Positions 1 through 64,000 of a stretch of 64,000 nucleotides of DNA are shown here, in pieces (positions within the stretch are counted from its first letter, which is position 1; every line of letters starts with the position of its first letter). Source of the DNA: Burkholderiales bacterium (lineage in GTDB: Bacteria > Pseudomonadota > Gammaproteobacteria > Burkholderiales > SG8-41). The notes below the pieces were generated by a model. The model ran no database searches and was not told the origin of the DNA. It saw only the letters and a list, made by a program, of their open reading frames with translations. The stretch is from NCBI GenBank assembly GCA_050250695.1, contig JBFWOE010000003.1, positions 4,726 to 68,725 of the forward strand, in the 5' to 3' direction. Made by a program: the position numbers and the translations under genes.

Positions 1-1
1 G

Positions 2-970
2 CGAATATCCGCGGCTTTCGACAGTTTCATGGATGTCCGTGCAAAAAGCGACCTGGATGTCGCCAGCCTCTCGAGAGAAATCGGCATTGATATAGCCGTT
101 GATCTCAAGGGACTTACGCAGGATTCACGACCCGGGATATTCGCCGCGCGGTGCGCCCCCGTACAAGTCAACTACCTGGGCTATCCGGGGAGCATGGGAG
201 CCAGCTACATCGACTACATCATCGCCGACAAAATGCTCATCCCGGATGAAAGCCGGCGGCATTACTCCGAAAAGATAGTCTGTCTTCCCCACAGTTATCA
301 GGTCAATGATCCGAAGCGCGAGATATCAGAGAGGACCTATACGAGGGAAGATTGCGGGCTGCCCCGGTCCGGTTTCGTTTTTTGCTGCTTCAACAATAAT
401 TACAAGATTACGCCAGCCACTTTTGATGTGTGGATGAGGCTGCTCGGTCGAATCGAGCACAGCGTGTTGTGGCTGTTTGAAGGTCACCCGACCGCGGCCA
501 GGAACCTGAAAAAAGAGGCGGAGCGCAGGGGCATCAACGGACAGCGGCTGATATTTGCAGAACGCATGCCCCTCGCGGAACATTTGGCAAGACACCGGCT
601 TGCCGACCTGTTTGTTGATACGTTGCCCTGCAACGCACACACCACTGCAAGTGATGCTTTGTGGGCCGGACTGCCGGTCCTCACCCTTATGGGAACGTCG
701 TTTGCGAGCAGGGTTGCCGGCAGTCTGCTTAACGGCATCGGATTGCCGGAACTCATCACCCGCACCCGGGAGGAATACGAGACACGAGCGATGGAACTGG
801 CAACCAATACGGACAAGATGGCTGGAATCCGCGAGAAACTGGCAAAAAACAGGCTGGAAGCACCGCTGTTCGACTGCCAGACATTTGCCAGAAACATTGA
901 GGCTGCTTACGCAACAATGCATGACCGGCATCACAATCGATTGGCGCCGGACCACATCGACATCAAGTAA
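2..970 (+). CDS. O-GlcNAc-transferase-like (GT41/SPINDLY-type) glycosyltransferase, C-terminal part; gene runs off the 5' edge
   Basis: The frame is open from nt 2. 'VQVNYLGYPGSMGASYIDYIIADKMLIP', 'YSEKIVCLPHSYQVND' and 'FVFCCFNNNYKITP' match the conserved catalytic region of bacterial TPR-GT41 proteins as I recall it. Confidence 0.7.
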   Translation, partial: RISAAFDSFMDVRAKSDLDVASLSREIGIDIAVDLKGLTQDSRPGIFAARCAPVQVNYLGYPGSMGASYIDYIIADKMLIPDESRRHYSEKIVCLPHSYQVNDPKREISERTYTREDCGLPRSGFVFCCFNNNYKITPATFDVWMRLLGRIEHSVLWLFEGHPTAARNLKKEAERRGINGQRLIFAERMPLAEHLARHRLADLFVDTLPCNAHTTASDALWAGLPVLTLMGTSFASRVAGSLLNGIGLPELITRTREEYETRAMELATNTDKMAGIREKLAKNRLEAPLFDCQTFARNIEAAYATMHDRHHNRLAPDHIDIK

Positions 971-1115
971 TGAAGCAATCTCCGCTGCCGGTGCAGGCCG
1001 GCTCAGGATCTCAATTCACTGTTTGGGAGTGCATGAACTGCCGAATCTCCTTCGAGTCCGGCAATCGGCCTTTCACGCCCTGACGTTCCGCAGCGTACCG
1101 TTCACACCTTCAGTC

Positions 1116-1805
1116 TCATTTCGCGTAGGACACCGTCAGGTCACCGACGCCGTCGACATGGCCTTCCAGCCTGTCGCCGCGCTGCACCGGCCCGACGCCG
1201 GCTGGCGTGCCCGACATGATGATGTCGCCGGGACGCAGCGTGATCAGTTTCGACAGGTACGAAATCGTCTCCGGGATGTTCCAGATCAGTTCCGACAGGT
1301 CGCCCTTCTGCTTGACTGCGCCGTTCACTTTCAGCCAGATCGCGCCCCTGGCCGGATGACCGACCATGGCCACGGTTTTGAGCGCGGTGCAAGGCGCGGA
1401 ATTGTCGAAGGCCTTGCCCATTTCCCACGGCCGCCCCATTTTCTTGGCCGCGCCCTGCAGGTCGCGGCGGGTCATGTCGAGCCCGACGCCGTAGCCGAAC
1501 ACGTGGTCCAGCGCCTTCGCCACCGGGATGTCGGCGCCGCCCTTGCCGATGGCGACGATCATTTCGATTTCATGGTGCAGATCGCTGGTCTCCTGCGGGT
1601 AGGGGATGGTCGCGCCATTGGGCACGATGGCATCGGCGGGCTTCATGAAGAAAAACGGCGGCTCGCGATCGGGATCATGCCCCATCTCGCGCGCGTGTTC
1701 GGCATAGTTGCGGCCGACGCAGTAAATCCGCCCCACCGGGAACGCCTTGTTGCTCTCCACGACCGGCAAGGTGACGACGCCGGGAAAATCGATTGCATAA
1801 TCCAT
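1116..1805 (-). CDS. fumarylacetoacetate hydrolase (FAH) family protein
   Basis: 229 aa. 'GRIYCVGRNYAEHAREMG', 'FFFMKP' and 'GDIIMSGTPAGVG' are typical FAH-family blocks. Confidence 0.85.
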   Translation of the reverse strand: MDYAIDFPGVVTLPVVESNKAFPVGRIYCVGRNYAEHAREMGHDPDREPPFFFMKPADAIVPNGATIPYPQETSDLHHEIEMIVAIGKGGADIPVAKALDHVFGYGVGLDMTRRDLQGAAKKMGRPWEMGKAFDNSAPCTALKTVAMVGHPARGAIWLKVNGAVKQKGDLSELIWNIPETISYLSKLITLRPGDIIMSGTPAGVGPVQRGDRLEGHVDGVGDLTVSYAK

Positions 1806-1887
1806 CGTGCTTTCCTTTTCTCTTATTTGAATCGGTGTTTATGACTGGCGGCATGGACTGCCGGTGCGGCGGTGGTGCACACGGGCA

Positions 1888-2421
1888 TCAGGTTCCTTCC
1901 CTGGCATGAACCGCAATCCAGAATCCCTGCGGCATGCGCTGGAACACGACGAGATCGAAGCGCTGCATGAACTTCGGCAGCCACCACGACGGCGGTTGCT
2001 GGATCAGGTGGGCATTGCGGCCGTCGGCCAGCACCTTGGCCGCAGGTCCCGTATGCACGGTAAACAGGCCGTGGCCGGCGGTGACGCGCTGCAGGTCGTC
2101 CAGCACGTTGTCGAGCAAATCCGGTTCGATGTGTTCGAGCACGTCGATGCAGGTCACGAACGGCGCAGGCTGCGGTGTCGCCGCCCATTCCGGACGTGCC
2201 GGATCATAGTGGCGGATCAGCGGCGGATTGGGCAGCAGCGTTTTCAGCGTTTCACCGAGGCGCCCCTTGCCGGCGCCGTAATCGAGCAGTTCCTGCGATC
2301 CCACCTGCCTGAGGATGTCAGCCACGATCGGCGCATACTGCACGGAAGCGACCCCGTAGTTCGGGTTCCTGTGCAGTTCCTCCTGCATCTTGCGGTATTC
2401 TTCGGAGATCAGGGTGCTCAT
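1888..2421 (-). CDS. class I SAM-dependent methyltransferase
   Basis: 177 aa. 'LLDYGAGKGRLG' is a SAM-binding motif I, and 'FVTCIDVLEHI' is a post-I/II block. Confidence 0.7.
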   Translation of the reverse strand: MSTLISEEYRKMQEELHRNPNYGVASVQYAPIVADILRQVGSQELLDYGAGKGRLGETLKTLLPNPPLIRHYDPARPEWAATPQPAPFVTCIDVLEHIEPDLLDNVLDDLQRVTAGHGLFTVHTGPAAKVLADGRNAHLIQQPPSWWLPKFMQRFDLVVFQRMPQGFWIAVHAREGT

Positions 2422-2534
2422 GTCCGTTGCGTGCCCGGCCGGGAATTGGTGTCCGGATGGCCGGACGCGGAACGGCAGAGTTTAAAGAACCCCGCGTCCT
2501 TGTTCAAATCGAAATTCCGCTTGCATCAAACCCG

Positions 2535-2930
2535 GTGGATGCCCCAACCACGCTAGGTGCGCTGTTCCTCAGCAGCTTCCTCGCCGCAACCCTGCTGCCC
2601 GGCGGATCGGAGGCGGTATTGTTCGGCACCCTCAGGCTGCATCCCGACCAGCTGTGGCCCGCCCTCGGGATTGCGACACTGGGCAACACGCTGGGCGGCA
2701 TGTCGTCCTACCTGATCGGACGGCTGATACCGCCAACCCGACCGCTGCGCGGACTCGCCGCGGTCCGGCGCTGGGGCAGTCCGGCCCTGCTGCTGTCGTG
2801 GGTACCTCTGCTGGGTGATCCCCTGTGCGTGGCCGCAGGCTGGCTGAGGCTCAATCCGTGGTGGTCGGCCGGTTTCATCGCCCTTGGAAAATTCGCCCGC
2901 TACTGGCTGATAGCCGTGCTCGCCGCCTGA
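2535..2930 (+). CDS. yqaA: YqaA/DedA-like inner membrane protein
   Basis: 'LFLSSFLAATLLPGGSEAVL', 'LGNTLGGMSSYLIGR' and 'LLLSWVPLLGDPLCVAAGWLRL' are collinear with E. coli YqaA as I recall it. I trimmed the start to the GTG at 2535, and that choice is uncertain. Confidence 0.7.
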   Translation: MDAPTTLGALFLSSFLAATLLPGGSEAVLFGTLRLHPDQLWPALGIATLGNTLGGMSSYLIGRLIPPTRPLRGLAAVRRWGSPALLLSWVPLLGDPLCVAAGWLRLNPWWSAGFIALGKFARYWLIAVLAA

Positions 2931-3042
2931 GTACCCCCGCCGCGGCATTGCGTTAAAATTCGCTGCATGCGCGCAGGCATGCGGCTGCGTGCCATGCAAC
3001 CGGTAACGCTCCCCCATTTTTCATTCCGCAAACCCCGCCGTC

Positions 3043-6000
3043 ATGACCGCCCGCCTGCGCGAAATACCCTACAACTACACGTCGTTCTCCGACCGCGAGA
3101 TCGTCATCCGCCTGCTCGGCGCCGCGCGCTGGGATCTGCTCAACGAACTGCGCGCCCAGCGCCGGACCGGGCGTTCGGCGAAAATGCTGTACGAAGTGCT
3201 CGGCGACATGTGGGTCGTCAAACGCAACCCGTACATCGAGGACGACCTGCTCGGCAACCGCAGGCGCCGCGCCGCACTGGTCGATGGCATGCGCAGCCGC
3301 CTGGCGGAAATCGAAACGCGACGGGAAACGCCTGACGCCCGCGTCAGCGCCCTGCTGGCGGCGGCGCACGATGCAGTCGATGACTTCGAAGCCGAATTCG
3401 AGCAGACCCTGGCGCTGCGCCGGCGCGCCCTGGCCCGCCTTTCACGCGCCACGCGCCGCGACAACGTGCAGTTCGACGGACTCGCGCGCGTGTCGCACGT
3501 CACCGACGCCACCGACTGGCGGGTCGAATATCCCTTCGTGGTCATCAATCCTGACACCGAAAACGAAGTGGCCGCCGTGGTTGCCGCCTGCATCGAACTC
3601 GGCCTGACCATCATTCCGCGCGGCGGCGGCACCGGCTATACCGGTGGCGCGATTCCGCTGACGCGTCACTCCGCGGTCATCAACACCGAAAAACTCGACC
3701 GGCTCGAACCGATAGTGCAGGCAGGCCTGCCGGGCGTGGACCGCCCGGTCGCCACCCTCCGTTGCGGCGCCGGCGTGGTCACACGCAGGGCCATGGAAGC
3801 CGCGGAAAACGCAGGACTGGTATTCGCCTGCGATCCGACGTCGGCGGACGCCTCGTGCATCGGCGGCAATGTCGCCATGAATGCCGGCGGCAAAAAAGCG
3901 GTGTTGTGGGGTACCGCGCTGGACAACCTGGCGTCGTGGAAAATGGTGACGCCGGATGCCCGCTGGATGCTCGTCGAACGCCTCGATCACAACCTCGGCA
4001 AGATCCATGACGTCGCGACTGCCCGCTTCCGCATCACGCGCTACAGGCGCGACGGCAGGACCGCGGAAGGCGAGCCTGAAATCCTGGAAATCCCGGGCAC
4101 CGCCTTCCGCAAGCGCGGCCTGGGCAAGGACGTCACCGACAAGGTGCTCGGCGGGCTACCGGGAATCCAGAAGGAAGGCTGCGACGGCATCATCACCCAG
4201 GCCACCTTCGTGCTGCACAAAATGCCGCCGGCCATCCGTACCGTGTGCCTGGAATTCTTCAGTGCGGTGCGCGAGGCCGTGCCCTCGATCGTCGAAATCA
4301 AGCGCTACCTCGACGGCAATCCGGATGCCGTGCTTGCAGGACTGGAACATCTCGATGCGCGTTACCTGAAGGCCGTCGGTTACGCCACCAAGGCGCGGCG
4401 CGCCGGCCGCCCGAAAATGGTGCTGGTCGGCGACATCGTCGGCGACGACGAAAACGCCGTGGCCGCGGCGGCTTCGCAGGTGGTGCGCATCGCCAATGCC
4501 CGCGGTGCGGAAGGGTTCGTCGCGGTTTCCGCCGACGCCCGCCGCAGCTTCTGGCTGGACCGCGCGCGCACCGCGGCAATCGCGCGCCATACCAACGCCT
4601 TCAAGATCAACGAGGACGTGGTCATTCCGCTGGAGCGCCTGGGCGATTATTCCGACGGCATAGAGCGAATCAACATCGAGCTGTCGATCCGCAACAAGTT
4701 GCGCATCCTCGACGCCGTCGATTCCGTGATGGCCGGCGAACTGCCGGTCGCCAGCCCGGATCCCGGGGTCTCCGCGGCGGAAGTCATCGGGGACCGCCCT
4801 GCGCGCGCGCGCGCGCTGATCGAAGCCGCCCGCCAGCGCTGGCAATGGCTGCTGGACCGCCTGGACCGCCCGGTTGACATCATTCTCGGCGAGCAGGCGG
4901 TCATCCCACCGGATCTGTTATCGCGCCACGCCGGGGGCACGCTGTTCCACGTTCTGCAGGACCATACGCTGCGGGTTTCCTGGAAGGAAGAGGTGCGCAC
5001 GCACCTTGCCGACATCTTCGGTGGCCGGCCGTTCGTCAAAGTCATGGAAACGATCGACGCCGCGCATCGCCAGGCCCTGCGCGGCCGCGTGTTCGTCGCG
5101 CTGCACATGCACGCAGGCGACGGCAACGTGCATACCAACATCCCCGTCAACTCCGACAACTACGTGATGCTGCAGGAAGCCGCCGATGCCGTTGCCCGCA
5201 TCATGCGGCTCGCGGAATCCCTCGACGGCGTGATCTCCGGCGAGCACGGCATCGGCATCACCAAACTGGAATTCCTGCCGGAAGCTCGCATTGCCGACTT
5301 CAAGGCCTACAAGGACCGGGTTGATCCGCACGGGCACTTCAACAAGGGCAAGCTGCTGCCCGGAGCCGCCCTGGGCAACGCCTACACACCGAGCTTTTCG
5401 CTGCTCGGCGCGGAAAGCCTGATCCTCGAGCAATCCGATGTCGGCGCGATCGCGGATTCGGTCAAGGACTGCCTGCGCTGCGGCAAATGCAAACCCGTGT
5501 GCGCGACCCACGTGCCCCGCGCCAACCTGCTCTACAGCCCGCGCAACAAGATCCTCGCCACCGGCCTGCTGATCGAAGCCTTTCTCTACGAGGAACAGAC
5601 GCGCCGCGGCATATCCCTGGAGCATTTCGACGAATTCGGCGACGTGGCCGATCACTGCACCGTGTGCCACAAGTGCGCAAATCCGTGCCCGGTCGACATT
5701 GATTTCGGCGACGTGTCGATCGCGATGCGCAACTTCCTTCGCCAGCACGGCAAGCGCCGCTTCAATGCCGGAGCCCGCGCATCCATGCTGTTTCTGAACA
5801 CCACCGATCCGCGCACCATCCACGTCGTGCGCAAACTGATGATCGACTGGGGTTACAGGGTTCAGCGCATCGCCCACCGTGCAGCCAAAGCCCTGGGACT
5901 GGCCGGCGCACAGACCGGCCGTCCACCGGCCACGGTCGGCAAACCCCCGGTGCGTGCTCAGGTCATCCATTTCATCAACAAGCCGATGCCCGGAAAGCTG

Positions 6001-6876
6001 CCGAAGCAGGCATCACGCGCGCTGCTCGACATCGAAGACGCGCGCATCGTGCCGGTGATCCGCGATCCGGCCAGGGTATCTGAGGATACCGACGCGGTTT
6101 TTTATTTCCCGGGGTGCGGCTCCGAGCGCCTGTTCAGCCAGGTCGGCCTGGCAACCCAGGCCATGCTGTATGACCTCGGCGTGCAGACCGTGCTGCCGCC
6201 GGGTTACCTGTGCTGCGGTTACCCGCAGACCGCGGCCGGCGAGGAGGCCAGGGGCCAGGCCATCACCACCGCCAACCGCGTGCTGTTCCACCGGGTAGCG
6301 CACACGCTCAACTACCTCGACATCAAAACCGTGATCGTGTCCTGCGGCACCTGCATGGACCAGCTGCAGAAATACGAATTCGACAGGATATTCCCGGGAT
6401 GCCGGCTGCTCGACATCCACGAATACCTGCTGGAACGCGGCGTCCGGCTCGAAGGCGCCACCGGGGTGCGCTACATGTATCATGACCCCTGCCATACACC
6501 GATGAAAACGCATGCGCCGATGAAAGTGGTCAACACGCTGATGGCGGCGCCTGTTCTGCCGAGCGAACGCTGCTGCGGAGAGTCCGGAACCCTGGCCGTC
6601 ACACGACCCGACATCTCGACGCAGGTGCGCTTCCGCAAGGAAGAGGAAATGCGCCGCGGCGCCGCACAGCTGCGTTCCGGCGATGACAAGGCCGCCATCA
6701 AGATACTGACCTCGTGCCCGTCGTGCCTGCAGGGGCTCGCGCGTTTTTCCGCCGATGCCGGCACCGAACCCGATTACATCGTGGTGGAAATGGCCAACCG
6801 CCTGCTGGGCGCGAACTGGATGAGTGATTACGTGAACAAGGCGAACAGCGGCGGCATCGAACGGGTGCTGCTGTGA
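3043..6876 (+). CDS. large fusion oxidoreductase: DUF3683-like N-terminus, FAD-linked oxidase, 4Fe-4S dicluster and two Cys-rich (CCG) domains (YdiJ/GlcD-GlcF-like)
   Basis: 1277 aa. '[16 protein letters not shown]' is a FAD_binding_4 block and '[14 protein letters not shown]' an FAD-oxidase C-terminal block. '[11 protein letters not shown]' and '[12 protein letters not shown]' are two ferredoxin-type clusters. 'FPGCG', 'CCGYP', 'HDPCH' and 'CCGESG' are CCG-domain motifs. Confidence 0.85.
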
Positions 6877-6988
6877 TGCGTGTCATTCTGCACACGGTGC
6901 CGCACGGGTCTTGTCGTGCATCGGCGACATGTGACATATTCACTTGCCGTCATTTTCATTCAATCAGAATAATGCGTACCCGTTATCA

Positions 6989-8557
6989 ATGGGATACGCC
7001 ATGGCCACGGTTTTGAGCTCGACACCCGGATTACTGAAAATTTCGACCGTTGCGGAAACGAAGACGTTTCTCGCGCAATTGTCGGCCACCGAACTGGCAC
7101 CTCGCCAGGCGCTGCTGCTGACGCAATTGAGGCTGTTCACGGACGGCAAGATCGCCGGCGGCACGCGCCTGCAGGTGCTCGAGGCATTGCGCGACACCGT
7201 CCTCGAGACACAACACGCGCGCAGCAAGGAATACTGGGGCAAGCCGGTGCCGTTCGATGCGGACACCCGGGAAATCTTCGAGCGCAGCATCGGGTTGTGG
7301 CGCGCGCTGGCCGACGCTTATGAATCCCTGATTGCCGACATGGCGGACAATGGCGACCTGGCGGCACAGGCAGCGACGGTCTGTTACCGGTCGCTGCGCT
7401 GCGCCGGATTTGCCATGACCGCGCACAACCGGGCTTACCATGCGGTCCCCGAAGGGTTGTGGGAGCAGCTGCACCGCCTGTACGCATTTGCCGAAACCGC
7501 GGAGATCACCGACACGCCGGTCAGCGAATCAGGCGGCCATGGCACCGTCAACCTGGCCTACCTGCAGATCGTGCTCACGCAGCGCGCAAACCCCGACTCC
7601 CTGTCCGTGCTGCAGATGAATACCGTGGACCGGGCGCTGGCGCAGTGGGTCGCGCAGGCGCGCCTGTCGAGGGATCCGGTCGGTCCCGACCGTGACAAGG
7701 CACTGGCGGTCGACCTTGGGTCGAACCAGGGTGCACGCCGCCCGAAGAACCTTCCGGGCATCAATCTGCGTTACCTGGATCTCGAGGCATTCGGCGAAAG
7801 GTTGCGGCATACTGCGGTGGCCCTGAAAACCCAAACCCCGGACAAACTGGGGCTCGGCCCGATTGCGCGCGAAGCGTGCGAAAAACTGATGCTCAGCCTG
7901 AACACCTGTTGGCTGGCACCGGGAACCGGCCGCGCCGATGAACGCAAAGCCGTTTCGTTCAATGTGCTCGTGTCGTCCACGATCGCCGCCATGCATTTCA
8001 ACATCAGCGGCAAACCGTTCGCGCCGCCGGATGCCGGCCTCTCATCGCGCGCGCGGTTCGAAATGGCGGGTTTCGAACGGGTCGACGGCCCGTCGGTCGG
8101 TGAAGCCTCGATGCGCAGCCGTACGCTGGAAACCTGGACAGTCGCCAACCAGAGCGCATCGGGCATACTCGGAATGTGCCGCAAGCCCACCGATTCCACG
8201 CACTTGACGCACAACCAGCTCCTGGGCCTGGTCGCGCCCAACGGCAACACCTATCTCGGATTAGTGCAAAGGCTCTGCGTCGAGGCCAACGGCGCGACCT
8301 GGCTGGGATTCAGGCTGCTGCGCGCAAAAGTGCAGGCGGTCGCCGCCCGCCAATCCATCAACGATGTCCCCTATGACCGCGCGCTGCTGCTCGAAGCCGG
8401 CCCGGGGGGGGAGCCGCCCACCATCATCGTCGTCCCCGGAACTTATGCTGTCGGCCGGATACTCGACATGCACGACGGCAAGCCGCACAAGATCCGGCTC
8501 ACGGCCCTCGTCGACCGTGGCTCCAATTTCGAGCGCGCAGCCTACACTGCCGCTTGA
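6989..8557 (+). CDS. conserved hypothetical protein with a possible PilZ-like C-terminal beta-barrel
   Basis: This is a long ORF with normal, non-shadow amino-acid composition. I took the ATG at 6989 as start rather than the TTG at 6944. The C-terminus carries 'SRARF...(about 30 aa)...NQSASG', resembling the RxxxR / (D/N)xSxxG PilZ pattern. The match is tentative. Confidence 0.55.
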   Translation: MGYAMATVLSSTPGLLKISTVAETKTFLAQLSATELAPRQALLLTQLRLFTDGKIAGGTRLQVLEALRDTVLETQHARSKEYWGKPVPFDADTREIFERSIGLWRALADAYESLIADMADNGDLAAQAATVCYRSLRCAGFAMTAHNRAYHAVPEGLWEQLHRLYAFAETAEITDTPVSESGGHGTVNLAYLQIVLTQRANPDSLSVLQMNTVDRALAQWVAQARLSRDPVGPDRDKALAVDLGSNQGARRPKNLPGINLRYLDLEAFGERLRHTAVALKTQTPDKLGLGPIAREACEKLMLSLNTCWLAPGTGRADERKAVSFNVLVSSTIAAMHFNISGKPFAPPDAGLSSRARFEMAGFERVDGPSVGEASMRSRTLETWTVANQSASGILGMCRKPTDSTHLTHNQLLGLVAPNGNTYLGLVQRLCVEANGATWLGFRLLRAKVQAVAARQSINDVPYDRALLLEAGPGGEPPTIIVVPGTYAVGRILDMHDGKPHKIRLTALVDRGSNFERAAYTAA

Positions 8558-8564
8558 GCGGCTG

Positions 8565-9647
8565 GTGCCGCGCGCGGCGGTTTCCGGCGCCGGTTACTTT
8601 TCGCCGGACTACATCACGGCGCGCAACCGCTTCCACATGGCGGCACGGCACGCAGGAGCGGCGCTCGACGCCCTGCCGCTGGCTGCACCGGGGCCCCGCG
8701 GCGAAGCGCTGACCATAGACATCGCCTGGCTGGGCACCGCGCTGCCAAGGCGCGTCCTGCTGCACATCAGCGGGGTCCACGGCGTCGAAGCATTCGCCGG
8801 ATCAGCCGCACAGATCGCGCTGCTCGAAGCGCCGCCGCCGTTGCCGGCCGATGGCGCATTGATACTCGTGCATGTCCTCAATCCCTGGGGCATGGCCTGG
8901 CTGCGCCGCGTCAACGAACACAACGTTGACCTGAACCGGAATTTCCATGCCGATGGCAGCACCTGGACCGGCGCGCCGCCGCTGTACAACAGGCTCGATC
9001 TCCTGCTCAACCCGGCATCACCGCCATGCCGCGACGCGTTCATGCTGCGCCTGGCGGTGAGCGGCCTGCGCCACGGCACGCGCGCTGTGCGCCAGGCCAT
9101 TGCGCATGGGCAACACCGTTATCCGCGCGGACTGTTCTACGGCGGAGCGGAACTGCAGCCGGGACCTGCCGCGTTCGCCGCATGGATCTGCACGCGGCTG
9201 CAGGGGGCAAAGAAAGTCCTCACCATCGACATGCATACAGGACTGGGGCCGCACGCCATGGATACGCTGTTCGTGGAATCGGCTGACGATGCCGCAGCAC
9301 TGGAACAGGCCCTGCGACAAAACCCCACCGGCAGTGCCGCGTCACCTGCCCCCTACACGGTGCGCGGCAGCCTGGGCACCGCACTGCCCCGGCTGCTGCC
9401 CGGGGCGCGCTCAGCTTTCGTGCTGCAGGAAATCGGCACCTGGTCCCCACTGCGCGTGCTGCACGCCTTGCGCGAGGAAAACCGCTGGCATCATTACGGC
9501 AGCGGCGATCCCGACCATCCCGCCAAACGCGGCCTGCTCGAAGCCCTGTGCCCGGCGTCGCCCGCCTGGCGCAGCGCTGCTGTCGAGCGCGGGATCCGGC
9601 TGGTCCGGCGGGCGGCGGATTTTCATTTAGGCGGGAACTCATCATGA
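8565..9647 (+). CDS. DUF2817-type M14 (succinylglutamate desuccinylase/aspartoacylase-like) metallopeptidase-fold protein
   Basis: 'LHISGVHGVEAFAGSA', 'LVHVLNPWGMAWLRRVNEHNVDLNRNF' and 'IDMHTGLG' fit the Zn-carboxypeptidase-like H-x-x-E ... H pattern of this family. I set the start at the GTG at 8565, just after the upstream stop. The longer ORF from 8364 is an out-of-frame overlap. Confidence 0.7.
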   Translation: MPRAAVSGAGYFSPDYITARNRFHMAARHAGAALDALPLAAPGPRGEALTIDIAWLGTALPRRVLLHISGVHGVEAFAGSAAQIALLEAPPPLPADGALILVHVLNPWGMAWLRRVNEHNVDLNRNFHADGSTWTGAPPLYNRLDLLLNPASPPCRDAFMLRLAVSGLRHGTRAVRQAIAHGQHRYPRGLFYGGAELQPGPAAFAAWICTRLQGAKKVLTIDMHTGLGPHAMDTLFVESADDAAALEQALRQNPTGSAASPAPYTVRGSLGTALPRLLPGARSAFVLQEIGTWSPLRVLHALREENRWHHYGSGDPDHPAKRGLLEALCPASPAWRSAAVERGIRLVRRAADFHLGGNSS

Positions 9648-10063
9648 TCTGCGATCTTTGCTTGACCCCTGGCGGAACGGTGCTCTGGCAGGATGCGCGG
9701 TGCTGCGTCGTACATGTCGAGGAGCCCGGTTATCCCGGATTCTGCCGCGTCATCTGGAATTCACATGTGCGGGAAATGAGCGACCTGAGCGAAACCGACC
9801 GCACGCACTGCATGCGCATCGTGTTTGCAACGGAACGCGTGCTGCGCCAGGCCTTGAAACCCGACAAGATCAATCTCGCGAGCCTCGGCAACTTGGTGCC
9901 GCATGTCCACTGGCACGTGATTCCGCGCTTTGCCGATGATCCGCATTTCCCGCAGCCGGTGTGGGGAACCCGCCAGCGCCCGGGGGCGACCACGCGTCCG
10001 GATGTCGATGCCGCCACCCTCGCCGCAGCACTGGCCGCAGAACTGAAAAAAACCGCTGCCTAG
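9644..10063 (+). CDS. HIT (histidine triad) family protein
   Basis: 'VPHVHWHVIPR' is a histidine-triad motif. The ATG at 9644 overlaps the upstream stop as ATGA. Confidence 0.85.
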   Translation: MICDLCLTPGGTVLWQDARCCVVHVEEPGYPGFCRVIWNSHVREMSDLSETDRTHCMRIVFATERVLRQALKPDKINLASLGNLVPHVHWHVIPRFADDPHFPQPVWGTRQRPGATTRPDVDAATLAAALAAELKKTAA

Positions 10064-10071
10064 CGCCTGCC

Positions 10072-11409
10072 TCAGCCCCCGCGGGCCAGCAAGGGTGCTG
10101 CGACGGTTGTCGGCCGCGTGACGCGCTCGGGAGGAAACGCGACACTGAAACAACTGCCGCGCCCCGGCTCGCTGACGACATCCAGTCGTGCGCCATGACG
10201 GTTGACCACGTGTTTGACGATGGCCAGGCCGAGACCGGTGCCCCCGGTTTCGCGCGAACGGCCGCGATCCACCCGGTAAAAACGTTCGGTCAGGCGGGGA
10301 ATGTGCTGTGGTGCGACGCCGATCCCGGTGTCGCGCACGGCGAACACCGCACCGCCGTCGCCGGTGTCCTGCCATGACAGCCGCACTTCCCCCCCGGCAG
10401 GCGTGTAACGCACGGCATTGCTGACCAGGTTGCCGAAAGCGCTGCGCAACTCGTCAGCAGCACCGTTGATCCAGGCCGGGCTTTCCAGCACCAGCAGCAC
10501 CTTGTGCTGCCCCGCCGACAGTGCCAATGCATCGTGGTACAGCGCACGCACGATGTCGGGCGCGTTGACCGGCTCTTCCCGTGCCGGATTACCCTCGGAT
10601 TCAAGACGCGACAGCGTCAGCAGATCCTCGACCAGGCCCTGCATGCGCTTGGCCTGGTCGCTCATCATCGGCACCGAGCGACGGATCAGCGCCGGATCCG
10701 GATTCTCCATGTCGGCGATGGTTTCGAGGAAACCGCCGATAACCGTCAGGGGTGTGCGCAGTTCATGCGATACATTGGCGACAAAGTCGCGGCGCATGGT
10801 TTCCACGCGTTCACGGTCGGTCACGTCGCGGCTGATGATCAGCTTGCGATTGGCCTCGTAGGGCACTATCAGCACCGACAGGATCAGCGCGCCTCCGCCT
10901 GAACCCTTCAGCGTCAGCGGATCGCCGTAACCCTCCGCATCCAGGGCTTCGACGAATTGCGGCTGGCGCACCAGGTGGGTGATCAGTTGCCCGGTATCGC
11001 GGCGCGGATCCAGCCCGAAATGCAGTTCCGCCTTGGGATTGCACCATTCGATCTGGTTCCTGCCGTCCAGTATCACCAGACCGTCGGGCATCGCCATGCC
11101 CGCCTGGCGAAAATCCTGCAGGGTTGCCGTCAGCCGCGACTCGCTGCGCCGCTGCCGCCGCAGCAGGTGATAAAACGCGCCAAACACATCGTCCCACAGT
11201 CCCGAGCTGTCGGGAACGGCCTCGGGACGCGGATCCTTCAGCCACTTCGCCAGCCGCGCCAGGTGGCTGACATGGTGCAACAGCATCAGCAGCAGCATGA
11301 ACGCCAGCACGGCATACCCCGCGACTTCGCCGGAAATCATCCGGGCCAGCCCGGCCACGCATAACACTCCCGCGATGCGGAATAAAAAACCTTTCCAGAT
11401 ATTGTTCAC
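10072..11409 (-). CDS. phoR: phosphate regulon sensor histidine kinase PhoR
   Basis: 445 aa with N-terminal TM segments and a PAS-like region. It has the H-box 'FVANVSHELRTPLTVI' and the N/G boxes 'NLVSNAVRYTP' and 'DTGIGV...GGTGLGLAIVKH'. It lies immediately downstream of phoB. Confidence 0.9.
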   Translation of the reverse strand: MNNIWKGFLFRIAGVLCVAGLARMISGEVAGYAVLAFMLLLMLLHHVSHLARLAKWLKDPRPEAVPDSSGLWDDVFGAFYHLLRRQRRSESRLTATLQDFRQAGMAMPDGLVILDGRNQIEWCNPKAELHFGLDPRRDTGQLITHLVRQPQFVEALDAEGYGDPLTLKGSGGGALILSVLIVPYEANRKLIISRDVTDRERVETMRRDFVANVSHELRTPLTVIGGFLETIADMENPDPALIRRSVPMMSDQAKRMQGLVEDLLTLSRLESEGNPAREEPVNAPDIVRALYHDALALSAGQHKVLLVLESPAWINGAADELRSAFGNLVSNAVRYTPAGGEVRLSWQDTGDGGAVFAVRDTGIGVAPQHIPRLTERFYRVDRGRSRETGGTGLGLAIVKHVVNRHGARLDVVSEPGRGSCFSVAFPPERVTRPTTVAAPLLARGG

Positions 11410-11461
11410 TGCCGCGTTCCTGTTGCCTGCTGCAGCAATTGTCGCACGGCAGCGCGAAAAT

Positions 11462-12148
11462 TCAGTTCACGGACAGCCGGTATCCGGAACTGCGCACGGT
11501 CTGGATCAGCCTGTCATGCCCGGTGGGTTCCAGGGCCTTGCGCAGGCGGCGGATATGCACATCCACCGTACGTTCCTCGACGAACACGTGGTCGCCCCAG
11601 ACCTGGTCGAGCAGCTGCACCCGCGTATAGACCCGTTCGGCATGCGTCATGAAAAAATGCAACAGCCTGAACTCGGTGGGGCCGAGTTGCAGCGGCGCAC
11701 CGTTGCCGGTGACGCGATGGCTGGCGGGGTCCAGCTGCAATCCGGCCAGACTGACAATGTCATCGGTGGCCTGCGGCGTGCGCCGCCGCAACAGCGCCTT
11801 GACGCGGGCATTGAGCTCCCGCGGCGAGAACGGCTTGGTGATGTAATCGTCGGCGCCGGTTTCCAGCCCGGCAAGCTTGTCCTGCTCCTCGGCGCGCGCC
11901 GTCAGCATGATCAGCGGCACGGTCTGCGTCCGCCTGTCGGTGCGAAGGCGGCGTGCAAATTCAATGCCGTTGATGCCCGGCAGCATCCAGTCGAGCACGA
12001 TCAGGTCCGGCAATTCGTCGCGCACCATGCGCAGCGCCTGTTCCGCAGAGTCGGCGCGCAGGGCCCGGTGTCCCGCCAGTTCCAGGTTGCATGCAACAAG
12101 CTCCTGAATGGCCGGTTCGTCTTCCACTACCAGTATCGTCGCTGACAT
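11462..12148 (-). CDS. phoB: phosphate regulon response regulator PhoB (OmpR family)
   Basis: 228 aa. 'ILVVEDEPAI', 'DLIVLDWMLPG' and 'PLIMLTAR...DDYITKPFSPREL' are receiver blocks, and the winged-helix end reads 'VWGDHVFVEERTVDVHIRRLRKAL'. Confidence 0.92.
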   Translation of the reverse strand: MSATILVVEDEPAIQELVACNLELAGHRALRADSAEQALRMVRDELPDLIVLDWMLPGINGIEFARRLRTDRRTQTVPLIMLTARAEEQDKLAGLETGADDYITKPFSPRELNARVKALLRRRTPQATDDIVSLAGLQLDPASHRVTGNGAPLQLGPTEFRLLHFFMTHAERVYTRVQLLDQVWGDHVFVEERTVDVHIRRLRKALEPTGHDRLIQTVRSSGYRLSVN

Positions 12149-12205
12149 GGATGTCCCTGATGCAGTCTATGGGGTTGTTGTGCCCGCGAATATTATGACC
12201 CTGTT

Positions 12206-12223
12206 GTTACGGCACTGTGACAG
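12206..12223 (-). promoter_or_regulatory. candidate Pho box upstream of phoB
   Basis: The minus strand reads CTGTCAC-AGTG-CCGTAAC, two 7-nt direct repeats with a 4-nt spacer (compare CTGTCAT-N4-CTGTCAT). It is followed 8 nt later by CATAAT (12192-12197) and lies 58-75 nt upstream of the phoB ATG. Confidence 0.45.
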
Positions 12224-12339
12224 CTCCGCGACGCATGATCCTAACCCTTTAACTTTTAAGGGTAATTTTGTATTTCTCCGGCCTCGGTTATGATGCGGTA
12301 CCGCGATACGCCGCAATATCACCTAACCACCTGAAACCC

Positions 12340-12717
12340 ATGGCCGGACTCAATAAAACTGTGCCGCAGCCCACTGCAATCACCCTGCACCAGGCATCAC
12401 GTCTGCTGGAGATTTCGTTTGCCGACGGCAAGACTTTCCGCCTGACGTGCGAATTTCTTCGGGTGTTTTCGCCTTCAGCGGAAGTCCGCGGCCACGGACC
12501 GGGACAGGAAGTGCTGCAAACAGGCAAACAGGATGTAACGATCACCGCAGTGGAACCCGTGGGCCAGTATGCCATCCAGCTGCGTTTCTCCGACGGCCAC
12601 GATACCGGCATTTATTCCTGGGACCTGATCTACGACTACGGCTTGAATCAGGAATCGATGTGGCAACAGTACCTGCAGCGCCTGCAGGAAGCCGGCGCCT
12701 CCCGGGAAAAACAGTAA
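12340..12717 (+). CDS. DUF971 (gamma-butyrobetaine hydroxylase N-terminal-like) domain protein
   Basis: 'LEISFADGKTFRLTCEFLRVFSPSAEVRGH' and 'YAIQLRFSDGHDTGIYSWDLIYDYG' are typical of DUF971. I took the ATG at 12340 as start. Confidence 0.75.
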   Translation: MAGLNKTVPQPTAITLHQASRLLEISFADGKTFRLTCEFLRVFSPSAEVRGHGPGQEVLQTGKQDVTITAVEPVGQYAIQLRFSDGHDTGIYSWDLIYDYGLNQESMWQQYLQRLQEAGASREKQ

Positions 12718-12819
12718 TTCATAAATGTTGATTGGTAATTTGTGGGCCGCAGCCCCGGATAACGCGACTCCCTGCTGGCAGTTTTATACCAATCATCATT
12801 TGCCAATTTCCATTCACCC

Positions 12820-13554
12820 ATGACAAAAACCACTGACTTCGGATTCCGCAAGGTCGCCGAGGAGGAAAAGGCGCGCAAGGTCGCCGAGGTATTCGATTCG
12901 GTTGCCGGCCGCTACGATCTGATGAACGACCTGATGTCGGCAGGCCTGCACCGCCTGTGGAAACGCTTCGCGGTCGAACAAAGCCTGGTGCGGCCCGGCG
13001 AACGCGTGCTCGACGTCGCCGGCGGTACCGGTGACCTGACACGGCTGTTCGCACGCCGCGTGGGGGTCGCGGGCAGTGTCATCACCACCGACATCAATGC
13101 CCAGATGCTGCGCCGAGGCCGCGACCGGCTGTTCGACGAAGGGCTGATGGTCCCGGCTGCCCGCTGCGATGCCGAAAAACTGCCGTTCGCCCACGCATCC
13201 TTCGACTGCGTCTGTGTCGCCTTCGGCTTGCGCAACATGACGCACAAGGATGCGGCGCTCGCGGAAATGACCAGGGTGCTGCGCCCCGGCGGCCGCCTGC
13301 TGGTGCTCGAGTTTTCCCGCGTCTGGCAACCACTGGCGCCACTCTACGATACCTATTCGTTCCAGGTGCTGCCGCGCCTGGGCCGGCTGGTGACCAATGA
13401 CGCCGACAGTTACCGCTATCTCGCGGAATCGATCCGCATGCATCCGGACCAGGAAACGCTGAAGCAGATGATGGAACGCGCGGGCCTGGGACGCGTCGAA
13501 TATTTCAATCTCGCCGCAGGTGTCGTCGCGCTGCATCGCGGCATTCGCTTCTGA
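12820..13554 (+). CDS. ubiE: ubiquinone/menaquinone biosynthesis C-methyltransferase UbiE
   Basis: '[43 protein letters not shown]', '[11 protein letters not shown]' and 'FGLRNMT' match UbiE. It sits in the ubiE...ubiJ-ubiB context. Confidence 0.93.
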
Positions 13555-13680
13555 GCCGGCGCCGGTGTTGACGGAATTTATTGGGTTTCACCAAGCATTT
13601 GATTTAATTGACAATTTAATAATGCTCTCAGCGTCACCCCGTCGCTATAATGCGCGGGATCGTACCTACAGGAGGTTGCC

Positions 13681-14499
13681 ATGAAAAAATTATTCACCGC
13701 CCTGATCATATTGTGCGGAATGTCGATGGTCACGATCGACGTCGAAGCGCGCCGCCTCGGTGGCGGCAGGAATCTCGGGATGCAGCGCAACGTACAGCAG
13801 GCGCCCAAGCCGCCCGCGCAACAACAGCAGGCTGCCGGCACGCCGGCGCAGCCGCAACCCGCCGCTGCCGGCAACAAATGGATGGGCCCGCTTGCCGGCC
13901 TGGCACTGGGCGCCGGCCTGATGGCGCTGTTCATGAACAACGGCATTGCCGGCGTGCTCGCCGGCTTGCTGCTGCTGGCCGCCATTGCCGGGGTCGCAAT
14001 GCTCGCGTTCCGCGCGTTGCGCGGACGCGCCGAAAACGCGCCGCTGCAATACGCCGGCAACCAGCCCGGTTCAACCTCGCCGCTTTCTGCCGGTCCTGCC
14101 GCCCACTCGCTGGCAGCCAGCGCCGGCCGCTGGCCGACGGACTTCGACGCCGCGGAATTCGTGCGCCATGCGCGCCGCAACTTCGTGCGCCTGCAGGAGG
14201 CCCACGATGCGCGCGACAGCACGGCGCTTGCCGACTTCCTGACGCCGGACATGCTCGAGGACATCCGCGCGCAGTGGCTGGCCGAAGGTGAGCACGCCGG
14301 CAGGACCGAAGTGGTGACGCTGGAATCCGAGGTGCTCGACGTGGTCAGCGAAGGCCTGCTCTACATAGTCAGCGTGCGTTTCTCGGGGCTGATCCGCGAA
14401 GATGGCGGTGCACAGCAACCGTTCGCCGAGATCTGGCACCTGGAAAAACCGCTGCGCGGCAACACAGGCTGGCTGGTGTCGGGCATCCAGCAGCTCTGA
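13681..14499 (+). CDS. Tim44-like domain membrane protein
   Basis: It has a signal/TM segment, a Q/P/A-rich linker and a glycine-rich TM segment. A C-terminal Tim44-like domain follows ('FDAAEFVRHARRNFVRLQEAHDARD...FAEIWHLEKP...GWLVSGIQQ'). AGGAGG lies 6 nt upstream of the ATG. Confidence 0.75.
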   Translation: MKKLFTALIILCGMSMVTIDVEARRLGGGRNLGMQRNVQQAPKPPAQQQQAAGTPAQPQPAAAGNKWMGPLAGLALGAGLMALFMNNGIAGVLAGLLLLAAIAGVAMLAFRALRGRAENAPLQYAGNQPGSTSPLSAGPAAHSLAASAGRWPTDFDAAEFVRHARRNFVRLQEAHDARDSTALADFLTPDMLEDIRAQWLAEGEHAGRTEVVTLESEVLDVVSEGLLYIVSVRFSGLIREDGGAQQPFAEIWHLEKPLRGNTGWLVSGIQQL

Positions 14500-14500
14500 G

Positions 14501-15073
14501 ATGTTCGACGCCCTCGCCGGCGCGCCGCTCAATCACCTGCTGCGCGCCAGCGCCTGGGCGCGTACCGAGCTGCAGGCGCATGCCGGCAAGGTCGCCTGTT
14601 TCCGCTGCGCGCCGTTCGAAACCCGTCTCGTCATCCTTGACAGCGGCGAGGTCGCACCGGCGGCGGCTGGCGCGATACCCGACCTGACGCTGACGCTGAC
14701 CCCCGGGCTGATGCTGCGCGCGGCCGCGCGTGATGACAGCGTATGGCGCGACGTCGCGATAGATGGCGATACCGCGCTCGGCAGCGTAATTCACCGGCTC
14801 TGGCGTGACCTGCGTTGGGATGCCGAGGAAGACCTGGCCAAGGTGTTCGGCGACATCACCGCGCACCGCATGGCTGAATCGGGCCGCACGCTGCAGCGCT
14901 GGGCGCAATCGGGCGGCGACAATCTTGCGCGCACCTTCGCCGAATACTGGACCGAGGAGCAGCCGCTTGTCGCAGCAAAGCAGGACTTGCTGCAGTTCAA
15001 CGCCGATGTCGACCGGCTGCGCGACGATGTCGCGCGCATTGAAAAACGCATCGCCGGCCTGATCGCCCGCTGA
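14501..15073 (+). CDS. ubiJ: ubiquinone biosynthesis accessory factor UbiJ (SCP2-like)
   Basis: The ATG is 1 nt after the upstream stop. Its position between ubiE and ubiB, its size and 'LNHLLRASAWARTELQAHAGKV' at the N-terminus fit UbiJ/YigP. Confidence 0.7.
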   Translation: MFDALAGAPLNHLLRASAWARTELQAHAGKVACFRCAPFETRLVILDSGEVAPAAAGAIPDLTLTLTPGLMLRAAARDDSVWRDVAIDGDTALGSVIHRLWRDLRWDAEEDLAKVFGDITAHRMAESGRTLQRWAQSGGDNLARTFAEYWTEEQPLVAAKQDLLQFNADVDRLRDDVARIEKRIAGLIAR

Positions 15074-15126
15074 ACAGCAGGGCCGCGCATTTTCCGCCGG
15101 TTGTTGCGGCCGGTTAGAATGCGCGG

Positions 15127-16641
15127 GTGCACATCCTCCGCCTGCTGAAAATCATCCGTGTCGCACTGCGCTTCGGACTTGACGAGTTCATGCTTGGTCA
15201 CGAACGGGTGCGCGCGCTGCGGGTTGCCGCCAGCGCGCTGCTGTTCTGGCGCGACCTCGGCAAACCGCGCGCCGTGCGCCTGCGCCTGGCGCTGGAGGCC
15301 CTGGGGCCGATATTCGTCAAGTTCGGCCAGGTGCTGTCGACGCGGCGCGACCTGATCCCGGTCGACATCGCCGACGAACTCGCCCGGCTGCAGGACCAGG
15401 TGCCGCCGTTTCCGGGAACGGATGTCGAGCGCATCCTCGCCGATGCATATGGCAGGCCTTCGACCGAAGTATTTGCGCGATTCGAGCACACGCCGATCGC
15501 CAGCGCCTCGGTGGCGCAGGTGCATATCGCGCTGCTGCGTGACGGCACCGAGGTCGCGGTCAAGGTGCTGCGCCCCGGCATCGCCGATGTCATCGCCAAG
15601 GATGTCGCTCTGCTCGATGCCGGGGCCGTCCTGCTGGAACTGCTGTGGTCCGACGGCAAGCGCCTGAAACCGCGCGAAGTGGTCGCGGAATTCGCGCGCC
15701 ACCTCGAGGATGAACTGGACCTGACGCGCGAGGCGGCCAACGCCAACCAGCTGCGGCGCAACTTCCTCGATTCGCCGCTGCTGGCGGTGCCCGAGGTGCA
15801 CTGGGAATACTGCTCCAGCCAGGTGATGGTCATGCAGCGCATGCGCGGCACCCCGGTGTCGGCAGTCAATGAACTGAGGGCGCAGGGCGTTGACATCCCG
15901 AAGCTTGCCCGTGCCGGCGTCGAGATTTTCTTCACCCAGGTGTTCCGCGACGGCTTCTTCCATGCCGACATGCACCCGGGCAACATACTGGTCACGCACG
16001 AAGGCCAGTATGTCGCGCTCGATTTCGGCATCATGGGCACGCTGACCGACGTCGACAAGCATTACCTGGCGCGCAATTTCATCGCCTTCTTCCGCCGCGA
16101 CTACCGCCGCGTCGCCGAAGTCCATGTCGAGTCGGGCTGGGCGCCGCCGGGGACACGCGTCGACGAATTCGAGACCGCCATCCGCGCGGTGTGTGAACCC
16201 ATATTCGACAAGCCGCTGAAGGAAATCTCATTCGGCAAGGTGCTGCTGCGGCTGTTCCAGACCTCGCGCCGCTTCAACATCGAAATCCAGCCGCAACTGG
16301 TGCTGCTGCAGAAAACCCTGCTCAACATCGAAGGCCTCGGCCGCGACCTCGATCCCGACCTCGACCTGTGGAGCACGGCCAAACCCTACCTGGAACGCTG
16401 GATGTCGGAGCAGATCGGCTGGCGCGGTCTTGTTCGCCGTATCGGGGAGGAACTGCCGTTCTGGAGCGAACTGCTGCCGCAACTGCCGCGGCTGGTGCAG
16501 CAGTACCTGACGCGGGAGCCCCACGCCGGACTGCGCGCCCAGGCTGAAATGCTGCTGCGCCAGCAGCGCCGCAACAGCTGGCTGCTGGCGGTCGCGGTCG
16601 TGCTGCTGGCCGCGCTGATCGTGATCCAGCTGCTGTACTAG
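15127..16641 (+). CDS. ubiB: ubiquinone biosynthesis regulatory protein kinase UbiB
   Basis: 504 aa. '[20 protein letters not shown]', '[11 protein letters not shown]', '[11 protein letters not shown]' and 'DFGIMG' match UbiB, and there are C-terminal TM helices. Confidence 0.93.
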
Positions 16642-16688
16642 GCGCTGCGGCCGGCGGCTATAATCCGCCACCTGAAGGGAGCTCCGCG

Positions 16689-18119
16689 ATGCTGCTGACT
16701 TTCGTGATTCTCTACCTGCTGGTATCGATAGCCATCGGCATCATCGCCGCGTTGCGCGTGCATACCGCCAAGGACTTCATCGAAGCCGGCCGTTCGCTCC
16801 CGTTTTACGTTGTTGCGGCCACCGTGTTCGCCACCTGGTTCGGCTCGGAAACCGTGCTCGGTGTGTCCTCGACCTTCCTCAAGGACGGCCTCGGCGGCAT
16901 CGTGTCCGACCCGTTCGGTTCCAGCCTGTGCCTGATTTTTGTCGGGATGTTCTTCGCGGCAAAACTCTACCGCATGAACCTGCTGACCATCGGCGACTTC
17001 TACCGGGTGCGCTACAACAGCGTCGCCGAGGTCCTGGTCAGCATCGCCATCGTGATTTCCTACCTGGGCTGGCTGTCGGCGCAGATCGTGGTCATCGGGC
17101 TGGTCTTCAACGTGGTCACCGGCGGCGCGGTTTCGACCGAACTTGGCATCATCATCGGCGCCGTGGTGGTTGTGATCTACACCCTGTGGGGCGGCATGTA
17201 TTCGGTGGCGTGGACCAATTTCGTGCAGATGGTCGTCATCATCTGCGGGCTTTTCTACATCGCCTGGATCGTGGCAGGCAAAGCCGGCGGCGTCGGCACC
17301 GTGGTGGCGCATGCGGCCGCAGCAGGCAAATTCGAATTCTGGCCCAGCCCCGCGCCGCGCGAGATCCTCGCCTTCATCGCCGCCGCAATCACCGTGATGC
17401 TCGGCTCGATCCCGCAGCAGGACGTGTTCCAGCGCATCAACTCATCGCGCACCGAAAAAATCGCCGTCTACGGCTCCGTTGTCGGCGGCACCTTTTATTT
17501 CTTCTTCGCTTTCGTGCCGGTATTCCTCGCCTACTCGGCTTTCCTGATCGACCCGAAAATGGTCGAATCGCTGATGACCAGGGACCACCAGCTGATCCTG
17601 CCGACGCTGATCCTGCAGGAAACCCCTCTGTTCGCACAGATCATCTTTTTCGGCGCCCTGCTCTCGGCGGTGATGAGCACGGCCAGCGGCACGCTGCTCG
17701 CGCCGTCGGTGACCTTCACCGAAAACATCCTCAAACATGTCCTGCAGAAGGATTTCAAGGACCGTGAATTCCTGCTGGCGATGCGCATCGTCGTCGCCTG
17801 TTTTGCCCTGATCGTCACCCTGTTTTCGCTGAACACCGAGGCCACGATCTACCAGATGGTGGTCGGCGCCTACAAGGTGACGCTGGTAGCCGCCTTCATA
17901 CCGCTGGTCTGCGGCCTGTACTGGAAACGTGCAACCACCCAGGGCGCACTGGCGGCCATCATCGGCGGTTTCGCGGTGTGGATCATGCTCGAGCTTCTCG
18001 CGCCCGAGGCCCTGGTGCCGCCGCAGCTTGCCGGGCTGCTCGCCAGCATCGCCGGCATGATCGCCGGTTCGCTGTTGCCGCAGCGCATCGGCGCAGCCCG
18101 GCACGCGCGGGCGCACTGA
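16689..18119 (+). CDS. sodium:solute symporter (SSS) family transporter
   Basis: 476 aa and polytopic. 'AGRSLPFYVVAATVFATWFGSETVLG' is the typical SSS N-terminal block. Confidence 0.85.
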   Translation: MLLTFVILYLLVSIAIGIIAALRVHTAKDFIEAGRSLPFYVVAATVFATWFGSETVLGVSSTFLKDGLGGIVSDPFGSSLCLIFVGMFFAAKLYRMNLLTIGDFYRVRYNSVAEVLVSIAIVISYLGWLSAQIVVIGLVFNVVTGGAVSTELGIIIGAVVVVIYTLWGGMYSVAWTNFVQMVVIICGLFYIAWIVAGKAGGVGTVVAHAAAAGKFEFWPSPAPREILAFIAAAITVMLGSIPQQDVFQRINSSRTEKIAVYGSVVGGTFYFFFAFVPVFLAYSAFLIDPKMVESLMTRDHQLILPTLILQETPLFAQIIFFGALLSAVMSTASGTLLAPSVTFTENILKHVLQKDFKDREFLLAMRIVVACFALIVTLFSLNTEATIYQMVVGAYKVTLVAAFIPLVCGLYWKRATTQGALAAIIGGFAVWIMLELLAPEALVPPQLAGLLASIAGMIAGSLLPQRIGAARHARAH

Positions 18120-18125
18120 CCCGCC

Positions 18126-18659
18126 GTGATGCGCGGAGCGCCGCTGCGCGTCGCGCTGTTTGCGCTGCTGGCGGTCAACGCGCTGGTTTATGCCGCAGCA
18201 GGCCGGCTTTCCGAGGGTTTCGACGCGCTCGCATGGTACGCCTTGCTGCTGCTCTACGAATGCGAGACGCGCTGGCCGCTGCGCATGCGCCGCGAACCCG
18301 TTGCAACCGTGGCCGGCCTGCTGCGGCTGTTTGCCGGCGCGGCCGTCGTTTACGCGGCAGTGGCATTCGTGCACGAACGCGAATGGCTGGACGCCCTGAA
18401 TGCCTGGCTGTGGATAGGCGTGGTCATCGTCCTCGAACTGGAGATCAGGCTGGCCAGCCGCGTCGCCAGGCACGCGCGGCTGGTTACGCGAGTTTCCTAT
18501 GCTCTTTACGCCGCCCTGGCCGGTGTTGCCCTCACCTGGCTGCTGCGGGGCGAATGGTTCGACGCCTGGGACGCCGCGCTGTGGATCGCGGCGTTCGCGC
18601 TGATTGAACTGGAACTGATGCCCGGGCCGCAAAACCGGCGTGACCTGCCTGGCGGCTGA
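18126..18659 (+). CDS. hypothetical integral membrane protein
   Basis: 177 aa with about 5 hydrophobic segments. It starts 6 nt after the symporter stop. I recognise no family. Confidence 0.5.
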   Translation: MMRGAPLRVALFALLAVNALVYAAAGRLSEGFDALAWYALLLLYECETRWPLRMRREPVATVAGLLRLFAGAAVVYAAVAFVHEREWLDALNAWLWIGVVIVLELEIRLASRVARHARLVTRVSYALYAALAGVALTWLLRGEWFDAWDAALWIAAFALIELELMPGPQNRRDLPGG

Positions 18660-19613
18660 TCAGCCGTAGGCCTCGCGGAAGGCGTTGATGAACTTCGGCA
18701 GGTCAGCGGTCTCCAGCCGGTTGATGCCTGCCGCAGCCTGGCGCCCGCCGCCGGTGGCAAACGCAAGGCACAGCTTGTCCGCGCCCACCGGCCTGCTGCG
18801 CGGCGCGCGCACGCTGACGGCATAAGCGCCGGCTTTGGCCACCAGCACGGCATGCGCCCGCTGCGGTGCGGACTGCGCGAGGCGGTTGCCGAAAACACCG
18901 TTGACCCGCCGGCTCCATGAGGCATCCGGCAGCATGTACAGCGCCGCAGCATCCGTCGCGAATTCCGGGACCGTGTCCTCGGCGCGCGCCAGGTCCTCGG
19001 CGCCTGCCTGCTTGAGCACCTCGAATACCGGCTCGTCGAATATGAAATGCCGCGGATCGCGGTACGGGGCCATGGTGCGATAGAGGTCTGCCGGCGGGTA
19101 ATGCAGGTCTTCCACCGTTTCGCCATAGGCGTTGTAATTGATTGCCTCGCCCAGTTCATGCAACCGCGCAAGTTCGGTGTGATCCAGCTGCAGCGGCTGC
19201 GCCGCGCGTACCGCCGACTCCACCAGGTTGTCGCCGAAGGCGGCAACCACGGCCCACAGCCGGTGTTTGCCCGAGAGGTGGCGATCCACCAGCAGGCTGG
19301 TGCATACGTCGGGGGCTGTGTCGATGTGCGCCTCGAAGGCCGGGTGCTGCGGGATGTCGCCGGCGGCATGATGGTCGAAATAACGGATGTGCGCGCCGGC
19401 CTCCAGCGCGCGCCCGACCGCCGCGGCATTGGTGCGCAGCGAAACGTCGAGCACGGTCAGCACATCGCCGGCGTGCGCATCGATGCGCGCCACCAGGCCG
19501 GTATCGCGCTTGACGCCGGTCACCAGTTCGGCATCGCAGGGCGTTTCAAGGCGCAGTTGATGCAATGCGCAGATGCCGTCGGCGTCGCCGTTGAAGATAT
19601 CGTAGAATTTCAT
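18660..19613 (-). CDS. DHH-family phosphoesterase-like protein
   Basis: 'FNGDADGICA' is a DHH motif II-like DxDG, and 'YFDHHAAG' is the DHH motif. Confidence 0.65.
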   Translation of the reverse strand: MKFYDIFNGDADGICALHQLRLETPCDAELVTGVKRDTGLVARIDAHAGDVLTVLDVSLRTNAAAVGRALEAGAHIRYFDHHAAGDIPQHPAFEAHIDTAPDVCTSLLVDRHLSGKHRLWAVVAAFGDNLVESAVRAAQPLQLDHTELARLHELGEAINYNAYGETVEDLHYPPADLYRTMAPYRDPRHFIFDEPVFEVLKQAGAEDLARAEDTVPEFATDAAALYMLPDASWSRRVNGVFGNRLAQSAPQRAHAVLVAKAGAYAVSVRAPRSRPVGADKLCLAFATGGGRQAAAGINRLETADLPKFINAFREAYG

Positions 19614-19615
19614 GG

Positions 19616-20722
19616 ATGTTGTCGGAATTCACTCTTGCTTCCGCGCCGCGCGGCCATCGCCTGGCCGCAATCGCCGCGCTAGCTTACAGTCTGGTCATCA
19701 TCTACGCCAGCCTGCAACCTTTCACAGGCTGGCGCATGTCGCCGGAACCGTTCGGTGCGTTTCTGTCGGCGCCATGGCCGCGCTGGATCACCGTCGAAGA
19801 TGTCCTCTTCAACTTCGCCGCCTACGTGCCGTTCGGGTTTCTGCTGGCGCTTTCCCTGTCTCGACGACACAGCATAATGACGACCGTACTGCTGTCGGCC
19901 ACCGCCTGCATCGCGTTGAGCCTCGCCCTGGAATCGCTGCAACAGTACCTGCCGGGGCGGTTCGCTTCAAACGTCGATCTGCTGGTCAACAGCACCGGCG
20001 GTACGGTCGGCGCATTGATTGCCCCCGTGTTCTCGCCGCAGCAGCGCCCGGGACAGGTGCTCGCGCAACTGCGTTACCGCTGGTTCATGGTGGGGCCGCG
20101 CGGCGACATGGTGCTGGTACTGGCCGGCCTCTGGCTGGTCGCGCAGATGCATGTGCCATTGATCACGCTGGGCAGCGGCGACCTGCGCGGCATCATCGGC
20201 ACCGGCGAACTGTTCCCCTACAGCCCGGACGCCTACCTGCTGGCAGAGGCCGGGGTCGTCGCGCTCAACACCGCCGGGCTCGGCCTGTTGCTGGCCGCCG
20301 CATCGCGCAACACCGATTTCGGTTACTGGCGCGCGCTGGTGCTGCTGATTGCCGGCGCCTGCACGATAAAAACCGTCATCGCGGTACTGCTCCTCGATGC
20401 TTCCAGGCCCTGGAGCTGGTGGACGCCGGGGCTGGGCATGGGACTCGCCGCGGCCTTGATCGTGCTGCCCTTGCTCAAGCGGCTGTCGTACCGGGGTCGC
20501 AGTGCAGCGGCGCTGCTGGCGCTGGTCGCCGCGGTGGTCCTGGTCAACGGCATGCCCGAAAATCCCTACCGCATCGCACCTGCCCACCTGCTTGCCGGCC
20601 GCACCAGCCATTTCCTCAGTTTTGCCGGCATGACGCGCGCCCTGTCCGACCTGTGGCCTTTTCTGGCCATGCTGTTTCTGCTGCTGAGCCTTCCGTGGCG
20701 CCATGCCGCAGACCATGAATGA
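19616..20722 (+). CDS. VanZ-family membrane protein (long form)
   Basis: The N-terminal 'LESLQQYLPGRFASNVDLLVNSTGGTVGALI' is a VanZ-like block, followed by further TM helices. Confidence 0.65.
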   Translation: MLSEFTLASAPRGHRLAAIAALAYSLVIIYASLQPFTGWRMSPEPFGAFLSAPWPRWITVEDVLFNFAAYVPFGFLLALSLSRRHSIMTTVLLSATACIALSLALESLQQYLPGRFASNVDLLVNSTGGTVGALIAPVFSPQQRPGQVLAQLRYRWFMVGPRGDMVLVLAGLWLVAQMHVPLITLGSGDLRGIIGTGELFPYSPDAYLLAEAGVVALNTAGLGLLLAAASRNTDFGYWRALVLLIAGACTIKTVIAVLLLDASRPWSWWTPGLGMGLAAALIVLPLLKRLSYRGRSAAALLALVAAVVLVNGMPENPYRIAPAHLLAGRTSHFLSFAGMTRALSDLWPFLAMLFLLLSLPWRHAADHE

Positions 20723-20737
20723 CCCTGGAGTATCGCC

Positions 20738-21106
20738 ATGAAACGCACAGCCACCGCTTCTCCGACACTGGCCAGCCTGCGCCGCGACCTGCGCCGTTTC
20801 GCCGGCGCACGCGACTGGGGACAATTCCATACGCCGAAAAACCTGGCGATGGCGCTCAGCGTCGAGGCCGCCGAACTCCTGGAATGTTTCCAGTGGCTGA
20901 CCCCGGAACAAAGCACGAAACTTGCCGCACGCGAGCGCCGCGCGGTCGAGGAAGAGGTCGCCGACGTGCTGCTCTACCTGCTGCGCCTGACCGACGTCCT
21001 CGACATCGATCCGCTGCAGGCTGCACAGCGCAAGATGAAACTCAACGGGCGCAAGTATCCGGTGTCCCTGGCGCGCGGTTCGGCGCGCAAATACTCAAGA
21101 CGCTGA
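20738..21106 (+). CDS. MazG-like nucleotide pyrophosphohydrolase
   Basis: 'RDWGQFHTPKNLAMALSVEAAELLECFQW' and 'EEVADVLLYLLRL' carry the EExxE/D signature. Confidence 0.8.
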   Translation: MKRTATASPTLASLRRDLRRFAGARDWGQFHTPKNLAMALSVEAAELLECFQWLTPEQSTKLAARERRAVEEEVADVLLYLLRLTDVLDIDPLQAAQRKMKLNGRKYPVSLARGSARKYSRR

Positions 21107-21190
21107 AATTTGCGGGTCCAGGATTCGGGCGCTGACTGTGGCGGGCCCCGGTTATAATCGGGGCTGCGCCTTTTGCTGTTTCCCGTCCCG

Positions 21191-21499
21191 ATGAGCCACT
21201 ACAAACATCACGTGTTTTTCTGCTGTAACCAGCGCGAAGGCGGCGCGCGCTGCTGCTGCCAACACGGCGCGCAGGACATGCGCGACTATGCGAAGCAGAA
21301 AATCAAGGAACTGAAACTGTCCGGCGCCGGCAAGGTGCGCATCAACCAGGCGGGCTGCCTGGACCGCTGCGACGAAGGCCCGGTGATCGTGGTCTATCCC
21401 GAAGCCGTCTGGTACACCTATGTCGACCGCGAAGACATCGATGAAATCATCAGTGAACACCTGCAGCACGGTCGCGTCGTAGAACGCCTGAAAATCTGA
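21191..21499 (+). CDS. thioredoxin-like [2Fe-2S] ferredoxin domain protein
   Basis: 'HHVFFCCNQRE...CCCQ' and 'AGCLDRCDEGPVIVVYPEAVWY' match the family. I took the start at the ATG of 'MSHYKHH'. Confidence 0.75.
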   Translation: MSHYKHHVFFCCNQREGGARCCCQHGAQDMRDYAKQKIKELKLSGAGKVRINQAGCLDRCDEGPVIVVYPEAVWYTYVDREDIDEIISEHLQHGRVVERLKI

Positions 21500-21577
21500 C
21501 ACCGCAGGGATGCGAAACCCGGGCCGCGGCCCGGGGTCAGACAGCACGCAAACCGAATTCATCCTCCTGTTTTCCTG

Positions 21578-22206
21578 ATGCCCGCTCCCGAATCACGCCC
21601 CATGTCCCCGTCGACCCTGCAACGCCTGTCCCTGGACGGCCCTGCCGGAGCACTTGAAACCGACATCAACGCGCCCGCGGAACCGCCGCGCGGCATCGCG
21701 CTGATCGCGCATCCCAACCCGGTGCAGGGCGGCAGCAAGGACAACAAGGTCGTCACCACGCTGGCAAAAACCTTCTTCGGTATGGGCTACATTGCCGCGC
21801 GCCCGAATTTCCGCGGCGTCGGCGCCAGTACCGGCCGGTTTGATGAAGGCAACGGTGAAACCGACGACCTGCTCGCCGTCGCCCGGCACCTGCGCTTGCA
21901 GTACGGCGAACTGCCGCTGCTGCTGGCGGGATTTTCCTTCGGCGCTTTTGTGCAGACCCGTGTCGCGCAGGCGTTGGAGGCTGAAAAACTGGTGCTGGTC
22001 GGTCCTGCCGTCAACCGTTTTCCGGCTGCAACGGTGCCGGCCGGCACACTGGTGATCCACGGCGAGGTCGACGACGTGGTGCCGCTCGCCGCAGTGCTCG
22101 ACTGGGCGCGGCCGCAGCAACTGCCGGTGGTGGTGGTGCCCGGCGGCGAACATTTCTTTCACGGCAAACTGCACCTGCTGGCGGACATCGTGCGCCGGCA
22201 TTGCAC

Positions 22207-22210
<4 letters not shown>
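21578..22210 (+). CDS. alpha/beta hydrolase fold protein
   Basis: '[18 protein letters not shown]', 'LAGFSFGA' (GxSxG-like) and '[10 protein letters not shown]' fit the fold. The start could instead be the ATG at 21602. Confidence 0.7.
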
Positions 22211-23127
<917 letters not shown>

Positions 23128-23142
23128 CATGGCCGCAGGAAC

Positions 23143-23928
23143 ATGACCACAAAGCACTGGACACCTCCGCGGTTCAGCACACGCTTCGTGCATGTGTGGC
23201 GGCGCAACCTGCTGGTGTGGCGCAAGCTCGCCATCCCTTCAATGCTGGGCAACCTCGCCGATCCGCTGCTCTACATGTTCGGCCTCGGCTACGGCCTCGG
23301 CCGCATGCTCAATGACGTCGGCGGCATGTCTTACATCGGTTTCCTTGCCGCCGGCATCGTCTGCTCCAGCACCATGATGAGTTCCTCATTCGAAGCCATG
23401 TATTCGGCGTTCTCGCGCATGCACGTGCAGAAAACCTGGGAAGCCATTCTCAACGCGCCGCTGACCCTGGACGACGTGGTGCTCGGTGAACTGGTGTGGG
23501 CCGCGAGCAAGAGTTTCCTCTCCGGCAGCGCGGTGCTGATCGTCGCCGCGGTGCTGGGCCTGGTGCCGTCACCGCTGGCGCTGGCCGTGGTGCCGCTGAT
23601 CTTCCTCACCGGCCTGGCGTTCGCCGCCATGGGCCTGATCATGACCGCGCTGTCGCCGAGCTACGATTTCTTCATGTACTACTTCACGCTGTGCGTGACG
23701 CCGATGATGCTGCTGTGCGGCGTGTTTTTCCCGCTCAACGAACTGCCGCCCGCGGCGCAGATGCTGGCGCAGCTGCTGCCGCTGACCCATGCCGTCAGCC
23801 TCGCCCGCCCGCTGGTCGCCGGCGAAGTGCCGCCCTCCTGGCTGCTGCACATCACGGTTCTGGCCGCCTATGCGGTCGGCGGCTTTTATGTTGCGCTGGC
23901 GCTGACCCGGCGCCGCCTGCTGACGTAA
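23143..23928 (+). CDS. ABC-2-type exporter permease (NodJ-like)
   Basis: 261 aa with 6 predicted TM segments. It lies directly downstream of the ATPase. Confidence 0.8.
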   Translation: MTTKHWTPPRFSTRFVHVWRRNLLVWRKLAIPSMLGNLADPLLYMFGLGYGLGRMLNDVGGMSYIGFLAAGIVCSSTMMSSSFEAMYSAFSRMHVQKTWEAILNAPLTLDDVVLGELVWAASKSFLSGSAVLIVAAVLGLVPSPLALAVVPLIFLTGLAFAAMGLIMTALSPSYDFFMYYFTLCVTPMMLLCGVFFPLNELPPAAQMLAQLLPLTHAVSLARPLVAGEVPPSWLLHITVLAAYAVGGFYVALALTRRRLLT

Positions 23929-23937
23929 GATGCACCC

Positions 23938-24348
23938 ATGCTCTGGATCAAATCCTTCCACCTGCTGTTCGTGATCTCCTGGTTCGCGGGGCTGTTCTAC
24001 CTGCCGCGCATCCTCGTCAACCTGGCGCTTGAAGACAACGACGCGGCCCGTACCCGCCTGCTGCTGATGGCGCGCAAGCTCTACCGCTTCATGACCCTGC
24101 TGGCGGTGCCGGCGCTGGCCTTCGGCCTGTGGCTGTGGCTGGGCTACGGCATCGGCGGCGGCTGGATGCATGCCAAGCTGGTGCTGGTGGTCCTGCTGAT
24201 CGGTTACCACCACGCCTGCGGCAGCCTGCTGAAAAAATTCGAGCAGGGCCGCAACACCCGCTCTCATGTCTGGTTCCGCTGGTTCAACGAAATCCCGGTG
24301 CTGATCCTGCTCGCCACGGTCATCCTGGTCGTCGTCAAACCGTTCTAG
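23938..24348 (+). CDS. hemJ: protoporphyrinogen oxidase HemJ (UPF0093 family)
   Basis: 'MLWIKSFHLLFVISWFAGLFYLPRI' and 'HAKLVLVVLLIGYHHAC' are typical of HemJ. Confidence 0.8.
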   Translation: MLWIKSFHLLFVISWFAGLFYLPRILVNLALEDNDAARTRLLLMARKLYRFMTLLAVPALAFGLWLWLGYGIGGGWMHAKLVLVVLLIGYHHACGSLLKKFEQGRNTRSHVWFRWFNEIPVLILLATVILVVVKPF

Positions 24349-24353
24349 GCTTC

Positions 24354-24752
24354 ATGCCCCGAAAAATTGCCATGTTCGCACTGGCACTGGCCGCCGCCGT
24401 GCTGCCTGCCGCCGCATACGCCACCGACGCACGCATCATCGTCCAGCAGTCGCCGCTCGCGGGTTTCCAGTATTACGAAGGCAAGGGGCTGTGGGACATG
24501 ATGCGCGTCGGCGACATGCTCACGCTGGTGCGCGAACCGCACAATCCTCACGACGCCAGCGCCGTGCGCATCGAATGGCGCGGCGAAATGCTTGGCTACC
24601 TGCCGCGCCGCGAGAATCGTGATGTTGCAAGGCAGATGGACCACGGCGCACCGGTGAAAGCCCGCATCGTCCGGCTGACCGAAGCGCGCAATCCCTGGCA
24701 GCGCATCCGTTTCGAAGTCTATGTCGACCTCGCCCGTGCATCCGGTCAATGA
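24354..24752 (+). CDS. HIRAN domain protein with N-terminal signal peptide
   Basis: 'MPRKIAMFALALAAAVLPAAAYA' is a signal peptide. 'GFQYYEGKG...GDMLTLVREPHNPHDASAVRIEWRGEMLGYLPRREN' is the HIRAN core. Confidence 0.75.
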   Translation: MPRKIAMFALALAAAVLPAAAYATDARIIVQQSPLAGFQYYEGKGLWDMMRVGDMLTLVREPHNPHDASAVRIEWRGEMLGYLPRRENRDVARQMDHGAPVKARIVRLTEARNPWQRIRFEVYVDLARASGQ

Positions 24753-24778
24753 TTGCGCCAACACTCCCTCACCCCCGA

Positions 24779-24801
24779 CCCCTCTCCCAAAGGGCGAGGG
24801 G
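24779..24801 (+). other. GC-rich hairpin (REP-like or weak terminator) after the HIRAN gene
   Basis: CCCCTCTCCC-AAA-GGGCGAGGGG forms a 10-bp stem with one mismatch. There is no clean T-run, and I saw only one copy in the window. Confidence 0.3.
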
Positions 24802-24848
24802 AGATATTTGCGGCAACCGGTCTGCAAGACCAGCTGCCGGAGTCTAGA

Positions 24849-26003
24849 ATGGAACAGTTTTTCGCCACCTGTCCGCGCGGCCTCGAAGGCGTGCTCGGCG
24901 AAGAACTCGCCGCATTGGGCGCGCAGGACGTGAGCCCGGTCGACGGCGGCACCGGCTTCCGCGGCCCCTACGCGCTCGGTTACCGCGTCAACCTCGAAAG
25001 CCGCATCGCCAGCCGCGTGTTGTGGCGCATCGGCCACTGCCGCTACCGCGACGAAAACGACATCTACGCCGCCGCGCGCAAGCTGCGCTGGGGACAGTGG
25101 TTCAGTGCGAACGAAACCATACGCGTGGAAACCGCCGCGATCAAAAGCCCGCTGCAAAGCCTGGATTTCGTCACGCTGCGCGTCAAGGACGCGGTCTGCG
25201 ACGTGCTGCGCGAGGCCGAAGGCAAACGTCCCGACGTCGATACGCGGCAGCCCGATGTGCGCATCCACCTGTTCCTGACCCGCGACGAGGCGGTGTTCTA
25301 CCTCGACACTTCGGGCGATCCGCTGTTCAAGCGCGGCTGGCGCATCGCCACCGGCGAAGCGCCGCTGCGCGAAAACCTCGCCGCCGGCATCCTCAAACTC
25401 GCGGGCTGGACGCCGGAAAAGCCGCTGCTTGATCCGATGTGCGGCAGCGGCACCTTCCTGATCGAAGCGGCATTGATGGCGATGCGCCGCGCGCCGGGAC
25501 TGAACCGGCGTTTCGGTTTCGAGAAGCTGCGCAACTTCGATGCGGCAGCCTGGACCAGGCTCAAGGCCAAAGCCGCGAAAAATGAAAAAACATCAATAAA
25601 ATCAAATATTTATGGATACGATCGCAGCGGCGACGCGATCGCGCAGGCGCGGCAAAACGTCGCCGCGCTGGGACTGGAATCACGCATCGAACTGAAGCAG
25701 TGCAGCTTCGAGGATTCGAAACCGCCAACCGCCAGCGGCGTGCTGATCACCAACCCGCCGTACGGCGTGCGCCTGGAAGAACTCGACGACCTCGCCGCGT
25801 GGTATCCCAGACTCGGCGACATCCTCAAGCAGCGTTACGCCGGCTGGACCGCCTACATCCTCACCGCCGACCTGCGCATCGCCAAGCTGATGCGGCTGCA
25901 GCCGTCGCGGCGCACGCCGCTGTTCAATGGGGCGCTGGAATGCCGGTTGTTCAAATATGAACTGGTCGCGGGCAGCATGAGGAAAAACAAAGAGGGGGCT
26001 TGA
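24849..26003 (+). CDS. THUMP-domain class I SAM-dependent RNA methyltransferase (RlmL N-domain-like)
   Basis: 'MEQFFATCPRGLEGVLGEEL', 'DPMCGSGTFLIEAA' and 'ITNPPYG' match the family. Confidence 0.85.
   Translation: MEQFFATCPRGLEGVLGEELAALGAQDVSPVDGGTGFRGPYALGYRVNLESRIASRVLWRIGHCRYRDENDIYAAARKLRWGQWFSANETIRVETAAIKSPLQSLDFVTLRVKDAVCDVLREAEGKRPDVDTRQPDVRIHLFLTRDEAVFYLDTSGDPLFKRGWRIATGEAPLRENLAAGILKLAGWTPEKPLLDPMCGSGTFLIEAALMAMRRAPGLNRRFGFEKLRNFDAAAWTRLKAKAAKNEKTSIKSNIYGYDRSGDAIAQARQNVAALGLESRIELKQCSFEDSKPPTASGVLITNPPYGVRLEELDDLAAWYPRLGDILKQRYAGWTAYILTADLRIAKLMRLQPSRRTPLFNGALECRLFKYELVAGSMRKNKEGA
25595..25613. repeat. left copy of an AT-only 19-nt direct repeat (AATAAAATCAAATATTTAT), inside the methyltransferase CDS
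   Basis: I aligned it by eye to 28939-28957. 18 of 19 positions are identical, including a perfect 14-mer AATAAAATCAAATA. Confidence 0.8.
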
Positions 26004-26099
26004 CGTGGAAGTCACCAGCGCTGGGCGGCTGCATCGCGCAGCGTCCGCGTGGACTGCCGGGTTGGGCGAAATGTTGTGAATCTCTATGTCTTTCACCAA

Positions 26100-27038
26100 T
26101 TAAAAGATGCCTTGCCCGGTTTCCGACTTTAAAAGTGCCGCAAGCTGAGAACCAGATTTCAATTTTTCGATGAAGGTACAGCCAGCGTTGTCGCGCTGCC
26201 AATAAGGGCACGCCAGAAAATACGTGTCCAAGAGTCCCGTCGCATTCTGTTTGCGGCGAAGCACCATGTTCTCACCATGAACTGGACAGGTTGCCAGTTC
26301 GACTCCGCGATGGCCTTTAGCAAGATCCGACTTCAGATCACGTAGACGCGTGTCGATGACATCTTCCGTACCCTTGTCAGTGAGGATGATGCCAAACTCC
26401 TCGGCCGTCACGGAAAACTCCGGGGCGGTGGTATCGGTCATCAATCCATAGTCGTTGCGTTGCAGTTTCTCGGTATGGATGCAGACCCGCTTATCTCCTT
26501 GATGGATATACCATCCCGTACACCCCCAATAAAAGTCCTTTGGCTCGGCGACCGAAAGATCGCGTTTCCATTGCAGCTTCATCGGTCGACCGCAGATGCG
26601 GCACGCCTTGCCGAGGGTGTCGGCGAAGGCGTTGTACTGGAGAACGTGTGTGGTCTCGAAATCGATGTCAACCTTGTCGATGACACTTTCAGACTCGATG
26701 ATTTTTTCGGCAGCACGAACCTCTTTACCCTGATTGAGTTCTGAAAGCAGTTGATCCCGCTCGACCCGCAGATCATCCCATCGCCGCCGCGCCCGATCAT
26801 TCAGGCCGCCACTCGACATGCGCTGATTTCGCAAATGCATGATCTCGTCGTTCACCGAACGTAAGCGATCTTTCTTGCGGGTCAGGTCATCGACAAAATT
26901 TGCGCCAGTAGCACCGCCTTGCCGCTTGTAGGCTTCATACCCACGCTTGATGTCAGCAATCACTTGAACCGTGGTGTCCACCAGAACACCGAGCAGTGTG
27001 CCAAAGCCATTGGCTAGACGGTCAAGAAAACCCATCAC
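26100..27038 (-). CDS. island gene C: coiled-coil protein with two topoisomerase-type C4 Zn-ribbon-like domains
   Basis: 312 aa. An N-terminal amphipathic/hydrophobic helix is followed by a charged heptad-like region. 'CRICGRPMKLQWKR...FYWGCTGWY...VCIHTEKL' and 'CPVHGENMVLRRK...YFLACPYWQRDNAGCTFIEKL' follow the CxxCG...M.L....F.GC..(Y/W)...C.(F/H) pattern. The start is GTGATG, overlapping the gene B stop. Confidence 0.7.
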   Translation of the reverse strand: MMGFLDRLANGFGTLLGVLVDTTVQVIADIKRGYEAYKRQGGATGANFVDDLTRKKDRLRSVNDEIMHLRNQRMSSGGLNDRARRRWDDLRVERDQLLSELNQGKEVRAAEKIIESESVIDKVDIDFETTHVLQYNAFADTLGKACRICGRPMKLQWKRDLSVAEPKDFYWGCTGWYIHQGDKRVCIHTEKLQRNDYGLMTDTTAPEFSVTAEEFGIILTDKGTEDVIDTRLRDLKSDLAKGHRGVELATCPVHGENMVLRRKQNATGLLDTYFLACPYWQRDNAGCTFIEKLKSGSQLAALLKSETGQGIF

Positions 27039-28018
27039 ACTTCTCCTTGTAGCAACCGGCCTTGTTGCGCCAGTCGCATCGAAAGCATCCGATCGGTATC
27101 CGCACGGTACGATCTGAGGATGGCTTCCTGATTCCAGAAGTGATCAAACAAGAGACCTCCTGCGAATGCAGCAGGGATGGCCAGCAGCCCGCCACCGACG
27201 GCATAGACCGCAGCACCCGCGAGATTCGCCGCAACAATGCGCTGACCTCGGCGGGCAGTCGCCAGTTTGAACTGGTCAAGCGACCGTTGCCCGACCGACA
27301 CCTTGTACCCCTCCCATGTCGCGATTGCGACCAGAGGGAATAGTGGGCTGAAGTAGTCGAGAAATTGATCGGCGACCGAATCGTCCATTACATCGATAGC
27401 CGACGACACCTGGTCACGCAGGTCATCCTCGCTAATGCCGCTATCGAGTACCAATCCAGTATGAGCGACGTCGTGAGTAGCCAGTATCTCTATGTCAGGG
27501 TAGCGATGCAACGCTTCCTTGATGTAACCAGCGCTATCGGTCGCTTTCAGCTGTAAGTAATCGGCGGTTGCACCGTCAGGGCCGATGATACGCATATCCC
27601 AGCCTGGCTGGTTTAACGATTCGGCCAACTCCGCGCGGTAGCCATCCGGCAGTAAGACTGGCCCAACCTGCTCACCGGCGTTCAATCGATCGGCAACCAA
27701 ATACTCGAAGTACTTTCCCTTGGCAGTATTGACAGATCCTTGTAGTTCTTCGTGGCTAAGGTCAAAGAATCGCTCATCTGACAACGATGGGTTCGTGACT
27801 CGGATCGCCTCTACTAGGCGAGGTTCCAAATCTGATCGGTCTTGATCGAGCAATATCTCTGCTGAAGCAGCAGTCAATGTCAGATCGAACAGGGATTCTC
27901 GATTGGCCTTCAAATATCGCTGGAATGCGTCATAGAACTGCTCACCGGCGGGTCGATCACCGACTGCACCATATTGACGACTCAGCATGCTCAACTTGGA
28001 GCTGGGGACAAGACTCAT
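27035..28018 (-). CDS. island gene B: Mrr-like PD-(D/E)xK nuclease-fold domain plus C-terminal glycine-zipper hydrophobic segment
   Basis: 327 aa. 'GKYFEYLVADRL...PGWDMRIIGPDGATADYLQLKAT' carries the E / D / QxK motif order seen in Mrr-type restriction endonuclease catalytic domains. The C-terminal 'IVAANLAGAAVYAVGGGLLAIPAAFAGGLLF' is a Gly/Ala-rich hydrophobic stretch of about 30 aa. The ATG overlaps the gene A stop as ATGA. Confidence 0.7.
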   Translation of the reverse strand: MSLVPSSKLSMLSRQYGAVGDRPAGEQFYDAFQRYLKANRESLFDLTLTAASAEILLDQDRSDLEPRLVEAIRVTNPSLSDERFFDLSHEELQGSVNTAKGKYFEYLVADRLNAGEQVGPVLLPDGYRAELAESLNQPGWDMRIIGPDGATADYLQLKATDSAGYIKEALHRYPDIEILATHDVAHTGLVLDSGISEDDLRDQVSSAIDVMDDSVADQFLDYFSPLFPLVAIATWEGYKVSVGQRSLDQFKLATARRGQRIVAANLAGAAVYAVGGGLLAIPAAFAGGLLFDHFWNQEAILRSYRADTDRMLSMRLAQQGRLLQGEV

Positions 28019-28236
28019 GATGGTTTGACCAAACTACGTATGCTGGCCAATTCCGTCTTGACCCGCTGCAATTCTGCTACCCACCCCGATGCCGAAATGC
28101 CTTCTGGCTCGAGCCCCAGTCCTTCCTCGATCCGGGATACCCGTCTTTCGATCCGCTGAATGAAGGTATCCATGCCCCCCAACACCTCTTCTACCATCAG
28201 TAGGTGCTGTTCAATTTGCGAGCGCAATTCGGTCAT
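28015..28236 (-). CDS. island gene A: small (73 aa) predicted coiled-coil protein
   Basis: Two charged heptad-like helices, 'ELRSQIEQHLLMVEEVL...FIQRIERRVSRIEEGL' and 'WVAELQRVKTELASIRSL', are present. GAGGAA lies 6 nt upstream of the ATG. Coding status is supported mainly by that RBS and the ATGA coupling to gene B. Confidence 0.6.
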   Translation of the reverse strand: MTELRSQIEQHLLMVEEVLGGMDTFIQRIERRVSRIEEGLGLEPEGISASGWVAELQRVKTELASIRSLVKPS

Positions 28237-28266
28237 CGTCAGTTCCTCGAACAGTTTCGTACTGCC

Positions 28267-28488
28267 TCAGCCGGCTTTCACAAGAAAGCTCCCATCCAGC
28301 TCATCAATCCCCGAGCACCTGATCATCACCATGACGCGGTCGATCTCTTCGCGATAGATTTCAATCCCTCTTGCAGCCCCCGCCTCGCCAGCCACCGCTA
28401 GCCCGTAGAGCGTGGCGCGGCCGATCACCACGGCATTCGCGCCCAGCGCGAGGCCCTTGATCACATTCGAGCCGCGGCGAAAACTGCT
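28267..28488 (-). pseudogene. 3'-terminal remnant of an FMN-dependent alpha-hydroxy-acid dehydrogenase (LldD/glycolate oxidase family) gene
   Basis: The frame reads '(stop)ASSFRRGSNVIKGLALGANAVVIGRATLYGLAVAGEAGAARGIEIYREEIDRVMVMIRCSGIDEL'. This matches only the last 70 aa or so of a family whose members are about 380 aa. An in-frame stop lies immediately upstream and there is no N-terminal part. Confidence 0.75.
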
Positions 28489-28548
28489 CGCTTAAAGTAC
28501 CGGAGTAGAAATTTTTATCGGTAATCGTAGACATCACAAAAATATCAG

Positions 28549-28833
28549 CTACGCAGCCAGCTTCATGACCTTCAACTGCTTGCGCCGCTGCTCGGCGTGC
28601 CAGAGATCGTACTGGGTTTGCTGATTGATCCAGCTCTCGGCTGAGGTTCCAAAAGCGATCGACAGGCGCACAGCCATTTCGGGGCTGATGCCAGCGCGTC
28701 CATTCAGGATCGCAGAAAGCGTTTTGCGACTCACATCGAGCGCCTTTGCGGCATGCGTCACCGTAATATTGAGCGGTTCCAGGCAAAGCGCCTTGATGAT
28801 TTCTCCGGGGTGCGGTGGATTGTGCATGCGCAT
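28549..28833 (-). CDS. higA: HigA-family (XRE HTH) antitoxin, orphan
   Basis: '[72 protein letters not shown]' is the typical HigA/VapI sequence. I trimmed the start to the internal ATG at 28833. Confidence 0.85.
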
Positions 28834-28844
28834 GATGCTGCCTT

Positions 28845-28919
28845 TCAGTGAGAGTCCTCGCGTAGCAGTGTAACCAACGGCGTTACAAGTCGGAGCACAA
28901 AATCTGCAATTTTCCACCA
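28845..28919 (-). pseudogene. possible decayed 3' tail of a higB toxin gene
   Basis: The frame ending in TGA 11 nt upstream of the higA ATG reads '[24 protein letters not shown]'. HigB/killer proteins end in '...W(R/K)(I/V)xFxx...(V/L)x(L/I)xDYH*'. No N-terminal part exists, because AT-only DNA begins at about 28921. Confidence 0.25.
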
Positions 28920-28938
28920 AAAACTATATAAATAATTT

Positions 28939-28957
28939 AATAAAATCAAATACTTAT
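28939..28957. repeat. right copy of the AT-only 19-nt direct repeat (AATAAAATCAAATACTTAT) at the island edge
   Basis: See 25595-25613. It sits in a roughly 45-nt AT-only stretch between the higB-like tail and the TauE stop codon. Confidence 0.8.
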
Positions 28958-28971
28958 TATCATTCTCTGGG

Positions 28972-29724
28972 TCAGCGCAACACCCGCAGGATCAGCGACA
29001 CCCCGATCAGCAGCAGCAGCACCCCGATCACCTTCAATAGCGTCTCGCGCGAGGCTTTCAGCTGGATGCGGTGGCCGGCCCAGATGCCGCCGAGCGCGAA
29101 GGGCATCAGCAGCAGCGCGCCGAGGATGCGGTCCCACAGCATCAGGCCGCCGATAAGGAAGACCAGCGCGCGGATCGAGGTCGACAGCAGCACCATGTTC
29201 GACAGCGTGGCGCGCAGCACCGCCTTGTCGGGCAGGCGGCGCGACAGGTAGATCGCGTAGGGCGGCGCGCCGACGCCGAACAGCGTGCCCGCCGCGCCGC
29301 CGCAGAATCCGGAGATCACCGCCCAGGGATGGCGCGCGATGCCGACCTGGGGCGCCCGCGCCAGCAGCGAGTAGATGCCGTAGACGAAGAGGAAGACGCC
29401 GAAGGCGGCGATGGTCGCCTGCTGCGGGATGGTCACCAGAGCGGTGACGCCGGCCACCGCGCCGGCGAGCGAACACGGCGCCATCCATTTCAGTTCGCCG
29501 CGGTCGGCGTCTTTCGAGAATCGCGAGCCCAGCGCAAAAGCCGCCGAGACGTCGAGGATCACGCACATCGGCAGCACGAAATCGAGCGGGAAAAAAAACG
29601 ACAGCGCCGGCACGGTGAACATCGCCGCGCCGAAGGCGGTGATGCCGAAAATGACATAGGAGCCGGCAACGATGGCGGCACAGGCCGCGTAGGTTGCCAG
29701 GCCGAACGGGATATCAATCAACAA
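28972..29724 (-). CDS. TauE/SafE family sulfite/anion exporter
   Basis: 250 aa and polytopic. Repeated 'GAxxG/GGxxG' helices such as 'CGGAAGTLFGVGAPPYAIYL' fit the family. The start in the ORF track is a TTG. Confidence 0.75.
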   Translation of the reverse strand: MLIDIPFGLATYAACAAIVAGSYVIFGITAFGAAMFTVPALSFFFPLDFVLPMCVILDVSAAFALGSRFSKDADRGELKWMAPCSLAGAVAGVTALVTIPQQATIAAFGVFLFVYGIYSLLARAPQVGIARHPWAVISGFCGGAAGTLFGVGAPPYAIYLSRRLPDKAVLRATLSNMVLLSTSIRALVFLIGGLMLWDRILGALLLMPFALGGIWAGHRIQLKASRETLLKVIGVLLLLIGVSLILRVLR

Positions 29725-29735
29725 TATTCACCAAG

Positions 29736-29763
29736 AAAAACGCCGGCCTTGCGCCGGCGTTTT
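29736..29763 (-). terminator. rho-independent terminator downstream of pilU (symmetric A/T flanks)
   Basis: The sequence is AAAAACGCCGGC-CTTGC-GCCGGCGTTTT. It lies 21 nt after the pilU stop. Confidence 0.7.
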
Positions 29764-29783
29764 GCATGAATACAGCCGCAGCA

Positions 29784-30920
29784 TCAGACGAGATTCAAAT
29801 GTTCGATTCCCGTCATCACGTCCTTGTCCTTGGCGTCCTTGCTGTTCAGCTTGATCATCAGCCGCAGCTCGTTCATCGAGTCGGCGTTGCGCAGCGCGTC
29901 CTCGTAGCTGATCTCGCCGGCTTCGTAGAGGTCGAACAGGTGCTGGTCGAAGGTCTGCATGCCCAGTTCGCGCGATTTGGCCATGATGCCCTTGATCTCG
30001 TGCACCTCGCCCTTGAAGATCATGTCGGAAATCAGCGGCGAATTGAGCAGGATCTCGACCGCGGCGGCGCGGCCCTTGCCGTCCTTTTTCGGGATCAGCC
30101 GCTGCGAGATCAGCGCGCGGATGTTCAGCGACAGGTCCATCAGCAGCTGGTGTTTGCGCTCTTCCGGGAAGAAGTTGATGATGCGGTCCAGCGCCTGGTT
30201 GGCGCTGTTGGCGTGCAACGTGGCCATCGCCAGATGGCCGGTTTCGGCAAAGGCAATGGCGTGATCCATGGTCTCACGGTCGCGGATCTCGCCGATCAGG
30301 ATCACGTCGGGCGCCTGGCGCAGCGTGTTTTTCAGCGCGGCGTGCCAGGAATCGGTATCGACGCCGACTTCACGCTGGGTGACCACGCAGTTCTTGTGAT
30401 CGTGCACGTATTCAATCGGATCCTCGATGGTGATGATGTGGCCGTAGCTGTTTTCGTTGCGGTAGCCCATCATCGCCGCCAGCGACGTCGATTTGCCGGA
30501 ACCCGTGCCGCCAACCATGATCACCAGGCCGCGCTTGGTCATCACCACGTCCTTCAGCACCGGCGGCAGCTTGAGGTCGTCGAACTTCGGAATCGAGGTG
30601 TTGATGGTCCGCAGCACCATGCCGACGCGGCCCTGCTGCATGAAGGCATTGACGCGGAAGCGGCCGATGTCGCCGGGACTGACCGCGAAATTGCATTCCT
30701 TGGTCGCCTCGAATTCACCCGCCTGCTTGTCGTTCATGATGCCGCGCGCGAGCTCGGCGGTGTGCTGCGCCGTCAGCGTCTGCTGCGCTACCGGGGTCAT
30801 CTTGCCGTCGAGCTTGATCGCCGGCGGGAAACCCACCGTGATGAACAGGTCGGAGGCCTTTTTCGCGACCATTGCCCGCAGCAGATCGTGCATGAACTTG
30901 ACTGCCTGTTCTCTTTCCAT
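29784..30920 (-). CDS. pilU: type IV pilus retraction ATPase PilU
   Basis: 378 aa. 'ASDLFITVGFPPAIKLDG' and Walker A 'GGTGSGKSTS' are present, as is 'GHLAMATLHANSANQALDRIINFF'. It is downstream of pilT. Confidence 0.9.
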   Translation of the reverse strand: MEREQAVKFMHDLLRAMVAKKASDLFITVGFPPAIKLDGKMTPVAQQTLTAQHTAELARGIMNDKQAGEFEATKECNFAVSPGDIGRFRVNAFMQQGRVGMVLRTINTSIPKFDDLKLPPVLKDVVMTKRGLVIMVGGTGSGKSTSLAAMMGYRNENSYGHIITIEDPIEYVHDHKNCVVTQREVGVDTDSWHAALKNTLRQAPDVILIGEIRDRETMDHAIAFAETGHLAMATLHANSANQALDRIINFFPEERKHQLLMDLSLNIRALISQRLIPKKDGKGRAAAVEILLNSPLISDMIFKGEVHEIKGIMAKSRELGMQTFDQHLFDLYEAGEISYEDALRNADSMNELRLMIKLNSKDAKDKDVMTGIEHLNLV

Positions 30921-30971
30921 GCCTGGCTCCTTCTTGGATCTTGGATATTGCCTGTTGCCGGTGCCGCAAGC

Positions 30972-32012
30972 CTAGCGGAATGCGTCCTTGTTCATCGCCT
31001 TGCCGCGCGCCTCGTCCACCGACACGATGTTGCGCTTGACCAGGTCCTGCAGGTTCTGGTCCAGCGTCTGCATGCCGAGCTGGGCGCCGGTCTGGATCGC
31101 CGAATACATCTGCGCCACCTTGTTCTCGCGGATCAGGTTGCGGATAGCCGGCGTGCCGACCATGATCTCGTGGGCCGCGGCGCGGCCGCTGCCGTCCTTG
31201 GTTTTCAGCAGCGTCTGTGAAATCACCGCGCGCAGTGATTCGGACAGCATCGCGCGCATCATTTCCTTTTCCTCGGCCGGGAACACGTCGATGATGCGGT
31301 CGATGGTTTTGGCCGCGGAACTGGTGTGCAGCGTTCCGAACACCAGGTGGCCCGTCTCGGCGGCGGTCAGCGCCAGGCGTATGGTTTCCAGGTCGCGCAT
31401 CTCGCCGACGAGGATGATGTCCGGGTCTTCGCGCAGCGCCGAACGCAGCGCATTGGAGAACGACAGCGTGTGCGGGCCGACCTCGCGCTGGTTGATCAGG
31501 CATTTTTTCGATTCGTGGACAAACTCGATCGGGTCTTCGACGGTCAGGATGTGCCCCTGCTCGTTTTCATTGATGTGGTTGACCATCGCCGCCAGCGTGG
31601 TCGACTTGCCCGAACCCGTCGGCCCGGTCACCAGCACCACTCCGCGGGGCTGGTTGGCGATTTCGATGAACACCTTGGGCGCCTTCAGGTCTTCCAAGCT
31701 CAGCACCTTTGAGGGAATGGTACGGAACACGGCGCCGGCGCCGCGCTGCTGAACGAAGGCGTTGACGCGAAAACGCGCGAGGTTCGGGATCGCGAAGGAA
31801 AAGTCGCACTCGAGGTTTTCCTCGTAGAACTTGCGCTGGCCGTCATTCATGATGTCGTACACCATGGCATGGACGTCCTTGTGCTCGAGGGCGGGGAGGT
31901 TGATGCGGCGGATGTCGCCGTGCACGCGGATCATCGGCGGCAGCCCGGAGGACAGGTGCAGGTCGGAAGCCTTGTTCTTGACTACGAAGGCGAGCAGTTC
32001 TGAGATGTCCAT
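30972..32012 (-). CDS. pilT: type IV pilus twitching motility ATPase PilT
   Basis: 346 aa. 'ASDLHLSSGLPPMIRVHGD', 'GPTGSGKSTTLAAM' and 'GHLVFGTLHTSSAAKTIDRIIDVFP' match PilT. Confidence 0.93.
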   Translation of the reverse strand: MDISELLAFVVKNKASDLHLSSGLPPMIRVHGDIRRINLPALEHKDVHAMVYDIMNDGQRKFYEENLECDFSFAIPNLARFRVNAFVQQRGAGAVFRTIPSKVLSLEDLKAPKVFIEIANQPRGVVLVTGPTGSGKSTTLAAMVNHINENEQGHILTVEDPIEFVHESKKCLINQREVGPHTLSFSNALRSALREDPDIILVGEMRDLETIRLALTAAETGHLVFGTLHTSSAAKTIDRIIDVFPAEEKEMMRAMLSESLRAVISQTLLKTKDGSGRAAAHEIMVGTPAIRNLIRENKVAQMYSAIQTGAQLGMQTLDQNLQDLVKRNIVSVDEARGKAMNKDAFR

Positions 32013-32115
32013 TTATTTATAATTCCCTGGGAGGTGGGCGGTAAGATGCTTCATCAGCATGCAACAATGGGGAGATCCATGGGGGTCAACGCCGCCTGCT
32101 GGGCTCGTCGAAATT

Positions 32116-32838
32116 ATGGCCACAATCGCTGATAACTTGCAAGCCGTGCACGCGCGGATTGCGCACGCGGCCGCACTGGCCGGCCGGCCCCCGGAAAACA
32201 TCCGCCTGCTCGCGGTCAGCAAGACCTTCGGCGCCGCGCAGATCAGCGAAGCCTGGCATGCGGGGCAGCGTGCGTTCGGCGAAAATTTCGTGCAGGAAGC
32301 GCTGGACAAGATGCGCGAACTGCCCGGCTTCGCCATCGAATGGCATTTCATCGGGCCGCTCCAGAGCAACAAGACGCGCCAGGTCGCGGAACATTTTTCG
32401 TGGGTGCACAGCATTGAGCGCGAAAAAACCGCGCGCCGCCTGAACGATGCGCGCCCTGCGCAGCTGCCGCCGCTCAACGTGCTGATCCAGGTCAATGTCA
32501 GCGGCGAAGCCAGCAAAAGCGGCGTGGCGCCCGGTGCCGAAGCTGCGCTGGCCGCGGCCATCCGCGCCCTGCCGCGCCTGCGGCTGCGCGGGTTGATGGC
32601 CATACCGGAACCGACACCCGATTCATCAATCTGTCATGAGCGCTTCGCACTGCTGCGCCGGCTGCAGCAGGGCCTGCACGCCGCTGACGGCAACATCGAT
32701 ACCCTGTCCATGGGCATGTCGGATGACCTGGAAGCCGCGATTGCCGAAGGCTCGACGATGGTGCGTGTGGGCACCGCCATTTTCGGCAGGCGGCAGGTCG
32801 CCAAAAGTGAACGGCAAGCAGTCAGCGGCAAGCGGTGA
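32116..32838 (+). CDS. yggS: YggS-family pyridoxal-phosphate homeostasis protein
   Basis: 'LLAVSKTF', 'FGENFVQEA', 'WHFIGPLQSNK' and 'LSMGMSDDLEAAI..GSTMVRVGTAIFG' match YggS. I took the ATG at 32116 as start. Confidence 0.9.
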   Translation: MATIADNLQAVHARIAHAAALAGRPPENIRLLAVSKTFGAAQISEAWHAGQRAFGENFVQEALDKMRELPGFAIEWHFIGPLQSNKTRQVAEHFSWVHSIEREKTARRLNDARPAQLPPLNVLIQVNVSGEASKSGVAPGAEAALAAAIRALPRLRLRGLMAIPEPTPDSSICHERFALLRRLQQGLHAADGNIDTLSMGMSDDLEAAIAEGSTMVRVGTAIFGRRQVAKSERQAVSGKR

Positions 32839-32916
32839 ACCGTATAATGCAGCGATCCCTGCAAGCTCCTTCCGATTACATACTGCTTACCGCTTACTGA
32901 CAGTCCTCCTCAGCAA

Positions 32917-33729
32917 ATGAACATCCTTTTCATCGGCGGCGGCAACATGGCGGCCGCGATCATCGGCGGCCTGATCTCGCGGGATTGGCCGGCGGCGTCG
33001 ATCCACGCCGTCGATGTGCAGGCGGACGCGCGCACCGGCCTGGAGCGCCGCTTCGGCATCGGCACGTCAGACAGGCCGGAACCGGCCATCGCAAAAGCGG
33101 ACTGCATCGTGCTCGCGGTCAAGCCGCAGCAGTTGCGGGAGGTTGCACTGGGCATCGCCGCGGCCGTCAGGGGCCGGCTGGTAATCAGCATAGCCGCGGG
33201 ACTGCGCTGCAGCGACATCTCGCGGTGGCTGGGCGGCTCGCCGCACATCGTGCGCGCCATGCCGAACACGCCGGCGCTCGTCGCCGCCGGCATTACCGGG
33301 CTCTACGCCATGCCGCAGGTCACCGGGGCCCAGCGCGACACCGCCGAAGCCATCCTCGCCGCCGTGGGCGCCACATTCTGGGTGGACGAGGAACGCGATC
33401 TCGATGCCGTCACTGCGGTTTCCGGCAGCGGACCGGCCTACGTGTTCTATTTCATGGAGGCCCTGGAACAGGCCGCCCTTGAACTCGGCCTGCCTCCGCA
33501 GATTGCGCGGCAAAGCGCGCTGGCGACATTCGCCGGCGCGGTAAAACTGGCTGCCAGCGATGACACAGGTCCGGCGACGCTTCGCGAACGCGTGACCTCG
33601 AAAGGCGGCACCACCGAGCGCGCGATCGGCATGCTCGACGAGGCGTGTGTCATGGAGGCGTTCCGGCGCGCGGTGCGCGGCGCGGCGCAACGCGCCGCCG
33701 AACTCGGGGACACCCTGGGCAAGGACTGA
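32917..33729 (+). CDS. proC: pyrroline-5-carboxylate reductase
   Basis: 'ILFIGGGNMAAAIIGGL', 'AVKPQ', 'RAMPNTPA' and 'VTSKGGTTERAI' match ProC. Confidence 0.92.
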   Translation: MNILFIGGGNMAAAIIGGLISRDWPAASIHAVDVQADARTGLERRFGIGTSDRPEPAIAKADCIVLAVKPQQLREVALGIAAAVRGRLVISIAAGLRCSDISRWLGGSPHIVRAMPNTPALVAAGITGLYAMPQVTGAQRDTAEAILAAVGATFWVDEERDLDAVTAVSGSGPAYVFYFMEALEQAALELGLPPQIARQSALATFAGAVKLAASDDTGPATLRERVTSKGGTTERAIGMLDEACVMEAFRRAVRGAAQRAAELGDTLGKD

Positions 33730-33730
33730 A

Positions 33731-34309
33731 ATGCTGGCCAATGCACTGATCTTCATCGCCCAGGTTGCGTTCGGGCTGCTGACGCTGGCACTGCTGCTGC
33801 GCTTCTACATGCAGTGGGTACGCGCGCCGTACCGCAATCCTCTCGCCGATTTCGTCAACGCCCTGACCGATTTCATGGTGCGCCCGGCGCGGCGCTTCAT
33901 CCCCGGCCTGTGGGGACTGGACCTGCCGACGCTGCTGCTGGCCTGGCTGGCGCAACTGCTCGAACTGCTGGTGGTGCTGCAGGTCCGCGGCTTCCGCTAC
34001 GGCGCCGAAGTCGGCATGGCCGGCATCGGCCTCGCCGCACTGGCCGTGCTCGCCGTGCTGAAAATGCTGATCTACATCGTGCTCGTCGCCACGCTGATGC
34101 AGGCGCTGCTGTCCTGGATCAGTCCCGGCAGCCCGGTTGCGCCACTGCTCGACGCCATGACGCGGCCCATGCTGCGCGTGTTCCGCCGCCGCATACCGCC
34201 GGTGGGCAACGTCGACCTGTCGCCGCTATTCGTGCTGGTCGCCTGCCAATTGCTGTTGATGCTGCCGGTGGCCTGGCTGGAATCCGAAGCGCTGCGCCTG
34301 CTGCGCTGA
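33731..34309 (+). CDS. yggT: YggT family membrane protein
   Basis: 'LLRFYMQWVRAPYRNPL', 'RPARRFIP' and '...DLSPLFVLV' match YggT. It has two YGGT repeats and sits in proC-yggT synteny. Confidence 0.85.
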   Translation: MLANALIFIAQVAFGLLTLALLLRFYMQWVRAPYRNPLADFVNALTDFMVRPARRFIPGLWGLDLPTLLLAWLAQLLELLVVLQVRGFRYGAEVGMAGIGLAALAVLAVLKMLIYIVLVATLMQALLSWISPGSPVAPLLDAMTRPMLRVFRRRIPPVGNVDLSPLFVLVACQLLLMLPVAWLESEALRLLR

Positions 34310-34614
34310 TGGCTGCCGCATGGTTCCGCTACCACGCGGACGATGCCTGCCTCACATTGCGCATCCATGCGCAGCCCAATGCAAGATCGACCGGCGCGGC
34401 CGGCCTGCACGGGGATGCGCTGAAAATCCGTGTCGCGGCGCCAGCGGCCGATGACCGCGCCAATACCGCGATGCTGGCCTGGCTGGCCGACGCGCTGGCG
34501 GTTCCGCGCAGCACACTGCGCCTGAAATCCGGAAAAACCGCACGCCGCAAGGTGGTCGAAATCCGCCCGGCCGATGCGCAACTGATCACCCGCGCTGCGG
34601 CGCTCGCGGACTGA
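34309..34614 (+). CDS. DUF167 (YggU) family protein
   Basis: 'LRIHAQPNARSTGAAGLHGDALKIRVAAPAADDRAN' and 'LKSGKTARRKVVEI' match the family. The start overlaps the yggT stop as TGATG. Confidence 0.8.
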   Translation: MAAAWFRYHADDACLTLRIHAQPNARSTGAAGLHGDALKIRVAAPAADDRANTAMLAWLADALAVPRSTLRLKSGKTARRKVVEIRPADAQLITRAAALAD

Positions 34615-34629
34615 ATCCTTGCGAGCCGC

Positions 34630-36102
34630 TTAATCCGTCCGCTGATCCCGGGCATCATCCCCGGAACGGCCGGCGTGCATGCGCCAGCCGCGCACAAGCA
34701 GCGTGACCGCGATCCACACGGCCAGTACGGCCAGCGGCAGCGTCACGGCCAGGGGCAGCGCCAGCGCGAGCAGCGCCAGCACCGCAAAAAAAAGTGCAAC
34801 CGCAAACATCAGGCCGGCTTCGGCAGGGCCCAGCATGCGCCGGTTGGTCAGCGCAGCACCGACGGTGTTGCCGATCCGCAACGCACCCGCCGCGGCGCGC
34901 GCCGCCTTGCCGCCGGACCCTGTGACCCGGGAAGCCGCGCGCGACGGCCGTACGCGCTGCCGCTCGCCCAACACAATCTCCGTGGCATGGCCCAGGTCCT
35001 CCTCGTACATCGCCTGCAGGCTGCGGGCGCAGCCTTCGTCTTCGAGGGCGACGTCGAGTTCATAGTTGACGATCCAGCTGGCCAGGTTGAGATTGGTGGA
35101 TCCCACCCGCGCCCAGCGGCCGTCGGCAACAGCCGTTTTCGCATGCAGCATCGCTCCGTTCCATTCGAAAACACGGACGCCGGCCTCGAGCAGCGGACGA
35201 TAGCCGGCGCGCGACAGGCGGGTGAGAACGGGAACATCGCTGGTACCGGGCACCAGCAGCCGCACATCTACACCGTCATGCGCGGCGGCCCGCAAGGCCT
35301 GCACATAGGGAGAAAATCCGACGAAGTAGGCATCGGTCAGCCACAGCGTGCTGCGTGCCATCGCTGCGATCATCTGGTCAAGGCGGTAGATCCCGGCAAT
35401 GCTGGGCTGGCTGGCCAGCACCCGCAATGCCACATCGCCGGCCGGCGGCACCTCCACCGCCTCGGGCAGGCCGTCATCCGTCCCCGCTGCAGCCCAGGTC
35501 TGTGCAAAAGCCTGTTCGATGTCGGCCACGGCCGGGCCCCTGATCTCGATCCCGGTATCCCGCCACGGTTCGCAACCGGTCCGCGAATCCCCCATCCATT
35601 TGCTGCTGACGCACAACCCGCTGACGAATCCGGTCATGCCGTCCACCGCGATCATTTTCCGGTGATCACGGGTCAGCCAGCCGAAAGGACTGTCGAGCTG
35701 TGGCGGATTGAAGCAGCGGACCCGGCCTCCGGCAGCGATCAGCGGCGCAAGCACGCGGGTCGAGCCCATCGCCAGTCCGCCCATCCAGTCGTAAATCACG
35801 CAGACGGTGACACCGGAGCGCGCTTTTTCTGCCAGCGCCGCGACAAACATGCGGCCGGTGTCATCATCGGCAATGATGTAATTCTCGAACAGCACTGATC
35901 GGCGTGCACCGGCGATGGCCTGCAGCCACGCCGGGAAATTCTCACGGGCATCGCGCAGGATGCGCACCGAGTTGCCGCCGATCAGCGGGGCACCGGCAGC
36001 GCGGGTGAAAACCTGTTCGGCCAGACGCCGCAGACCGGCGCTGTCGCCCCGCGCCGGCCGTCCGGCGGCGGTTTCCCGGGATTGCGGGGGAAGTGGTGCC
36101 AT
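34630..36102 (-). CDS. phospholipase D-family protein (ClsB-like cardiolipin synthase) with C-terminal TM helices
   Basis: Two HKD motifs are present, '[10 protein letters not shown]' and '[21 protein letters not shown]'. The C-terminal tail is hydrophobic. Confidence 0.8.
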
Positions 36103-36139
36103 AGGGCGCCTCAGAAAACTTGGCGGGCGGAACGCCCGG

Positions 36140-37594
36140 TCACATCAGCACGATGTCGAACTGCTCCTGATTGTAGGCCGACTCGACCTGCAGTGATATC
36201 GGCTTGCCGATAAAATCCGACAGCATTGCCAGATTGTGGGACTCCTCGTCGAGAAACATGTCGATGACCTGCTGCGAAGCCAGGATGCGGAACTCGCGCG
36301 CATCGAACTGGCGGGCCTCGCGCACCAGCTCGCGCAGCACTTCGTAACACACCGTCTGCGCGGTTTTCAGTTCGCCGCGTCCGCTGCACACGGGGCAGGG
36401 CTCGCACAGGACATGGGCCAGGCTTTCGCGGGTGCGCTTGCGCGTCATCTCGACCAGCCCGAGCTGCGTGAACCCGTTGACCGTCATGCGGGTACGGTCG
36501 CGTGCCAGCGCCTTGCGGAACTCGTTGAGCACCGCGTTGCGGTGTTCCTCGGTATCCATGTCAATGAAATCGATGATGATGATGCCGCCGAGGTTGCGCA
36601 GCCGCAACTGCCGGGCAATGACCTGCGCCGCCTCGAGGTTGGTCTTGAAAATGGTGTCGTCGAAGGTGCGCCCGCCGACAAAACCGCCGGTGTTCACGTC
36701 CACCGTCGTCAGGGCCTCGGTCTGGTCGATGATCAGGTAGCCGCCGGACTTGAGGTCCACCCTGCGCGCCAGCGCACGCTCGATGTCGTCCTCGACGTTG
36801 TGCAGGTCGAACAGTGGCCGCTCCCCGGTGTAATGCGTCAGCCGCGACAGCGCGTTGGGCACGAACTGCCCGGCAAACTGGCACATCGCCTGGTGGGTTT
36901 CGCGTGAATCGACGTGGATGCGCCCGGTATCCTCGTGCGCGAAATCGCGCAGCACGCGCAGGCTCAGGTTGAGGTCCTGGTAGAGCAGCGCCAGCGCCGG
37001 CGCGCTGCGGGCCTGTTCCTGGATGTCGTGCCAGAGCTTGCGCAGGTATTCGACGTCCTGCACGAGTTCGCGGTCCGAGGCCGCCTCTGCCATGGTGCGG
37101 ATGATGAATCCGCCCTTTTCTTCGGCGGGCAGAAGTTGCTGCAGTTTCTCGCGCAGGTGCACGCGCTCCTCTTCATCCTCAATGCGCTGCGAGATCCCGA
37201 TATGCGATTCCTGCGGCAGGTAAACCAGCAGCCTGCCGGCTATGCTGATCTGGGTCGACAGCCGCGCGCCCTTGGTGCCAATCGGATCCTTGATGACCTG
37301 CACCATCAGGTTCTGTCCTTCGCCGAGCAGTTTTTCGATCGGCATGCCGGATTCACCGTTGACCCGGTTGCCCCAGATGTCCGCCACGTGCAGAAAGGCG
37401 GCGCGTTCGCCGCCGATGTCGACAAAGGCGGATTGCATTCCCGGCAGTACTCGGACCACGCGGCCCATGTAGATGTTGCCGACAAAACCGCGCGACGACG
37501 CGCGCTCTATATGCAGTTCCTGCGTCACGCCGTGTTCTATGACAGCAACGCGGGTTTCCTGGGGTGTTACGTTGATCAGGATCTCTTCGCTCAT
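36140..37594 (-). CDS. rng: ribonuclease G
   Basis: 484 aa. '[23 protein letters not shown]' is the S1 domain. '[16 protein letters not shown]' and the maf-rng synteny also fit. Confidence 0.9.
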
Positions 37595-38208
37595 GGCACG
37601 ATGATGCCGTGGCTGCGCAGCAGCTCAGCGGTTTCCGCAAGGGGCAAACCCATGATACCGGAATAACTTCCGTCGATTCTGGTGATGAACGACGCTGCCC
37701 GGCCCTGCACGGCATAGGCGCCTGCCTTGTCGGTCGACTCTCCGGTTGCGACATAACGGCGGATTTCGTCCGCTGCCAGTGCGCGGAACCAGACCGTGGA
37801 TGCCGACAGCCGGGTATCGACCGCATCGCCGCGGGCGACGGCCACCGCGGTCAGCACGCGATGGTTGCGGCCTGCCAGCATCGCCAGCATGCGTACTGCA
37901 TCGGCCGCGTCGGATGGTTTGCCGAGGATTGCATCGTCACAGATGACGGCCGTGTCCGCCGCCAGCACCGTGTGCGCGGCCAGGCGGCGCGCACGCACCA
38001 CGCCTGCCGCCGCCAGAGCCTTCTCGCGGCTGACGCGCAGCACATATTCATCAGGCACTTCGCCGGCACGGGGCGTTTCGTCCACGTCAATCCGGCGCTG
38101 CCCGGCTTCTCGCAGCAGAATGACCTCGAACGCGACCCCGATCTGGCGCAGCAGTTCGCGACGGCGCGGGCTGCGCGAGGCCAGGTAAACGGGCGTGGAT
38201 TGTGTCAT
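37591..38208 (-). CDS. maf: Maf-like nucleoside triphosphate pyrophosphatase
   Basis: '[18 protein letters not shown]' and '[10 protein letters not shown]' match Maf. I trimmed the start to the ATG at 38208, which overlaps the rlmH stop as ATGA. Confidence 0.88.
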
Positions 38209-38675
38209 TCGCGGTGATAGGGATGGTTGGCGAGTATCGAGGCCGCCCGGTACAGCTGCTCCGCCAGCAGCACGCGCACCAGCCCGTGCGGCAGCGTCAG
38301 CGGCGACAGCGACCACAGCAGGTCCGCGCCGGATTTGAGCCCGGCATCGAGTCCGTCAGCGCCGCCGATCACGAATGCGACATCCCTGCCTTCGTTGCGC
38401 CAGCGCCCGAGGTGATCCGCGAGTTTACGCGTAGGGAAGCTGCGCCCGTGCTCGTCGAGCATCACGCAAAGTGCGTCGCGCGGCAGCGCAGCCCGTATGC
38501 GCTCCGCCTCGGCCTGCAGCCAGCGCGCGGTGTCCGCGGAAGCGCTGCGAGCCGCAGGTTTCAATTCCTTCAGCTGCAGCGGCATCTCCCGCGGCATGCG
38601 TTTTGCGTACTCACCGAAAGCTGCCGTAACCCACTCCGGCATGCGATTCCCGACCGCGAGCACCAGCAGCTTCAC
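38205..38675 (-). CDS. rlmH: 23S rRNA (pseudouridine1915-N3)-methyltransferase RlmH
   Basis: '[16 protein letters not shown]', 'FVIGGADGL' and '[22 protein letters not shown]' match RlmH. The GTG start at 38675 overlaps the rsfS stop. Confidence 0.88.
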
Positions 38676-39070
38676 CTGGCGGCGCGACGGCCTGCGGGCT
38701 TGGACGCTGTGGTCTTGCGCGCTGCTGTTTTGCGGGGAGCAGAGCGCTGGGGCGAGCCCCAGATTTCCTCGAGGTTGTAATACTGGCGTATCGCCGGCTG
38801 CATGACATGGACTATGACCGCACCGAGATCCACCAGCACCCATTCACCGGTCTGTTCGCCTTCGCTGCCGAATACCCTGCCGCCGGCCTTCTTCACTTCC
38901 TCGCAGACATTGTTGGCCAGTGCGCGCACCTGGCGGTTGGAATCGCCGCTGACGATGATGACCTTGTCGAACAATGCGGTCATCTTGCGGACGTTGAATA
39001 CGACGATGTCGCGGCCCTTGATGTCTTCCAGCGCAGTCACGGCTGTTTTTGCGAGTTTTTCAGGTCCCAT
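38672..39070 (-). CDS. rsfS: ribosome silencing factor RsfS with basic C-terminal tail
   Basis: 'ALEDIKGRDIVVFNV', 'DKVIIVSGDSNRQVRAL', 'EWVLVDLGAVIVHVM' and 'REYYNLE'-like 'RQYYNLEEIWG' match RsfS. An extra '[27 protein letters not shown]' follows. Confidence 0.9.
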   Translation of the reverse strand: MGPEKLAKTAVTALEDIKGRDIVVFNVRKMTALFDKVIIVSGDSNRQVRALANNVCEEVKKAGGRVFGSEGEQTGEWVLVDLGAVIVHVMQPAIRQYYNLEEIWGSPQRSAPRKTAARKTTASKPAGRRAAR

Positions 39071-39726
39071 TAATGTCCAGTATATATCTCGTGTTCCTGC
39101 ATATATTGATAAATGCTGTCGGGCAGCAGGTAGCGGCTGTTGCGGCCGCGGCGCGTAGCCTCCCTGATCATGGTCGCCGAGATGTCCAGGGCCGCTATCG
39201 GCACGACGACGATGCCGCCGGCCGGGGCGACATGGACCGAAAACGGCTGGTGCATCAGGCGCGCGTTGTATTCCGCCGCCAGCGGCTGCGGCATCCGCGA
39301 CTGCCAGGTATCGACCGGGAATCCCGGGCGATAGGCAACCGCGATGTGCGCGAGTTCGAACAGCTGGTGCCAGCGGCTCCAGGTGGCGAGGTCCAGGAAC
39401 GCATCGGCTCCCAGCAGCAAAACCAGCGATTGCGCTGTGCCCACCTCGGAACGCAGCGCGGTGAGGGTATCGACCGTGTAAGCCGGTGCCTCGCTCATCG
39501 TCTCGCGTGCGTCCACCGTAAACAGCGCGTTCCCGGCGACCGCCAGCCGCACCATGGCCAGCCGATGTGCGGCGCTGGCCACCGGCGCGGCGCGATGCGG
39601 TGGCGTGCCGCCGGGTATGAAGCGCACCTCGGCCAGCCGCAATTGGTCGGCGACTTCCTGCGCGAGGCGCAAATGCCCGAAATGGATGGGGTCGAACGTG
39701 CCGCCCAGGATGCCGATCGGGGACAT
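39070..39726 (-). CDS. nadD: nicotinate-nucleotide adenylyltransferase
   Basis: 'IGILGGTFDPIHFGHL' and 'ISATMIRE' match NadD. It is upstream of rsfS with a 1-nt stop/start overlap. Confidence 0.9.
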   Translation of the reverse strand: MSPIGILGGTFDPIHFGHLRLAQEVADQLRLAEVRFIPGGTPPHRAAPVASAAHRLAMVRLAVAGNALFTVDARETMSEAPAYTVDTLTALRSEVGTAQSLVLLLGADAFLDLATWSRWHQLFELAHIAVAYRPGFPVDTWQSRMPQPLAAEYNARLMHQPFSVHVAPAGGIVVVPIAALDISATMIREATRRGRNSRYLLPDSIYQYMQEHEIYTGH

Positions 39727-39788
39727 CAGTGGACGGATTGCGTGGACAGGACGGTGTTCAGGTGCTGATCGCTTTGCTGTTGACCGGG

Positions 39789-41096
39789 CTACAGCACCAG
39801 CCGGCGGATGTCGGACAACACGGTCGCCAGGAATGCGCTGAACCGCGCACCCAGCGCACCGTCGATGACGCGATGGTCATACGACAGGGACAGGGGCAGC
39901 ATCAGCCGGGGCGCGAACTCCCTGCCGTTCCATACCGGTTTCATCACTGCCTTGCCGACGCCCAGTATGGCCACTTCCGGCGCGTTGATGATCGGCGTGA
40001 AGAACGTGCCGCCGATGCCGCCGAGGCTGGAAATCGAGAAACAGCCGCCCTGCAGATCGGCCGGTGAAATCTTGCCCGTACGCATGCGCGCACTGACTTC
40101 GCCCAGCTCCTTCGCGATCTCCAGCAGCCCTTTTTTGTCGACATCGCGGATCACCGGCACCACCAGTCCGTTCTGCGTGTCTACCGCGACGCCGATGTGA
40201 TAGTAGTTTTTCAGGATCAGGCTCTCGCCGTCGGCGGACAGGGAGGCGTTGAACTCCGGAAACTGTTTCAGCGCCACGACCACGGCCTTCATCAGGAAGC
40301 CGAGCATCGTGAACTTGATGCCGCTCTTTTTGGCTTCGTCGGCCTGCGCCTTGCGGAAAGCCTCGAGCTCGGTAATGTCGGCCTCTTCCTGCTGCGTGAT
40401 GTGGGGAATGCTCACCCAGTTGCGGTGCAGGAATCCGCCCGAGAGTTTCTTGATGCGCGACAGCGGCTGCGCGGTAACCGGGCCGAATTTGGCGTAGTCC
40501 ACCGGCTGCATGGGCGGCAGATTGAACCCGAGTGCACCGCCGCCCGCCTCGCCACGGGGACGCGACAGTTCACCCTTGACATAACCCTGCACGTCTTCCA
40601 GCAGTATGCGGTCCTTGGGACCGGTGCCCCTGACCCGCGACAGGTCCACGCCCAGTTCGCGCGCAAACCGCCGCACCGAAGGACTGGCGTGGGATTTGCC
40701 GAAGCCCTCTTCATTGATGGCTGCAGTGGACGCTGCAGCCGGTACGGGCGCCGGGGCCGGCTTTGCCGCCGCCGGTTGCGGTGGGGATTTGGCCGGCTGC
40801 GCTGCTGCGGCTGGCGCCGCCGCAGGTGCGGTGGCCTTAGCCGGTGCTTCGCTGCCGGCCGCATCCAGCGTCAGCACCAGTACGCCTTCCGAGACCTTGT
40901 CGCCGACCTTGAGCCTGACTTCCCTGACTGTGCCTGCGGCCGGCGACGGCACATCCATCGTCGCCTTGTCGGATTCCAGCGTAACCAGCGGATCCTCGGC
41001 CTTGACGGCATCGCCCGGCTTGACCAGCACCTCGATCACCGGAATGTTCTTGAACTCGCCGATGTCCGGCACCTTGACTTCGATTGCATTTGCCAT
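39789..41096 (-). CDS. aceF: pyruvate dehydrogenase E2, dihydrolipoyllysine-residue acetyltransferase (single lipoyl domain)
   Basis: It has the lipoyl site 'LESDKATMDVPS', an Ala/Pro linker, the subunit-binding 'ASPSVRRFARELGVDLSRVRGTGPKDRI' and the catalytic 'SLSYDHRVIDGA'. Confidence 0.92.
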   Translation of the reverse strand: MANAIEVKVPDIGEFKNIPVIEVLVKPGDAVKAEDPLVTLESDKATMDVPSPAAGTVREVRLKVGDKVSEGVLVLTLDAAGSEAPAKATAPAAAPAAAAQPAKSPPQPAAAKPAPAPVPAAASTAAINEEGFGKSHASPSVRRFARELGVDLSRVRGTGPKDRILLEDVQGYVKGELSRPRGEAGGGALGFNLPPMQPVDYAKFGPVTAQPLSRIKKLSGGFLHRNWVSIPHITQQEEADITELEAFRKAQADEAKKSGIKFTMLGFLMKAVVVALKQFPEFNASLSADGESLILKNYYHIGVAVDTQNGLVVPVIRDVDKKGLLEIAKELGEVSARMRTGKISPADLQGGCFSISSLGGIGGTFFTPIINAPEVAILGVGKAVMKPVWNGREFAPRLMLPLSLSYDHRVIDGALGARFSAFLATVLSDIRRLVL

Positions 41097-41109
41097 TTTC
41101 GTGTGCCGC

Positions 41110-43788
<2,679 letters not shown>

Positions 43789-43941
43789 TACCTTTTTGGG
43801 GCAGTTTTTCTCACGACAATTCCGGCACTTATGGTGCCTGATCCGCAGCCGCGATGGGGTGAGTAATTATAACGTCTGCATTAAACATCGGCGCATTTGC
43901 TGCCGCACCGCAACATCGGGAAGATCACATTCGGTCCAGGA

Positions 43942-44727
43942 CTAGCGCCCGGAAAATCGCGGTGCGCGCTTGTCTAGAAACGCGCGCATGCCTTCCTCCC
44001 GATCAGCGGTCGCAAAAGACTGCGCAAATGCGCCGGTTTCATGGCCACAAGCATCAACCAAAGGCCTGTCCTGCCCGCCATGCACCGCCTGCTTCGCCAG
44101 CCTCACTGCAAGCGGTGCCTTGGCCGCGATCGTCCGCGCAGTCTCGAGGCCTGTTGTAAGCAATATGTCTGCGGGAACCACCTGGCTGACCAAACCGATC
44201 GCCAGAGCCTCGGCGGCCTTGATCTGGCGACCCGTGGTCACCAGTTCCAGGGCGCGCGCACGACCGACCAGGCGGGCCAGGCGCTGGGTGCCGCCGAAGC
44301 CGGGGGGTATGCCCAGATTGACTTCCGGCTGGCCGAAGACCGCGCGTTCCGAAGCGATGATCCAGTCGCAGGCCATGGCCAGTTCACATCCGCCGCCCAA
44401 TGCATAACCGTTTACCAGCGCGATCACCGGGACCTGGAGCGCTTCCAGGCCATGCATCACCCGCATGCCGAGCTCCGAGAATTCACGTGCCTGCTCAACG
44501 GACAGCGGCAGCATTGCACTGATATCGGCCCCTGCTATAAACGCCTTTTCCCCGGCACCGGTGATCAGCAGCACCCGGGCCGCCGCATCCGCAGCGACCT
44601 GTTCAGTCGCCTGCGCGAGCTCCGCCAGCGTCTCGGCATTCAGCGCATTCAGCGCCTGGGGACGGTTGACGGTCAGCAGATGGATACCAGGCCCGGGTTG
44701 TTCCAGAAAGATGTTGTGATATGTCAT
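43942..44727 (-). CDS. enoyl-CoA hydratase/isomerase (crotonase) family protein
   Basis: 'LTVNRPQALNALN', 'ITGAGEKAFIAGADI' and 'GYALGGGCELAMACD' match the family. Confidence 0.88.
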   Translation of the reverse strand: MTYHNIFLEQPGPGIHLLTVNRPQALNALNAETLAELAQATEQVAADAAARVLLITGAGEKAFIAGADISAMLPLSVEQAREFSELGMRVMHGLEALQVPVIALVNGYALGGGCELAMACDWIIASERAVFGQPEVNLGIPPGFGGTQRLARLVGRARALELVTTGRQIKAAEALAIGLVSQVVPADILLTTGLETARTIAAKAPLAVRLAKQAVHGGQDRPLVDACGHETGAFAQSFATADREEGMRAFLDKRAPRFSGR

Positions 44728-44905
44728 AAAAATTATCGCCCTGACGCTCCAGTATCCCTATTTCATTGCCTGGAATCGCGGTCTCATCAAATCCCGGAGC
44801 CTCTGCCCAATCCGGAACTTGGCAGATGATATATGCCGCATGCTAGCATCATCCTGGCGCATCGCCCCATAATGCGGGTTTGGTCGTAACGGAGGGTTCA
44901 CGTCG

Positions 44906-45811
44906 ATGAAATACGTCGGGTACATCCTGCTTTCGGTGGCTTGCGCGTGCAGCAGCATCGTACACGCTGCTTACGTCTACAACGCGGGAGCCCTGTCTCC
45001 GGGCGACACGCTGCTGTTCCTTGATTCCACCGGCAACGGTGGAGATACCAACTCGTTTGACGCGGTGCTTCGTGAGGGCACCAGCAAGGTGGGCGTAATC
45101 CTGTTGCACGGCCGCGGCGAACGTACGAGTGATGGTCACGTCATCCTGCCCCTGCGGCTGGACCTGCACACCAAGGGATACACGACACTGTCCATCGACA
45201 CCCCGCTGCCGGATCCGGTAATTAATGCCAATCCGGCCAACTACAGCAACTTTCAGGCCGATGCGGCCCTCGGCGGCACCAATTACGTGTTCCCGGAACT
45301 GTATTCTCGTGTGCAGGCCGCGACCGACGAACTGCAGTCCCGCGGCATCGAGCGGGCTGTTCTCGTCGGCTTCAGCATGGGTTCACGGCTGGGCAGCGCC
45401 TACATGAGTTTTGGCGCAGCGGGATCGATACCGATAGTCGGTTTCATCGGCGTCGGCATGGCGAGCGACAATATGGCCAGCCTGCTGGATACACCGACAT
45501 CGCTGGCCGGGATTTCCGTCCCGGTGCTGGATCTTTACGGCTCCCTCGACAATTTCACCGTGCTCAACAGCGCGGCCAATCGCGCGGCCGCGTATGCCGG
45601 GCCATCCTATACGCAGATCGAGCAGGCCGGCACCGAGCATCAATGGGTCGACTACGAACCCCAGCTCATCAGTCACGTTGACCGCTGGATGAACGTCTAC
45701 GCACCCGTTCCTGAACCGGAAACCTACGCGATGCTGATGCTGGGTCTTGCGTTGGTCGGGTGGGCGAAGCGGCGCACAGCCGGTTCTGGCGTCACGCAAC
45801 TCGCCCCCTGA
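44906..45811 (+). CDS. secreted alpha/beta hydrolase with C-terminal PEP-CTERM sorting signal
   Basis: It has the signal peptide 'MKYVGYILLSVACACSSIVHA' and the nucleophile elbow 'GFSMGS'. The C-terminal 'VPEPETYAMLMLGLALVGWAKRR' gives the PEP motif, a TM helix and a basic cluster. Confidence 0.75.
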   Translation: MKYVGYILLSVACACSSIVHAAYVYNAGALSPGDTLLFLDSTGNGGDTNSFDAVLREGTSKVGVILLHGRGERTSDGHVILPLRLDLHTKGYTTLSIDTPLPDPVINANPANYSNFQADAALGGTNYVFPELYSRVQAATDELQSRGIERAVLVGFSMGSRLGSAYMSFGAAGSIPIVGFIGVGMASDNMASLLDTPTSLAGISVPVLDLYGSLDNFTVLNSAANRAAAYAGPSYTQIEQAGTEHQWVDYEPQLISHVDRWMNVYAPVPEPETYAMLMLGLALVGWAKRRTAGSGVTQLAP

Positions 45812-45863
45812 ATTTCAGCGGGGCACGGCGGGATTCGCTGCCGCGGTCGCCCGGGACACGGGG

Positions 45864-47681
45864 TTACTCCGGTTGCCCCGCGTTGTGAGTGGCATTTTCG
45901 AGGTGCACCCGAACGTACGACCCCGGTGCATCTTCGATGGGACTGAACTTGCCCTTGCCGGGGATGCGTGCGGCAACCTTCGGGCCTGCATGGCGCGCAA
46001 CCCATGTTCCCCAGTCGGTCCACCAGGATCCCGGGTGCTGAACCGCCTCCTTCTGCCATTGTTCGGGATTTTCCGCCAGTTTTTCGTTGGTCCAGTAACA
46101 ATACTTGCCGGCCTCCGGCGGATTGATGATGCCGGCAATGTGGCCGGAACCCCCCAGAACGAAACGCACCGGGCCGCGCAGCAGGCGCGCGCCCGCGTAG
46201 GTCGATTGCCAGGGGGCGATATGGTCTTCGGCTGTTGAAATGAAATAGGCCGGTGTTTTCACCTTGCTGACGTCGATGGGCACGCCCGCCAGGATGATCC
46301 CGCCAGGTTCGCGCAACAGGTTTTTCAGGTACATGTTGCGCAGGTAGAAGCTGTGCATGGACGCGGGCATCCGCGTGGAGTCCCCGTTCCAGTACAGCAG
46401 ATCGAACGGGAAAGGATCGCGCCCCAGCAGGTAGTTGTTGACCACGAATGACCAGATCAGGTCATTGGCACGCAGCATGTTGAACGTCGTCGCCATCTCC
46501 GAGCCTTCAAGATAGCCCCTCGCCTCCATTTTTTTCTCGAGCGCTTCCACCTGCTGTTCATCGATGAACACCTCGAGTTCACCCGGACGTTCGAAGTCGA
46601 TCATTGTCACGAAGAAGGTCGCGCTGCGAACCCGGTCCTGTCGTTTCGCTGCCAGCCACGCCAGCGTGCACGCCAGCAAGGTTCCGCCCAGGCAGTAACC
46701 AATGACGTTTGCCTGAGCCGATCCGGTTATGTCGCGCACCACGTCAAGCGCGGCCAGCGAACCGTCGGTCAGGTAATCGTCAAAAGTCTTGTGAGATAGG
46801 GTCTCGTCCGGATTCACCCACGAAATGACGAATACGGTATGTCCCTGTTCCACGGCCCAGCGCACAAAAGAGTTCTTCTCACGCAAGTCGAGGATGTAGA
46901 ACTTGTTGATCCAGGGTGGAATGATCAGCAGCGGGGTGGCGTGCACCTTATTAGTCAACGGCTCGTACTGGATCAGCTGCATGATGTCGTTCTGGTACAC
47001 CACCTTGCCCCTGGTGGTTGCGATGTTTCCGCCAAGCTTGAACGCGCTGGTATCAGTCATCCGCACACGCAACTGCGCACCGTTGCCGCGGGTCAGGTCT
47101 TCAAGCAGGTTGTTCAGCCCCTTGAGCAGGTTCATCCCGCCCGAGCTGACTGTCTCGCGCATCACTTCAGGATTGGTCAGCAGGAAATTGGATGGTGACA
47201 GCGCATCGATATACTGCCGTGTATAAAATTCCACCTTCTTTGCGGTCTTTTCATCCAGGCCCTCGATGCTGCCGAGGGATTCATGGAGGTGGCGGGCGGC
47301 GATCAGGTAGGACTGCTTGACGTAGTCATACAGGAAGTTGTTTTCCCAGTCGTCATGCTTGAACCGGCGGTCTGCCTGATGCGGTTGCGCCACCGGCGCA
47401 GTTTCCTGGCCCATCATTTTCAGCATTGAGGTCTGCCACAGGCTCATGTATTCCTGCCACAGCTTCATCTGCATCTCGGCAACGCGCAGCGGATCGGCGA
47501 ACATGCGGCCCCAGGCCTCGAAAAAAGCCTTGGCTATGCCCAGTTCGTCGCTGACACCCGGCAGACCGGAGCCGCGTGACATGTAACTGGTCAGCAGAGC
47601 AGCACTTTTTTCGGCGATTTCGGCATAAATTTTGGACAGCGACGGTGTCTCAGGGGCTGCTTTCTGGTGTTTCTCGGGCAT
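45864..47681 (-). CDS. phaC: class I poly(R)-hydroxyalkanoate synthase
   Basis: 605 aa. 'PLLIIPPWINKFYILDL' and the lipase box 'GYCLGG' are present. '...GGSGHIAGIINPP' gives the catalytic His region. Confidence 0.92.
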   Translation of the reverse strand: MPEKHQKAAPETPSLSKIYAEIAEKSAALLTSYMSRGSGLPGVSDELGIAKAFFEAWGRMFADPLRVAEMQMKLWQEYMSLWQTSMLKMMGQETAPVAQPHQADRRFKHDDWENNFLYDYVKQSYLIAARHLHESLGSIEGLDEKTAKKVEFYTRQYIDALSPSNFLLTNPEVMRETVSSGGMNLLKGLNNLLEDLTRGNGAQLRVRMTDTSAFKLGGNIATTRGKVVYQNDIMQLIQYEPLTNKVHATPLLIIPPWINKFYILDLREKNSFVRWAVEQGHTVFVISWVNPDETLSHKTFDDYLTDGSLAALDVVRDITGSAQANVIGYCLGGTLLACTLAWLAAKRQDRVRSATFFVTMIDFERPGELEVFIDEQQVEALEKKMEARGYLEGSEMATTFNMLRANDLIWSFVVNNYLLGRDPFPFDLLYWNGDSTRMPASMHSFYLRNMYLKNLLREPGGIILAGVPIDVSKVKTPAYFISTAEDHIAPWQSTYAGARLLRGPVRFVLGGSGHIAGIINPPEAGKYCYWTNEKLAENPEQWQKEAVQHPGSWWTDWGTWVARHAGPKVAARIPGKGKFSPIEDAPGSYVRVHLENATHNAGQPE

Positions 47682-47716
47682 TGTTTTCTGGATTTCAGGA
47701 AATTATTAAATATTGA

Positions 47717-47728
47717 CGTTTACGTAAG
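47717..47728. promoter_or_regulatory. candidate MerR/LiuR-type operator, copy 1 (phaC / merR-like divergent region)
   Basis: The sequence is tgaCGTTTACGTAAGgg. It shares ACGTTTACGTAA with the perfect palindrome at 48195-48208 and lies 51-62 nt upstream of the regulator ATG. Confidence 0.5.
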
Positions 47729-47778
47729 GGAAATGTTATTTTTCCATCGCATATTACCTGCGGTTGCTGCGGAGCACA

Positions 47779-48177
47779 ATGAGCAAAACCTATACGATCA
47801 GCGATCTGGCGCAGGAATTCGGTGTCACTACGCGTACCTTGCGCCACTATGAAGACCAGGGACTAATCACTCCGCAAAGGGATGGCATCAACCGCATTTA
47901 CAGCCACCGTGACCGGGTCAGGCTGAAACTCGCCCTGCGCGGCAAGCGCTTGGGATTCTCCCTCAGCGAAATCCGTGAACTGTTCGAATTATACGACCTG
48001 GCCAACGATGAGCGACGGCAGCTGGAAGAATTTGCGGTCAAGCTCGAGCGGCACCGCTCACAACTGATCCAGCAACGTGAGGATGTAGAAGTCATGCTCA
48101 ATGAAATCAATTTTTTCGCCAATCAGTGCCAGCGACTTCTGAACGAGTCTGAGCCGGCCAAAACGCAGGAGCGGTAG
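47779..48177 (+). CDS. MerR-family transcriptional regulator (LiuR-like by context)
   Basis: 'YTISDLAQEFGVTTRTLRHYEDQGLI' is a MerR HTH, followed by a coiled-coil dimerisation helix. It lies upstream of leucine-catabolism-type genes. Confidence 0.85.
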   Translation: MSKTYTISDLAQEFGVTTRTLRHYEDQGLITPQRDGINRIYSHRDRVRLKLALRGKRLGFSLSEIRELFELYDLANDERRQLEEFAVKLERHRSQLIQQREDVEVMLNEINFFANQCQRLLNESEPAKTQER

Positions 48178-48194
48178 CGTTGCAACATTCATTA

Positions 48195-48208
48195 CGTTTA
48201 CGTAAACG
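48195..48208. promoter_or_regulatory. candidate MerR/LiuR-type operator, copy 2 (perfect 14-bp palindrome)
   Basis: CGTTTACGTAAACG equals its own reverse complement. It lies between the regulator stop and the next gene. Confidence 0.55.
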
Positions 48209-48309
48209 ATGTAATTTAGTCATTGAAATCATTCCTTTACATATCGTGAGCCCGGTGCCCACGGGGTATTCCACGGTGATCTGACGCCTGTACTGACGGG
48301 AAAGCGCGC

Positions 48310-48912
48310 ATGAACGCTCCTCTGGATTTCTACTTCGACTTTTCATCACCCTATGGCTATTTCGCGGCGACACAGATCGATGCTCTTGCGGAGAAACATG
48401 AACGCGCCACAATTTGGCGGCCGATACTGCTCGGCGCCGTGTTCAAGATCACGGGCCAGCAGCCATTGACCACGATCCCGATCAAGGGCAGTTATACGCA
48501 GCATGACCTGGCCCGGTCGGCGCGGCTGTTCGGCGTTCCCTTCAAAATGCCTTCCAGGTTCCCGGTTTCCTCGACGTCACCCTGTCGCGCCTATTACTGG
48601 CTGCACGAACGCGATCCGGTTGCCGCCAAAACGCTGGCTCAGGCGCTGTACCGCGCTTATTTTGCCGAGGACCGCGACATTTCCAACCCGGAAATCACAG
48701 CCAACATCGCTGCCAAACTCGGCCATGACCGGGAAACCGTCATGCATGCAATCAACGATCCGGCAGTCAAGGAGCGCCTTAGATCCGAGGTTGATGCCGC
48801 GATCGAACGCGGGGTCTTCGGCTCGCCGTACGTCATCGTCGACGGTGAACCTTTCTGGGGTTCGGACCGCCTCGGCCAGATCGAACAATGGCTGACAAAA
48901 GGTGGCTGGTGA
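48310..48912 (+). CDS. 2-hydroxychromene-2-carboxylate isomerase / DsbA-like thioredoxin-fold protein
   Basis: 'LDFYFDFSSPYGYFA' and 'GVFGSPYVIVDGEPFWGSDRL' match the family. Confidence 0.8.
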   Translation: MNAPLDFYFDFSSPYGYFAATQIDALAEKHERATIWRPILLGAVFKITGQQPLTTIPIKGSYTQHDLARSARLFGVPFKMPSRFPVSSTSPCRAYYWLHERDPVAAKTLAQALYRAYFAEDRDISNPEITANIAAKLGHDRETVMHAINDPAVKERLRSEVDAAIERGVFGSPYVIVDGEPFWGSDRLGQIEQWLTKGGW

Positions 48913-49109
48913 TGGCTGCGGCGGATTCATGTCCCGGGCCGGGGCATGCCGCGGGCAATCGCCGACAGCGCCGTCATCCACACAATGGACCGGCACAGGG
49001 GGATCACGGGGAGTGATGCGTATAATTTGCCGGAGAAGCGCGTCTTCGCCCGATCCGGCCGGCACCGCACACAAGCCGGCATCCTGTCCCCGATTCATGG
49101 AAAACCATC

Positions 49110-49955
49110 ATGAGCAATGACATAGACAGTCCACGCGTACTGACCAGCATCGACGATCACGGCAATGCCGTCGTCACCCTCAACCGTCCGGAAGTACACA
49201 ACGCCTTCGATCCGGAAATGGTGCAGGCGCTGACAGCCACGCTGCGAAAAATCGCCAGGGATGAGGCCATCCGCGCTGTCGTGATCGCCGGGGCGGGCAA
49301 GAGCTTCTGCGCCGGCGCCGATATTGCGCACATGCGTCAAAGCGCGCGTTTCACCAGGGCGCAGAACCACAGGAATGCGGGCGAGTCGGCGCGCATGTTC
49401 CACGCACTGTATGCGCTGAACAAACCCACGGTTGCCGCAGTGCACGGCGCCGTCCGTGGCGGCGGCTGCGGCATCGTCGCCGCCTGCGACATCGCGATTG
49501 CCGCGCGTACGGCGACTTTCCGTCTGTCGGAAGTGAAAATCGGCGTGATCCCGGCAATGATCAGCCCGTACGTGATCGGCGCCATCGGCGAACGCCAGTC
49601 GCGCCGCTACATGCTCTCGGGCGAGGAGTTTGACGCTGCCGAAGCCTGGCGCATCGGGCTGGTGCATGACATCGTCGAGGAAGAAGAACTGTCTGCACGC
49701 GTCGGCGCCATGCTCGGACAGCTTTATTCCAGCGGACCGAAGGCCGTACACGCCATCAAGAAGCTGATTCCGAAAAGCGCGCACAGCCTGATCGGTCCGG
49801 GCATAGTCAATGCCACCGCACGCACCATCGCCGCGATACGTGCCACTCCCGAGGCGCAGGAAGGCTTGTCCGCCTTCCTCGAAAAACGCAAACCTTCGTG
49901 GACCGAACCGCACGCTAAAGGAAAGGCTGCAGCCGCCGGCCGCAGGAAACGCTGA
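49110..49955 (+). CDS. enoyl-CoA hydratase family, methylglutaconyl-CoA hydratase-like (by context)
   Basis: 'VTLNRPEVHNAF', 'IAGAGKSFCAGADI' and 'HGAVRGGGCGIVAACD' match the crotonase family. It lies next to the HMG-CoA lyase gene. Confidence 0.75.
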   Translation: MSNDIDSPRVLTSIDDHGNAVVTLNRPEVHNAFDPEMVQALTATLRKIARDEAIRAVVIAGAGKSFCAGADIAHMRQSARFTRAQNHRNAGESARMFHALYALNKPTVAAVHGAVRGGGCGIVAACDIAIAARTATFRLSEVKIGVIPAMISPYVIGAIGERQSRRYMLSGEEFDAAEAWRIGLVHDIVEEEELSARVGAMLGQLYSSGPKAVHAIKKLIPKSAHSLIGPGIVNATARTIAAIRATPEAQEGLSAFLEKRKPSWTEPHAKGKAAAAGRRKR

Positions 49956-50025
49956 TCACCGGTCGTAAGCGTGTTTATGGTTTATGCTGCCGCCGGCCGG
50001 CGGCAGGTGAAAAGGGTTTTAAAGC

Positions 50026-50931
50026 ATGTCACTGCCCGATAAGGTACGCATTGTCGAAGTCGGCCCCCGCGATGGCCTGCAGAACGAAGCGCAACACGTT
50101 CCTGCCACCGCCAAGATCGAGTTGATCCACCGCCTGCAGGAGGCCGGCATTCCGGTCATTGAGGCAACGGCTTTCGTATCGCCGAAATGGGTGCCGCAGA
50201 TGGCGGACAACGCCGAGGTGATGGCCGGCATCCGCCGCAAACCCGGGGTAACCTACCCGGTGCTGGTGCCGAACATGAAGGGGCTGGATGCTGCGATCAC
50301 CGCCGGCGCCGATGAAGTCGTGGTCTTCGGCGCGGCCACCGAAAGTTTTTCCAAACGCAATACCAACTGCAGCATCGACGAAGGCCTCGCGCGTTTCGAG
50401 GAAGTGGCGCAGGCCGCCATCGCCAGGGGCATCAAGGTGCGCGGCGACATCTCGGTCTGCCTCGGCTGCCCGTATGAGGGCGATGTCGACCCTGCTGCCG
50501 TGGTCCATGTCGCAAAGGCGCTGGACGCCATGGGCTGCTACGAAATCACGGTGTGCGACACCATAGGCACCGGCACCGCCGGCAAGACCCGCGCCGTCAT
50601 CGAAGCGGTGGCCCGACACATCCCGATTGAACGCATGGCCGGACACTTCCATGACACATACGGCCAGGCCGTGACCAATGTCTACGCCGCGCTCGAATGC
50701 GGGATCGCGACCTTCGACAGCTCGGTTTCCGGACTTGGCGGCTGCCCATACGCCAAGGGCGCCACCGGCAACGTCGCCACCGAGGATGTGCTGTACCTGC
50801 TCGACGGGCTCGGCATCGAAACCGGCATCGACATGGGCAGGCTGATCGCCGCCGGTGATTACATCTGCAACGTAATCGGCCGGCCCACGCTTTCGCGCGC
50901 GGCGCGCGCGATCCGCGCCAGGTCTGCCTGA
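50026..50931 (+). CDS. hydroxymethylglutaryl-CoA lyase
   Basis: 'VRIVEVGPRDGLQNE', 'FVSPKWVPQMAD', 'GHFHDTYGQA' and 'GLGGCPYAKGATGNVATED' match HMG-CoA lyase. Confidence 0.92.
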   Translation: MSLPDKVRIVEVGPRDGLQNEAQHVPATAKIELIHRLQEAGIPVIEATAFVSPKWVPQMADNAEVMAGIRRKPGVTYPVLVPNMKGLDAAITAGADEVVVFGAATESFSKRNTNCSIDEGLARFEEVAQAAIARGIKVRGDISVCLGCPYEGDVDPAAVVHVAKALDAMGCYEITVCDTIGTGTAGKTRAVIEAVARHIPIERMAGHFHDTYGQAVTNVYAALECGIATFDSSVSGLGGCPYAKGATGNVATEDVLYLLDGLGIETGIDMGRLIAAGDYICNVIGRPTLSRAARAIRARSA

Positions 50932-50933
50932 CC

Positions 50934-51116
50934 GTGACGGCCGATGACTCGCCCTGCATCCATGTGTGCCTGATGGATTATGCGTCAGGCCACTGCATCG
51001 GCTGTTACCGCACACTGGATGAAATTACGTACTGGATCACCTATTCGGCGGAGCAGAAACGCAAAATACTCGCCGCGGCGGAAAGCCGCCGCACAACAAT
51101 GCCGCTATCACGCTGA
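50934..51116 (+). CDS. DUF1289 domain protein (small Cys-rich)
   Basis: 'SPCIHVCLMDYASGHCIGCYRTLDEITYW' matches DUF1289. The GTG start is 2 nt after the lyase stop. Confidence 0.7.
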   Translation: MTADDSPCIHVCLMDYASGHCIGCYRTLDEITYWITYSAEQKRKILAAAESRRTTMPLSR

Positions 51117-51134
51117 CTGAACGGAGTTTGCATC

Positions 51135-51692
51135 ATGCCGTTATCCACATCCGCAACCCGCACCCTGAAACACACCCGCACCGTCGAATGCAAAGGTTAC
51201 GAACGCGAGGATGGTTTATGGGATATCGAGGGTCACCTGGTTGACACCAAGACCTATGTGCATTCCCGCCGCGACGGCGGCCGCGAACGCCAGCCCGGCC
51301 AGCCAGTGCACAACATGTGGCTGCGGCTGACGGTCGATCTCGACCTGAAAATCCACGATGCCGAGGCCGTCACCGACGACGGTCCTTACGAAAACTGCGG
51401 CAGCATCACCGTGAATTTCAAGAAGCTGGTGGGCCTGACCATAGGTCCCGGATGGCGCAGGGCAATCGCCGAACGCGTCGGCGGCGTGCTCGGCTGCACC
51501 CATCTCGTCGAACTGCTGGGACCGCTGGGCACGACGGCGTTTCAGGCCACGGGCCGTGCGCGCGAAGCGCACAACGCGCGCAAGCCTGCCACCGGCAAAA
51601 AGCCTTACCAGATCAATTCCTGCCATATCTACAAGGAGGATGCGCCTGCAGTACTCGAGCGCTGGCCGCAGTTTTATACCGGCAAACGTTGA
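51135..51692 (+). CDS. DUF2889 domain protein
   Basis: 'HTRTVECKGYEREDGLWDIEGHLVDTK', 'HNMWLRLTVD' and 'GCTHLVELL' fit my recollection of DUF2889. Confidence 0.6.
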   Translation: MPLSTSATRTLKHTRTVECKGYEREDGLWDIEGHLVDTKTYVHSRRDGGRERQPGQPVHNMWLRLTVDLDLKIHDAEAVTDDGPYENCGSITVNFKKLVGLTIGPGWRRAIAERVGGVLGCTHLVELLGPLGTTAFQATGRAREAHNARKPATGKKPYQINSCHIYKEDAPAVLERWPQFYTGKR

Positions 51693-51774
51693 TGCGGGAG
51701 ACCTGACTGCCGTTGCCCGACGCAATCGGCCCGCGTCCAGCGAATTCATATAAGTATTTGTTTTTATTTAAATT

Positions 51775-52992
51775 TTATGCTTTTCGCAAGTACCACCAGC
51801 GCGCCACCGGCGACAACACGCCGAAGATGCCGATGCTGGCAAAGGCCAGCCCCCAGGCCGTAACGCTCTGATTCCCCCCGGCCAGATCCAGCGTCATGCC
51901 GAACACGAGCGGCGCGAGGAAGGCCGCGCTGAAACCGAGAAAAGAGTACACCGCCATCATCGCCCCGCGCATTTCCGGCGGCGTGCTGGCAACTGCACCC
52001 GAGGTCAGCGCAGCGGAATCGCCGAGCATCGCGCCGTAATGCACCATCATCAGCAGCACCACGATGTACCAGGGCCACGCCGCGGCAAACCCGATCAGGC
52101 ATGCGATCGTGCCCGACAGCGTCATGAACAGGAAAATGATGCGCTGCCGGCCGAAGCGGATCGCCAGTTCGTTGCCGGTGACGCTGAACACCGGGCCCAG
52201 CACGTTGATCATTGCCGCCAGGGTCGCCGCACTGATCACCATCGGCGCACTCTCCGGCTGCAGCGTCGCGCAGAACACCAGGAATGCCACCATCCACGAG
52301 CGCTGGCCGAACAGTTCATAATTGTGCGCGGCATATCCGATCACGTAAGGCAGCGTCCTGCGGTTGCGCAGCACCGGACGGAAATCGAGCAGCGCCGTGG
52401 CGTGATGTTCACGCGACCGCACGCGCCCCCGCGGTACCGCAAAGGTCACGATCAAACCGGCGATAAGCGGACCGACTGCGCCGAACCAGAACGCCCATTG
52501 CCAGCCCAGCGTCGCAGCGAGTTTGCCGGCCACCACGATCGAAATGCTCGAGCCGATGCCGAAGCTCGCGGTGTAAAACGCCGTGGCGCGTGATTGCGCA
52601 TTGCCTTCCAGGTGATCGGTCAGTGCCTTCAGTCCCGGCATGTAGGTGCCGCCCAGGGCAACACCGATCAGAAATTGCGCAACCGCCGCGCTCCAGAAAC
52701 CCTGGCCGAACAGCGCAAATGTCGTCGCTCCCAGGCTGGCAATGACGCAGGCTCCCAGATAAATCCGCCGCGAGTCGATGCGGTCGGTCAGGCTGGTCAA
52801 CACCGGCACCGAAGCCATGTAGCCCACGAACATGATGCCGCTGATCGCACCCGCCTCGGAGTTCGACAAGCCCCATTCGCGCTGCAGCAACGGCAGCAGT
52901 GTCGTGTACGCGGCAAAGCCGGTCATCGAAAAGGCCTCGGCCAGGCACATGATGAATGTCAGCCGCCGGGCGGATGGTGTCATGGGCGACAC
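51775..52992 (-). CDS. MFS transporter
   Basis: 405 aa with about 12 TM segments. 'LTDRIDSRRIYL' is the loop 2-3 D-R-x-x-R-R-like motif. Confidence 0.8.
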   Translation of the reverse strand: MSPMTPSARRLTFIMCLAEAFSMTGFAAYTTLLPLLQREWGLSNSEAGAISGIMFVGYMASVPVLTSLTDRIDSRRIYLGACVIASLGATTFALFGQGFWSAAVAQFLIGVALGGTYMPGLKALTDHLEGNAQSRATAFYTASFGIGSSISIVVAGKLAATLGWQWAFWFGAVGPLIAGLIVTFAVPRGRVRSREHHATALLDFRPVLRNRRTLPYVIGYAAHNYELFGQRSWMVAFLVFCATLQPESAPMVISAATLAAMINVLGPVFSVTGNELAIRFGRQRIIFLFMTLSGTIACLIGFAAAWPWYIVVLLMMVHYGAMLGDSAALTSGAVASTPPEMRGAMMAVYSFLGFSAAFLAPLVFGMTLDLAGGNQSVTAWGLAFASIGIFGVLSPVARWWYLRKA

Positions 52993-52995
52993 GGA

Positions 52996-53604
52996 TCAGA
53001 CCGCCCCGGCCTTGCGCAACAGCTTGGCTATCGCCTCGGCGATCCGGCGATAACCCTCGGCGTTGGGATGGATGGGATCGGACTTGAGCTCCGGCTTGTA
53101 GAGTACGCTGGTAACAACTTCCTCTTCATACGGTATGCCGAATTCCTGCGCGAGCTTCGCATAAAACTTGGGCGCACTGGTGATCAGCCCCGGCGCCGGC
53201 ACCCCGACCAGCACCGCGTCGATGCCGCGGGACTTGATGGTGCTCAGGATCTGGCGCAGGTTCGTCTCGACGCCTTCCTGAGGTCGTTTGCGCAGCATGT
53301 CATTGCCACCAAGGCAGACGATCACCAGCCGCGGCTGGTGTTCATCCAGCACGCCGGGCAGGCGCTGCAGGCCTCCGGCGGTCTGCTCGCCGGGAACACC
53401 GGCGCGCACCACGCTGCGCCCGATCAGTGTGCTGAGCACTGCGGGATAACTCTCCTCAGGTTTGGCGCCGGTGCCGTAGGTCAGGCTGTCGCCGAAGGCG
53501 AGCACCACGTCACCGGCTCCGAGTTTCGCCAGCGACGGCGTCCCTCCGCCACACCCCGCCAGCCACGCCAGACAAAGCAAAACGATGATCACGCGCCGTA
53601 TCAT
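52996..53604 (-). CDS. SGNH/GDSL hydrolase (TesA-like arylesterase), lipoprotein
   Basis: It has the lipobox 'LAWLAGC', 'VLAFGDSLTYG' (block I), 'CLGGNDML' (block III) and 'DPIHPN' (block V). The ATG overlaps the upstream stop as ATGA. The 416-aa ORF in the track is a read-through extension. Confidence 0.85.
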   Translation of the reverse strand: MIRRVIIVLLCLAWLAGCGGGTPSLAKLGAGDVVLAFGDSLTYGTGAKPEESYPAVLSTLIGRSVVRAGVPGEQTAGGLQRLPGVLDEHQPRLVIVCLGGNDMLRKRPQEGVETNLRQILSTIKSRGIDAVLVGVPAPGLITSAPKFYAKLAQEFGIPYEEEVVTSVLYKPELKSDPIHPNAEGYRRIAEAIAKLLRKAGAV

Positions 53605-55223
53605 GGCTGCCGCTCCTTGAACTTTCCGCGCTTGAAGTCGCGGATGATTTCGCGCGCCGCGTTGCGGCCCGGCAATCCGGTCACGCCACCGCCGGGATGG
53701 GTGCCGGCGCCGCACAGGTACAGGCGGTTGACCGGAGAGCGGTAATCGCCGTAACCGAGTACCGGCCGTGCCGACCACAACTGGTCCAGCGTCAGTGCGC
53801 CGTGAAAAATGTCGCCGCCGACCAGGCCGAATTCGCGCTCGAGATCGAGCGGCGACAATATGCTGCGTCCGATGACGGCATCCCTGAAGTTCGGCGCAAG
53901 CCGGGTCACCGTCTCGATGACGTGATCGGCTGCATCTTCGCGGATGCCGTCCCAGGTCAGGCCGTCGGGCAGATCCGGGCTGAAATGCTGGCAGAACAGG
54001 CTCGCGACATGCCGCCCGGGCGGCGCCAGCGTATCGTCGACAGTGGAAGGAATCAGCATCTCCACCACCGGCGCCCGCGAGCAGCCATAGGTACGCGCGT
54101 CGAAATAGGCCTGCTCCATGTACGCCAGCGAAGGGGCCATGATGATGCCCGACTGGTGATGCTGTGCCGGTGCCGATCCCGGCAGGCATTTGAAGTCGGG
54201 CAGTTCGCTCAGGGCCACGTTCATGCGGAACGTCGCCGAAGCGCATTTCCAGCCGCGGATGCGTCCCAGGAATTCCGCATCCAGTGCGCTAGCGTCGATC
54301 AGGTCGAGATAGAGCAGTTTCGGATTGACGTTGGCAGCGATGCATCTCGCCTCGATCATGCGTCCGTCTTTCAGTTGAACACCCTGCGCGCCACGCGAGT
54401 CGACGCAGACATTGATGACCTCCACGCCGGTATCGATCTGTACGCCGCGCACACGCGCCTCTGCGGCCATCGCCTGGGTGATCGCGCCCATGCCGCCCAT
54501 TGCATGTCCCCACACGCCGCGCCTGCCATTGACCTCGCCGAACACGTGATGCAGCAGCACGTAGGCCGTGCCCGGGGCATAGGGGCTGGCGAAGTTGCCG
54601 ACGATGGCGTCGAAACCGAACGCCGCCTTGATCGGCGCTGATTCAAACCAGCCGTCGAGGAGGTCGCCGGCACTCTTGGCAAACAGGTCCAGCACGTCGC
54701 GCCGGGTCGGCATGTCGAGTTTCCGGAAACGCCGCGCAGTCTTCACCGCAGCCAGGAAATCGCCGATGCCGCCACCGACATTGGGCGGCGTTTCCAGCGC
54801 AAGCTCCCGCAACACGCCGGCCACCCTCTCGAGCATCGCGTAATAATCAGGCAGGCGCGCGGCATCGGCAGCGGAGAAGCGCGCCACCTCGGCCTGCGAC
54901 GCAGCAAGCGAGCCGCCAACCTTCAGGAAATCGGTTTCGGTCAGGGGCAGGAAATTCGATATCGGCCGCTCGACAATGCGCAAACCATGCTCGGCGAGGC
55001 GCAGATCGCGGATAACCTGCGGATTGAGCAGGCTCACGGTATAGCTCGCGGTGGAATTGCGGAAACCGGGGTGAAATTCCTCGGTGACTGCCGCACCGCC
55101 CACCACGCCGCGCCGTTCCAGCACGCGCACCTTCAGCCCTGCGGCAGCCAGATAACAGGCGCAGGTCAGGCCGTTATGGCCTCCGCCGACGATCAGTACA
55201 TCGCAGGCTGCGGTTGGGGGCAT
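53601..55223 (-). CDS. NAD(P)/FAD-dependent oxidoreductase, phytoene desaturase (CrtI) family
   Basis: 540 aa. 'DVLIVGGGHNGLTCACYLAAAGLKVRVLERR' is the Rossmann motif, and the C-terminal 'LYLCGAGTHPGGGVTGLPG' also matches. Confidence 0.85.
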   Translation of the reverse strand: MPPTAACDVLIVGGGHNGLTCACYLAAAGLKVRVLERRGVVGGAAVTEEFHPGFRNSTASYTVSLLNPQVIRDLRLAEHGLRIVERPISNFLPLTETDFLKVGGSLAASQAEVARFSAADAARLPDYYAMLERVAGVLRELALETPPNVGGGIGDFLAAVKTARRFRKLDMPTRRDVLDLFAKSAGDLLDGWFESAPIKAAFGFDAIVGNFASPYAPGTAYVLLHHVFGEVNGRRGVWGHAMGGMGAITQAMAAEARVRGVQIDTGVEVINVCVDSRGAQGVQLKDGRMIEARCIAANVNPKLLYLDLIDASALDAEFLGRIRGWKCASATFRMNVALSELPDFKCLPGSAPAQHHQSGIIMAPSLAYMEQAYFDARTYGCSRAPVVEMLIPSTVDDTLAPPGRHVASLFCQHFSPDLPDGLTWDGIREDAADHVIETVTRLAPNFRDAVIGRSILSPLDLEREFGLVGGDIFHGALTLDQLWSARPVLGYGDYRSPVNRLYLCGAGTHPGGGVTGLPGRNAAREIIRDFKRGKFKERQP

Positions 55224-55267
55224 GGCGGCCGGAATTGCTGCACGGATTGGGGCAAGGGTGGCAAATT

Positions 55268-55344
55268 TGGCGCGCCCGAGACGATTCGAACGTCCGACCC
55301 CTGCCTTCGGAGGGCAGTACTCTATCCAGCTGAGCTACGGGCGC
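55268..55344 (-). tRNA. tRNA-Arg (anticodon CCG)
   Basis: The reverse complement is GCGCCCG-TA-GCTC-AGCTGGATA-GAGT-A-CTGCC-CTCCGAA-GGCAG-GGGTC-GGACG-TTCGAAT-CGTCT-CGGGCGC-G-CCA. It folds by hand into a 77-nt cloverleaf with an encoded CCA. Confidence 0.93.
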
Positions 55345-55443
55345 GTTGCGTGGCGGATTCTAGCATGGCCCCCCGCGGGGAGTTTTACCGGGGGTGGCAA
55401 TGCCGATATAATCCGCGCTTTCTCGCGGCTTCAGGAAAGCGCA

Positions 55444-55980
55444 ATGAGCGAACATCAGACACCTGAACACACCTCGCTGATCAAGACTCCGAAACAGCTG
55501 ATCATTGTCGTTCTGCTTGCTTTTATTGTCCCGGTCGTGATCATCGTGATGCTGGCGCAACTCGCCACCGGCGGCAAAAGGCCGGCGGCAGCCACCGCTG
55601 CTGAAGAAGAGGCGGTTGCCAAACGCATCAAGCCGGCGGGTTCGGTGGTGGTGGACCCCAATGCCCCCATCCCCGCGGCAGAACCCGTGGCATCGGTTGC
55701 CGCCCCGGCGGCTACCGCGCCGGCGGCCGGCGGTAGCCCGGGAAAAGGCAAAAGCGTCTACGACACCGCCTGCATGGCCTGCCACGCCACCGGTGTTGCC
55801 GGCGCGCCGAAAGCCGGCGACAAGGCAGCATGGTCACAGCGCCTGAAAGCCGGTAATGACGCGCTGTATGCCGCAGTCATCAAGGGCAAGGGTGCCATGC
55901 CGCCGAAAGGCGGCAACGCCAGCCTGGCCGACGCCGACATCAAGGCCGCGGTGGATTACCTGACCGGACTCGCGAAGTAA
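55444..55980 (+). CDS. membrane-anchored c-type cytochrome (cytochrome c5-like)
   Basis: It has an N-terminal TM helix, an Ala/Pro linker and a single haem motif 'CMACH'. 'AVIKGKGAMPPKGG' gives the Met ligand region. Confidence 0.85.
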   Translation: MSEHQTPEHTSLIKTPKQLIIVVLLAFIVPVVIIVMLAQLATGGKRPAAATAAEEEAVAKRIKPAGSVVVDPNAPIPAAEPVASVAAPAATAPAAGGSPGKGKSVYDTACMACHATGVAGAPKAGDKAAWSQRLKAGNDALYAAVIKGKGAMPPKGGNASLADADIKAAVDYLTGLAK

Positions 55981-56005
55981 TCCGCAGCGTTCATGCATAA
56001 TCTTG

Positions 56006-56035
56006 GGGCGCAGCATTGCTGCGCCCTTGTTGTTT
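56006..56035 (+). terminator. rho-independent terminator after the cytochrome gene
   Basis: GGGCGCAGC-ATT-GCTGCGCCC is followed by TTGTTGTTT. Confidence 0.7.
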
Positions 56036-56059
56036 GAGCGTCCCTCTTCACTCCGTACA

Positions 56060-56887
56060 ATGGCCACCTACGCGATCGGCGACATCCAGGGCTGCTACGA
56101 TCAAATGCGGCGGCTGCTCGATACCGCCGGTTTCGATTCTCTGCACGACCACCTGTGGCTGGTCGGCGACCTGGTCAATCGCGGTCCGCAATCGCTGGAA
56201 GTGCTGCGTTACCTGCGCGGACTGGGGGATCGTGTTGTTGCAGTGCTCGGCAACCACGACCTGCACCTGCTGGTCGTAGCGGCCGGCGTGCGCAAGCCGC
56301 ATCGCGACGACACGCTGGATGCACTCCTCGCGGCGCCGGACCGCGAAGAATTGCTGGACTGGTTGCGCCGGCAGCGCCTGATGCACGCGGGCGAAGGCTA
56401 CGCCATGGTGCATGCCGGCCTGCTGCCGCAGTGGAGCATTGCGCAGGCGCTTGCACTGGCGCATGAAGTCGAGGCCGCACTGCAGGGTCCCGACTACGGC
56501 GAGTTTCTGCGCCACATGTACGGCAATACCCCGGCGCAGTGGCACGAGGAACTCGCTGGTTACGACCGGCTGCGGGTGATTGTCAACGCAATGACGCGGC
56601 TGCGCCTGTGCACGTCCGACGGCGCCATGGAATTCACCCACAAGACCGGGCTCGACGGCGCGCCGGCCGGTTATTTTCCATGGTTCGATGTGCCGGCACG
56701 CGCGAGCAGCGAAACCCCGGTGGTGTTCGGCCACTGGGCCGCGCTGGGCCTCAAACTGCGCCGGGACATACTCGGGCTCGATTCAGGCTGCGTCTGGGGC
56801 CGCCGGCTCACCGCGGTGCGGCTGGAAGACCGTTGCGTTTTCCAGTGCGGCTGCGAATCGGTCAGGTCGCGAGGCGGCGGGCAATAG
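56060..56887 (+). CDS. apaH: symmetrical bis(5'-nucleosyl)-tetraphosphatase ApaH
   Basis: 'YAIGDIQGCYDQMRRLL', 'LWLVGDLVNRGPQSLEVL' and 'LGNHDLHLL' match ApaH. I took the ATG at 56060 as start. Confidence 0.9.
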   Translation: MATYAIGDIQGCYDQMRRLLDTAGFDSLHDHLWLVGDLVNRGPQSLEVLRYLRGLGDRVVAVLGNHDLHLLVVAAGVRKPHRDDTLDALLAAPDREELLDWLRRQRLMHAGEGYAMVHAGLLPQWSIAQALALAHEVEAALQGPDYGEFLRHMYGNTPAQWHEELAGYDRLRVIVNAMTRLRLCTSDGAMEFTHKTGLDGAPAGYFPWFDVPARASSETPVVFGHWAALGLKLRRDILGLDSGCVWGRRLTAVRLEDRCVFQCGCESVRSRGGGQ

Positions 56888-57653
56888 CCTGGTGGGTGGA
56901 ACGGGCAAGCGTGCGGCGGTCAGCGCCCCTGCCACTCACGGGATCGAGAAACCAGACATGCGCATGGATGACCGGCTGCGCCACAATATCCCGCAGGGTT
57001 TGCCACAGCGACTTGTCACCGTCATAGGCGGCTTCGGTGCATAAGGTGTTGTCGGCACGTTCGAAACGCAGGGCAACCGGATAGACTTCGGCACCGGCAA
57101 TCGATGCCGGCTGCAGCAGCGAACTGTGAAACGGCAGCACCTGACTGCCATCGGTCGTAGTGCCCTCAGGGAATACCGCGCAGACCTCACCAGCCAGCAG
57201 CGCGTTGGATACCAGCCCGGTTATACGCGCCGTATCGCGACGGCGTGATCGCTCGATGAACAGGGTCCCGGTTTTCATGCTCAGCCAGCCGATAACCGGC
57301 CAGCGGCGTATTTCGGATTTGGCGACAAAACGCACCGGCGATACGGCATTGATTACGTATATATCCAGCCAGGAAACGTGATTGGCAACCACCATCGCCG
57401 GGCCTCCTCCCCGTTGCGGGGGTTGCCCATGAACACGCAAACGCACGCCGACGATATCCAGCAATTGCTGCGACCAGCGCCTGATGGCGGCATTGCGCCG
57501 CAAAGGCGAAAAAAACGGAAAAGCGAATGCGATGGTCACCACGCCATGCATCAGGTGCAGCGCAACACGCGTGATGCGCACGTTCCGCCTGCCCAGCAAT
57601 ATGCCCCGGCCGCTCATGGCGGCGATTATAGGGGCCTGCAGCGCGCCGGCCAT
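56862..57653 (-). CDS. olsA: lysophospholipid/lyso-ornithine-lipid acyltransferase (PlsC family, OlsA-like)
   Basis: 'VANHVSWLDI' is the HX4D motif and 'VFPEGTTTDG' also matches. The start overlaps the stop of the upstream OlsB-like gene as TGATG. The 382-aa ORF in the track is an extension into that gene. Confidence 0.7.
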   Translation of the reverse strand: MAGALQAPIIAAMSGRGILLGRRNVRITRVALHLMHGVVTIAFAFPFFSPLRRNAAIRRWSQQLLDIVGVRLRVHGQPPQRGGGPAMVVANHVSWLDIYVINAVSPVRFVAKSEIRRWPVIGWLSMKTGTLFIERSRRRDTARITGLVSNALLAGEVCAVFPEGTTTDGSQVLPFHSSLLQPASIAGAEVYPVALRFERADNTLCTEAAYDGDKSLWQTLRDIVAQPVIHAHVWFLDPVSGRGADRRTLARSTHQAIARRLAT

Positions 57654-58411
57654 CAATTCTTCAGAAAATGACGGGCGTAACGCGCATCCATGCGCGACAT
57701 CGGCAACAGCATCAGCAGGTCGGCAGTGTTGAAGTCCGGATCCCAGGCCGGTGCGCCGCAGACCCAGGCGCCGACGCGTATGTATCCCTTCACCAGGGGC
57801 GGTGGAGCGGCCTCCACGTTGCTTTCCAGCGCGGCAATCGGCAGCGCACACTTCGGAAATACGCGGTATTCGCGTGGTGACAGGCCGGTGCGCGCGAGAC
57901 GCCGGTACACATTCGCGGCCAGATATCCGCCATCTGCCATGCTCAACGACGCGCAGCCCATCAGGTACTGCATTCGGTGCTGCGCCATGTATTCGGCAAG
58001 ACCGGACCACAAGCGCGCAATGGTTGCACCACTGCGGTAATCCGGGTGCACGCAGGAACGGCCGATCTCTACAGTAGTGTCCCGCAGGTGCCGCAGCCGG
58101 GTCAGGTCGAATTCGCCGTCCGCATAAAATTTTCCCAGTTGTCGCGCACGCAATCCGGACAGCAACCGGTAGGTACCGACGACCTCACCGGTGCCGGTGT
58201 CGCGCACCAGCAGGTGTTCGCAATGGGCGTCGTACTGGTCACAATCAATGCCCATGGCCGCCCCCGGCACGCGGGCGCCCATCTCTTCGGCAAATATCCT
58301 GTAACGCAGGCGCTGGGCCTCGAGGATCTCCATGTCGCTGCGAGCAAAGGAAACCGCCAGAGCGGGGGCATGGCCGCGCCCATCGGTTTGCTCCCGGGTA
58401 TGGTCGAGCAT
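57653..58411 (-). CDS. olsB: GNAT-family N-acyltransferase (ornithine lipid synthase OlsB-like)
   Basis: 'AQRLRYRIFAEEMGA', 'DQYDAHCEHLLV' and 'GTYRLL' are typical of the OlsB/hemolysin-like family. It is paired with a PlsC-type gene. Confidence 0.7.
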   Translation of the reverse strand: MLDHTREQTDGRGHAPALAVSFARSDMEILEAQRLRYRIFAEEMGARVPGAAMGIDCDQYDAHCEHLLVRDTGTGEVVGTYRLLSGLRARQLGKFYADGEFDLTRLRHLRDTTVEIGRSCVHPDYRSGATIARLWSGLAEYMAQHRMQYLMGCASLSMADGGYLAANVYRRLARTGLSPREYRVFPKCALPIAALESNVEAAPPPLVKGYIRVGAWVCGAPAWDPDFNTADLLMLLPMSRMDARYARHFLKN

Positions 58412-58513
58412 CGCGTCTGCCTCCGTCCGTGAATGACGGCAGACAGGCTAATGCGGCCCGGTTACACCAAGGTTAAGAAACAGTGAAAAATCGGTTACTG
58501 CCGGCGTTGGGAT

Positions 58514-58969
58514 TCAGTGCGTTACGCGCGAAGTGCGCCCGTCGGACAGGATGCGCACACGGTCTCCTGCCTTGAAGGTTTCATCGGCTTCCTGGACGAT
58601 GGCCACCAGACCGCCGCGATCCAGCTTCACTGTCACTTCAACGCCGGTGCGCCGGGTACCGAACTCCTCCGCTGCCTGGCCGGCCACGCCGCCGGCCACA
58701 CCCCCAAGCACCGTACCCACCGTGGAACCGCGGCCGCGACCGACCGTGCTGCCGGCCACACCCCCGATCACCGCTCCGGCGGCCGGGCCGATACCGCTGC
58801 GCGTACCTTCGATCTGCACCGGGCGCACGCTTTCAACGACGCCCATGCGCACGTTCTGCTCGCGACGCGCTTCGTCGCGGGTATAGCTGCCGCTGCCCAG
58901 GCCGGGAGCGCAACCGGCGAGGATCGCCGAAAAAACCAGTATTGCCGCAGCATTCAACCGCATGCCCAT
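58514..58969 (-). CDS. glycine-zipper outer-membrane lipoprotein (SlyB/17-kDa antigen-like)
   Basis: It has the lipobox 'ILAGC' and 'GPAAGAVIGGVAGSTVGRGRGSTVGTVLGGVAGGVAG'. Confidence 0.8.
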   Translation of the reverse strand: MGMRLNAAAILVFSAILAGCAPGLGSGSYTRDEARREQNVRMGVVESVRPVQIEGTRSGIGPAAGAVIGGVAGSTVGRGRGSTVGTVLGGVAGGVAGQAAEEFGTRRTGVEVTVKLDRGGLVAIVQEADETFKAGDRVRILSDGRTSRVTH

Positions 58970-58982
58970 GGAAAACCTCCTG

Positions 58983-59918
58983 TCACCACAATTTCATGCC
59001 AAATGCCTCTTTGAAGCGGTCCGCGGCTTCGTCGCGGCCGAACCGGTGGTTCTGGCCGCCGCGGCTGGCAATCTTCAGCGAACCCATCAGCGAAGCGAGG
59101 CGTCCGCTCAACGCCCAGTCGACACCGGCTGCCAGCCCATAGAGCAACCCAGCCCGGAAAGCATCACCGCACCCGGTCGGATCAAGCACCGCTTCGGGTT
59201 TAACGCTTGGAATTTCGATCTGTTGACCCCCGGCATGCACCACAGCACCGCGTGCACCCAATGTGACCACGATGGCATCGACGAGTTTCGCCAGTTCCTC
59301 AAGTTTCCGCCCGGTGCGCTCCTGCAGCATCTGCGCTTCGTAGTCGTTGACCGTGACATATTGCGCAAGCCGCACGAATTCCGTCAGTTCCGCGCCGCTG
59401 AACATCGGCAGCCCCTGACCGGGGTCGAATATGAACGGTATGCCGGCCTCGTGAAACTCGCGTGCGTGCTGGAGCATGCCTTCGCGGCCATCCGGTGCAA
59501 CTATGCCCAGCCTGATGCCCTTGGCGTCGCCGACATGGTTCTCGTGGGCATGATTCATCGCTCCCGGATGGAAGGCGGTGATCTGGTTATCGTCGAGATC
59601 AGTGGTAATGAACGCCTGCGCGGTAAAGCTGCCGGGGACGCTGCGGATATGGTCTTGCACGAGGCCAAGACGCTGCAGGCGGTCGTCGTACGGCGCGAAA
59701 TCATCACCGACGGTGGCCATGATGCGCGCATCGCCGCCGAGCATCTGCAGCGTATAGGCGATATTCCCGGCGCAACCCCCAAACTCGCGCCGCATGTCGG
59801 GCACCAGAAAAGCCACGTTGAGTATGTGCAACTGGTCCGGAAGTATGTGATTCCGGAACCGGTCGCGGAACACCATGATGGTGTCGTACGCCATCGAACC
59901 GCAGATCAATATGGACAT
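58983..59918 (-). CDS. PfkB-family carbohydrate/nucleoside kinase
   Basis: 'ICGSMAYDTIM', 'GGCAGNIAYTL' and 'DPTGCGDAFRAG' match the family. I trimmed the start to the ATG at 59918. Confidence 0.85.
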   Translation of the reverse strand: MSILICGSMAYDTIMVFRDRFRNHILPDQLHILNVAFLVPDMRREFGGCAGNIAYTLQMLGGDARIMATVGDDFAPYDDRLQRLGLVQDHIRSVPGSFTAQAFITTDLDDNQITAFHPGAMNHAHENHVGDAKGIRLGIVAPDGREGMLQHAREFHEAGIPFIFDPGQGLPMFSGAELTEFVRLAQYVTVNDYEAQMLQERTGRKLEELAKLVDAIVVTLGARGAVVHAGGQQIEIPSVKPEAVLDPTGCGDAFRAGLLYGLAAGVDWALSGRLASLMGSLKIASRGGQNHRFGRDEAADRFKEAFGMKLW

Positions 59919-60062
59919 CGGATTTCGCCTTAAAGGGGATCGCGGATTATACCAACGCGCCCTGCCGTCGCCGGGCGGCGACGGCATGGTGCCCGACGCG
60001 CGGTTGATACATAATCTGCGGCGGGCACAATACAACCCCGGATAAGTCAGAGAGGACCCCAC

Positions 60063-60488
60063 ATGCTCAAGGAGTTCAAGGAATTCGCGATGCGCGGCAA
60101 TGTTGTCGACATGGCGGTCGGCATCATCATCGGCGCGGCATTCGGCAAGATCGTCGAGTCACTGGTCAAGGATGTCATCATGCCGCCGATCGGACTGCTG
60201 CTCGGCAAGGTCGACTTTTCCAATCTTTTCCTGGTGATGCGCGAGGGCACCACCGCCGGCCCTTACCTGACGGTGGATGCCGCGCAGAAGGCCGGGGCGG
60301 TGACGTTCAACTACGGCATGTTCATCAACACCTGCATCAGCTTTGTCATCGTTGCTTTTGCGGTATTCATGTTGATCCGTGCCATCAACCGCCTGAAGCG
60401 CAAGGAAGAAGAGGCGCCGGCGGCTCCCGCAGCGCCGGCGGAGGACATCGTGCTGCTGCGCGAAATCCGCGACGCCCTGAAGAAATAG
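60063..60488 (+). CDS. mscL: large-conductance mechanosensitive channel
   Basis: '[42 protein letters not shown]' matches MscL. Confidence 0.95.
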
Positions 60489-60519
60489 AAACCGCTGCTA
60501 AAGCCGTTGCCTGGCCATC

Positions 60520-61746
60520 TCAGGCGACGGCATGGATCCCGGCCTCCGGACCCGGTGCGTCCTCGGCCAGGGTCAGCAGGGCCTGCTCGAACTCTGTCAC
60601 TATGCATGACCAGTCGAGTTTCGCAGTGGTTGCGCGCGCATTTTTTCCCAACAGCCCGATCCGCGACGGATCGCCGGCGAGGGCAACAGCAAGCTGCACG
60701 TAATCATCGGCGGCACCAAACGGCGCCAGCAGCCCGTTGACCGCATGGCGGATGTGCTGTTGTGCAGCGGCATAGTCATACGCCACCACCGCCAGCCCGC
60801 TGGCCATGGCCTCCACCGTGACGTTGCCGTAAGTCTCGGTCATGCTCGGAAACAGGAATATGTCGGCTGACGCGTAATGCGCGGCAAGATCCTCGCCGGT
60901 GCGCATGCCGGCAAACACCAGTTGCGGATTGTCGCGTTCAAGCCGGGCGCGTTCGGGACCGTCGCCGACCAGTACCAGCCGCAACTCCGGCCGGGCTACG
61001 CTCATCGCCGCATGGGCACGCAGGACCAGCGCCAGGTTTTTCTCCGGCGCAAGGCGCCCCACGTACAGGGCGACGGGGCGTTCATCGTGCACCCCCCATT
61101 CCGCGCGCAGCGCGGAACTGCGTCGTTCTGGATTGAACAACGCAGTATCCACCCCGCGGGCCACCACCTGCAGGTTGCGGAAACCCAGGGCAGCCAGCTC
61201 CAGGCGCAGGCTCTCCGTCGGCACCAGCGTGCTCAGCGCCTTGTTGTGGAATTTGCGCAGATACGCGGTGATCGGTGTCTTCAGCCAGCCGACGCCGTAG
61301 TGAGCGCTGTAACTGTGGAAGTTGGTATGAAAATCGGTAGTGACCGGCAGCCTGAGCTTGGCCGCAGCGGCCAGCGCGGACCAGCCCAGCGGGCCCTCGG
61401 TGACCACATGCACGATATCGGGACGATGCCTCGCCCACAGCCGGGTCAGCGCCTGTTTTGCCGGCAACCCAAGCTTCAGCGCATCGTAGCGGGGAATCGG
61501 CATCCCACGCTGCAGGACTTCCTCGAACTGCGGCTGCATCGCCGGACGCTCGCCCGGATGCTGGCGCGGACGCACCAGCTGTACCGTATGTCCACGCGAC
61601 TGCAGTCCGCTGACGATGCGCCCCATGGTCATCGCCACACCGTTGATTTCAGGCGGGTAGGTTTCGGTAACCATGGCCACGCGCAGTTTGCGCGCCGCGG
61701 CCGGATAGTGCTGCAACACGATGTCGGCGCCGTCCATGACGCGCAT
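60520..61746 (-). CDS. glycosyltransferase family 4 (GT-B) protein
   Basis: 'LRVAMVTETYPPEINGVA' and 'FLFPSMTETYGNVTVEAMASGLAVVA' (E-x7-E region) match. The start is uncertain between the ATG at 61746 and the one at 61800. Confidence 0.8.
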   Translation of the reverse strand: MRVMDGADIVLQHYPAAARKLRVAMVTETYPPEINGVAMTMGRIVSGLQSRGHTVQLVRPRQHPGERPAMQPQFEEVLQRGMPIPRYDALKLGLPAKQALTRLWARHRPDIVHVVTEGPLGWSALAAAAKLRLPVTTDFHTNFHSYSAHYGVGWLKTPITAYLRKFHNKALSTLVPTESLRLELAALGFRNLQVVARGVDTALFNPERRSSALRAEWGVHDERPVALYVGRLAPEKNLALVLRAHAAMSVARPELRLVLVGDGPERARLERDNPQLVFAGMRTGEDLAAHYASADIFLFPSMTETYGNVTVEAMASGLAVVAYDYAAAQQHIRHAVNGLLAPFGAADDYVQLAVALAGDPSRIGLLGKNARATTAKLDWSCIVTEFEQALLTLAEDAPGPEAGIHAVA

Positions 61747-61820
61747 CGTGATCCCCGAATGCGAATCTACAGTGAAATATTTGTGAAATTTACGAGACAA
61801 ACCATGGGCTTGCGCCCCGG

Positions 61821-62207
61821 TCAGGCCAGCAGCACCAGTCCCCAGACCAGCACTACATTGAACAGCGAAAGCATCACCGCTGCACTGCCTATGTCCTTGG
61901 CACGCTTCGCCAGCGCATGGTTCTCCAGCGAGATGCGGTCCACCGCCGCCTCGACCGCCGAATTCAGCAATTCGACGATCAGCACCAGCAGCACGGCACC
62001 GATCATCAGCGCCTTGCCGGTACCGCTCACCGGCAGGAACAGTGCGGTGGGTATCAGCATTACCGCGAGCAGCACCTCCTGCCGGAAAGCGTCCTCATGA
62101 CGATAAGCGGCGCGCAGGCCGGCGATGGAATAAAAAAATGCATTCCAGACGCGCCTGATCCCGGTTTTGCCCTTGTGCGGGCTTTCGGTGGGTTGTGTGC
62201 CGTCCAT
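61821..62207 (-). CDS. dgkA: diacylglycerol kinase
   Basis: 'GLRAAYRHEDAFRQE', 'IVELLNSAVEAAVDRIS' and 'AKDIGSAAV' match DgkA. The start could instead be the ATG at 62231. Confidence 0.88.
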   Translation of the reverse strand: MDGTQPTESPHKGKTGIRRVWNAFFYSIAGLRAAYRHEDAFRQEVLLAVMLIPTALFLPVSGTGKALMIGAVLLVLIVELLNSAVEAAVDRISLENHALAKRAKDIGSAAVMLSLFNVVLVWGLVLLA

Positions 62208-62278
62208 GCCGCCATGCTCCCCGTTCTTCATCCGATGCAAGCAGGGCATTGCGCCCGGCCGCACCGGCACCATGTCAT

Positions 62279-62779
62279 TTATTTCAATGCCGCCAGCGCG
62301 GCGGCATAGTCGGGTTCCTGCTTGATTTCCGGAACCAGCTCGGCGTGCAGTACCTTGTTGTTTTCGTCGAGCACGACGACGCCGCGCGCGGTCAATCCGC
62401 GCAACGGGCCGTCCTGGATATCGACACCGTACTTGCCGTGAAAGTCCCGGTTGCGGAATGTCGACAGCGTGACCACGTCGTTGAGTCCTTCCGCCCCGCA
62501 GAACCGGCCCATTGCAAACGGCAGGTCGGCGGCGATCACCAGCACCGAAGTATTGCCTAGTTTTGTGGCTTCCGCGTTAAAAGTGCGCGTCGACGCCTGG
62601 CACACCGGCGTGTCCAGGCTGGGCACGATGTTCAGCACCTTGCGTTTGCCGGCGTAATCCTTGAGCCCGGTTTCTTTCAGATCCTTGGCAGTCAGCGTGA
62701 AATCCGGCGCGGTATCGCCTTTTTTCGGGAAATTGCCGGCAACCGTGATCGGGTTCCCGGCGAGGGTGACGGAAGGCAT
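62279..62779 (-). CDS. tpx: thiol peroxidase
   Basis: 'APDFTL' and '[12 protein letters not shown]' match, as does 'CGAEGL...[15 protein letters not shown]'. I trimmed the start to the ATG at 62779. Confidence 0.9.
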
Positions 62780-62867
62780 GACGAACTCCTTGTTATTGAA
62801 GGTTGGGAATGACGACGATAGAGATGACCAGTGCCCTGGAGCACTGCTGTGCACGTCCGGTTGCCGC

Positions 62868-63257
62868 TCAGTTTTTTTCTGCTTCGGCGATTTTCTGGTA
62901 TGCCGCAGCGTCCAGCAGTGCGTCGATTTCGGCCGGGTCACCGGGTTTCATGCGAAACATCCATGCCGAATATGGATCCTGATTCACTTTCTCCGGAGCA
63001 TCGCCCAGTTCGGCATTGGCGGCAACAATCTCGCCGGATACCGGCGCGTAAATGTCCGCGGCCGCCTTCACCGATTCGATCACCCCGCATTCTTCTCCCT
63101 GCCTGAGCTTGCGGCCCGGCGCCGGATTGTCGACAAACACCACGTCGCCGAGCATTTCCTGAGCGTGATCGGTAATGCCTATGGTGACTGTACCGTCGGA
63201 CTCACGGCGCACCCACTCGTGGCTGGCGGTGTATTTCAAATGTTCCGGTGTGCTCAT
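62868..63257 (-). CDS. gcvH: glycine cleavage system / lipoyl-carrier protein H
   Basis: '[10 protein letters not shown]', '[19 protein letters not shown]' and '[18 protein letters not shown]' (lipoyl-Lys) match GcvH. Confidence 0.9.
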
Positions 63258-63308
63258 CACGACTCCATGGATTGCGAATTTTATCAAAAAAAACAAATGC
63301 TTATAATG

Positions 63309-64000
63309 TTACCGTGCGGGCAGCACGGCCAGCCGGAATCCCGCTGCGCCGAGGTTGCCCGTCTCCAAGCCCATGCGTACGGTCAGTTCCGCGTTAGCGG
63401 CGATGCCCGCGTGCGGGTCGCGCCCGCTGCCCAAGTATTCATGCGGCAGGAATATGCGCCGGGCCAGCGTATGGTCATTGGCGTTGGTCAGCACCAGGTC
63501 AAGCGCAGGATAGGCAACATCATGGGGCGCGTGGTTGCGCAACGTCGCGGTCAACTGGATGCGGTCCGGCCGCGCCGGATCGATGGATTGCAGATCGGAA
63601 GCTTCGATCAGCAGCGATTTCGGACGCTGCGGCAGTTCCACGGTGCAGCCGAGTTCCGCGCACGCCGCTGCCAACCATGCCCGGGCCGGGCCGTGGCGCG
63701 CGGCAATTTCGCCGCGATAGAAATACACCACCTGCGCCGCCAGCCCGATCAGCAGCAGCAGGCAGGCTGCCCCCACCAGTACGCGACGCGGTGCAGGGGC
63801 TGGTGGCGCGGGCTCTTCACGCAGGAACGGATTTTCTTCGGCCCCGGCGCTGGCTGGTGCCGGTTCCGGCGCATGCAGTGGCATCGGCCCGGCAAATTCG
63901 GCCGGCTCCGGTTCAGCTGCCGACTGCGGTTCTTCCGGGGGCTCCGCCAGGGGTTCGATCACGGCGTCAGCGAGCGACGACAGTTCCGCGGTCGCTGCCG
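63309..64000 (-). CDS. DUF3426-type protein (Pro-rich linker, TM, C-terminal beta domain); the N-terminus probably lies beyond the window
   Basis: It has the TM segment 'VLVGAACLLLLIGLAAQVVYFY', and the C-terminal 'LQLTATLRNHAPHDVAYPALDLVLTNANDHTLARRIF.P.EY' fits DUF3426. The expected N-terminal zinc-ribbon is not in the window. Confidence 0.6.
   Translation of the reverse strand, partial: AATAELSSLADAVIEPLAEPPEEPQSAAEPEPAEFAGPMPLHAPEPAPASAGAEENPFLREEPAPPAPAPRRVLVGAACLLLLIGLAAQVVYFYRGEIAARHGPARAWLAAACAELGCTVELPQRPKSLLIEASDLQSIDPARPDRIQLTATLRNHAPHDVAYPALDLVLTNANDHTLARRIFLPHEYLGSGRDPHAGIAANAELTVRMGLETGNLGAAGFRLAVLPAR

Follow-up and report, generated by a model that had tools for sequence, protein, structure and literature searches.

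A compact three-gene cassette encoding a predicted PD-(D/E)xK nuclease and a zinc-ribbon protein is an unnamed candidate defence system

The window analysed here, a stretch of 64,000 nucleotides from a Burkholderiales bacterium, contains three genes on the minus strand, designated A, B and C, which are packed with overlapping stop and start codons (Table 1). The open reading frames and the overlap sequences were confirmed as originally predicted: A and B share the sequence ATGA at 28015-28018, and B and C meet in GTGATG at 27033-27038. Public gene calls start gene C at the ATG at 27035-27033, resulting in the shorter product of 311 aa, and given this start codon, the TGA of gene B shares one base with the ATG of gene C. 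The same overlaps of 1-4 nt recur in homologous A-B-C loci. Comparison with the closest relative yielded dN/dS values that correspond to strong purifying selection (A, 0.10; B, 0.065; C, 0.061). Because these values lie at 0.06-0.10, we regard A, B and C as real genes. A promoter and terminator scan of positions 25900-29100 detected nothing promoter-like and a single terminator-like site within gene C, which was not above chance.

Table 1. Position and properties of the cassette, its genes and the features of their products
Feature	Position	Strand	Description or basis
Whole A-B-C cassette	26100..28268	minus	unit of DNA similarity common to other genomes; ~2.15 kb
Gene A	28015..28236	minus	ORF, 73 aa; helical protein; conserved core HLLMVEEVLGGMD
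Gene B	27035..28018	minus	ORF, 327 aa; predicted nuclease with C-terminal hydrophobic segment
Gene C	26100..27035	minus	311 aa from ATG (312 aa from GTG, 26100-27038); two zinc ribbons behind an amphipathic N-terminus and a coiled coil; conserved KLKSGSQLAALLK helix at the C-terminus
Predicted PD-(D/E)xK core, B residues 89-180	27479..27754	minus	conserved motifs and AF2 secondary structure
B core residue E105	27704-27706		
B core residue D141	27596-27598		
B core residue Q156	27551-27553		
B core residue K158	27545-27547		
Gly/Ala-rich hydrophobic segment IVAANLAGAAVYAVGGGLLAIPAAFAGGLLF, B residues 261-291	27146..27238	minus	hydropathy and conservation
Long helical (coiled-coil) region, C residues 46-117	26688..26903	minus	AF2 helices 46-76 and 81-117
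Zinc ribbon 1: C146, C149, C173, C186 (CxxCGRPMKLQW...FYWGCTGWY...C)	26481..26603	minus	ligand conservation
Zinc ribbon 2: C251, H254, C277, C287 (CPVHGE...YFLACPxW...GC)	26178..26288	minus	ligand conservation

The G+C content at 26-29 kb is 0.536-0.545, and this region is the longest low-G+C stretch of the window and the sole one with foreign genes. The earlier statement that it is the only low-G+C stretch at all was wrong, as illustrated by the 1-kb bins 1-1000, 12001-13000 and 47001-48000 with values of 0.55-0.56. The ORF translations of these bins resemble housekeeping genes, as judged by eye without a family scan.

At least 395 homologues of gene B were found among 8000 scored candidates; most of the 120 matches listed are 325-334 aa long, and none of these carries a Pfam domain. 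The family consists of 884 clusters (50% identity, E<=1e-3), all without annotation, and longer variants of 430-515 aa contain no fusion to A or C. The motifs FE, GWD and LQLK, from which an Mrr-type PD-(D/E)xK domain had been proposed, are indeed present in B. Within 114 relatives that are 25-56% identical to B, residues G101, E105, D141 and K158 are invariant, and K100, K102, F104, W140 and Q156 are conserved to at least 90%. The protein therefore contains the conserved E...D...(D/E/Q)xK motif by which PD-(D/E)xK enzymes are recognised. An AF2 model predicts a helix at 89-113, strands at 128-131, 142-145 and 151-155, a second helix at 162-172 and a further strand at 177-179, and this alpha-beta-beta-beta-alpha-beta order accommodates the motif residues (mean pLDDT 56; block means of 61-82 over residues 61-160 and of ~40 over 161-180). 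The alignments used for modelling B and C contained 45 and 42 homologues, respectively, and were too shallow and too similar. Because the resulting models are poor (mean pLDDT of 56 and 61.5), the nuclease fold of B and the zinc-ribbon class of C are assigned from their motifs.

No Pfam Mrr_cat profile or clan member matched B or any of the 114 relatives, which showed four DUF413 matches and one Annexin match as their sole Pfam hits. Sequence and profile searches of the PDB with B (phmmer, hmmsearch) identified no nuclease; those with B and C returned chance or coiled-coil matches, including a designed repeat protein. Foldseek of the B model (pLDDT 56) against the PDB produced nothing with an E value below 1, and hhalign of the B core against the N-terminal nuclease domains of three HsdR proteins from the fetched loci gave a probability of 0.1%, with sequences that were too few and too distant for an informative comparison. 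Of the proposed Mrr-type PD-(D/E)xK assignment, the motif order is thus borne out, with residues that are invariant or nearly so in the 114 relatives, whereas the affiliation to Mrr has neither a Pfam nor a structural match. From the invariant motifs and the modelled secondary structure, B is predicted to be a PD-(D/E)xK nuclease.

The Gly/Ala-rich hydrophobic segment that had been noticed behind this core was located at residues 261-291, where the Kyte-Doolittle hydropathy reaches 1.6-1.84 in a 19-residue window. Of 111 superfamily members, 81% have an equivalent window of at least 1.6 located ~108 residues past the QxK motif, with a median of 1.76. The segment is modelled by AF2 as two helices interrupted at GGG 274-276; by its hydropathy it is only marginally transmembrane-like, and it could instead be a buried oligomer interface. 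Its retention across the superfamily and the striking GxxxG runs of some relatives, e.g., P0363, would fit abortive infection by membrane damage, in which the glycine-zipper-like segment, perhaps together with the N-terminal helix of C, oligomerises into a pore or lesion after foreign DNA has been detected by the nuclease-like and zinc-ribbon domains, and cleavage is secondary or serves solely for sensing. The defence neighbourhoods described below would fit such a role equally well. However, the hydropathy of the segment is marginal, the two hydrophobic stretches of 13-15 residues in the modelled helix-turn-helix are too short for spanning the bilayer twice, and the invariance of E105, D141 and K158 together with the near-invariance of Q156 argues for catalysis over mere binding. 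We therefore consider membrane damage an unlikely main activity and prefer DNA cleavage by B.

Gene C has 272 homologues, and those among the 120 listed are mostly 310-313 aa long. The AF2 model (block means of 62-90 over residues 41-100) agrees with the long coiled coil proposed originally, and this region obtained weak coiled-coil-type database matches alone. The N-terminal helix had been described as hydrophobic, but its hydropathy maximum of 1.49 is below the usual transmembrane threshold; values of at least 1.6 occur in 32% of the homologues, and the helix is amphipathic in distant ones, which speaks against a transmembrane segment. All eight zinc ligands are invariant in 42 homologues, and the conserved ligand pairs flank predicted short strands, as is generally characteristic of zinc ribbons (AF2 strands at 259-262, 273-276 and 290-292 for ribbon 2). 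While the two ribbons predicted earlier were thus recovered, their assignment to the topoisomerase type stayed below threshold: Zn_ribbon_Top1 matched a distant C homologue with E 0.0077 and 16.4 bits versus a cut-off of 32, and zf_Rg matched a distant homologue with E 0.14. Ribbon 1 itself matched Pfam Zn_ribbon_recom with E 1.2e-3 and 19.6 bits, below the cut-off of 25.3, and phrog_16932 with E 7e-7. The best Foldseek match of C in the PDB was the Zf-GRF domain of APEX2, which was not significant (E 0.88).

For gene A, we found 547 homologues with a length of 75-81 aa and no family match in PADLOC, Pfam, NCBIfam or PHROGs. Its EEVLxGMD motif is retained in clades in which B is 38-50% identical.

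Comparison of positions 24000-31000 with all fetched loci by blastn showed that every alignment ends at 26041-26116 on one side and at 28224-28268 on the other, and that the flanks outside A-B-C are shared with no fetched locus. Because the DNA similarity is confined to 26100-28268, we conclude that the cassette moves as a unit, and it brings hardly any upstream sequence with it. Together with the foreign G+C content, this supports the earlier view of a horizontally acquired patch. The conservation of gene order, a check suggested along with the original prediction, was evident in ~35 independent loci at identities down to 35-40%, with the order intact wherever the contig extent permits and a range from Betaproteobacteria to a cyanobacterial MAG. 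Every detected copy of gene C lies directly 3' of B; the gene is lacking where three contigs end, as well as from the two B-like loci that are most distantly related. The distribution is patchy, with closely related cassettes in distant taxa (82-94% amino-acid and 75-90% nucleotide identity). Gene B was not found in 50,697 phage records or in IMG/VR, and two weak plasmid matches came from single- or two-gene relatives; therefore, the cassette is not typically phage- or plasmid-borne.

In other genomes, the cassette is recurrently located in or beside known defence systems, which is one operational mark of a defence system and agrees with the conflict or defence module proposed from the window. 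In nine loci (L001, L019, L021-L025, L028, L029), it is embedded in type-1 BREX systems, flanked by pglX and pglZ. It follows PglX in one more locus, which was recorded twice (L006/L020) and whose contig ends after C; it also adjoins BrxR-BrxC. PsyrT and PsyrA (PADLOC E values of about 1e-290 and 1e-140) are adjacent to the cassette in both orders and represent its immediate neighbours in 7 of 38 reference-genome loci as well as in L001 and L004. A type I HsdR gene follows 167 bp past C in L037 and farther away in L039 and L026. Distant homologues have neighbours including Zorya II, mad3 and AriA, and HamC-like, HicB (HicAB, in L050) and MNT-like (in L001) genes were encountered as well.

These arrangements would also be expected if the trio were an auxiliary nuclease working solely with its host operon, BREX and/or PsyrTA. 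Such an accessory role is consistent with the insertion between PglX and PglZ, with the codon overlaps of the cassette with PglX (8 nt, in L006) and with PsyrT, which overlaps the stop codon of C by 1 nt in L001, and with the near lack of upstream DNA. In addition, PD-(D/E)xK nucleases are recurrent BREX auxiliaries according to a 2026 survey, which names generic embedded REases alone and not the trio (PMC12839542). However, the cassette occurs without either system in the window, in L050, where it likewise stands alone, and in L045, and it is also found beside type I restriction-modification and Zorya II systems. Because the BREX-embedded cassettes show three different arrangements, the trio appears to be a separable module, and we regard a dependence on BREX or PsyrTA as improbable. 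The BREX-embedded loci may trace back to a small number of insertions. PsyrTA is in turn considered a separate module because its order relative to the trio varies. A single five-gene system consisting of PsyrTA and the trio was rejected for this variable order and for the occurrence of the trio without PsyrTA.

In the window itself, the cassette stands alone beside a gene for a HigA-family antitoxin at 28549-28833 (TIGR02607, E 1e-32). No HigB ORF is present beside this gene, which is separated by just ~140 bp from a TauE gene; without an adjacent toxin gene, it does not constitute a type II toxin-antitoxin (HigBA) pair, in accordance with the toxin-antitoxin remnant noted originally. A neighbouring remnant of 65 aa is the C-terminal fragment of an FMN-dependent dehydrogenase. 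The presence of toxin-antitoxin genes near the cassette (HigA here, HicB and the MNT-like gene elsewhere) and of a small, tightly coupled gene upstream of a nuclease-like protein could point to an addiction module which stabilises genomic islands, with B as the toxin, A and/or C as neutralisers and no primary role in phage defence. We consider this quite improbable: three conserved components including a zinc-ribbon protein of 311 aa are atypical of toxin-antitoxin pairs, and none of them matched a toxin-antitoxin family in PADLOC or Pfam. Moreover, many toxin-antitoxin systems are defence systems, so this explanation overlaps with the preferred one of a defence cassette. A role outside of conflict, for instance in DNA uptake, repair or processing at the membrane, by genes hitch-hiking in variable regions is very improbable, since the patchy distribution with related cassettes across distant taxa, the foreign G+C content, the consistent embedding in defence operons and the lack of any link to competence or repair operons outweigh the fact that zinc ribbons and PD-(D/E)xK domains are found in repair proteins too.

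The trio is therefore well supported as an unnamed candidate defence system, for which we infer function and mechanism. It very probably represents a candidate defence module centred on a hydrophobic-tailed nuclease and its zinc-ribbon partner, and we lean towards a self-contained anti-phage or anti-plasmid cassette that is spread horizontally and often resides inside other defence operons. The defence function itself, the formation of a complex, its membrane association, the sensed signal and the cut target are what we infer in the following scheme. Translational coupling would supply A, B and C in a fixed proportion for assembly into a single complex, in which B would be the effector with an active PD-(D/E)xK nuclease. 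Its Gly/Ala-rich hydrophobic hairpin may keep B attached to or embedded in the inner membrane, or else within an oligomer. C would act as a sensor or adaptor that uses its pair of zinc ribbons to bind nucleic acid, with single-stranded DNA or foreign DNA that is entering or replicating as the most plausible ligand, and its coiled coil and amphipathic N-terminus may link this binding to B. As a small coiled-coil subunit, A might pair with the coiled coil of C and silence B until infection, and sensing would then lead to DNA cleavage by B. Only tentatively do we extend this to the proposal that the trio founds a new autonomous defence family, in which a PD-(D/E)xK nuclease, tethered to the inner membrane by a glycine-rich hairpin, is under the control of a coiled-coil/zinc-ribbon DNA sensor and a small coiled-coil lock. 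Such a complex would cut foreign DNA that is entering the cell or starting replication, would operate without methylase or NTPase, and would travel as a cassette that lacks a promoter and inserts into BREX, PsyrTA and type I restriction-modification loci.

Provided that it confers phage or plasmid protection, the cassette would represent a compact addition to the bacterial immune repertoire, ~2.1 kb in size and without ATPase or modification enzyme. The cassette encodes no NTPase, methylase or other known device for discriminating self from non-self; candidates for this discrimination are the membrane location or the recognition of DNA structure by the zinc ribbons. A function established for one member of the large, unannotated B family would extend to many hypothetical proteins, and the repeated insertion in BREX or beside PsyrTA offers a useful case for studying the cooperation between embedded modules and the systems that host them.

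Searches of PADLOC, Pfam, NCBIfam and PHROGs with A, B and C identified no named system, as had been suspected, and in the literature we found neither a named system matching the trio nor experimental data for any member. B resembles Mrr and other PD-(D/E)xK enzymes in its motif order of a helix with FE, followed by D and QxK, all invariant or nearly so, and differs from the Mrr type by lacking a winged-helix DNA-binding domain and by carrying the hydrophobic tail. The ribbons of C share the four ligands and the CxxCG...F(Y/L)xC...C spacing with Zn_ribbon_Top1 and zf-GRF domains, but all matches are below the curated cut-offs, and ribbon 2 has one Cys replaced by His. The proteins of PsyrTA (RqlHI), a RecQ-like helicase-PRTase and a DprA-like protein, are unrelated to the trio. 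Zorya combines ZorAB with a ZorC/D nuclease module, and Kiwa consists of the membrane protein KwaA and KwaB. A possible likeness to both lies in a membrane-located complex with a DNA-targeting component and no modification enzyme, provided that the trio is located at the membrane as we propose; the trio is unrelated to them in sequence, has no PADLOC match to Zor or Kwa proteins and contains no MotAB-like stator.

The closest relationship was found to PDC-M72, a two-gene phage defence candidate of PADLOC (CAS_00220 FAM_01979>>FAM_01904; Payne et al. 2024, bioRxiv 10.1101/2024.01.29.577857). Residues 83-209 of B match PDC-M72B (PDLC04784, E 1.7e-19; PDLC04785, E 2.3e-13), as do all 114 diverse B relatives with a best E value of 3.7e-24, and both PDC-M72 and the cassette were found embedded in BREX-type systems. 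Membership in PDC-M72 was rejected for the missing PDC-M72A component, which matched neither A nor C (E<=1) nor their homologues in L001 and L004 (E<=0.01). Furthermore, the cassette has three genes instead of two, and B exceeds PDC-M72B by an N-terminal region of 85 aa and a hydrophobic, helical C-terminal region of 110 aa. Because B matches with modest scores and over its nuclease core alone (positions 29-147 of the 193 in the profile), we conclude that B represents a sister family of PDC-M72B.

Genes A, B and C are tightly coupled, and both stop/start overlaps proposed for them are present in the window sequence: in the ATGA at 28015-28018 the TGA of A lies within the ATG of B, and in the GTGATG at 27033-27038 the start region of C is overlapped by the TGA of B. 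Public gene calls on the same DNA give C a length of 311 aa by starting at the ATG at 27035, in agreement with the MSFF or MGFF N-termini among C homologues. The dN/dS values versus the closest relative (locus L007) are 0.10 for A, 0.065 for B and 0.061 for C, and all three genes are under strong purifying selection. On the minus strand, the codons 5' of the ATG of A (28237-28260) read K-L-F-E-E-L-T, matching homologue N-termini (MFEELTM..., MKLFEELTM...), with the start codons of the homologues replaced in the window by CTG (28252-28254) and ACG; translation of A in this genome begins at an internal Met, served by the ribosome-binding site GAGGAA.

Coordinates of the three cassette genes in the window
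Feature	Position	Strand	Description
gene A	28015-28236	minus	ORF, 73 aa
gene B	27035-28018	minus	ORF, 327 aa
gene C	26100-27038	minus	ORF, 312 aa counted from GTG

The G+C content over 26-29 kb is 0.536-0.545 versus about 0.64 around it. Calling this the only low-G+C stretch of the window was overstated, because three further 1-kb bins are almost equally low (0.554, 0.564 and 0.546); their ORF translations, judged by eye without a family scan, are PhaC-like, MerR-like and PhoB-like and look like housekeeping genes. The trio is bounded by TauE/PilTU on one side and an RlmL-type methyltransferase on the other, and an orphan antitoxin/XRE HTH gene of the HigA family comes before it (28549-28833, minus strand; TIGR02607, E 1e-32), with no HigB partner. 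The roughly 140 bp of AT-rich DNA upstream of the HigA-family gene are the sole obvious promoter place, and such a promoter could also drive the cassette. Of an FMN-dependent dehydrogenase, just the C-terminus is left, as a 65-aa ORF at 28267-28464 (minus strand; Pfam FMN_dh 289-348 of 350, E 5.6e-16); this remnant lies directly upstream of A and shares the reading frame of A, with the TGA of the remnant and ten codons in between. A 28-nt AT-rich direct repeat (25586-25613 and 28930-28957, 82% identical, 3344 bp apart), with one copy within the gene of RlmL type and its partner upstream of the HigA-family gene, may be a chance likeness of AT-rich DNA or the trace of an insertion.

Mrr-like PD-(D/E)xK nucleases share the pattern E...D...QxK, and the Mrr-type domain predicted for B was borne out at the level of these residues. 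Among 114 relatives (25-56% identical to B), G101, E105, D141 and K158 are invariant, and conservation of K100, K102, F104, W140 and Q156 is 90% or more. The AF2 model, of low confidence overall (pLDDT 56; block means of 61-82 over residues 61-160), shows an alpha-beta-beta-beta-alpha-beta unit in which the conserved residues fall on a helix, where strand two begins and where strand three ends. Pfam, NCBIfam, PHROG, PDB sequences and Foldseek returned no match backing a nuclease fold, and the sole library match was PADLOC PDC-M72B (residues 83-209, E 1.7e-19), common to all 114 relatives. The expected Gly/Ala-rich hydrophobic segment was found about 108 residues past QxK with Kyte-Doolittle values of 1.6-1.84 (19-residue window); it scores at least 1.6 in 81% of the superfamily and is modelled by AF2 as a helix-GGG-helix hairpin.

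C contains a coiled coil of about 70 residues and two four-ligand zinc ribbons with all ligands invariant, as proposed, whereas its supposedly hydrophobic N-terminal helix is conserved, glycine-containing and amphipathic, and not clearly transmembrane. The assignment of the ribbons to the topoisomerase type is weakened, as every family match was below threshold: Zn_ribbon_Top1, Zn_ribbon_recom and, by fold, Zf-GRF. A C-terminal KLKSxxQLxxLL helix of C is highly conserved, and A, small and helical, has EEVLxGMD as its invariant core.

Scoring of the best 8000 candidates gave at least 395 B homologues; the 120 listed are mostly 325-334 aa long, and all of these are unnamed and free of Pfam domains. 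An exhaustive profile search with B yielded 884 clusters (50% identity) at E<=1e-3 and 179 at E<=1e-30. C has 272 homologues (mostly 310-313 aa among the 120 listed) and A has 547 (75-81 aa). A scan of one genome per species gave 38 loci, and tblastn and HMM searches found adjacent genes in A-B-C order wherever the contig permits, even at B identities of just 38-50% (Luteimonas, Aliiglaciecola and a Synechocystis MAG). No A or C gene accompanies the B-like genes at the greatest distance (L041, L042); the one in L042 (9488-11999) is a 498-aa single-gene relative that combines the B nuclease core and a hydrophobic tail with a long extension at the N-terminus, and it is followed by a gene whose translation is WYL-like by eye, without a family library scan.

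DNA similarity between the window and all other loci stops at 26041-26116 and 28224-28268, and flanks are common to the window and other loci in no case; therefore, the cassette of 2.15 kb, including hardly more than 20-30 bp upstream of A, is the moving unit. The B family was not found in phage records or IMG/VR and is nearly missing from plasmids. Closely related cassettes of 57-88% amino-acid identity on short contigs (L008, L011, L013, L027) belong to MAGs assigned to Anaerolineales, Terracidiphilus, Planctomycetales and Saccharibacteria, reflecting either recent cross-phylum transfer or mis-binned contigs. Distant B-core relatives occur on Rhodobacterales plasmids of Yoonia (L055 4092-5621) and Sulfitobacter (L056 3187-4561), as a single gene of 509 aa in one case and, in the other, as a two-gene pair that adjoins a DUF262 (GmrSD-like) gene and may be of the PDC-M72 type.

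Type-1 BREX systems house the trio between their pglX and pglZ genes in nine loci (L001, L019, L021-L025, L028, L029); at a tenth place (L006 = L020) it follows pglX, and the contig stops after C. The gene order takes three forms: PglX-ABC-PglZ, PglX-PsyrT-PsyrA-ABC-PglZ and PglX-ABC-PsyrT-PsyrA-PglZ. PADLOC identifies the helicase beside the trio as PsyrT (E about 1e-290) and the DprA-like protein as PsyrA (E about 1e-140). PsyrTA also accompanies the trio outside BREX, beside an integrase (L004). Direct adjacency in both orders was seen in L001 (9922-13432), L004 (4192-7759), L019, L021, L022, L024, L025, L027 and L028, and a functional tie is possible. Start/stop overlaps join the trio to PglX (L006) and PsyrT (L001, where the start of PsyrT overlaps the stop of C), suggesting that it is probably transcribed within the host operon. 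In the closest clade (82-94% identity), a HamC-like DUF3223 gene and further genes lacking annotation flank the trio, which lies beside BrxR-BrxE-BrxA-BrxB-BrxC. The unannotated flanking genes (two upstream, of 169 and 211 aa, and one of 177 aa downstream) are conserved in L046 (8591-9732 and 11941-13255), L010, L012, L013, L015 and L047-L049, in some loci followed next by the DUF3223 gene (PADLOC HamC2, E 4e-85); this set is absent from the window and may either extend the trio or form another uncharacterised defence cassette. Neighbours in the distant clade include type I HsdR (in L026, L039 and, 167 bp past C, in L037), Zorya type II ZorA/B/E, mad3 and AriA.

The conserved A-B-C order and the BREX and PsyrTA neighbourhoods support the overall reading of the original prediction, and we consider a defence or conflict module rather probable. 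Tight coupling and co-conservation suggest that A, B and C form one complex, the invariant catalytic-type residues argue for an active nuclease as effector, the zinc ribbons would let C recognise nucleic acid, and the hydrophobic hairpin of B points to membrane tethering or oligomerisation. Because the trio contains no methylase or NTPase, discrimination must rest on where or in what form DNA is met. In the model that we favour, the trio would be a membrane-associated nuclease complex held silent by A and C, and binding of entering or replicating foreign DNA by the ribbons of C would release the nuclease; we offer this particular mechanism tentatively, at somewhat below even chances. The glycine-rich segment of B could instead kill by membrane damage. 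The trio could also be a toxin-antitoxin-like addiction module or have a non-conflict role. An auxiliary nuclease acting only alongside BREX or PsyrTA would fit the embedded copies and is contradicted by stand-alone ones, beside HicB (L050), within an element carrying primase and IS3 transposase genes (L045), and in the window.

The trio matched no named system in PADLOC (2023), Pfam (2025) or NCBIfam (June 2026), and literature searches found no published description, although a very recent one may exist. A 2026 BREX survey (PMC12839542) gives embedded PD-(D/E)xK nucleases in generic form only. PDC-M72 is a two-gene candidate without experimental test from a 'guilt-by-embedding' study (bioRxiv 10.1101/2024.01.29.577857); the core of B (83-209) resembles its B component, but the defining PDC-M72A was not found with the trio, which rules out their identity. 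The trio would belong to a known kind, the defence-island cassettes with a predicted restriction-endonuclease-fold effector, and its three-protein architecture is unnamed in these PADLOC, Pfam and NCBIfam releases. It makes a good candidate for experiment, yet one among many candidate defence systems.

What the first reader, a model, noticed from the sequence alone, without database searches (positions are those of the whole stretch)
27035..28018. Gene B: a restriction-endonuclease-like core fused to a glycine-zipper membrane segment
'GKYFEYLVADRLNAGEQVGPVLLPDGYRAELAESLNQPGWDMRIIGPDGATADYLQLKATDSAGY' reproduces the spacing E ... D ... (Q)xK of Mrr-type nucleases. All three putative catalytic positions are retained. 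About 100 aa downstream, 'IVAANLAGAAVYAVGGGLLAIPAAFAGGLLF' (GxxxG/AxxxA repeats) looks like a helical hairpin or zipper. Soluble nuclease folds tethered to a membrane segment are uncommon. The arrangement suggests either a membrane-localised nuclease or a nuclease fold reused as a sensor that gates a pore.
Basis: partly seen in the sequence, partly recalled or inferred. Interest (0 to 1): 0.7.

Follow-up and report, generated by a model that had tools for sequence, protein, structure and literature searches.

The report
Nuclease-like gene in defence-island trio
Gene B is a real, conserved gene for an uncharacterised protein that most likely combines a restriction-enzyme-type DNA-cutting core with a greasy glycine-rich helical hairpin, and it always travels as the middle gene of a three-gene cassette found inside bacterial anti-phage loci, so it is a good but untested candidate for a new defence system.

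Summary
Window 27035-28018 (-) encodes a 327-aa protein carrying both quoted peptides. E105, D141 and K158 are invariant and Q156 is 97% conserved across 80 relatives averaging 31% identity. An AlphaFold model (pLDDT 88) places these residues where a PD-(D/E)xK nuclease has its catalytic residues. Alignment to E. coli Mrr puts all four in register, but weakly (P about 0.02). No Pfam family matches and Foldseek finds no significant hit, so this is a new family, not an Mrr member.

The hydrophobic segment (residues 261-291) forms the tip of a long helical hairpin. Its hydropathy is borderline, and a quarter of relatives carry an Asp at the turn. Membrane insertion is therefore plausible, not shown. 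The same core recurs with glycine-rich hydrophobic modules in two other architectures.

B is the middle gene of a translationally coupled trio: a 73-aa coiled-coil protein, B, and a 312-aa coiled-coil protein with two zinc ribbons. The trio moves as a 2.15-kb unit and is repeatedly embedded in BREX and type I restriction loci.

Best reading: the nuclease effector of an untested three-gene defence cassette. Shield ShdA and SNIPE are working precedents for membrane-tethered nucleases.

The parts
28015..28236 (-). Gene A: 73-aa predicted coiled-coil protein, first gene of the cassette. Its stop codon overlaps B's start (ATGA).
   Evidence: ORF; overlap read. An ORF of about 75-100 aa with the motif EE(V/I)LxGMD lies directly upstream of B in nearly all loci, including distant ones. 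dN/dS is 0.10. No family match.
27035..28018 (-). Gene B: 327-aa protein, the finding itself.
27764..28018 (-). B residues 1-85: N-terminal helical region of unknown role.
   Evidence: Helices 7-16, 24-54, 66-75 and 77-81 in the AlphaFold model; pLDDT 59-89.
27383..27763 (-). B residues 86-212: PD-(D/E)xK-like core. Secondary structure: alpha 89-113, beta 128-131, beta 142-145, beta 151-158, alpha 163-172, beta 177-180, alpha 197-211.
   Evidence: pLDDT 92-98. This is the region that matches PADLOC PDC-M72B, E=1.7e-19. Top-ranked but non-significant Foldseek hits are PD-(D/E)xK proteins. hhalign register with Mrr.
27704..27706 (-). Codon of E105 (in KGKYFEY, first core helix).
   Evidence: Invariant in 80/80 and 141/141 sequences. 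Aligns to Mrr E172. Codon checked.
27596..27598 (-). Codon of D141 (in GWD, start of strand 2).
   Evidence: Invariant in 80/80 and 147/147 sequences. Aligns to Mrr D203. Codon checked.
27545..27553 (-). Codons of Q156-L157-K158 (in LQLKAT, end of strand 3).
   Evidence: Q kept in 78/80, K in 80/80. Aligns to Mrr Q219-A-K221. Codons checked.
27281..27382 (-). B residues 213-246: two helices, including a first hydrophobic helix (about 222-235, family pattern PLxPhhhIhhxEG, with E236-G237 invariant among the 26 closer relatives).
   Evidence: In some relatives this is the most hydrophobic 19-residue window of the protein.
27050..27280 (-). B residues 247-323: long antiparallel helical hairpin (helix 247-273, turn G274-G276, helix 277-323).
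   Evidence: AlphaFold model, pLDDT 89-97. The shallower first model gave the same hairpin.
27146..27238 (-). B residues 261-291: Gly/Ala-rich uncharged segment at the hairpin tip. Candidate re-entrant membrane anchor or buried assembly interface.
26100..27038 (-). Gene C: 311/312-aa protein with a hydrophobic or amphipathic N-terminus, a coiled coil and two zinc-ribbon-like motifs. Its likely ATG start (27033-27035) overlaps B's stop as TGATG, and an AAGGAG Shine-Dalgarno sequence lies upstream.
   Evidence: dN/dS is 0.061.
26481..26603 (-). C zinc ribbon 1 (C146, C149, C173, C186; all invariant).
   Evidence: Alignment A3. Sub-threshold Pfam Zn_ribbon_recom match in 10 of 13 members. Codons checked.
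26178..26288 (-). C zinc ribbon 2 (C251, H254, C277, C287; all invariant).
   Evidence: Alignment A3. Codons checked.

Best explanation
Gene B is the middle gene, and the probable effector, of a horizontally mobile three-gene cassette (A-B-C, window 26100-28236, minus strand). The cassette is most likely an anti-phage or anti-plasmid defence system.

B's core (residues 86-212) is a PD-(D/E)xK-type metal-dependent nuclease domain with an Mrr-like E...D...QxK active site. Its C-terminal long helical hairpin carries a Gly/Ala-rich hydrophobic tip. That tip tethers the enzyme either to the cytoplasmic face of the inner membrane as a re-entrant anchor, or inside a hetero-oligomer with the hydrophobic N-terminus of C. 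Either arrangement would keep the nuclease away from, or inactive on, host DNA.

C (coiled coil plus two zinc ribbons) is the likely nucleic-acid-binding sensor or regulator. A is a small coiled-coil subunit.

Shown by computation:
- The gene is real and under purifying selection.
- The catalytic-type residues are invariant.
- The predicted fold topology fits a PD-(D/E)xK core.
- The three genes are conserved together and translationally coupled.
- The cassette moves as a unit.
- The cassette is embedded in BREX and type I restriction loci.

Inferred:
- Nuclease activity.
- Defence function.
- Membrane tethering.
- The roles of A and C.
For: **Fold and active site**
- The AlphaFold model built on 80 diverse sequences has pLDDT 87.9, and 92-98 over the core. 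It gives alpha89-113 / beta128-131 / beta142-145 / beta151-158 / alpha163-172 / beta177-180, with E105, D141 and Q156-x-K158 at the canonical positions.
- These residues are invariant or nearly so.
- hhalign against an EcoKMrr catalytic-domain profile aligns all four motifs in order. Score 19.0 against 12.7 +/- 2.5 for column-shuffled profiles, with 5 of 200 shuffles reaching it.
- The top-ranked Foldseek hits are PD-(D/E)xK proteins, though none is significant: the DrdV nuclease domain, YaeQ, Ecl18kI, and phage 'PD-(D/E)XK' nucleases.

**Cassette**
- A, B and C are adjacent in the same order in essentially all intact loci, down to B at 37-44% identity. Examples include Synechocystis L035, Luteimonas and Pseudoxanthomonas.
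- Start and stop codons overlap by 4 nt (A/B) and by 1 or 4 nt (B/C).
- DNA homology to other loci covers only 26100-28268.
- GC3 is 0.58 against 0.75-0.9 for the neighbouring genes.
- dN/dS is 0.06-0.10 for all three genes.

**Defence context**
- The trio sits between PglX and PglZ of BREX in L001-L006, L022-L028, L030 and L031, often beside PsyrTA.
- It sits between HsdS and HsdR in L037, follows a PglX-like methyltransferase in L032, and precedes a McrB-like ATPase in L039.
- It lies beside BrxR-E-A-B-C in L050.
- B's core matches PADLOC PDC-M72B, a 'guilt-by-embedding' defence candidate (10.1101/2024.01.29.577857).

**Link between core and hydrophobic module**
- The same core is paired with a separate glycine-rich hydrophobic protein on a Sulfitobacter plasmid.
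- It is fused to such a module, at the N-terminus, in a Yoonia plasmid protein.

**Working precedents**
- Shield ShdA is a membrane-bound RmuC/PD-(D/E)xK nuclease that is toxic without its anchor (PMC10270631).
- SNIPE is a membrane-bound GIY-YIG nuclease (10.1101/2025.11.03.685801).
Against: - There is no statistically significant similarity to any solved or curated nuclease. Foldseek best E is 0.05 against PDB and 1.2e-3 against the viral library, the latter to a mainly helical protein. hhalign probability is 2.3%. No Pfam, NCBIfam or PHROG match was found for any of 80 members or for the family consensus.
- Defence function rests on genomic association only. PDC-M72 itself is untested, and A and C match nothing in PADLOC.
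- The window copy is not in a recognisable defence locus. It has only an orphan HigA-like gene and a gene fragment next to it.
- Membrane tethering is weak. The Kyte-Doolittle maximum of 1.84 overlaps values of soluble proteins in this Ala-rich genome. The hydrophobic arms are too short to span a bilayer. About a quarter of relatives place Asp at the hairpin turn. No dedicated topology predictor was available.
- No sigma-70-like promoter or terminator was found for the cassette.
Confidence: 0.5

Rival explanations
1. The nuclease and the cassette are as described, but the hydrophobic hairpin is not a membrane anchor. It is the buried core of a soluble homo- or hetero-oligomer, for example packing against B's own hydrophobic helix 222-235, the hydrophobic N-terminus of C, and A. 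The complex would be cytoplasmic.
For: - Hydropathy is borderline and overlaps soluble proteins of the window.
- The arms, about 13 and 10-15 residues, are too short for a transmembrane hairpin.
- The Asp at the turn in about 25% of relatives would be costly in a bilayer.
- The N-terminus of C is also moderately hydrophobic, with a Kyte-Doolittle maximum of 1.49, so it could be a packing partner.
- The pLDDT of the hairpin is high (89-97) in a monomer model.
Against: - A uniformly apolar, Gly/Ala-rich stretch of 27-31 residues flanked by Arg on both sides is more typical of membrane hairpins than of soluble cores.
- Relatives pair or fuse the core with 36-68-residue uncharged glycine-rich stretches that look like true membrane modules.
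Confidence: 0.25
2. B is a membrane-disrupting abortive-infection effector. The nuclease-like domain acts only as a DNA or ligand sensor, and activation drives the glycine-rich hairpins to oligomerise into a pore.
For: - Glycine-rich hydrophobic hairpins are conserved and recur with this core in three architectures.
- Many defence effectors kill by membrane damage (established knowledge of CBASS, Pycsar and retron transmembrane effectors).
Against: - E105, D141, Q156 and K158 are the most conserved positions of the whole family. Restriction-endonuclease folds that have become mere binding modules usually lose these residues, as the name of Pfam NA-iREase1 ('inactive') illustrates.
- The hydrophobic arms are short.
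Confidence: 0.1
3. The trio is not a defence system. It is a selfish addiction or toxin-antitoxin-like module, or another mobile-element function, that merely accumulates in the same variable hotspots as defence genes.
For: - The cassette moves as a 2.15-kb unit without its own recombinase.
- In the window and in L047 it sits beside antitoxin-type genes (HigA-like, HicB) rather than defence systems.
- Association is not proof of function.
Against: - The trio is repeatedly embedded inside operons of BREX and type I restriction systems across divergent members. This is the signature that successfully predicted seven tested systems in 10.1101/2024.01.29.577857.
- TA modules can themselves act in defence, so the two readings overlap.
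Confidence: 0.12

Closest known systems
PADLOC candidate PDC-M72, subunit B (Payne et al. 2024, bioRxiv 10.1101/2024.01.29.577857)
   Same: It is the only library model that B matches: E=1.7e-19 over B residues 83-209. The match covers the same core with the E / D / QxK motif. An example is the Sulfitobacter plasmid protein with VKGIFHEMLV, GADIEF and VQLKAV. Both were found embedded in defence loci.
   Different: PDC-M72 is a two-gene cassette of short (about 170-190 aa) B proteins. It is itself untested. A and C of the window match no PDC-M72A model. B has an extra N-terminal helical region and the C-terminal hairpin. The match covers only about 119 of 193 profile positions.
Type IV restriction enzyme Mrr (E. 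coli EcoKMrr; Pfam Mrr_cat PF04471)
   Same: The motifs have the same order and nearly the same spacing. In B: E105, 35 residues, D141, 14 residues, Q156-x-K158. In Mrr: E172, 30 residues, D203, 15 residues, Q219-x-K221. hhalign puts all of them, and the following beta strand (ILAT / FITT), in register.
   Different: There is no Mrr_cat HMM match for any of 80 members or for the consensus, while Mrr itself scores 1.5e-39. hhalign probability is only 2.3%. B has no Mrr_N winged-helix domain. Mrr has no hydrophobic hairpin and acts alone.
Shield system ShdA (RmuC-domain membrane nuclease; PMC10270631)
   Same: A PD-(D/E)xK-superfamily nuclease domain is joined to a hydrophobic anchor and acts as a phage-defence effector with accessory regulators. 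The anchor limits toxicity.
   Different: ShdA has an N-terminal transmembrane helix and a Pfam RmuC domain. B has neither, and its hydrophobic element is a C-terminal hairpin. The partner proteins are unrelated.
SNIPE (membrane-bound GIY-YIG nuclease that cuts phage DNA during injection; 10.1101/2025.11.03.685801)
   Same: The concept is the same: a nuclease kept at the inner membrane, so that localisation rather than sequence separates self from non-self. It also has a DNA-binding module alongside the nuclease.
   Different: SNIPE is a single protein with an N-terminal transmembrane helix, a DUF4041 domain and a GIY-YIG nuclease of a different fold. There is no sequence relationship to B. 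B needs, or at least always accompanies, two partner genes.
Zorya and Kiwa (membrane-embedded sensors with DNA-targeting partners; reviewed in PMC12904381)
   Same: They are multi-gene systems that combine a membrane component with DNA-binding or DNA-cleaving components.
   Different: There are no homologous components. Zorya uses a MotAB-like motor and Kiwa a four-helix KwaA. PADLOC models for these systems do not match A, B or C.

Membership tests
PD-(D/E)xK nuclease superfamily | Core alpha-beta-beta-beta-alpha-beta topology. | tested here: met
   The AlphaFold model (pLDDT 92-98 over residues 90-200) gives alpha89-113, beta128-131, beta142-145, beta151-158, alpha163-172 and beta177-180. 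This is a prediction, not an experimental structure.
PD-(D/E)xK nuclease superfamily | Acidic residue at the start of strand 2, (D/E/Q)xK on strand 3, and often a Glu on helix 1, all conserved across the family. | tested here: met
   E105, D141 and K158 are invariant and Q156 is kept in 78/80. The pattern holds in 150 representatives and 120 close homologues.
PD-(D/E)xK nuclease superfamily | Statistically significant sequence-profile or structural similarity to an established member. | tested here: inconclusive
   Foldseek PDB best E is 0.05 (DrdV nuclease domain), and YaeQ and Ecl18kI are also near the top. The viral library again shows PD-(D/E)xK nucleases at E 0.05-0.8. hhalign against Mrr gives P 0.02 and probability 2.3%. 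The whole model could not be trimmed to the core for the search.
PD-(D/E)xK nuclease superfamily | Metal-dependent phosphodiester cleavage. | not testable with these tools
   This needs a biochemical assay.
Mrr family (Pfam Mrr_cat PF04471, with Mrr_N) | Match to the Mrr_cat profile at or above its gathering score. | tested here: not met
   There was no Mrr_cat match at E<=1 for the window protein or any of 80 relatives, nor at E<=10 for the family consensus. The EcoKMrr positive control scored 1.5e-39.
Mrr family (Pfam Mrr_cat PF04471, with Mrr_N) | D...QxK motif with an upstream Glu helix at Mrr-like spacing. | tested here: met
   The register E105/E172, D141/D203, Q156/Q219 and K158/K221 was found by hhalign.
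Mrr family (Pfam Mrr_cat PF04471, with Mrr_N) | N-terminal winged-helix DNA-binding domain (Mrr_N). | tested here: not met
   There is no Mrr_N match. The N-terminus is modelled as all-helical.
Integral or monotopic membrane protein | A hydrophobic segment long and apolar enough to insert into the bilayer. | tested here: inconclusive
   The window segment is 31 uncharged residues with a Kyte-Doolittle 19-residue maximum of 1.84, and the family median is 1.77. Soluble proteins of the same window reach 1.6-1.8 and clear membrane proteins 2.5-3.6. The model shows a hairpin with short arms, and Asp sits at the turn in about 25% of relatives.
Integral or monotopic membrane protein | Prediction by a dedicated topology method, or experimental membrane fractionation. 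| not testable with these tools
   DeepTMHMM, TMHMM and Phobius were not available.
Glycine-zipper motif or domain | Repeated GxxxG, ideally GxxxGxxxG, conserved in the family. | tested here: not met
   GxxxG occurs in 17.5% and GxxxGxxxG in 2.5% of 80 members. The looser [GAS]xxx[GAS]xxx[GAS] occurs in 72.5%. No glycine-zipper Pfam family was among the families listed for the 80 members. The segment is better described as a Gly/Ala-rich hydrophobic helix-turn-helix.
PADLOC PDC-M72 candidate system | Both subunits (A and B) present and adjacent. | tested here: not met
   B's core matches PDC-M72B (E=1.7e-19). Neither neighbouring gene matches PDC-M72A.
Shield (ShdA) | RmuC domain (PF02646) with an N-terminal transmembrane helix. 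| tested here: not met
   There is no RmuC match. The hydrophobic element is C-terminal.
BREX or PsyrTA component | Obligate co-occurrence with the BREX core genes or with PsyrT/PsyrA. | tested here: not met
   The trio occurs without either in the window and in L010-L019 and L047. It occurs with BREX but without PsyrTA in L023, L026 and L031, and with PsyrTA but without BREX in L007-L009.

The most novel reading that the evidence does not exclude
The A-B-C trio is a previously undescribed three-component immune system. An Mrr-like nuclease is parked on the inner membrane by a re-entrant glycine-rich hairpin. It is licensed by a zinc-ribbon DNA sensor to cut incoming phage or plasmid DNA at its point of entry. 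The wider superfamily would be built on the same principle of a nuclease core plus a glycine-rich membrane module. That superfamily includes PDC-M72-like pairs and fused forms, and counts 884 clusters at 50% identity.
Probability: 0.25. Interest if true: 0.7.

Novelty: new variant of a known kind. Interest (0 to 1): 0.55.

Why it matters
If the cassette defends, it adds a compact (2.15 kb), widely spread three-gene system to the bacterial immune repertoire. It is found in Beta- and Gammaproteobacteria and in cyanobacteria. Bins labelled Planctomycetota, Anaerolineales and Saccharibacteria also carry it, but those taxonomic labels are unverified.

It would also provide a third, independent case, after Shield and SNIPE, of a nuclease controlled by tethering rather than by sequence or modification recognition. 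That would make the 'location as self/non-self signal' idea testable in a new protein fold context.

The family has no Pfam or NCBIfam model, although the profile search found 884 clusters at 50% identity. Simply defining it would improve annotation of many 'hypothetical proteins' inside BREX and restriction loci.

If it does not defend, it is still a clean example of a mobile gene trio that targets defence islands.

Tried and rejected
- **Direct family assignment failed.** Pfam, NCBIfam and PHROGs gave nothing for B. Nothing was found for any of 80 relatives, for the family consensus of the core, or for the long family members with extra N- or C-terminal extensions.
- **Sequence search of PDB chains found no nuclease.** This held both with B alone and with the 80-sequence profile. 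The only hit below 1e-3 was a designed helical repeat protein, matching the low-complexity N-terminal helices.
- **The first AlphaFold run was too poor to use.** Built on 26 close homologues, it reached only pLDDT 53.5. The run on 80 diverse sequences was used instead.
- **B-C fusions were sought but not found.** I looked among long family members for a fusion as evidence of physical interaction.
- **An apparent B/C mosaic was an artefact.** L010 seemed to show B at 94% but C at 65% identity. This came from how I collapsed the tblastn hits. blastn shows 90% identity across the whole cassette.
- **The trio is not an obligate BREX or PsyrTA accessory.** It occurs without either.
- **C could not be placed in a zinc-finger family.** I tried to identify it as a topoisomerase-type zinc-finger protein. 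Only a sub-threshold Zn_ribbon_recom match appeared, plus coiled-coil noise in PDB.
- **No promoter or terminator was found for the cassette**.
- **Literature searches found no description of this trio.** Terms used were PDC-M72, BREX-embedded, glycine zipper with nuclease, and membrane nuclease. The library held is incomplete.
Full report
**1. The observation**

The window has an ORF at 27035..28018 on the minus strand encoding 327 aa. The first quoted peptide is residues 101-165. The second is residues 261-291, starting 103 residues after K158. The gene lies in a 3-kb stretch of about 54% G+C within a window that is mostly 60-70% G+C. Its GC3 is 0.58 against 0.75-0.90 for the neighbouring genes, so it was acquired horizontally.

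It is a real gene:
- It has 395 relatives in the word-indexed protein search, nearly all about 327 aa and unnamed.
- An exhaustive profile search found 884 clusters at 50% identity.
- dN/dS against the 90%-identical copy in a Propionivibrio bin is 0.065.

**2. The nuclease-like core**

I aligned 80 diverse full-length representatives, 27-55% identical to the window protein, with a mean column identity of 31%. Only five columns are invariant: G101, E105, D141, K158 and A159. Q156 is kept in 78 of 80. The same holds for all 150 listed representatives and all 120 close homologues.

An AlphaFold2 model built on this alignment has a mean pLDDT of 87.9, and 92-98 over residues 90-200. It gives helix 89-113 (E105), strand 128-131, strand 142-145 (preceded by D141), strand 151-158 (Q156, K158), helix 163-172 and strand 177-180. 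That is the alpha-beta-beta-beta-alpha-beta core of PD-(D/E)xK nucleases, with the conserved residues where the catalytic ones sit (established knowledge of the superfamily).

Independent similarity evidence is consistent but weak:
- Foldseek against PDB gave no hit below E=0.05. However, 14 of the first 18 hits are PD-(D/E)xK proteins: the N-terminal nuclease domain of DrdV, YaeQ and Ecl18kI.
- The viral library behaved likewise, returning hits named 'Nuclease', 'PD-(D/E)XK nuclease superfamily', 'Endonuclease', DUF2726, CviJI and influenza PA at E 0.05-0.8.
- I built a profile of the EcoKMrr catalytic domain and ran hhalign against the B core.
  - The single alignment found pairs KGKYFEYLV with SPSRFEVIV, GWDMRI with GIDGVI, LQLKAT with VQAKRW, and ILAT with FITT.
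  - That pairs E105 with E172, D141 with D203, Q156 with Q219, and K158 with K221.
  - The score is only 19.0, with P=0.02 and probability 2.3%.
  - Column-shuffled Mrr profiles gave 12.7 +/- 2.5, and 5 of 200 reached the real score.

No Pfam family, Mrr_cat included, matches the protein, any of the 80 relatives, or the family consensus. Mrr itself scores 1.5e-39 as a control.

Conclusion: a PD-(D/E)xK-type core with an Mrr-like motif is likely, about 0.8. Membership of the Mrr family is not supported. This is a separate family without a curated model.

**3. The hydrophobic segment**

In the model, residues 247-273 and 277-323 form a long antiparallel helical hairpin (pLDDT 89-97). The 31 uncharged residues I261-F291 are at its tip, and G274-G276 form the turn. 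The shallower first model showed the same hairpin.

Across the family:
- The segment is conserved in position.
- It has a median uncharged length of 27.
- It is twice as rich in Gly+Ala as the whole protein.
- It is flanked by a nearly invariant Arg (R257) and, in most members, by Thr-Arg at positions 287-288.

Several things temper the membrane reading:
- The Kyte-Doolittle 19-residue maximum is 1.84, and the family median is 1.77. Soluble proteins of the same Ala-rich window reach 1.6-1.8, while its clear membrane proteins reach 2.5-3.6.
- The arms, about 13 and 10-15 residues, are too short to cross a bilayer.
- Roughly a quarter of relatives have Asp at the turn (xDGGx).
- A second short hydrophobic helix (about 222-235) could pack with the hairpin.
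- The canonical glycine-zipper motif is not conserved. GxxxGxxxG occurs in 2.5% of members.

One new piece of evidence favours a real functional link between this core and glycine-rich hydrophobic modules:
- On a Sulfitobacter plasmid, a 243-aa PDC-M72B-like core protein follows a 219-aa protein. That 219-aa protein has 44- and 36-residue uncharged glycine-rich stretches and matches PADLOC PDC-M09A.
- On a Yoonia plasmid, a 509-aa protein fuses such a stretch (68 uncharged residues) to the N-terminal side of the core.

Three different architectures thus join the same two elements. I rate membrane or interfacial tethering at roughly 0.45-0.5. The soluble-assembly alternative is the main rival.

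**4.

B's start overlaps the stop of a 73-aa ORF (A, 28015..28236) as ATGA. B's stop overlaps the start of a 312-aa ORF (C, 26100..27038) as GTGTGATG, with an AAGGAG Shine-Dalgarno sequence upstream.

The same three genes, in the same order, flank B in nearly all of the roughly 50 loci fetched where B is intact:
- They are present even where B is only 37-44% identical and C only 26-36% identical. Examples are Synechocystis, Luteimonas, Pseudoxanthomonas and unclassified Betaproteobacteria.
- A Dehalococcoidia locus (L041) shows no C-like gene.
- B is frameshifted in three loci.

DNA homology between the window and all these loci covers only 26100-28268, that is, the three genes and about 30 nt upstream. 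All three genes have dN/dS of 0.06-0.10.

C has a moderately hydrophobic N-terminus, a coiled coil and two invariant zinc-ribbon-like motifs (C146/C149/C173/C186 and C251/H254/C277/C287). It has only a sub-threshold Zn_ribbon_recom match. A is a small helical protein with a conserved EE(V/I)LxGMD motif.

**5. Where the trio lives**

- In many loci it sits inside type 1 BREX, between PglX and PglZ. It appears either alone (L023, L026, L031) or next to a RecQ-like helicase plus DprA-like pair that PADLOC identifies as PsyrTA. PsyrTA occurs on either side of the trio.
- In L007-L009 the trio and PsyrTA follow an integrase, without BREX.
- In L037 it lies between HsdS and HsdR of a type I restriction system. 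In L032 it follows a PglX-like methyltransferase. In L039 it precedes a McrB-like ATPase.
- In L050 it abuts BrxR-BrxE-BrxA-BrxB-BrxC.
- Elsewhere it is alone among housekeeping genes, sometimes next to antitoxin genes (L047 with HicB).
- In the window it is preceded by a 65-aa C-terminal fragment of an FMN-dependent dehydrogenase and an orphan HigA-like gene. It is followed by an rRNA-methyltransferase-like gene.
- No BREX or PsyrTA homologue is in the window.
- No match exists in the phage collection, and only the two distant core matches exist in plasmids.

**6. What is known**

The only library model that B hits is PADLOC PDC-M72B (E=1.7e-19, core only). [quoted passage not shown] PDC-M72 is a two-gene cassette seen 31 times (10.1101/2024.01.29.577857). 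A and C match nothing, so the trio is not PDC-M72.

I found no paper describing the trio, with the caveat that the library is partial.

Working precedents exist for a nuclease held at the membrane:
- Shield ShdA has an N-terminal transmembrane helix plus an RmuC PD-(D/E)xK domain, is membrane-bound, and could not be cloned without its anchor (PMC10270631).
- SNIPE has a transmembrane helix, DUF4041 and a GIY-YIG nuclease. It cuts lambda DNA during injection and is toxic without its transmembrane helix (10.1101/2025.11.03.685801).
- Zorya and Kiwa are multi-gene membrane-plus-DNA systems (PMC12904381).

The protein family and the three-gene arrangement are.

**7. Most likely mechanism**

Steps marked 'shown' rest on computation here. 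Steps marked 'inferred' do not.
- Shown: the trio is one translationally coupled, mobile unit under purifying selection.
- Shown: it is embedded in defence loci.
- Shown: B carries an invariant E/D/QxK set on a predicted PD-(D/E)xK scaffold, followed by a helical hairpin with a hydrophobic tip.
- Inferred: B is an active metal-dependent nuclease and the effector.
- Inferred: the hairpin tethers it, to the membrane or within the complex, and so restrains it.
- Inferred: C's zinc ribbons bind nucleic acid and couple recognition of an invader to B.
- Inferred: A is a structural or regulatory subunit.

My overall confidence in this package is 0.5. The rivals are a soluble complex (0.25), a selfish or addiction module (0.12), and a pore-forming effector with a sensor-only nuclease fold (0.1).

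**8. Verdict**

The finding is a credible, uncharacterised candidate defence cassette. It is a new variant of a known kind, tethered-nuclease immunity. Interest is moderate (0.55). It is not surprising in concept, but it defines a large family that no curated library names, and it offers a compact and experimentally tractable system.

Noticed in passing
window 28267-28464 (-): A 65-aa ORF matches only the last 60 positions of Pfam FMN_dh (E=5.6e-16). It is the C-terminal remnant of a truncated FMN-dependent dehydrogenase gene and ends about 30 nt before gene A.
   Followed up: partly
window 28549-28920 (-): A HigA-like HTH_3 antitoxin-type gene has no HigB-like partner ORF of at least 50 aa on the same strand. 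Only about 50 nt separate it from the next gene, at 28972-29724.
   Followed up: partly
window 1-1000, 12001-13000, 46001-49000: Other stretches with G+C of 0.55-0.58, in a window that is mostly 0.60-0.70, may be further acquired islands.
   Followed up: no
L001-L009, L022, L024, L025, L027-L030: A PsyrTA pair (RecQ-like helicase with PADLOC PsyrT E=1e-292, and DprA-like PsyrA E=3e-132) sits beside the trio, upstream in some loci and downstream in others. This suggests either a shared hotspot or a functional partnership.
   Followed up: partly
L045 4187-5561 (Sulfitobacter plasmid NZ_CP045379) and L044 5092-6621 (Yoonia plasmid NZ_CP150952): The B-type core occurs as a 243-aa protein behind a separate 219-aa glycine-rich hydrophobic protein that matches PDC-M09A. 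It also occurs as a 509-aa fusion of both elements. Both loci lie beside zincin-like metallopeptidase genes on plasmids.
   Followed up: partly
L033 9998-10955, L040 6019-6992, L042 9805-10785: Gene B is split by frameshifts in these three loci, so the cassette decays in some genomes.
   Followed up: no
L035 10975-11880 (Synechocystis bin): The C homologue weakly matches PADLOC PDC-M33C (E=7e-4), in the coiled-coil part only. PDC-M33 is a three-gene candidate in Payne et al. A distant relationship was not examined further.
   Followed up: no
P0143, P0157, P0168, P0169, P0176 (family members of 445-510 aa): A subgroup carries a conserved N-terminal extension (GFE[CR]HFLRV...EREW, with a weak DUF413 match at E=2e-4) and a C-terminal extension of about 120 aa after the hydrophobic segment. 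Other long members have unrelated C-terminal extensions without any Pfam match.
   Followed up: partly
L050 6591-7732 and 9941-11255: In the BREX-adjacent locus the trio is bracketed by further conserved unnamed ORFs (169, 211 and 177 aa) and a DUF3223 protein. None of the three unnamed ORFs matches Pfam or PADLOC.
   Followed up: partly
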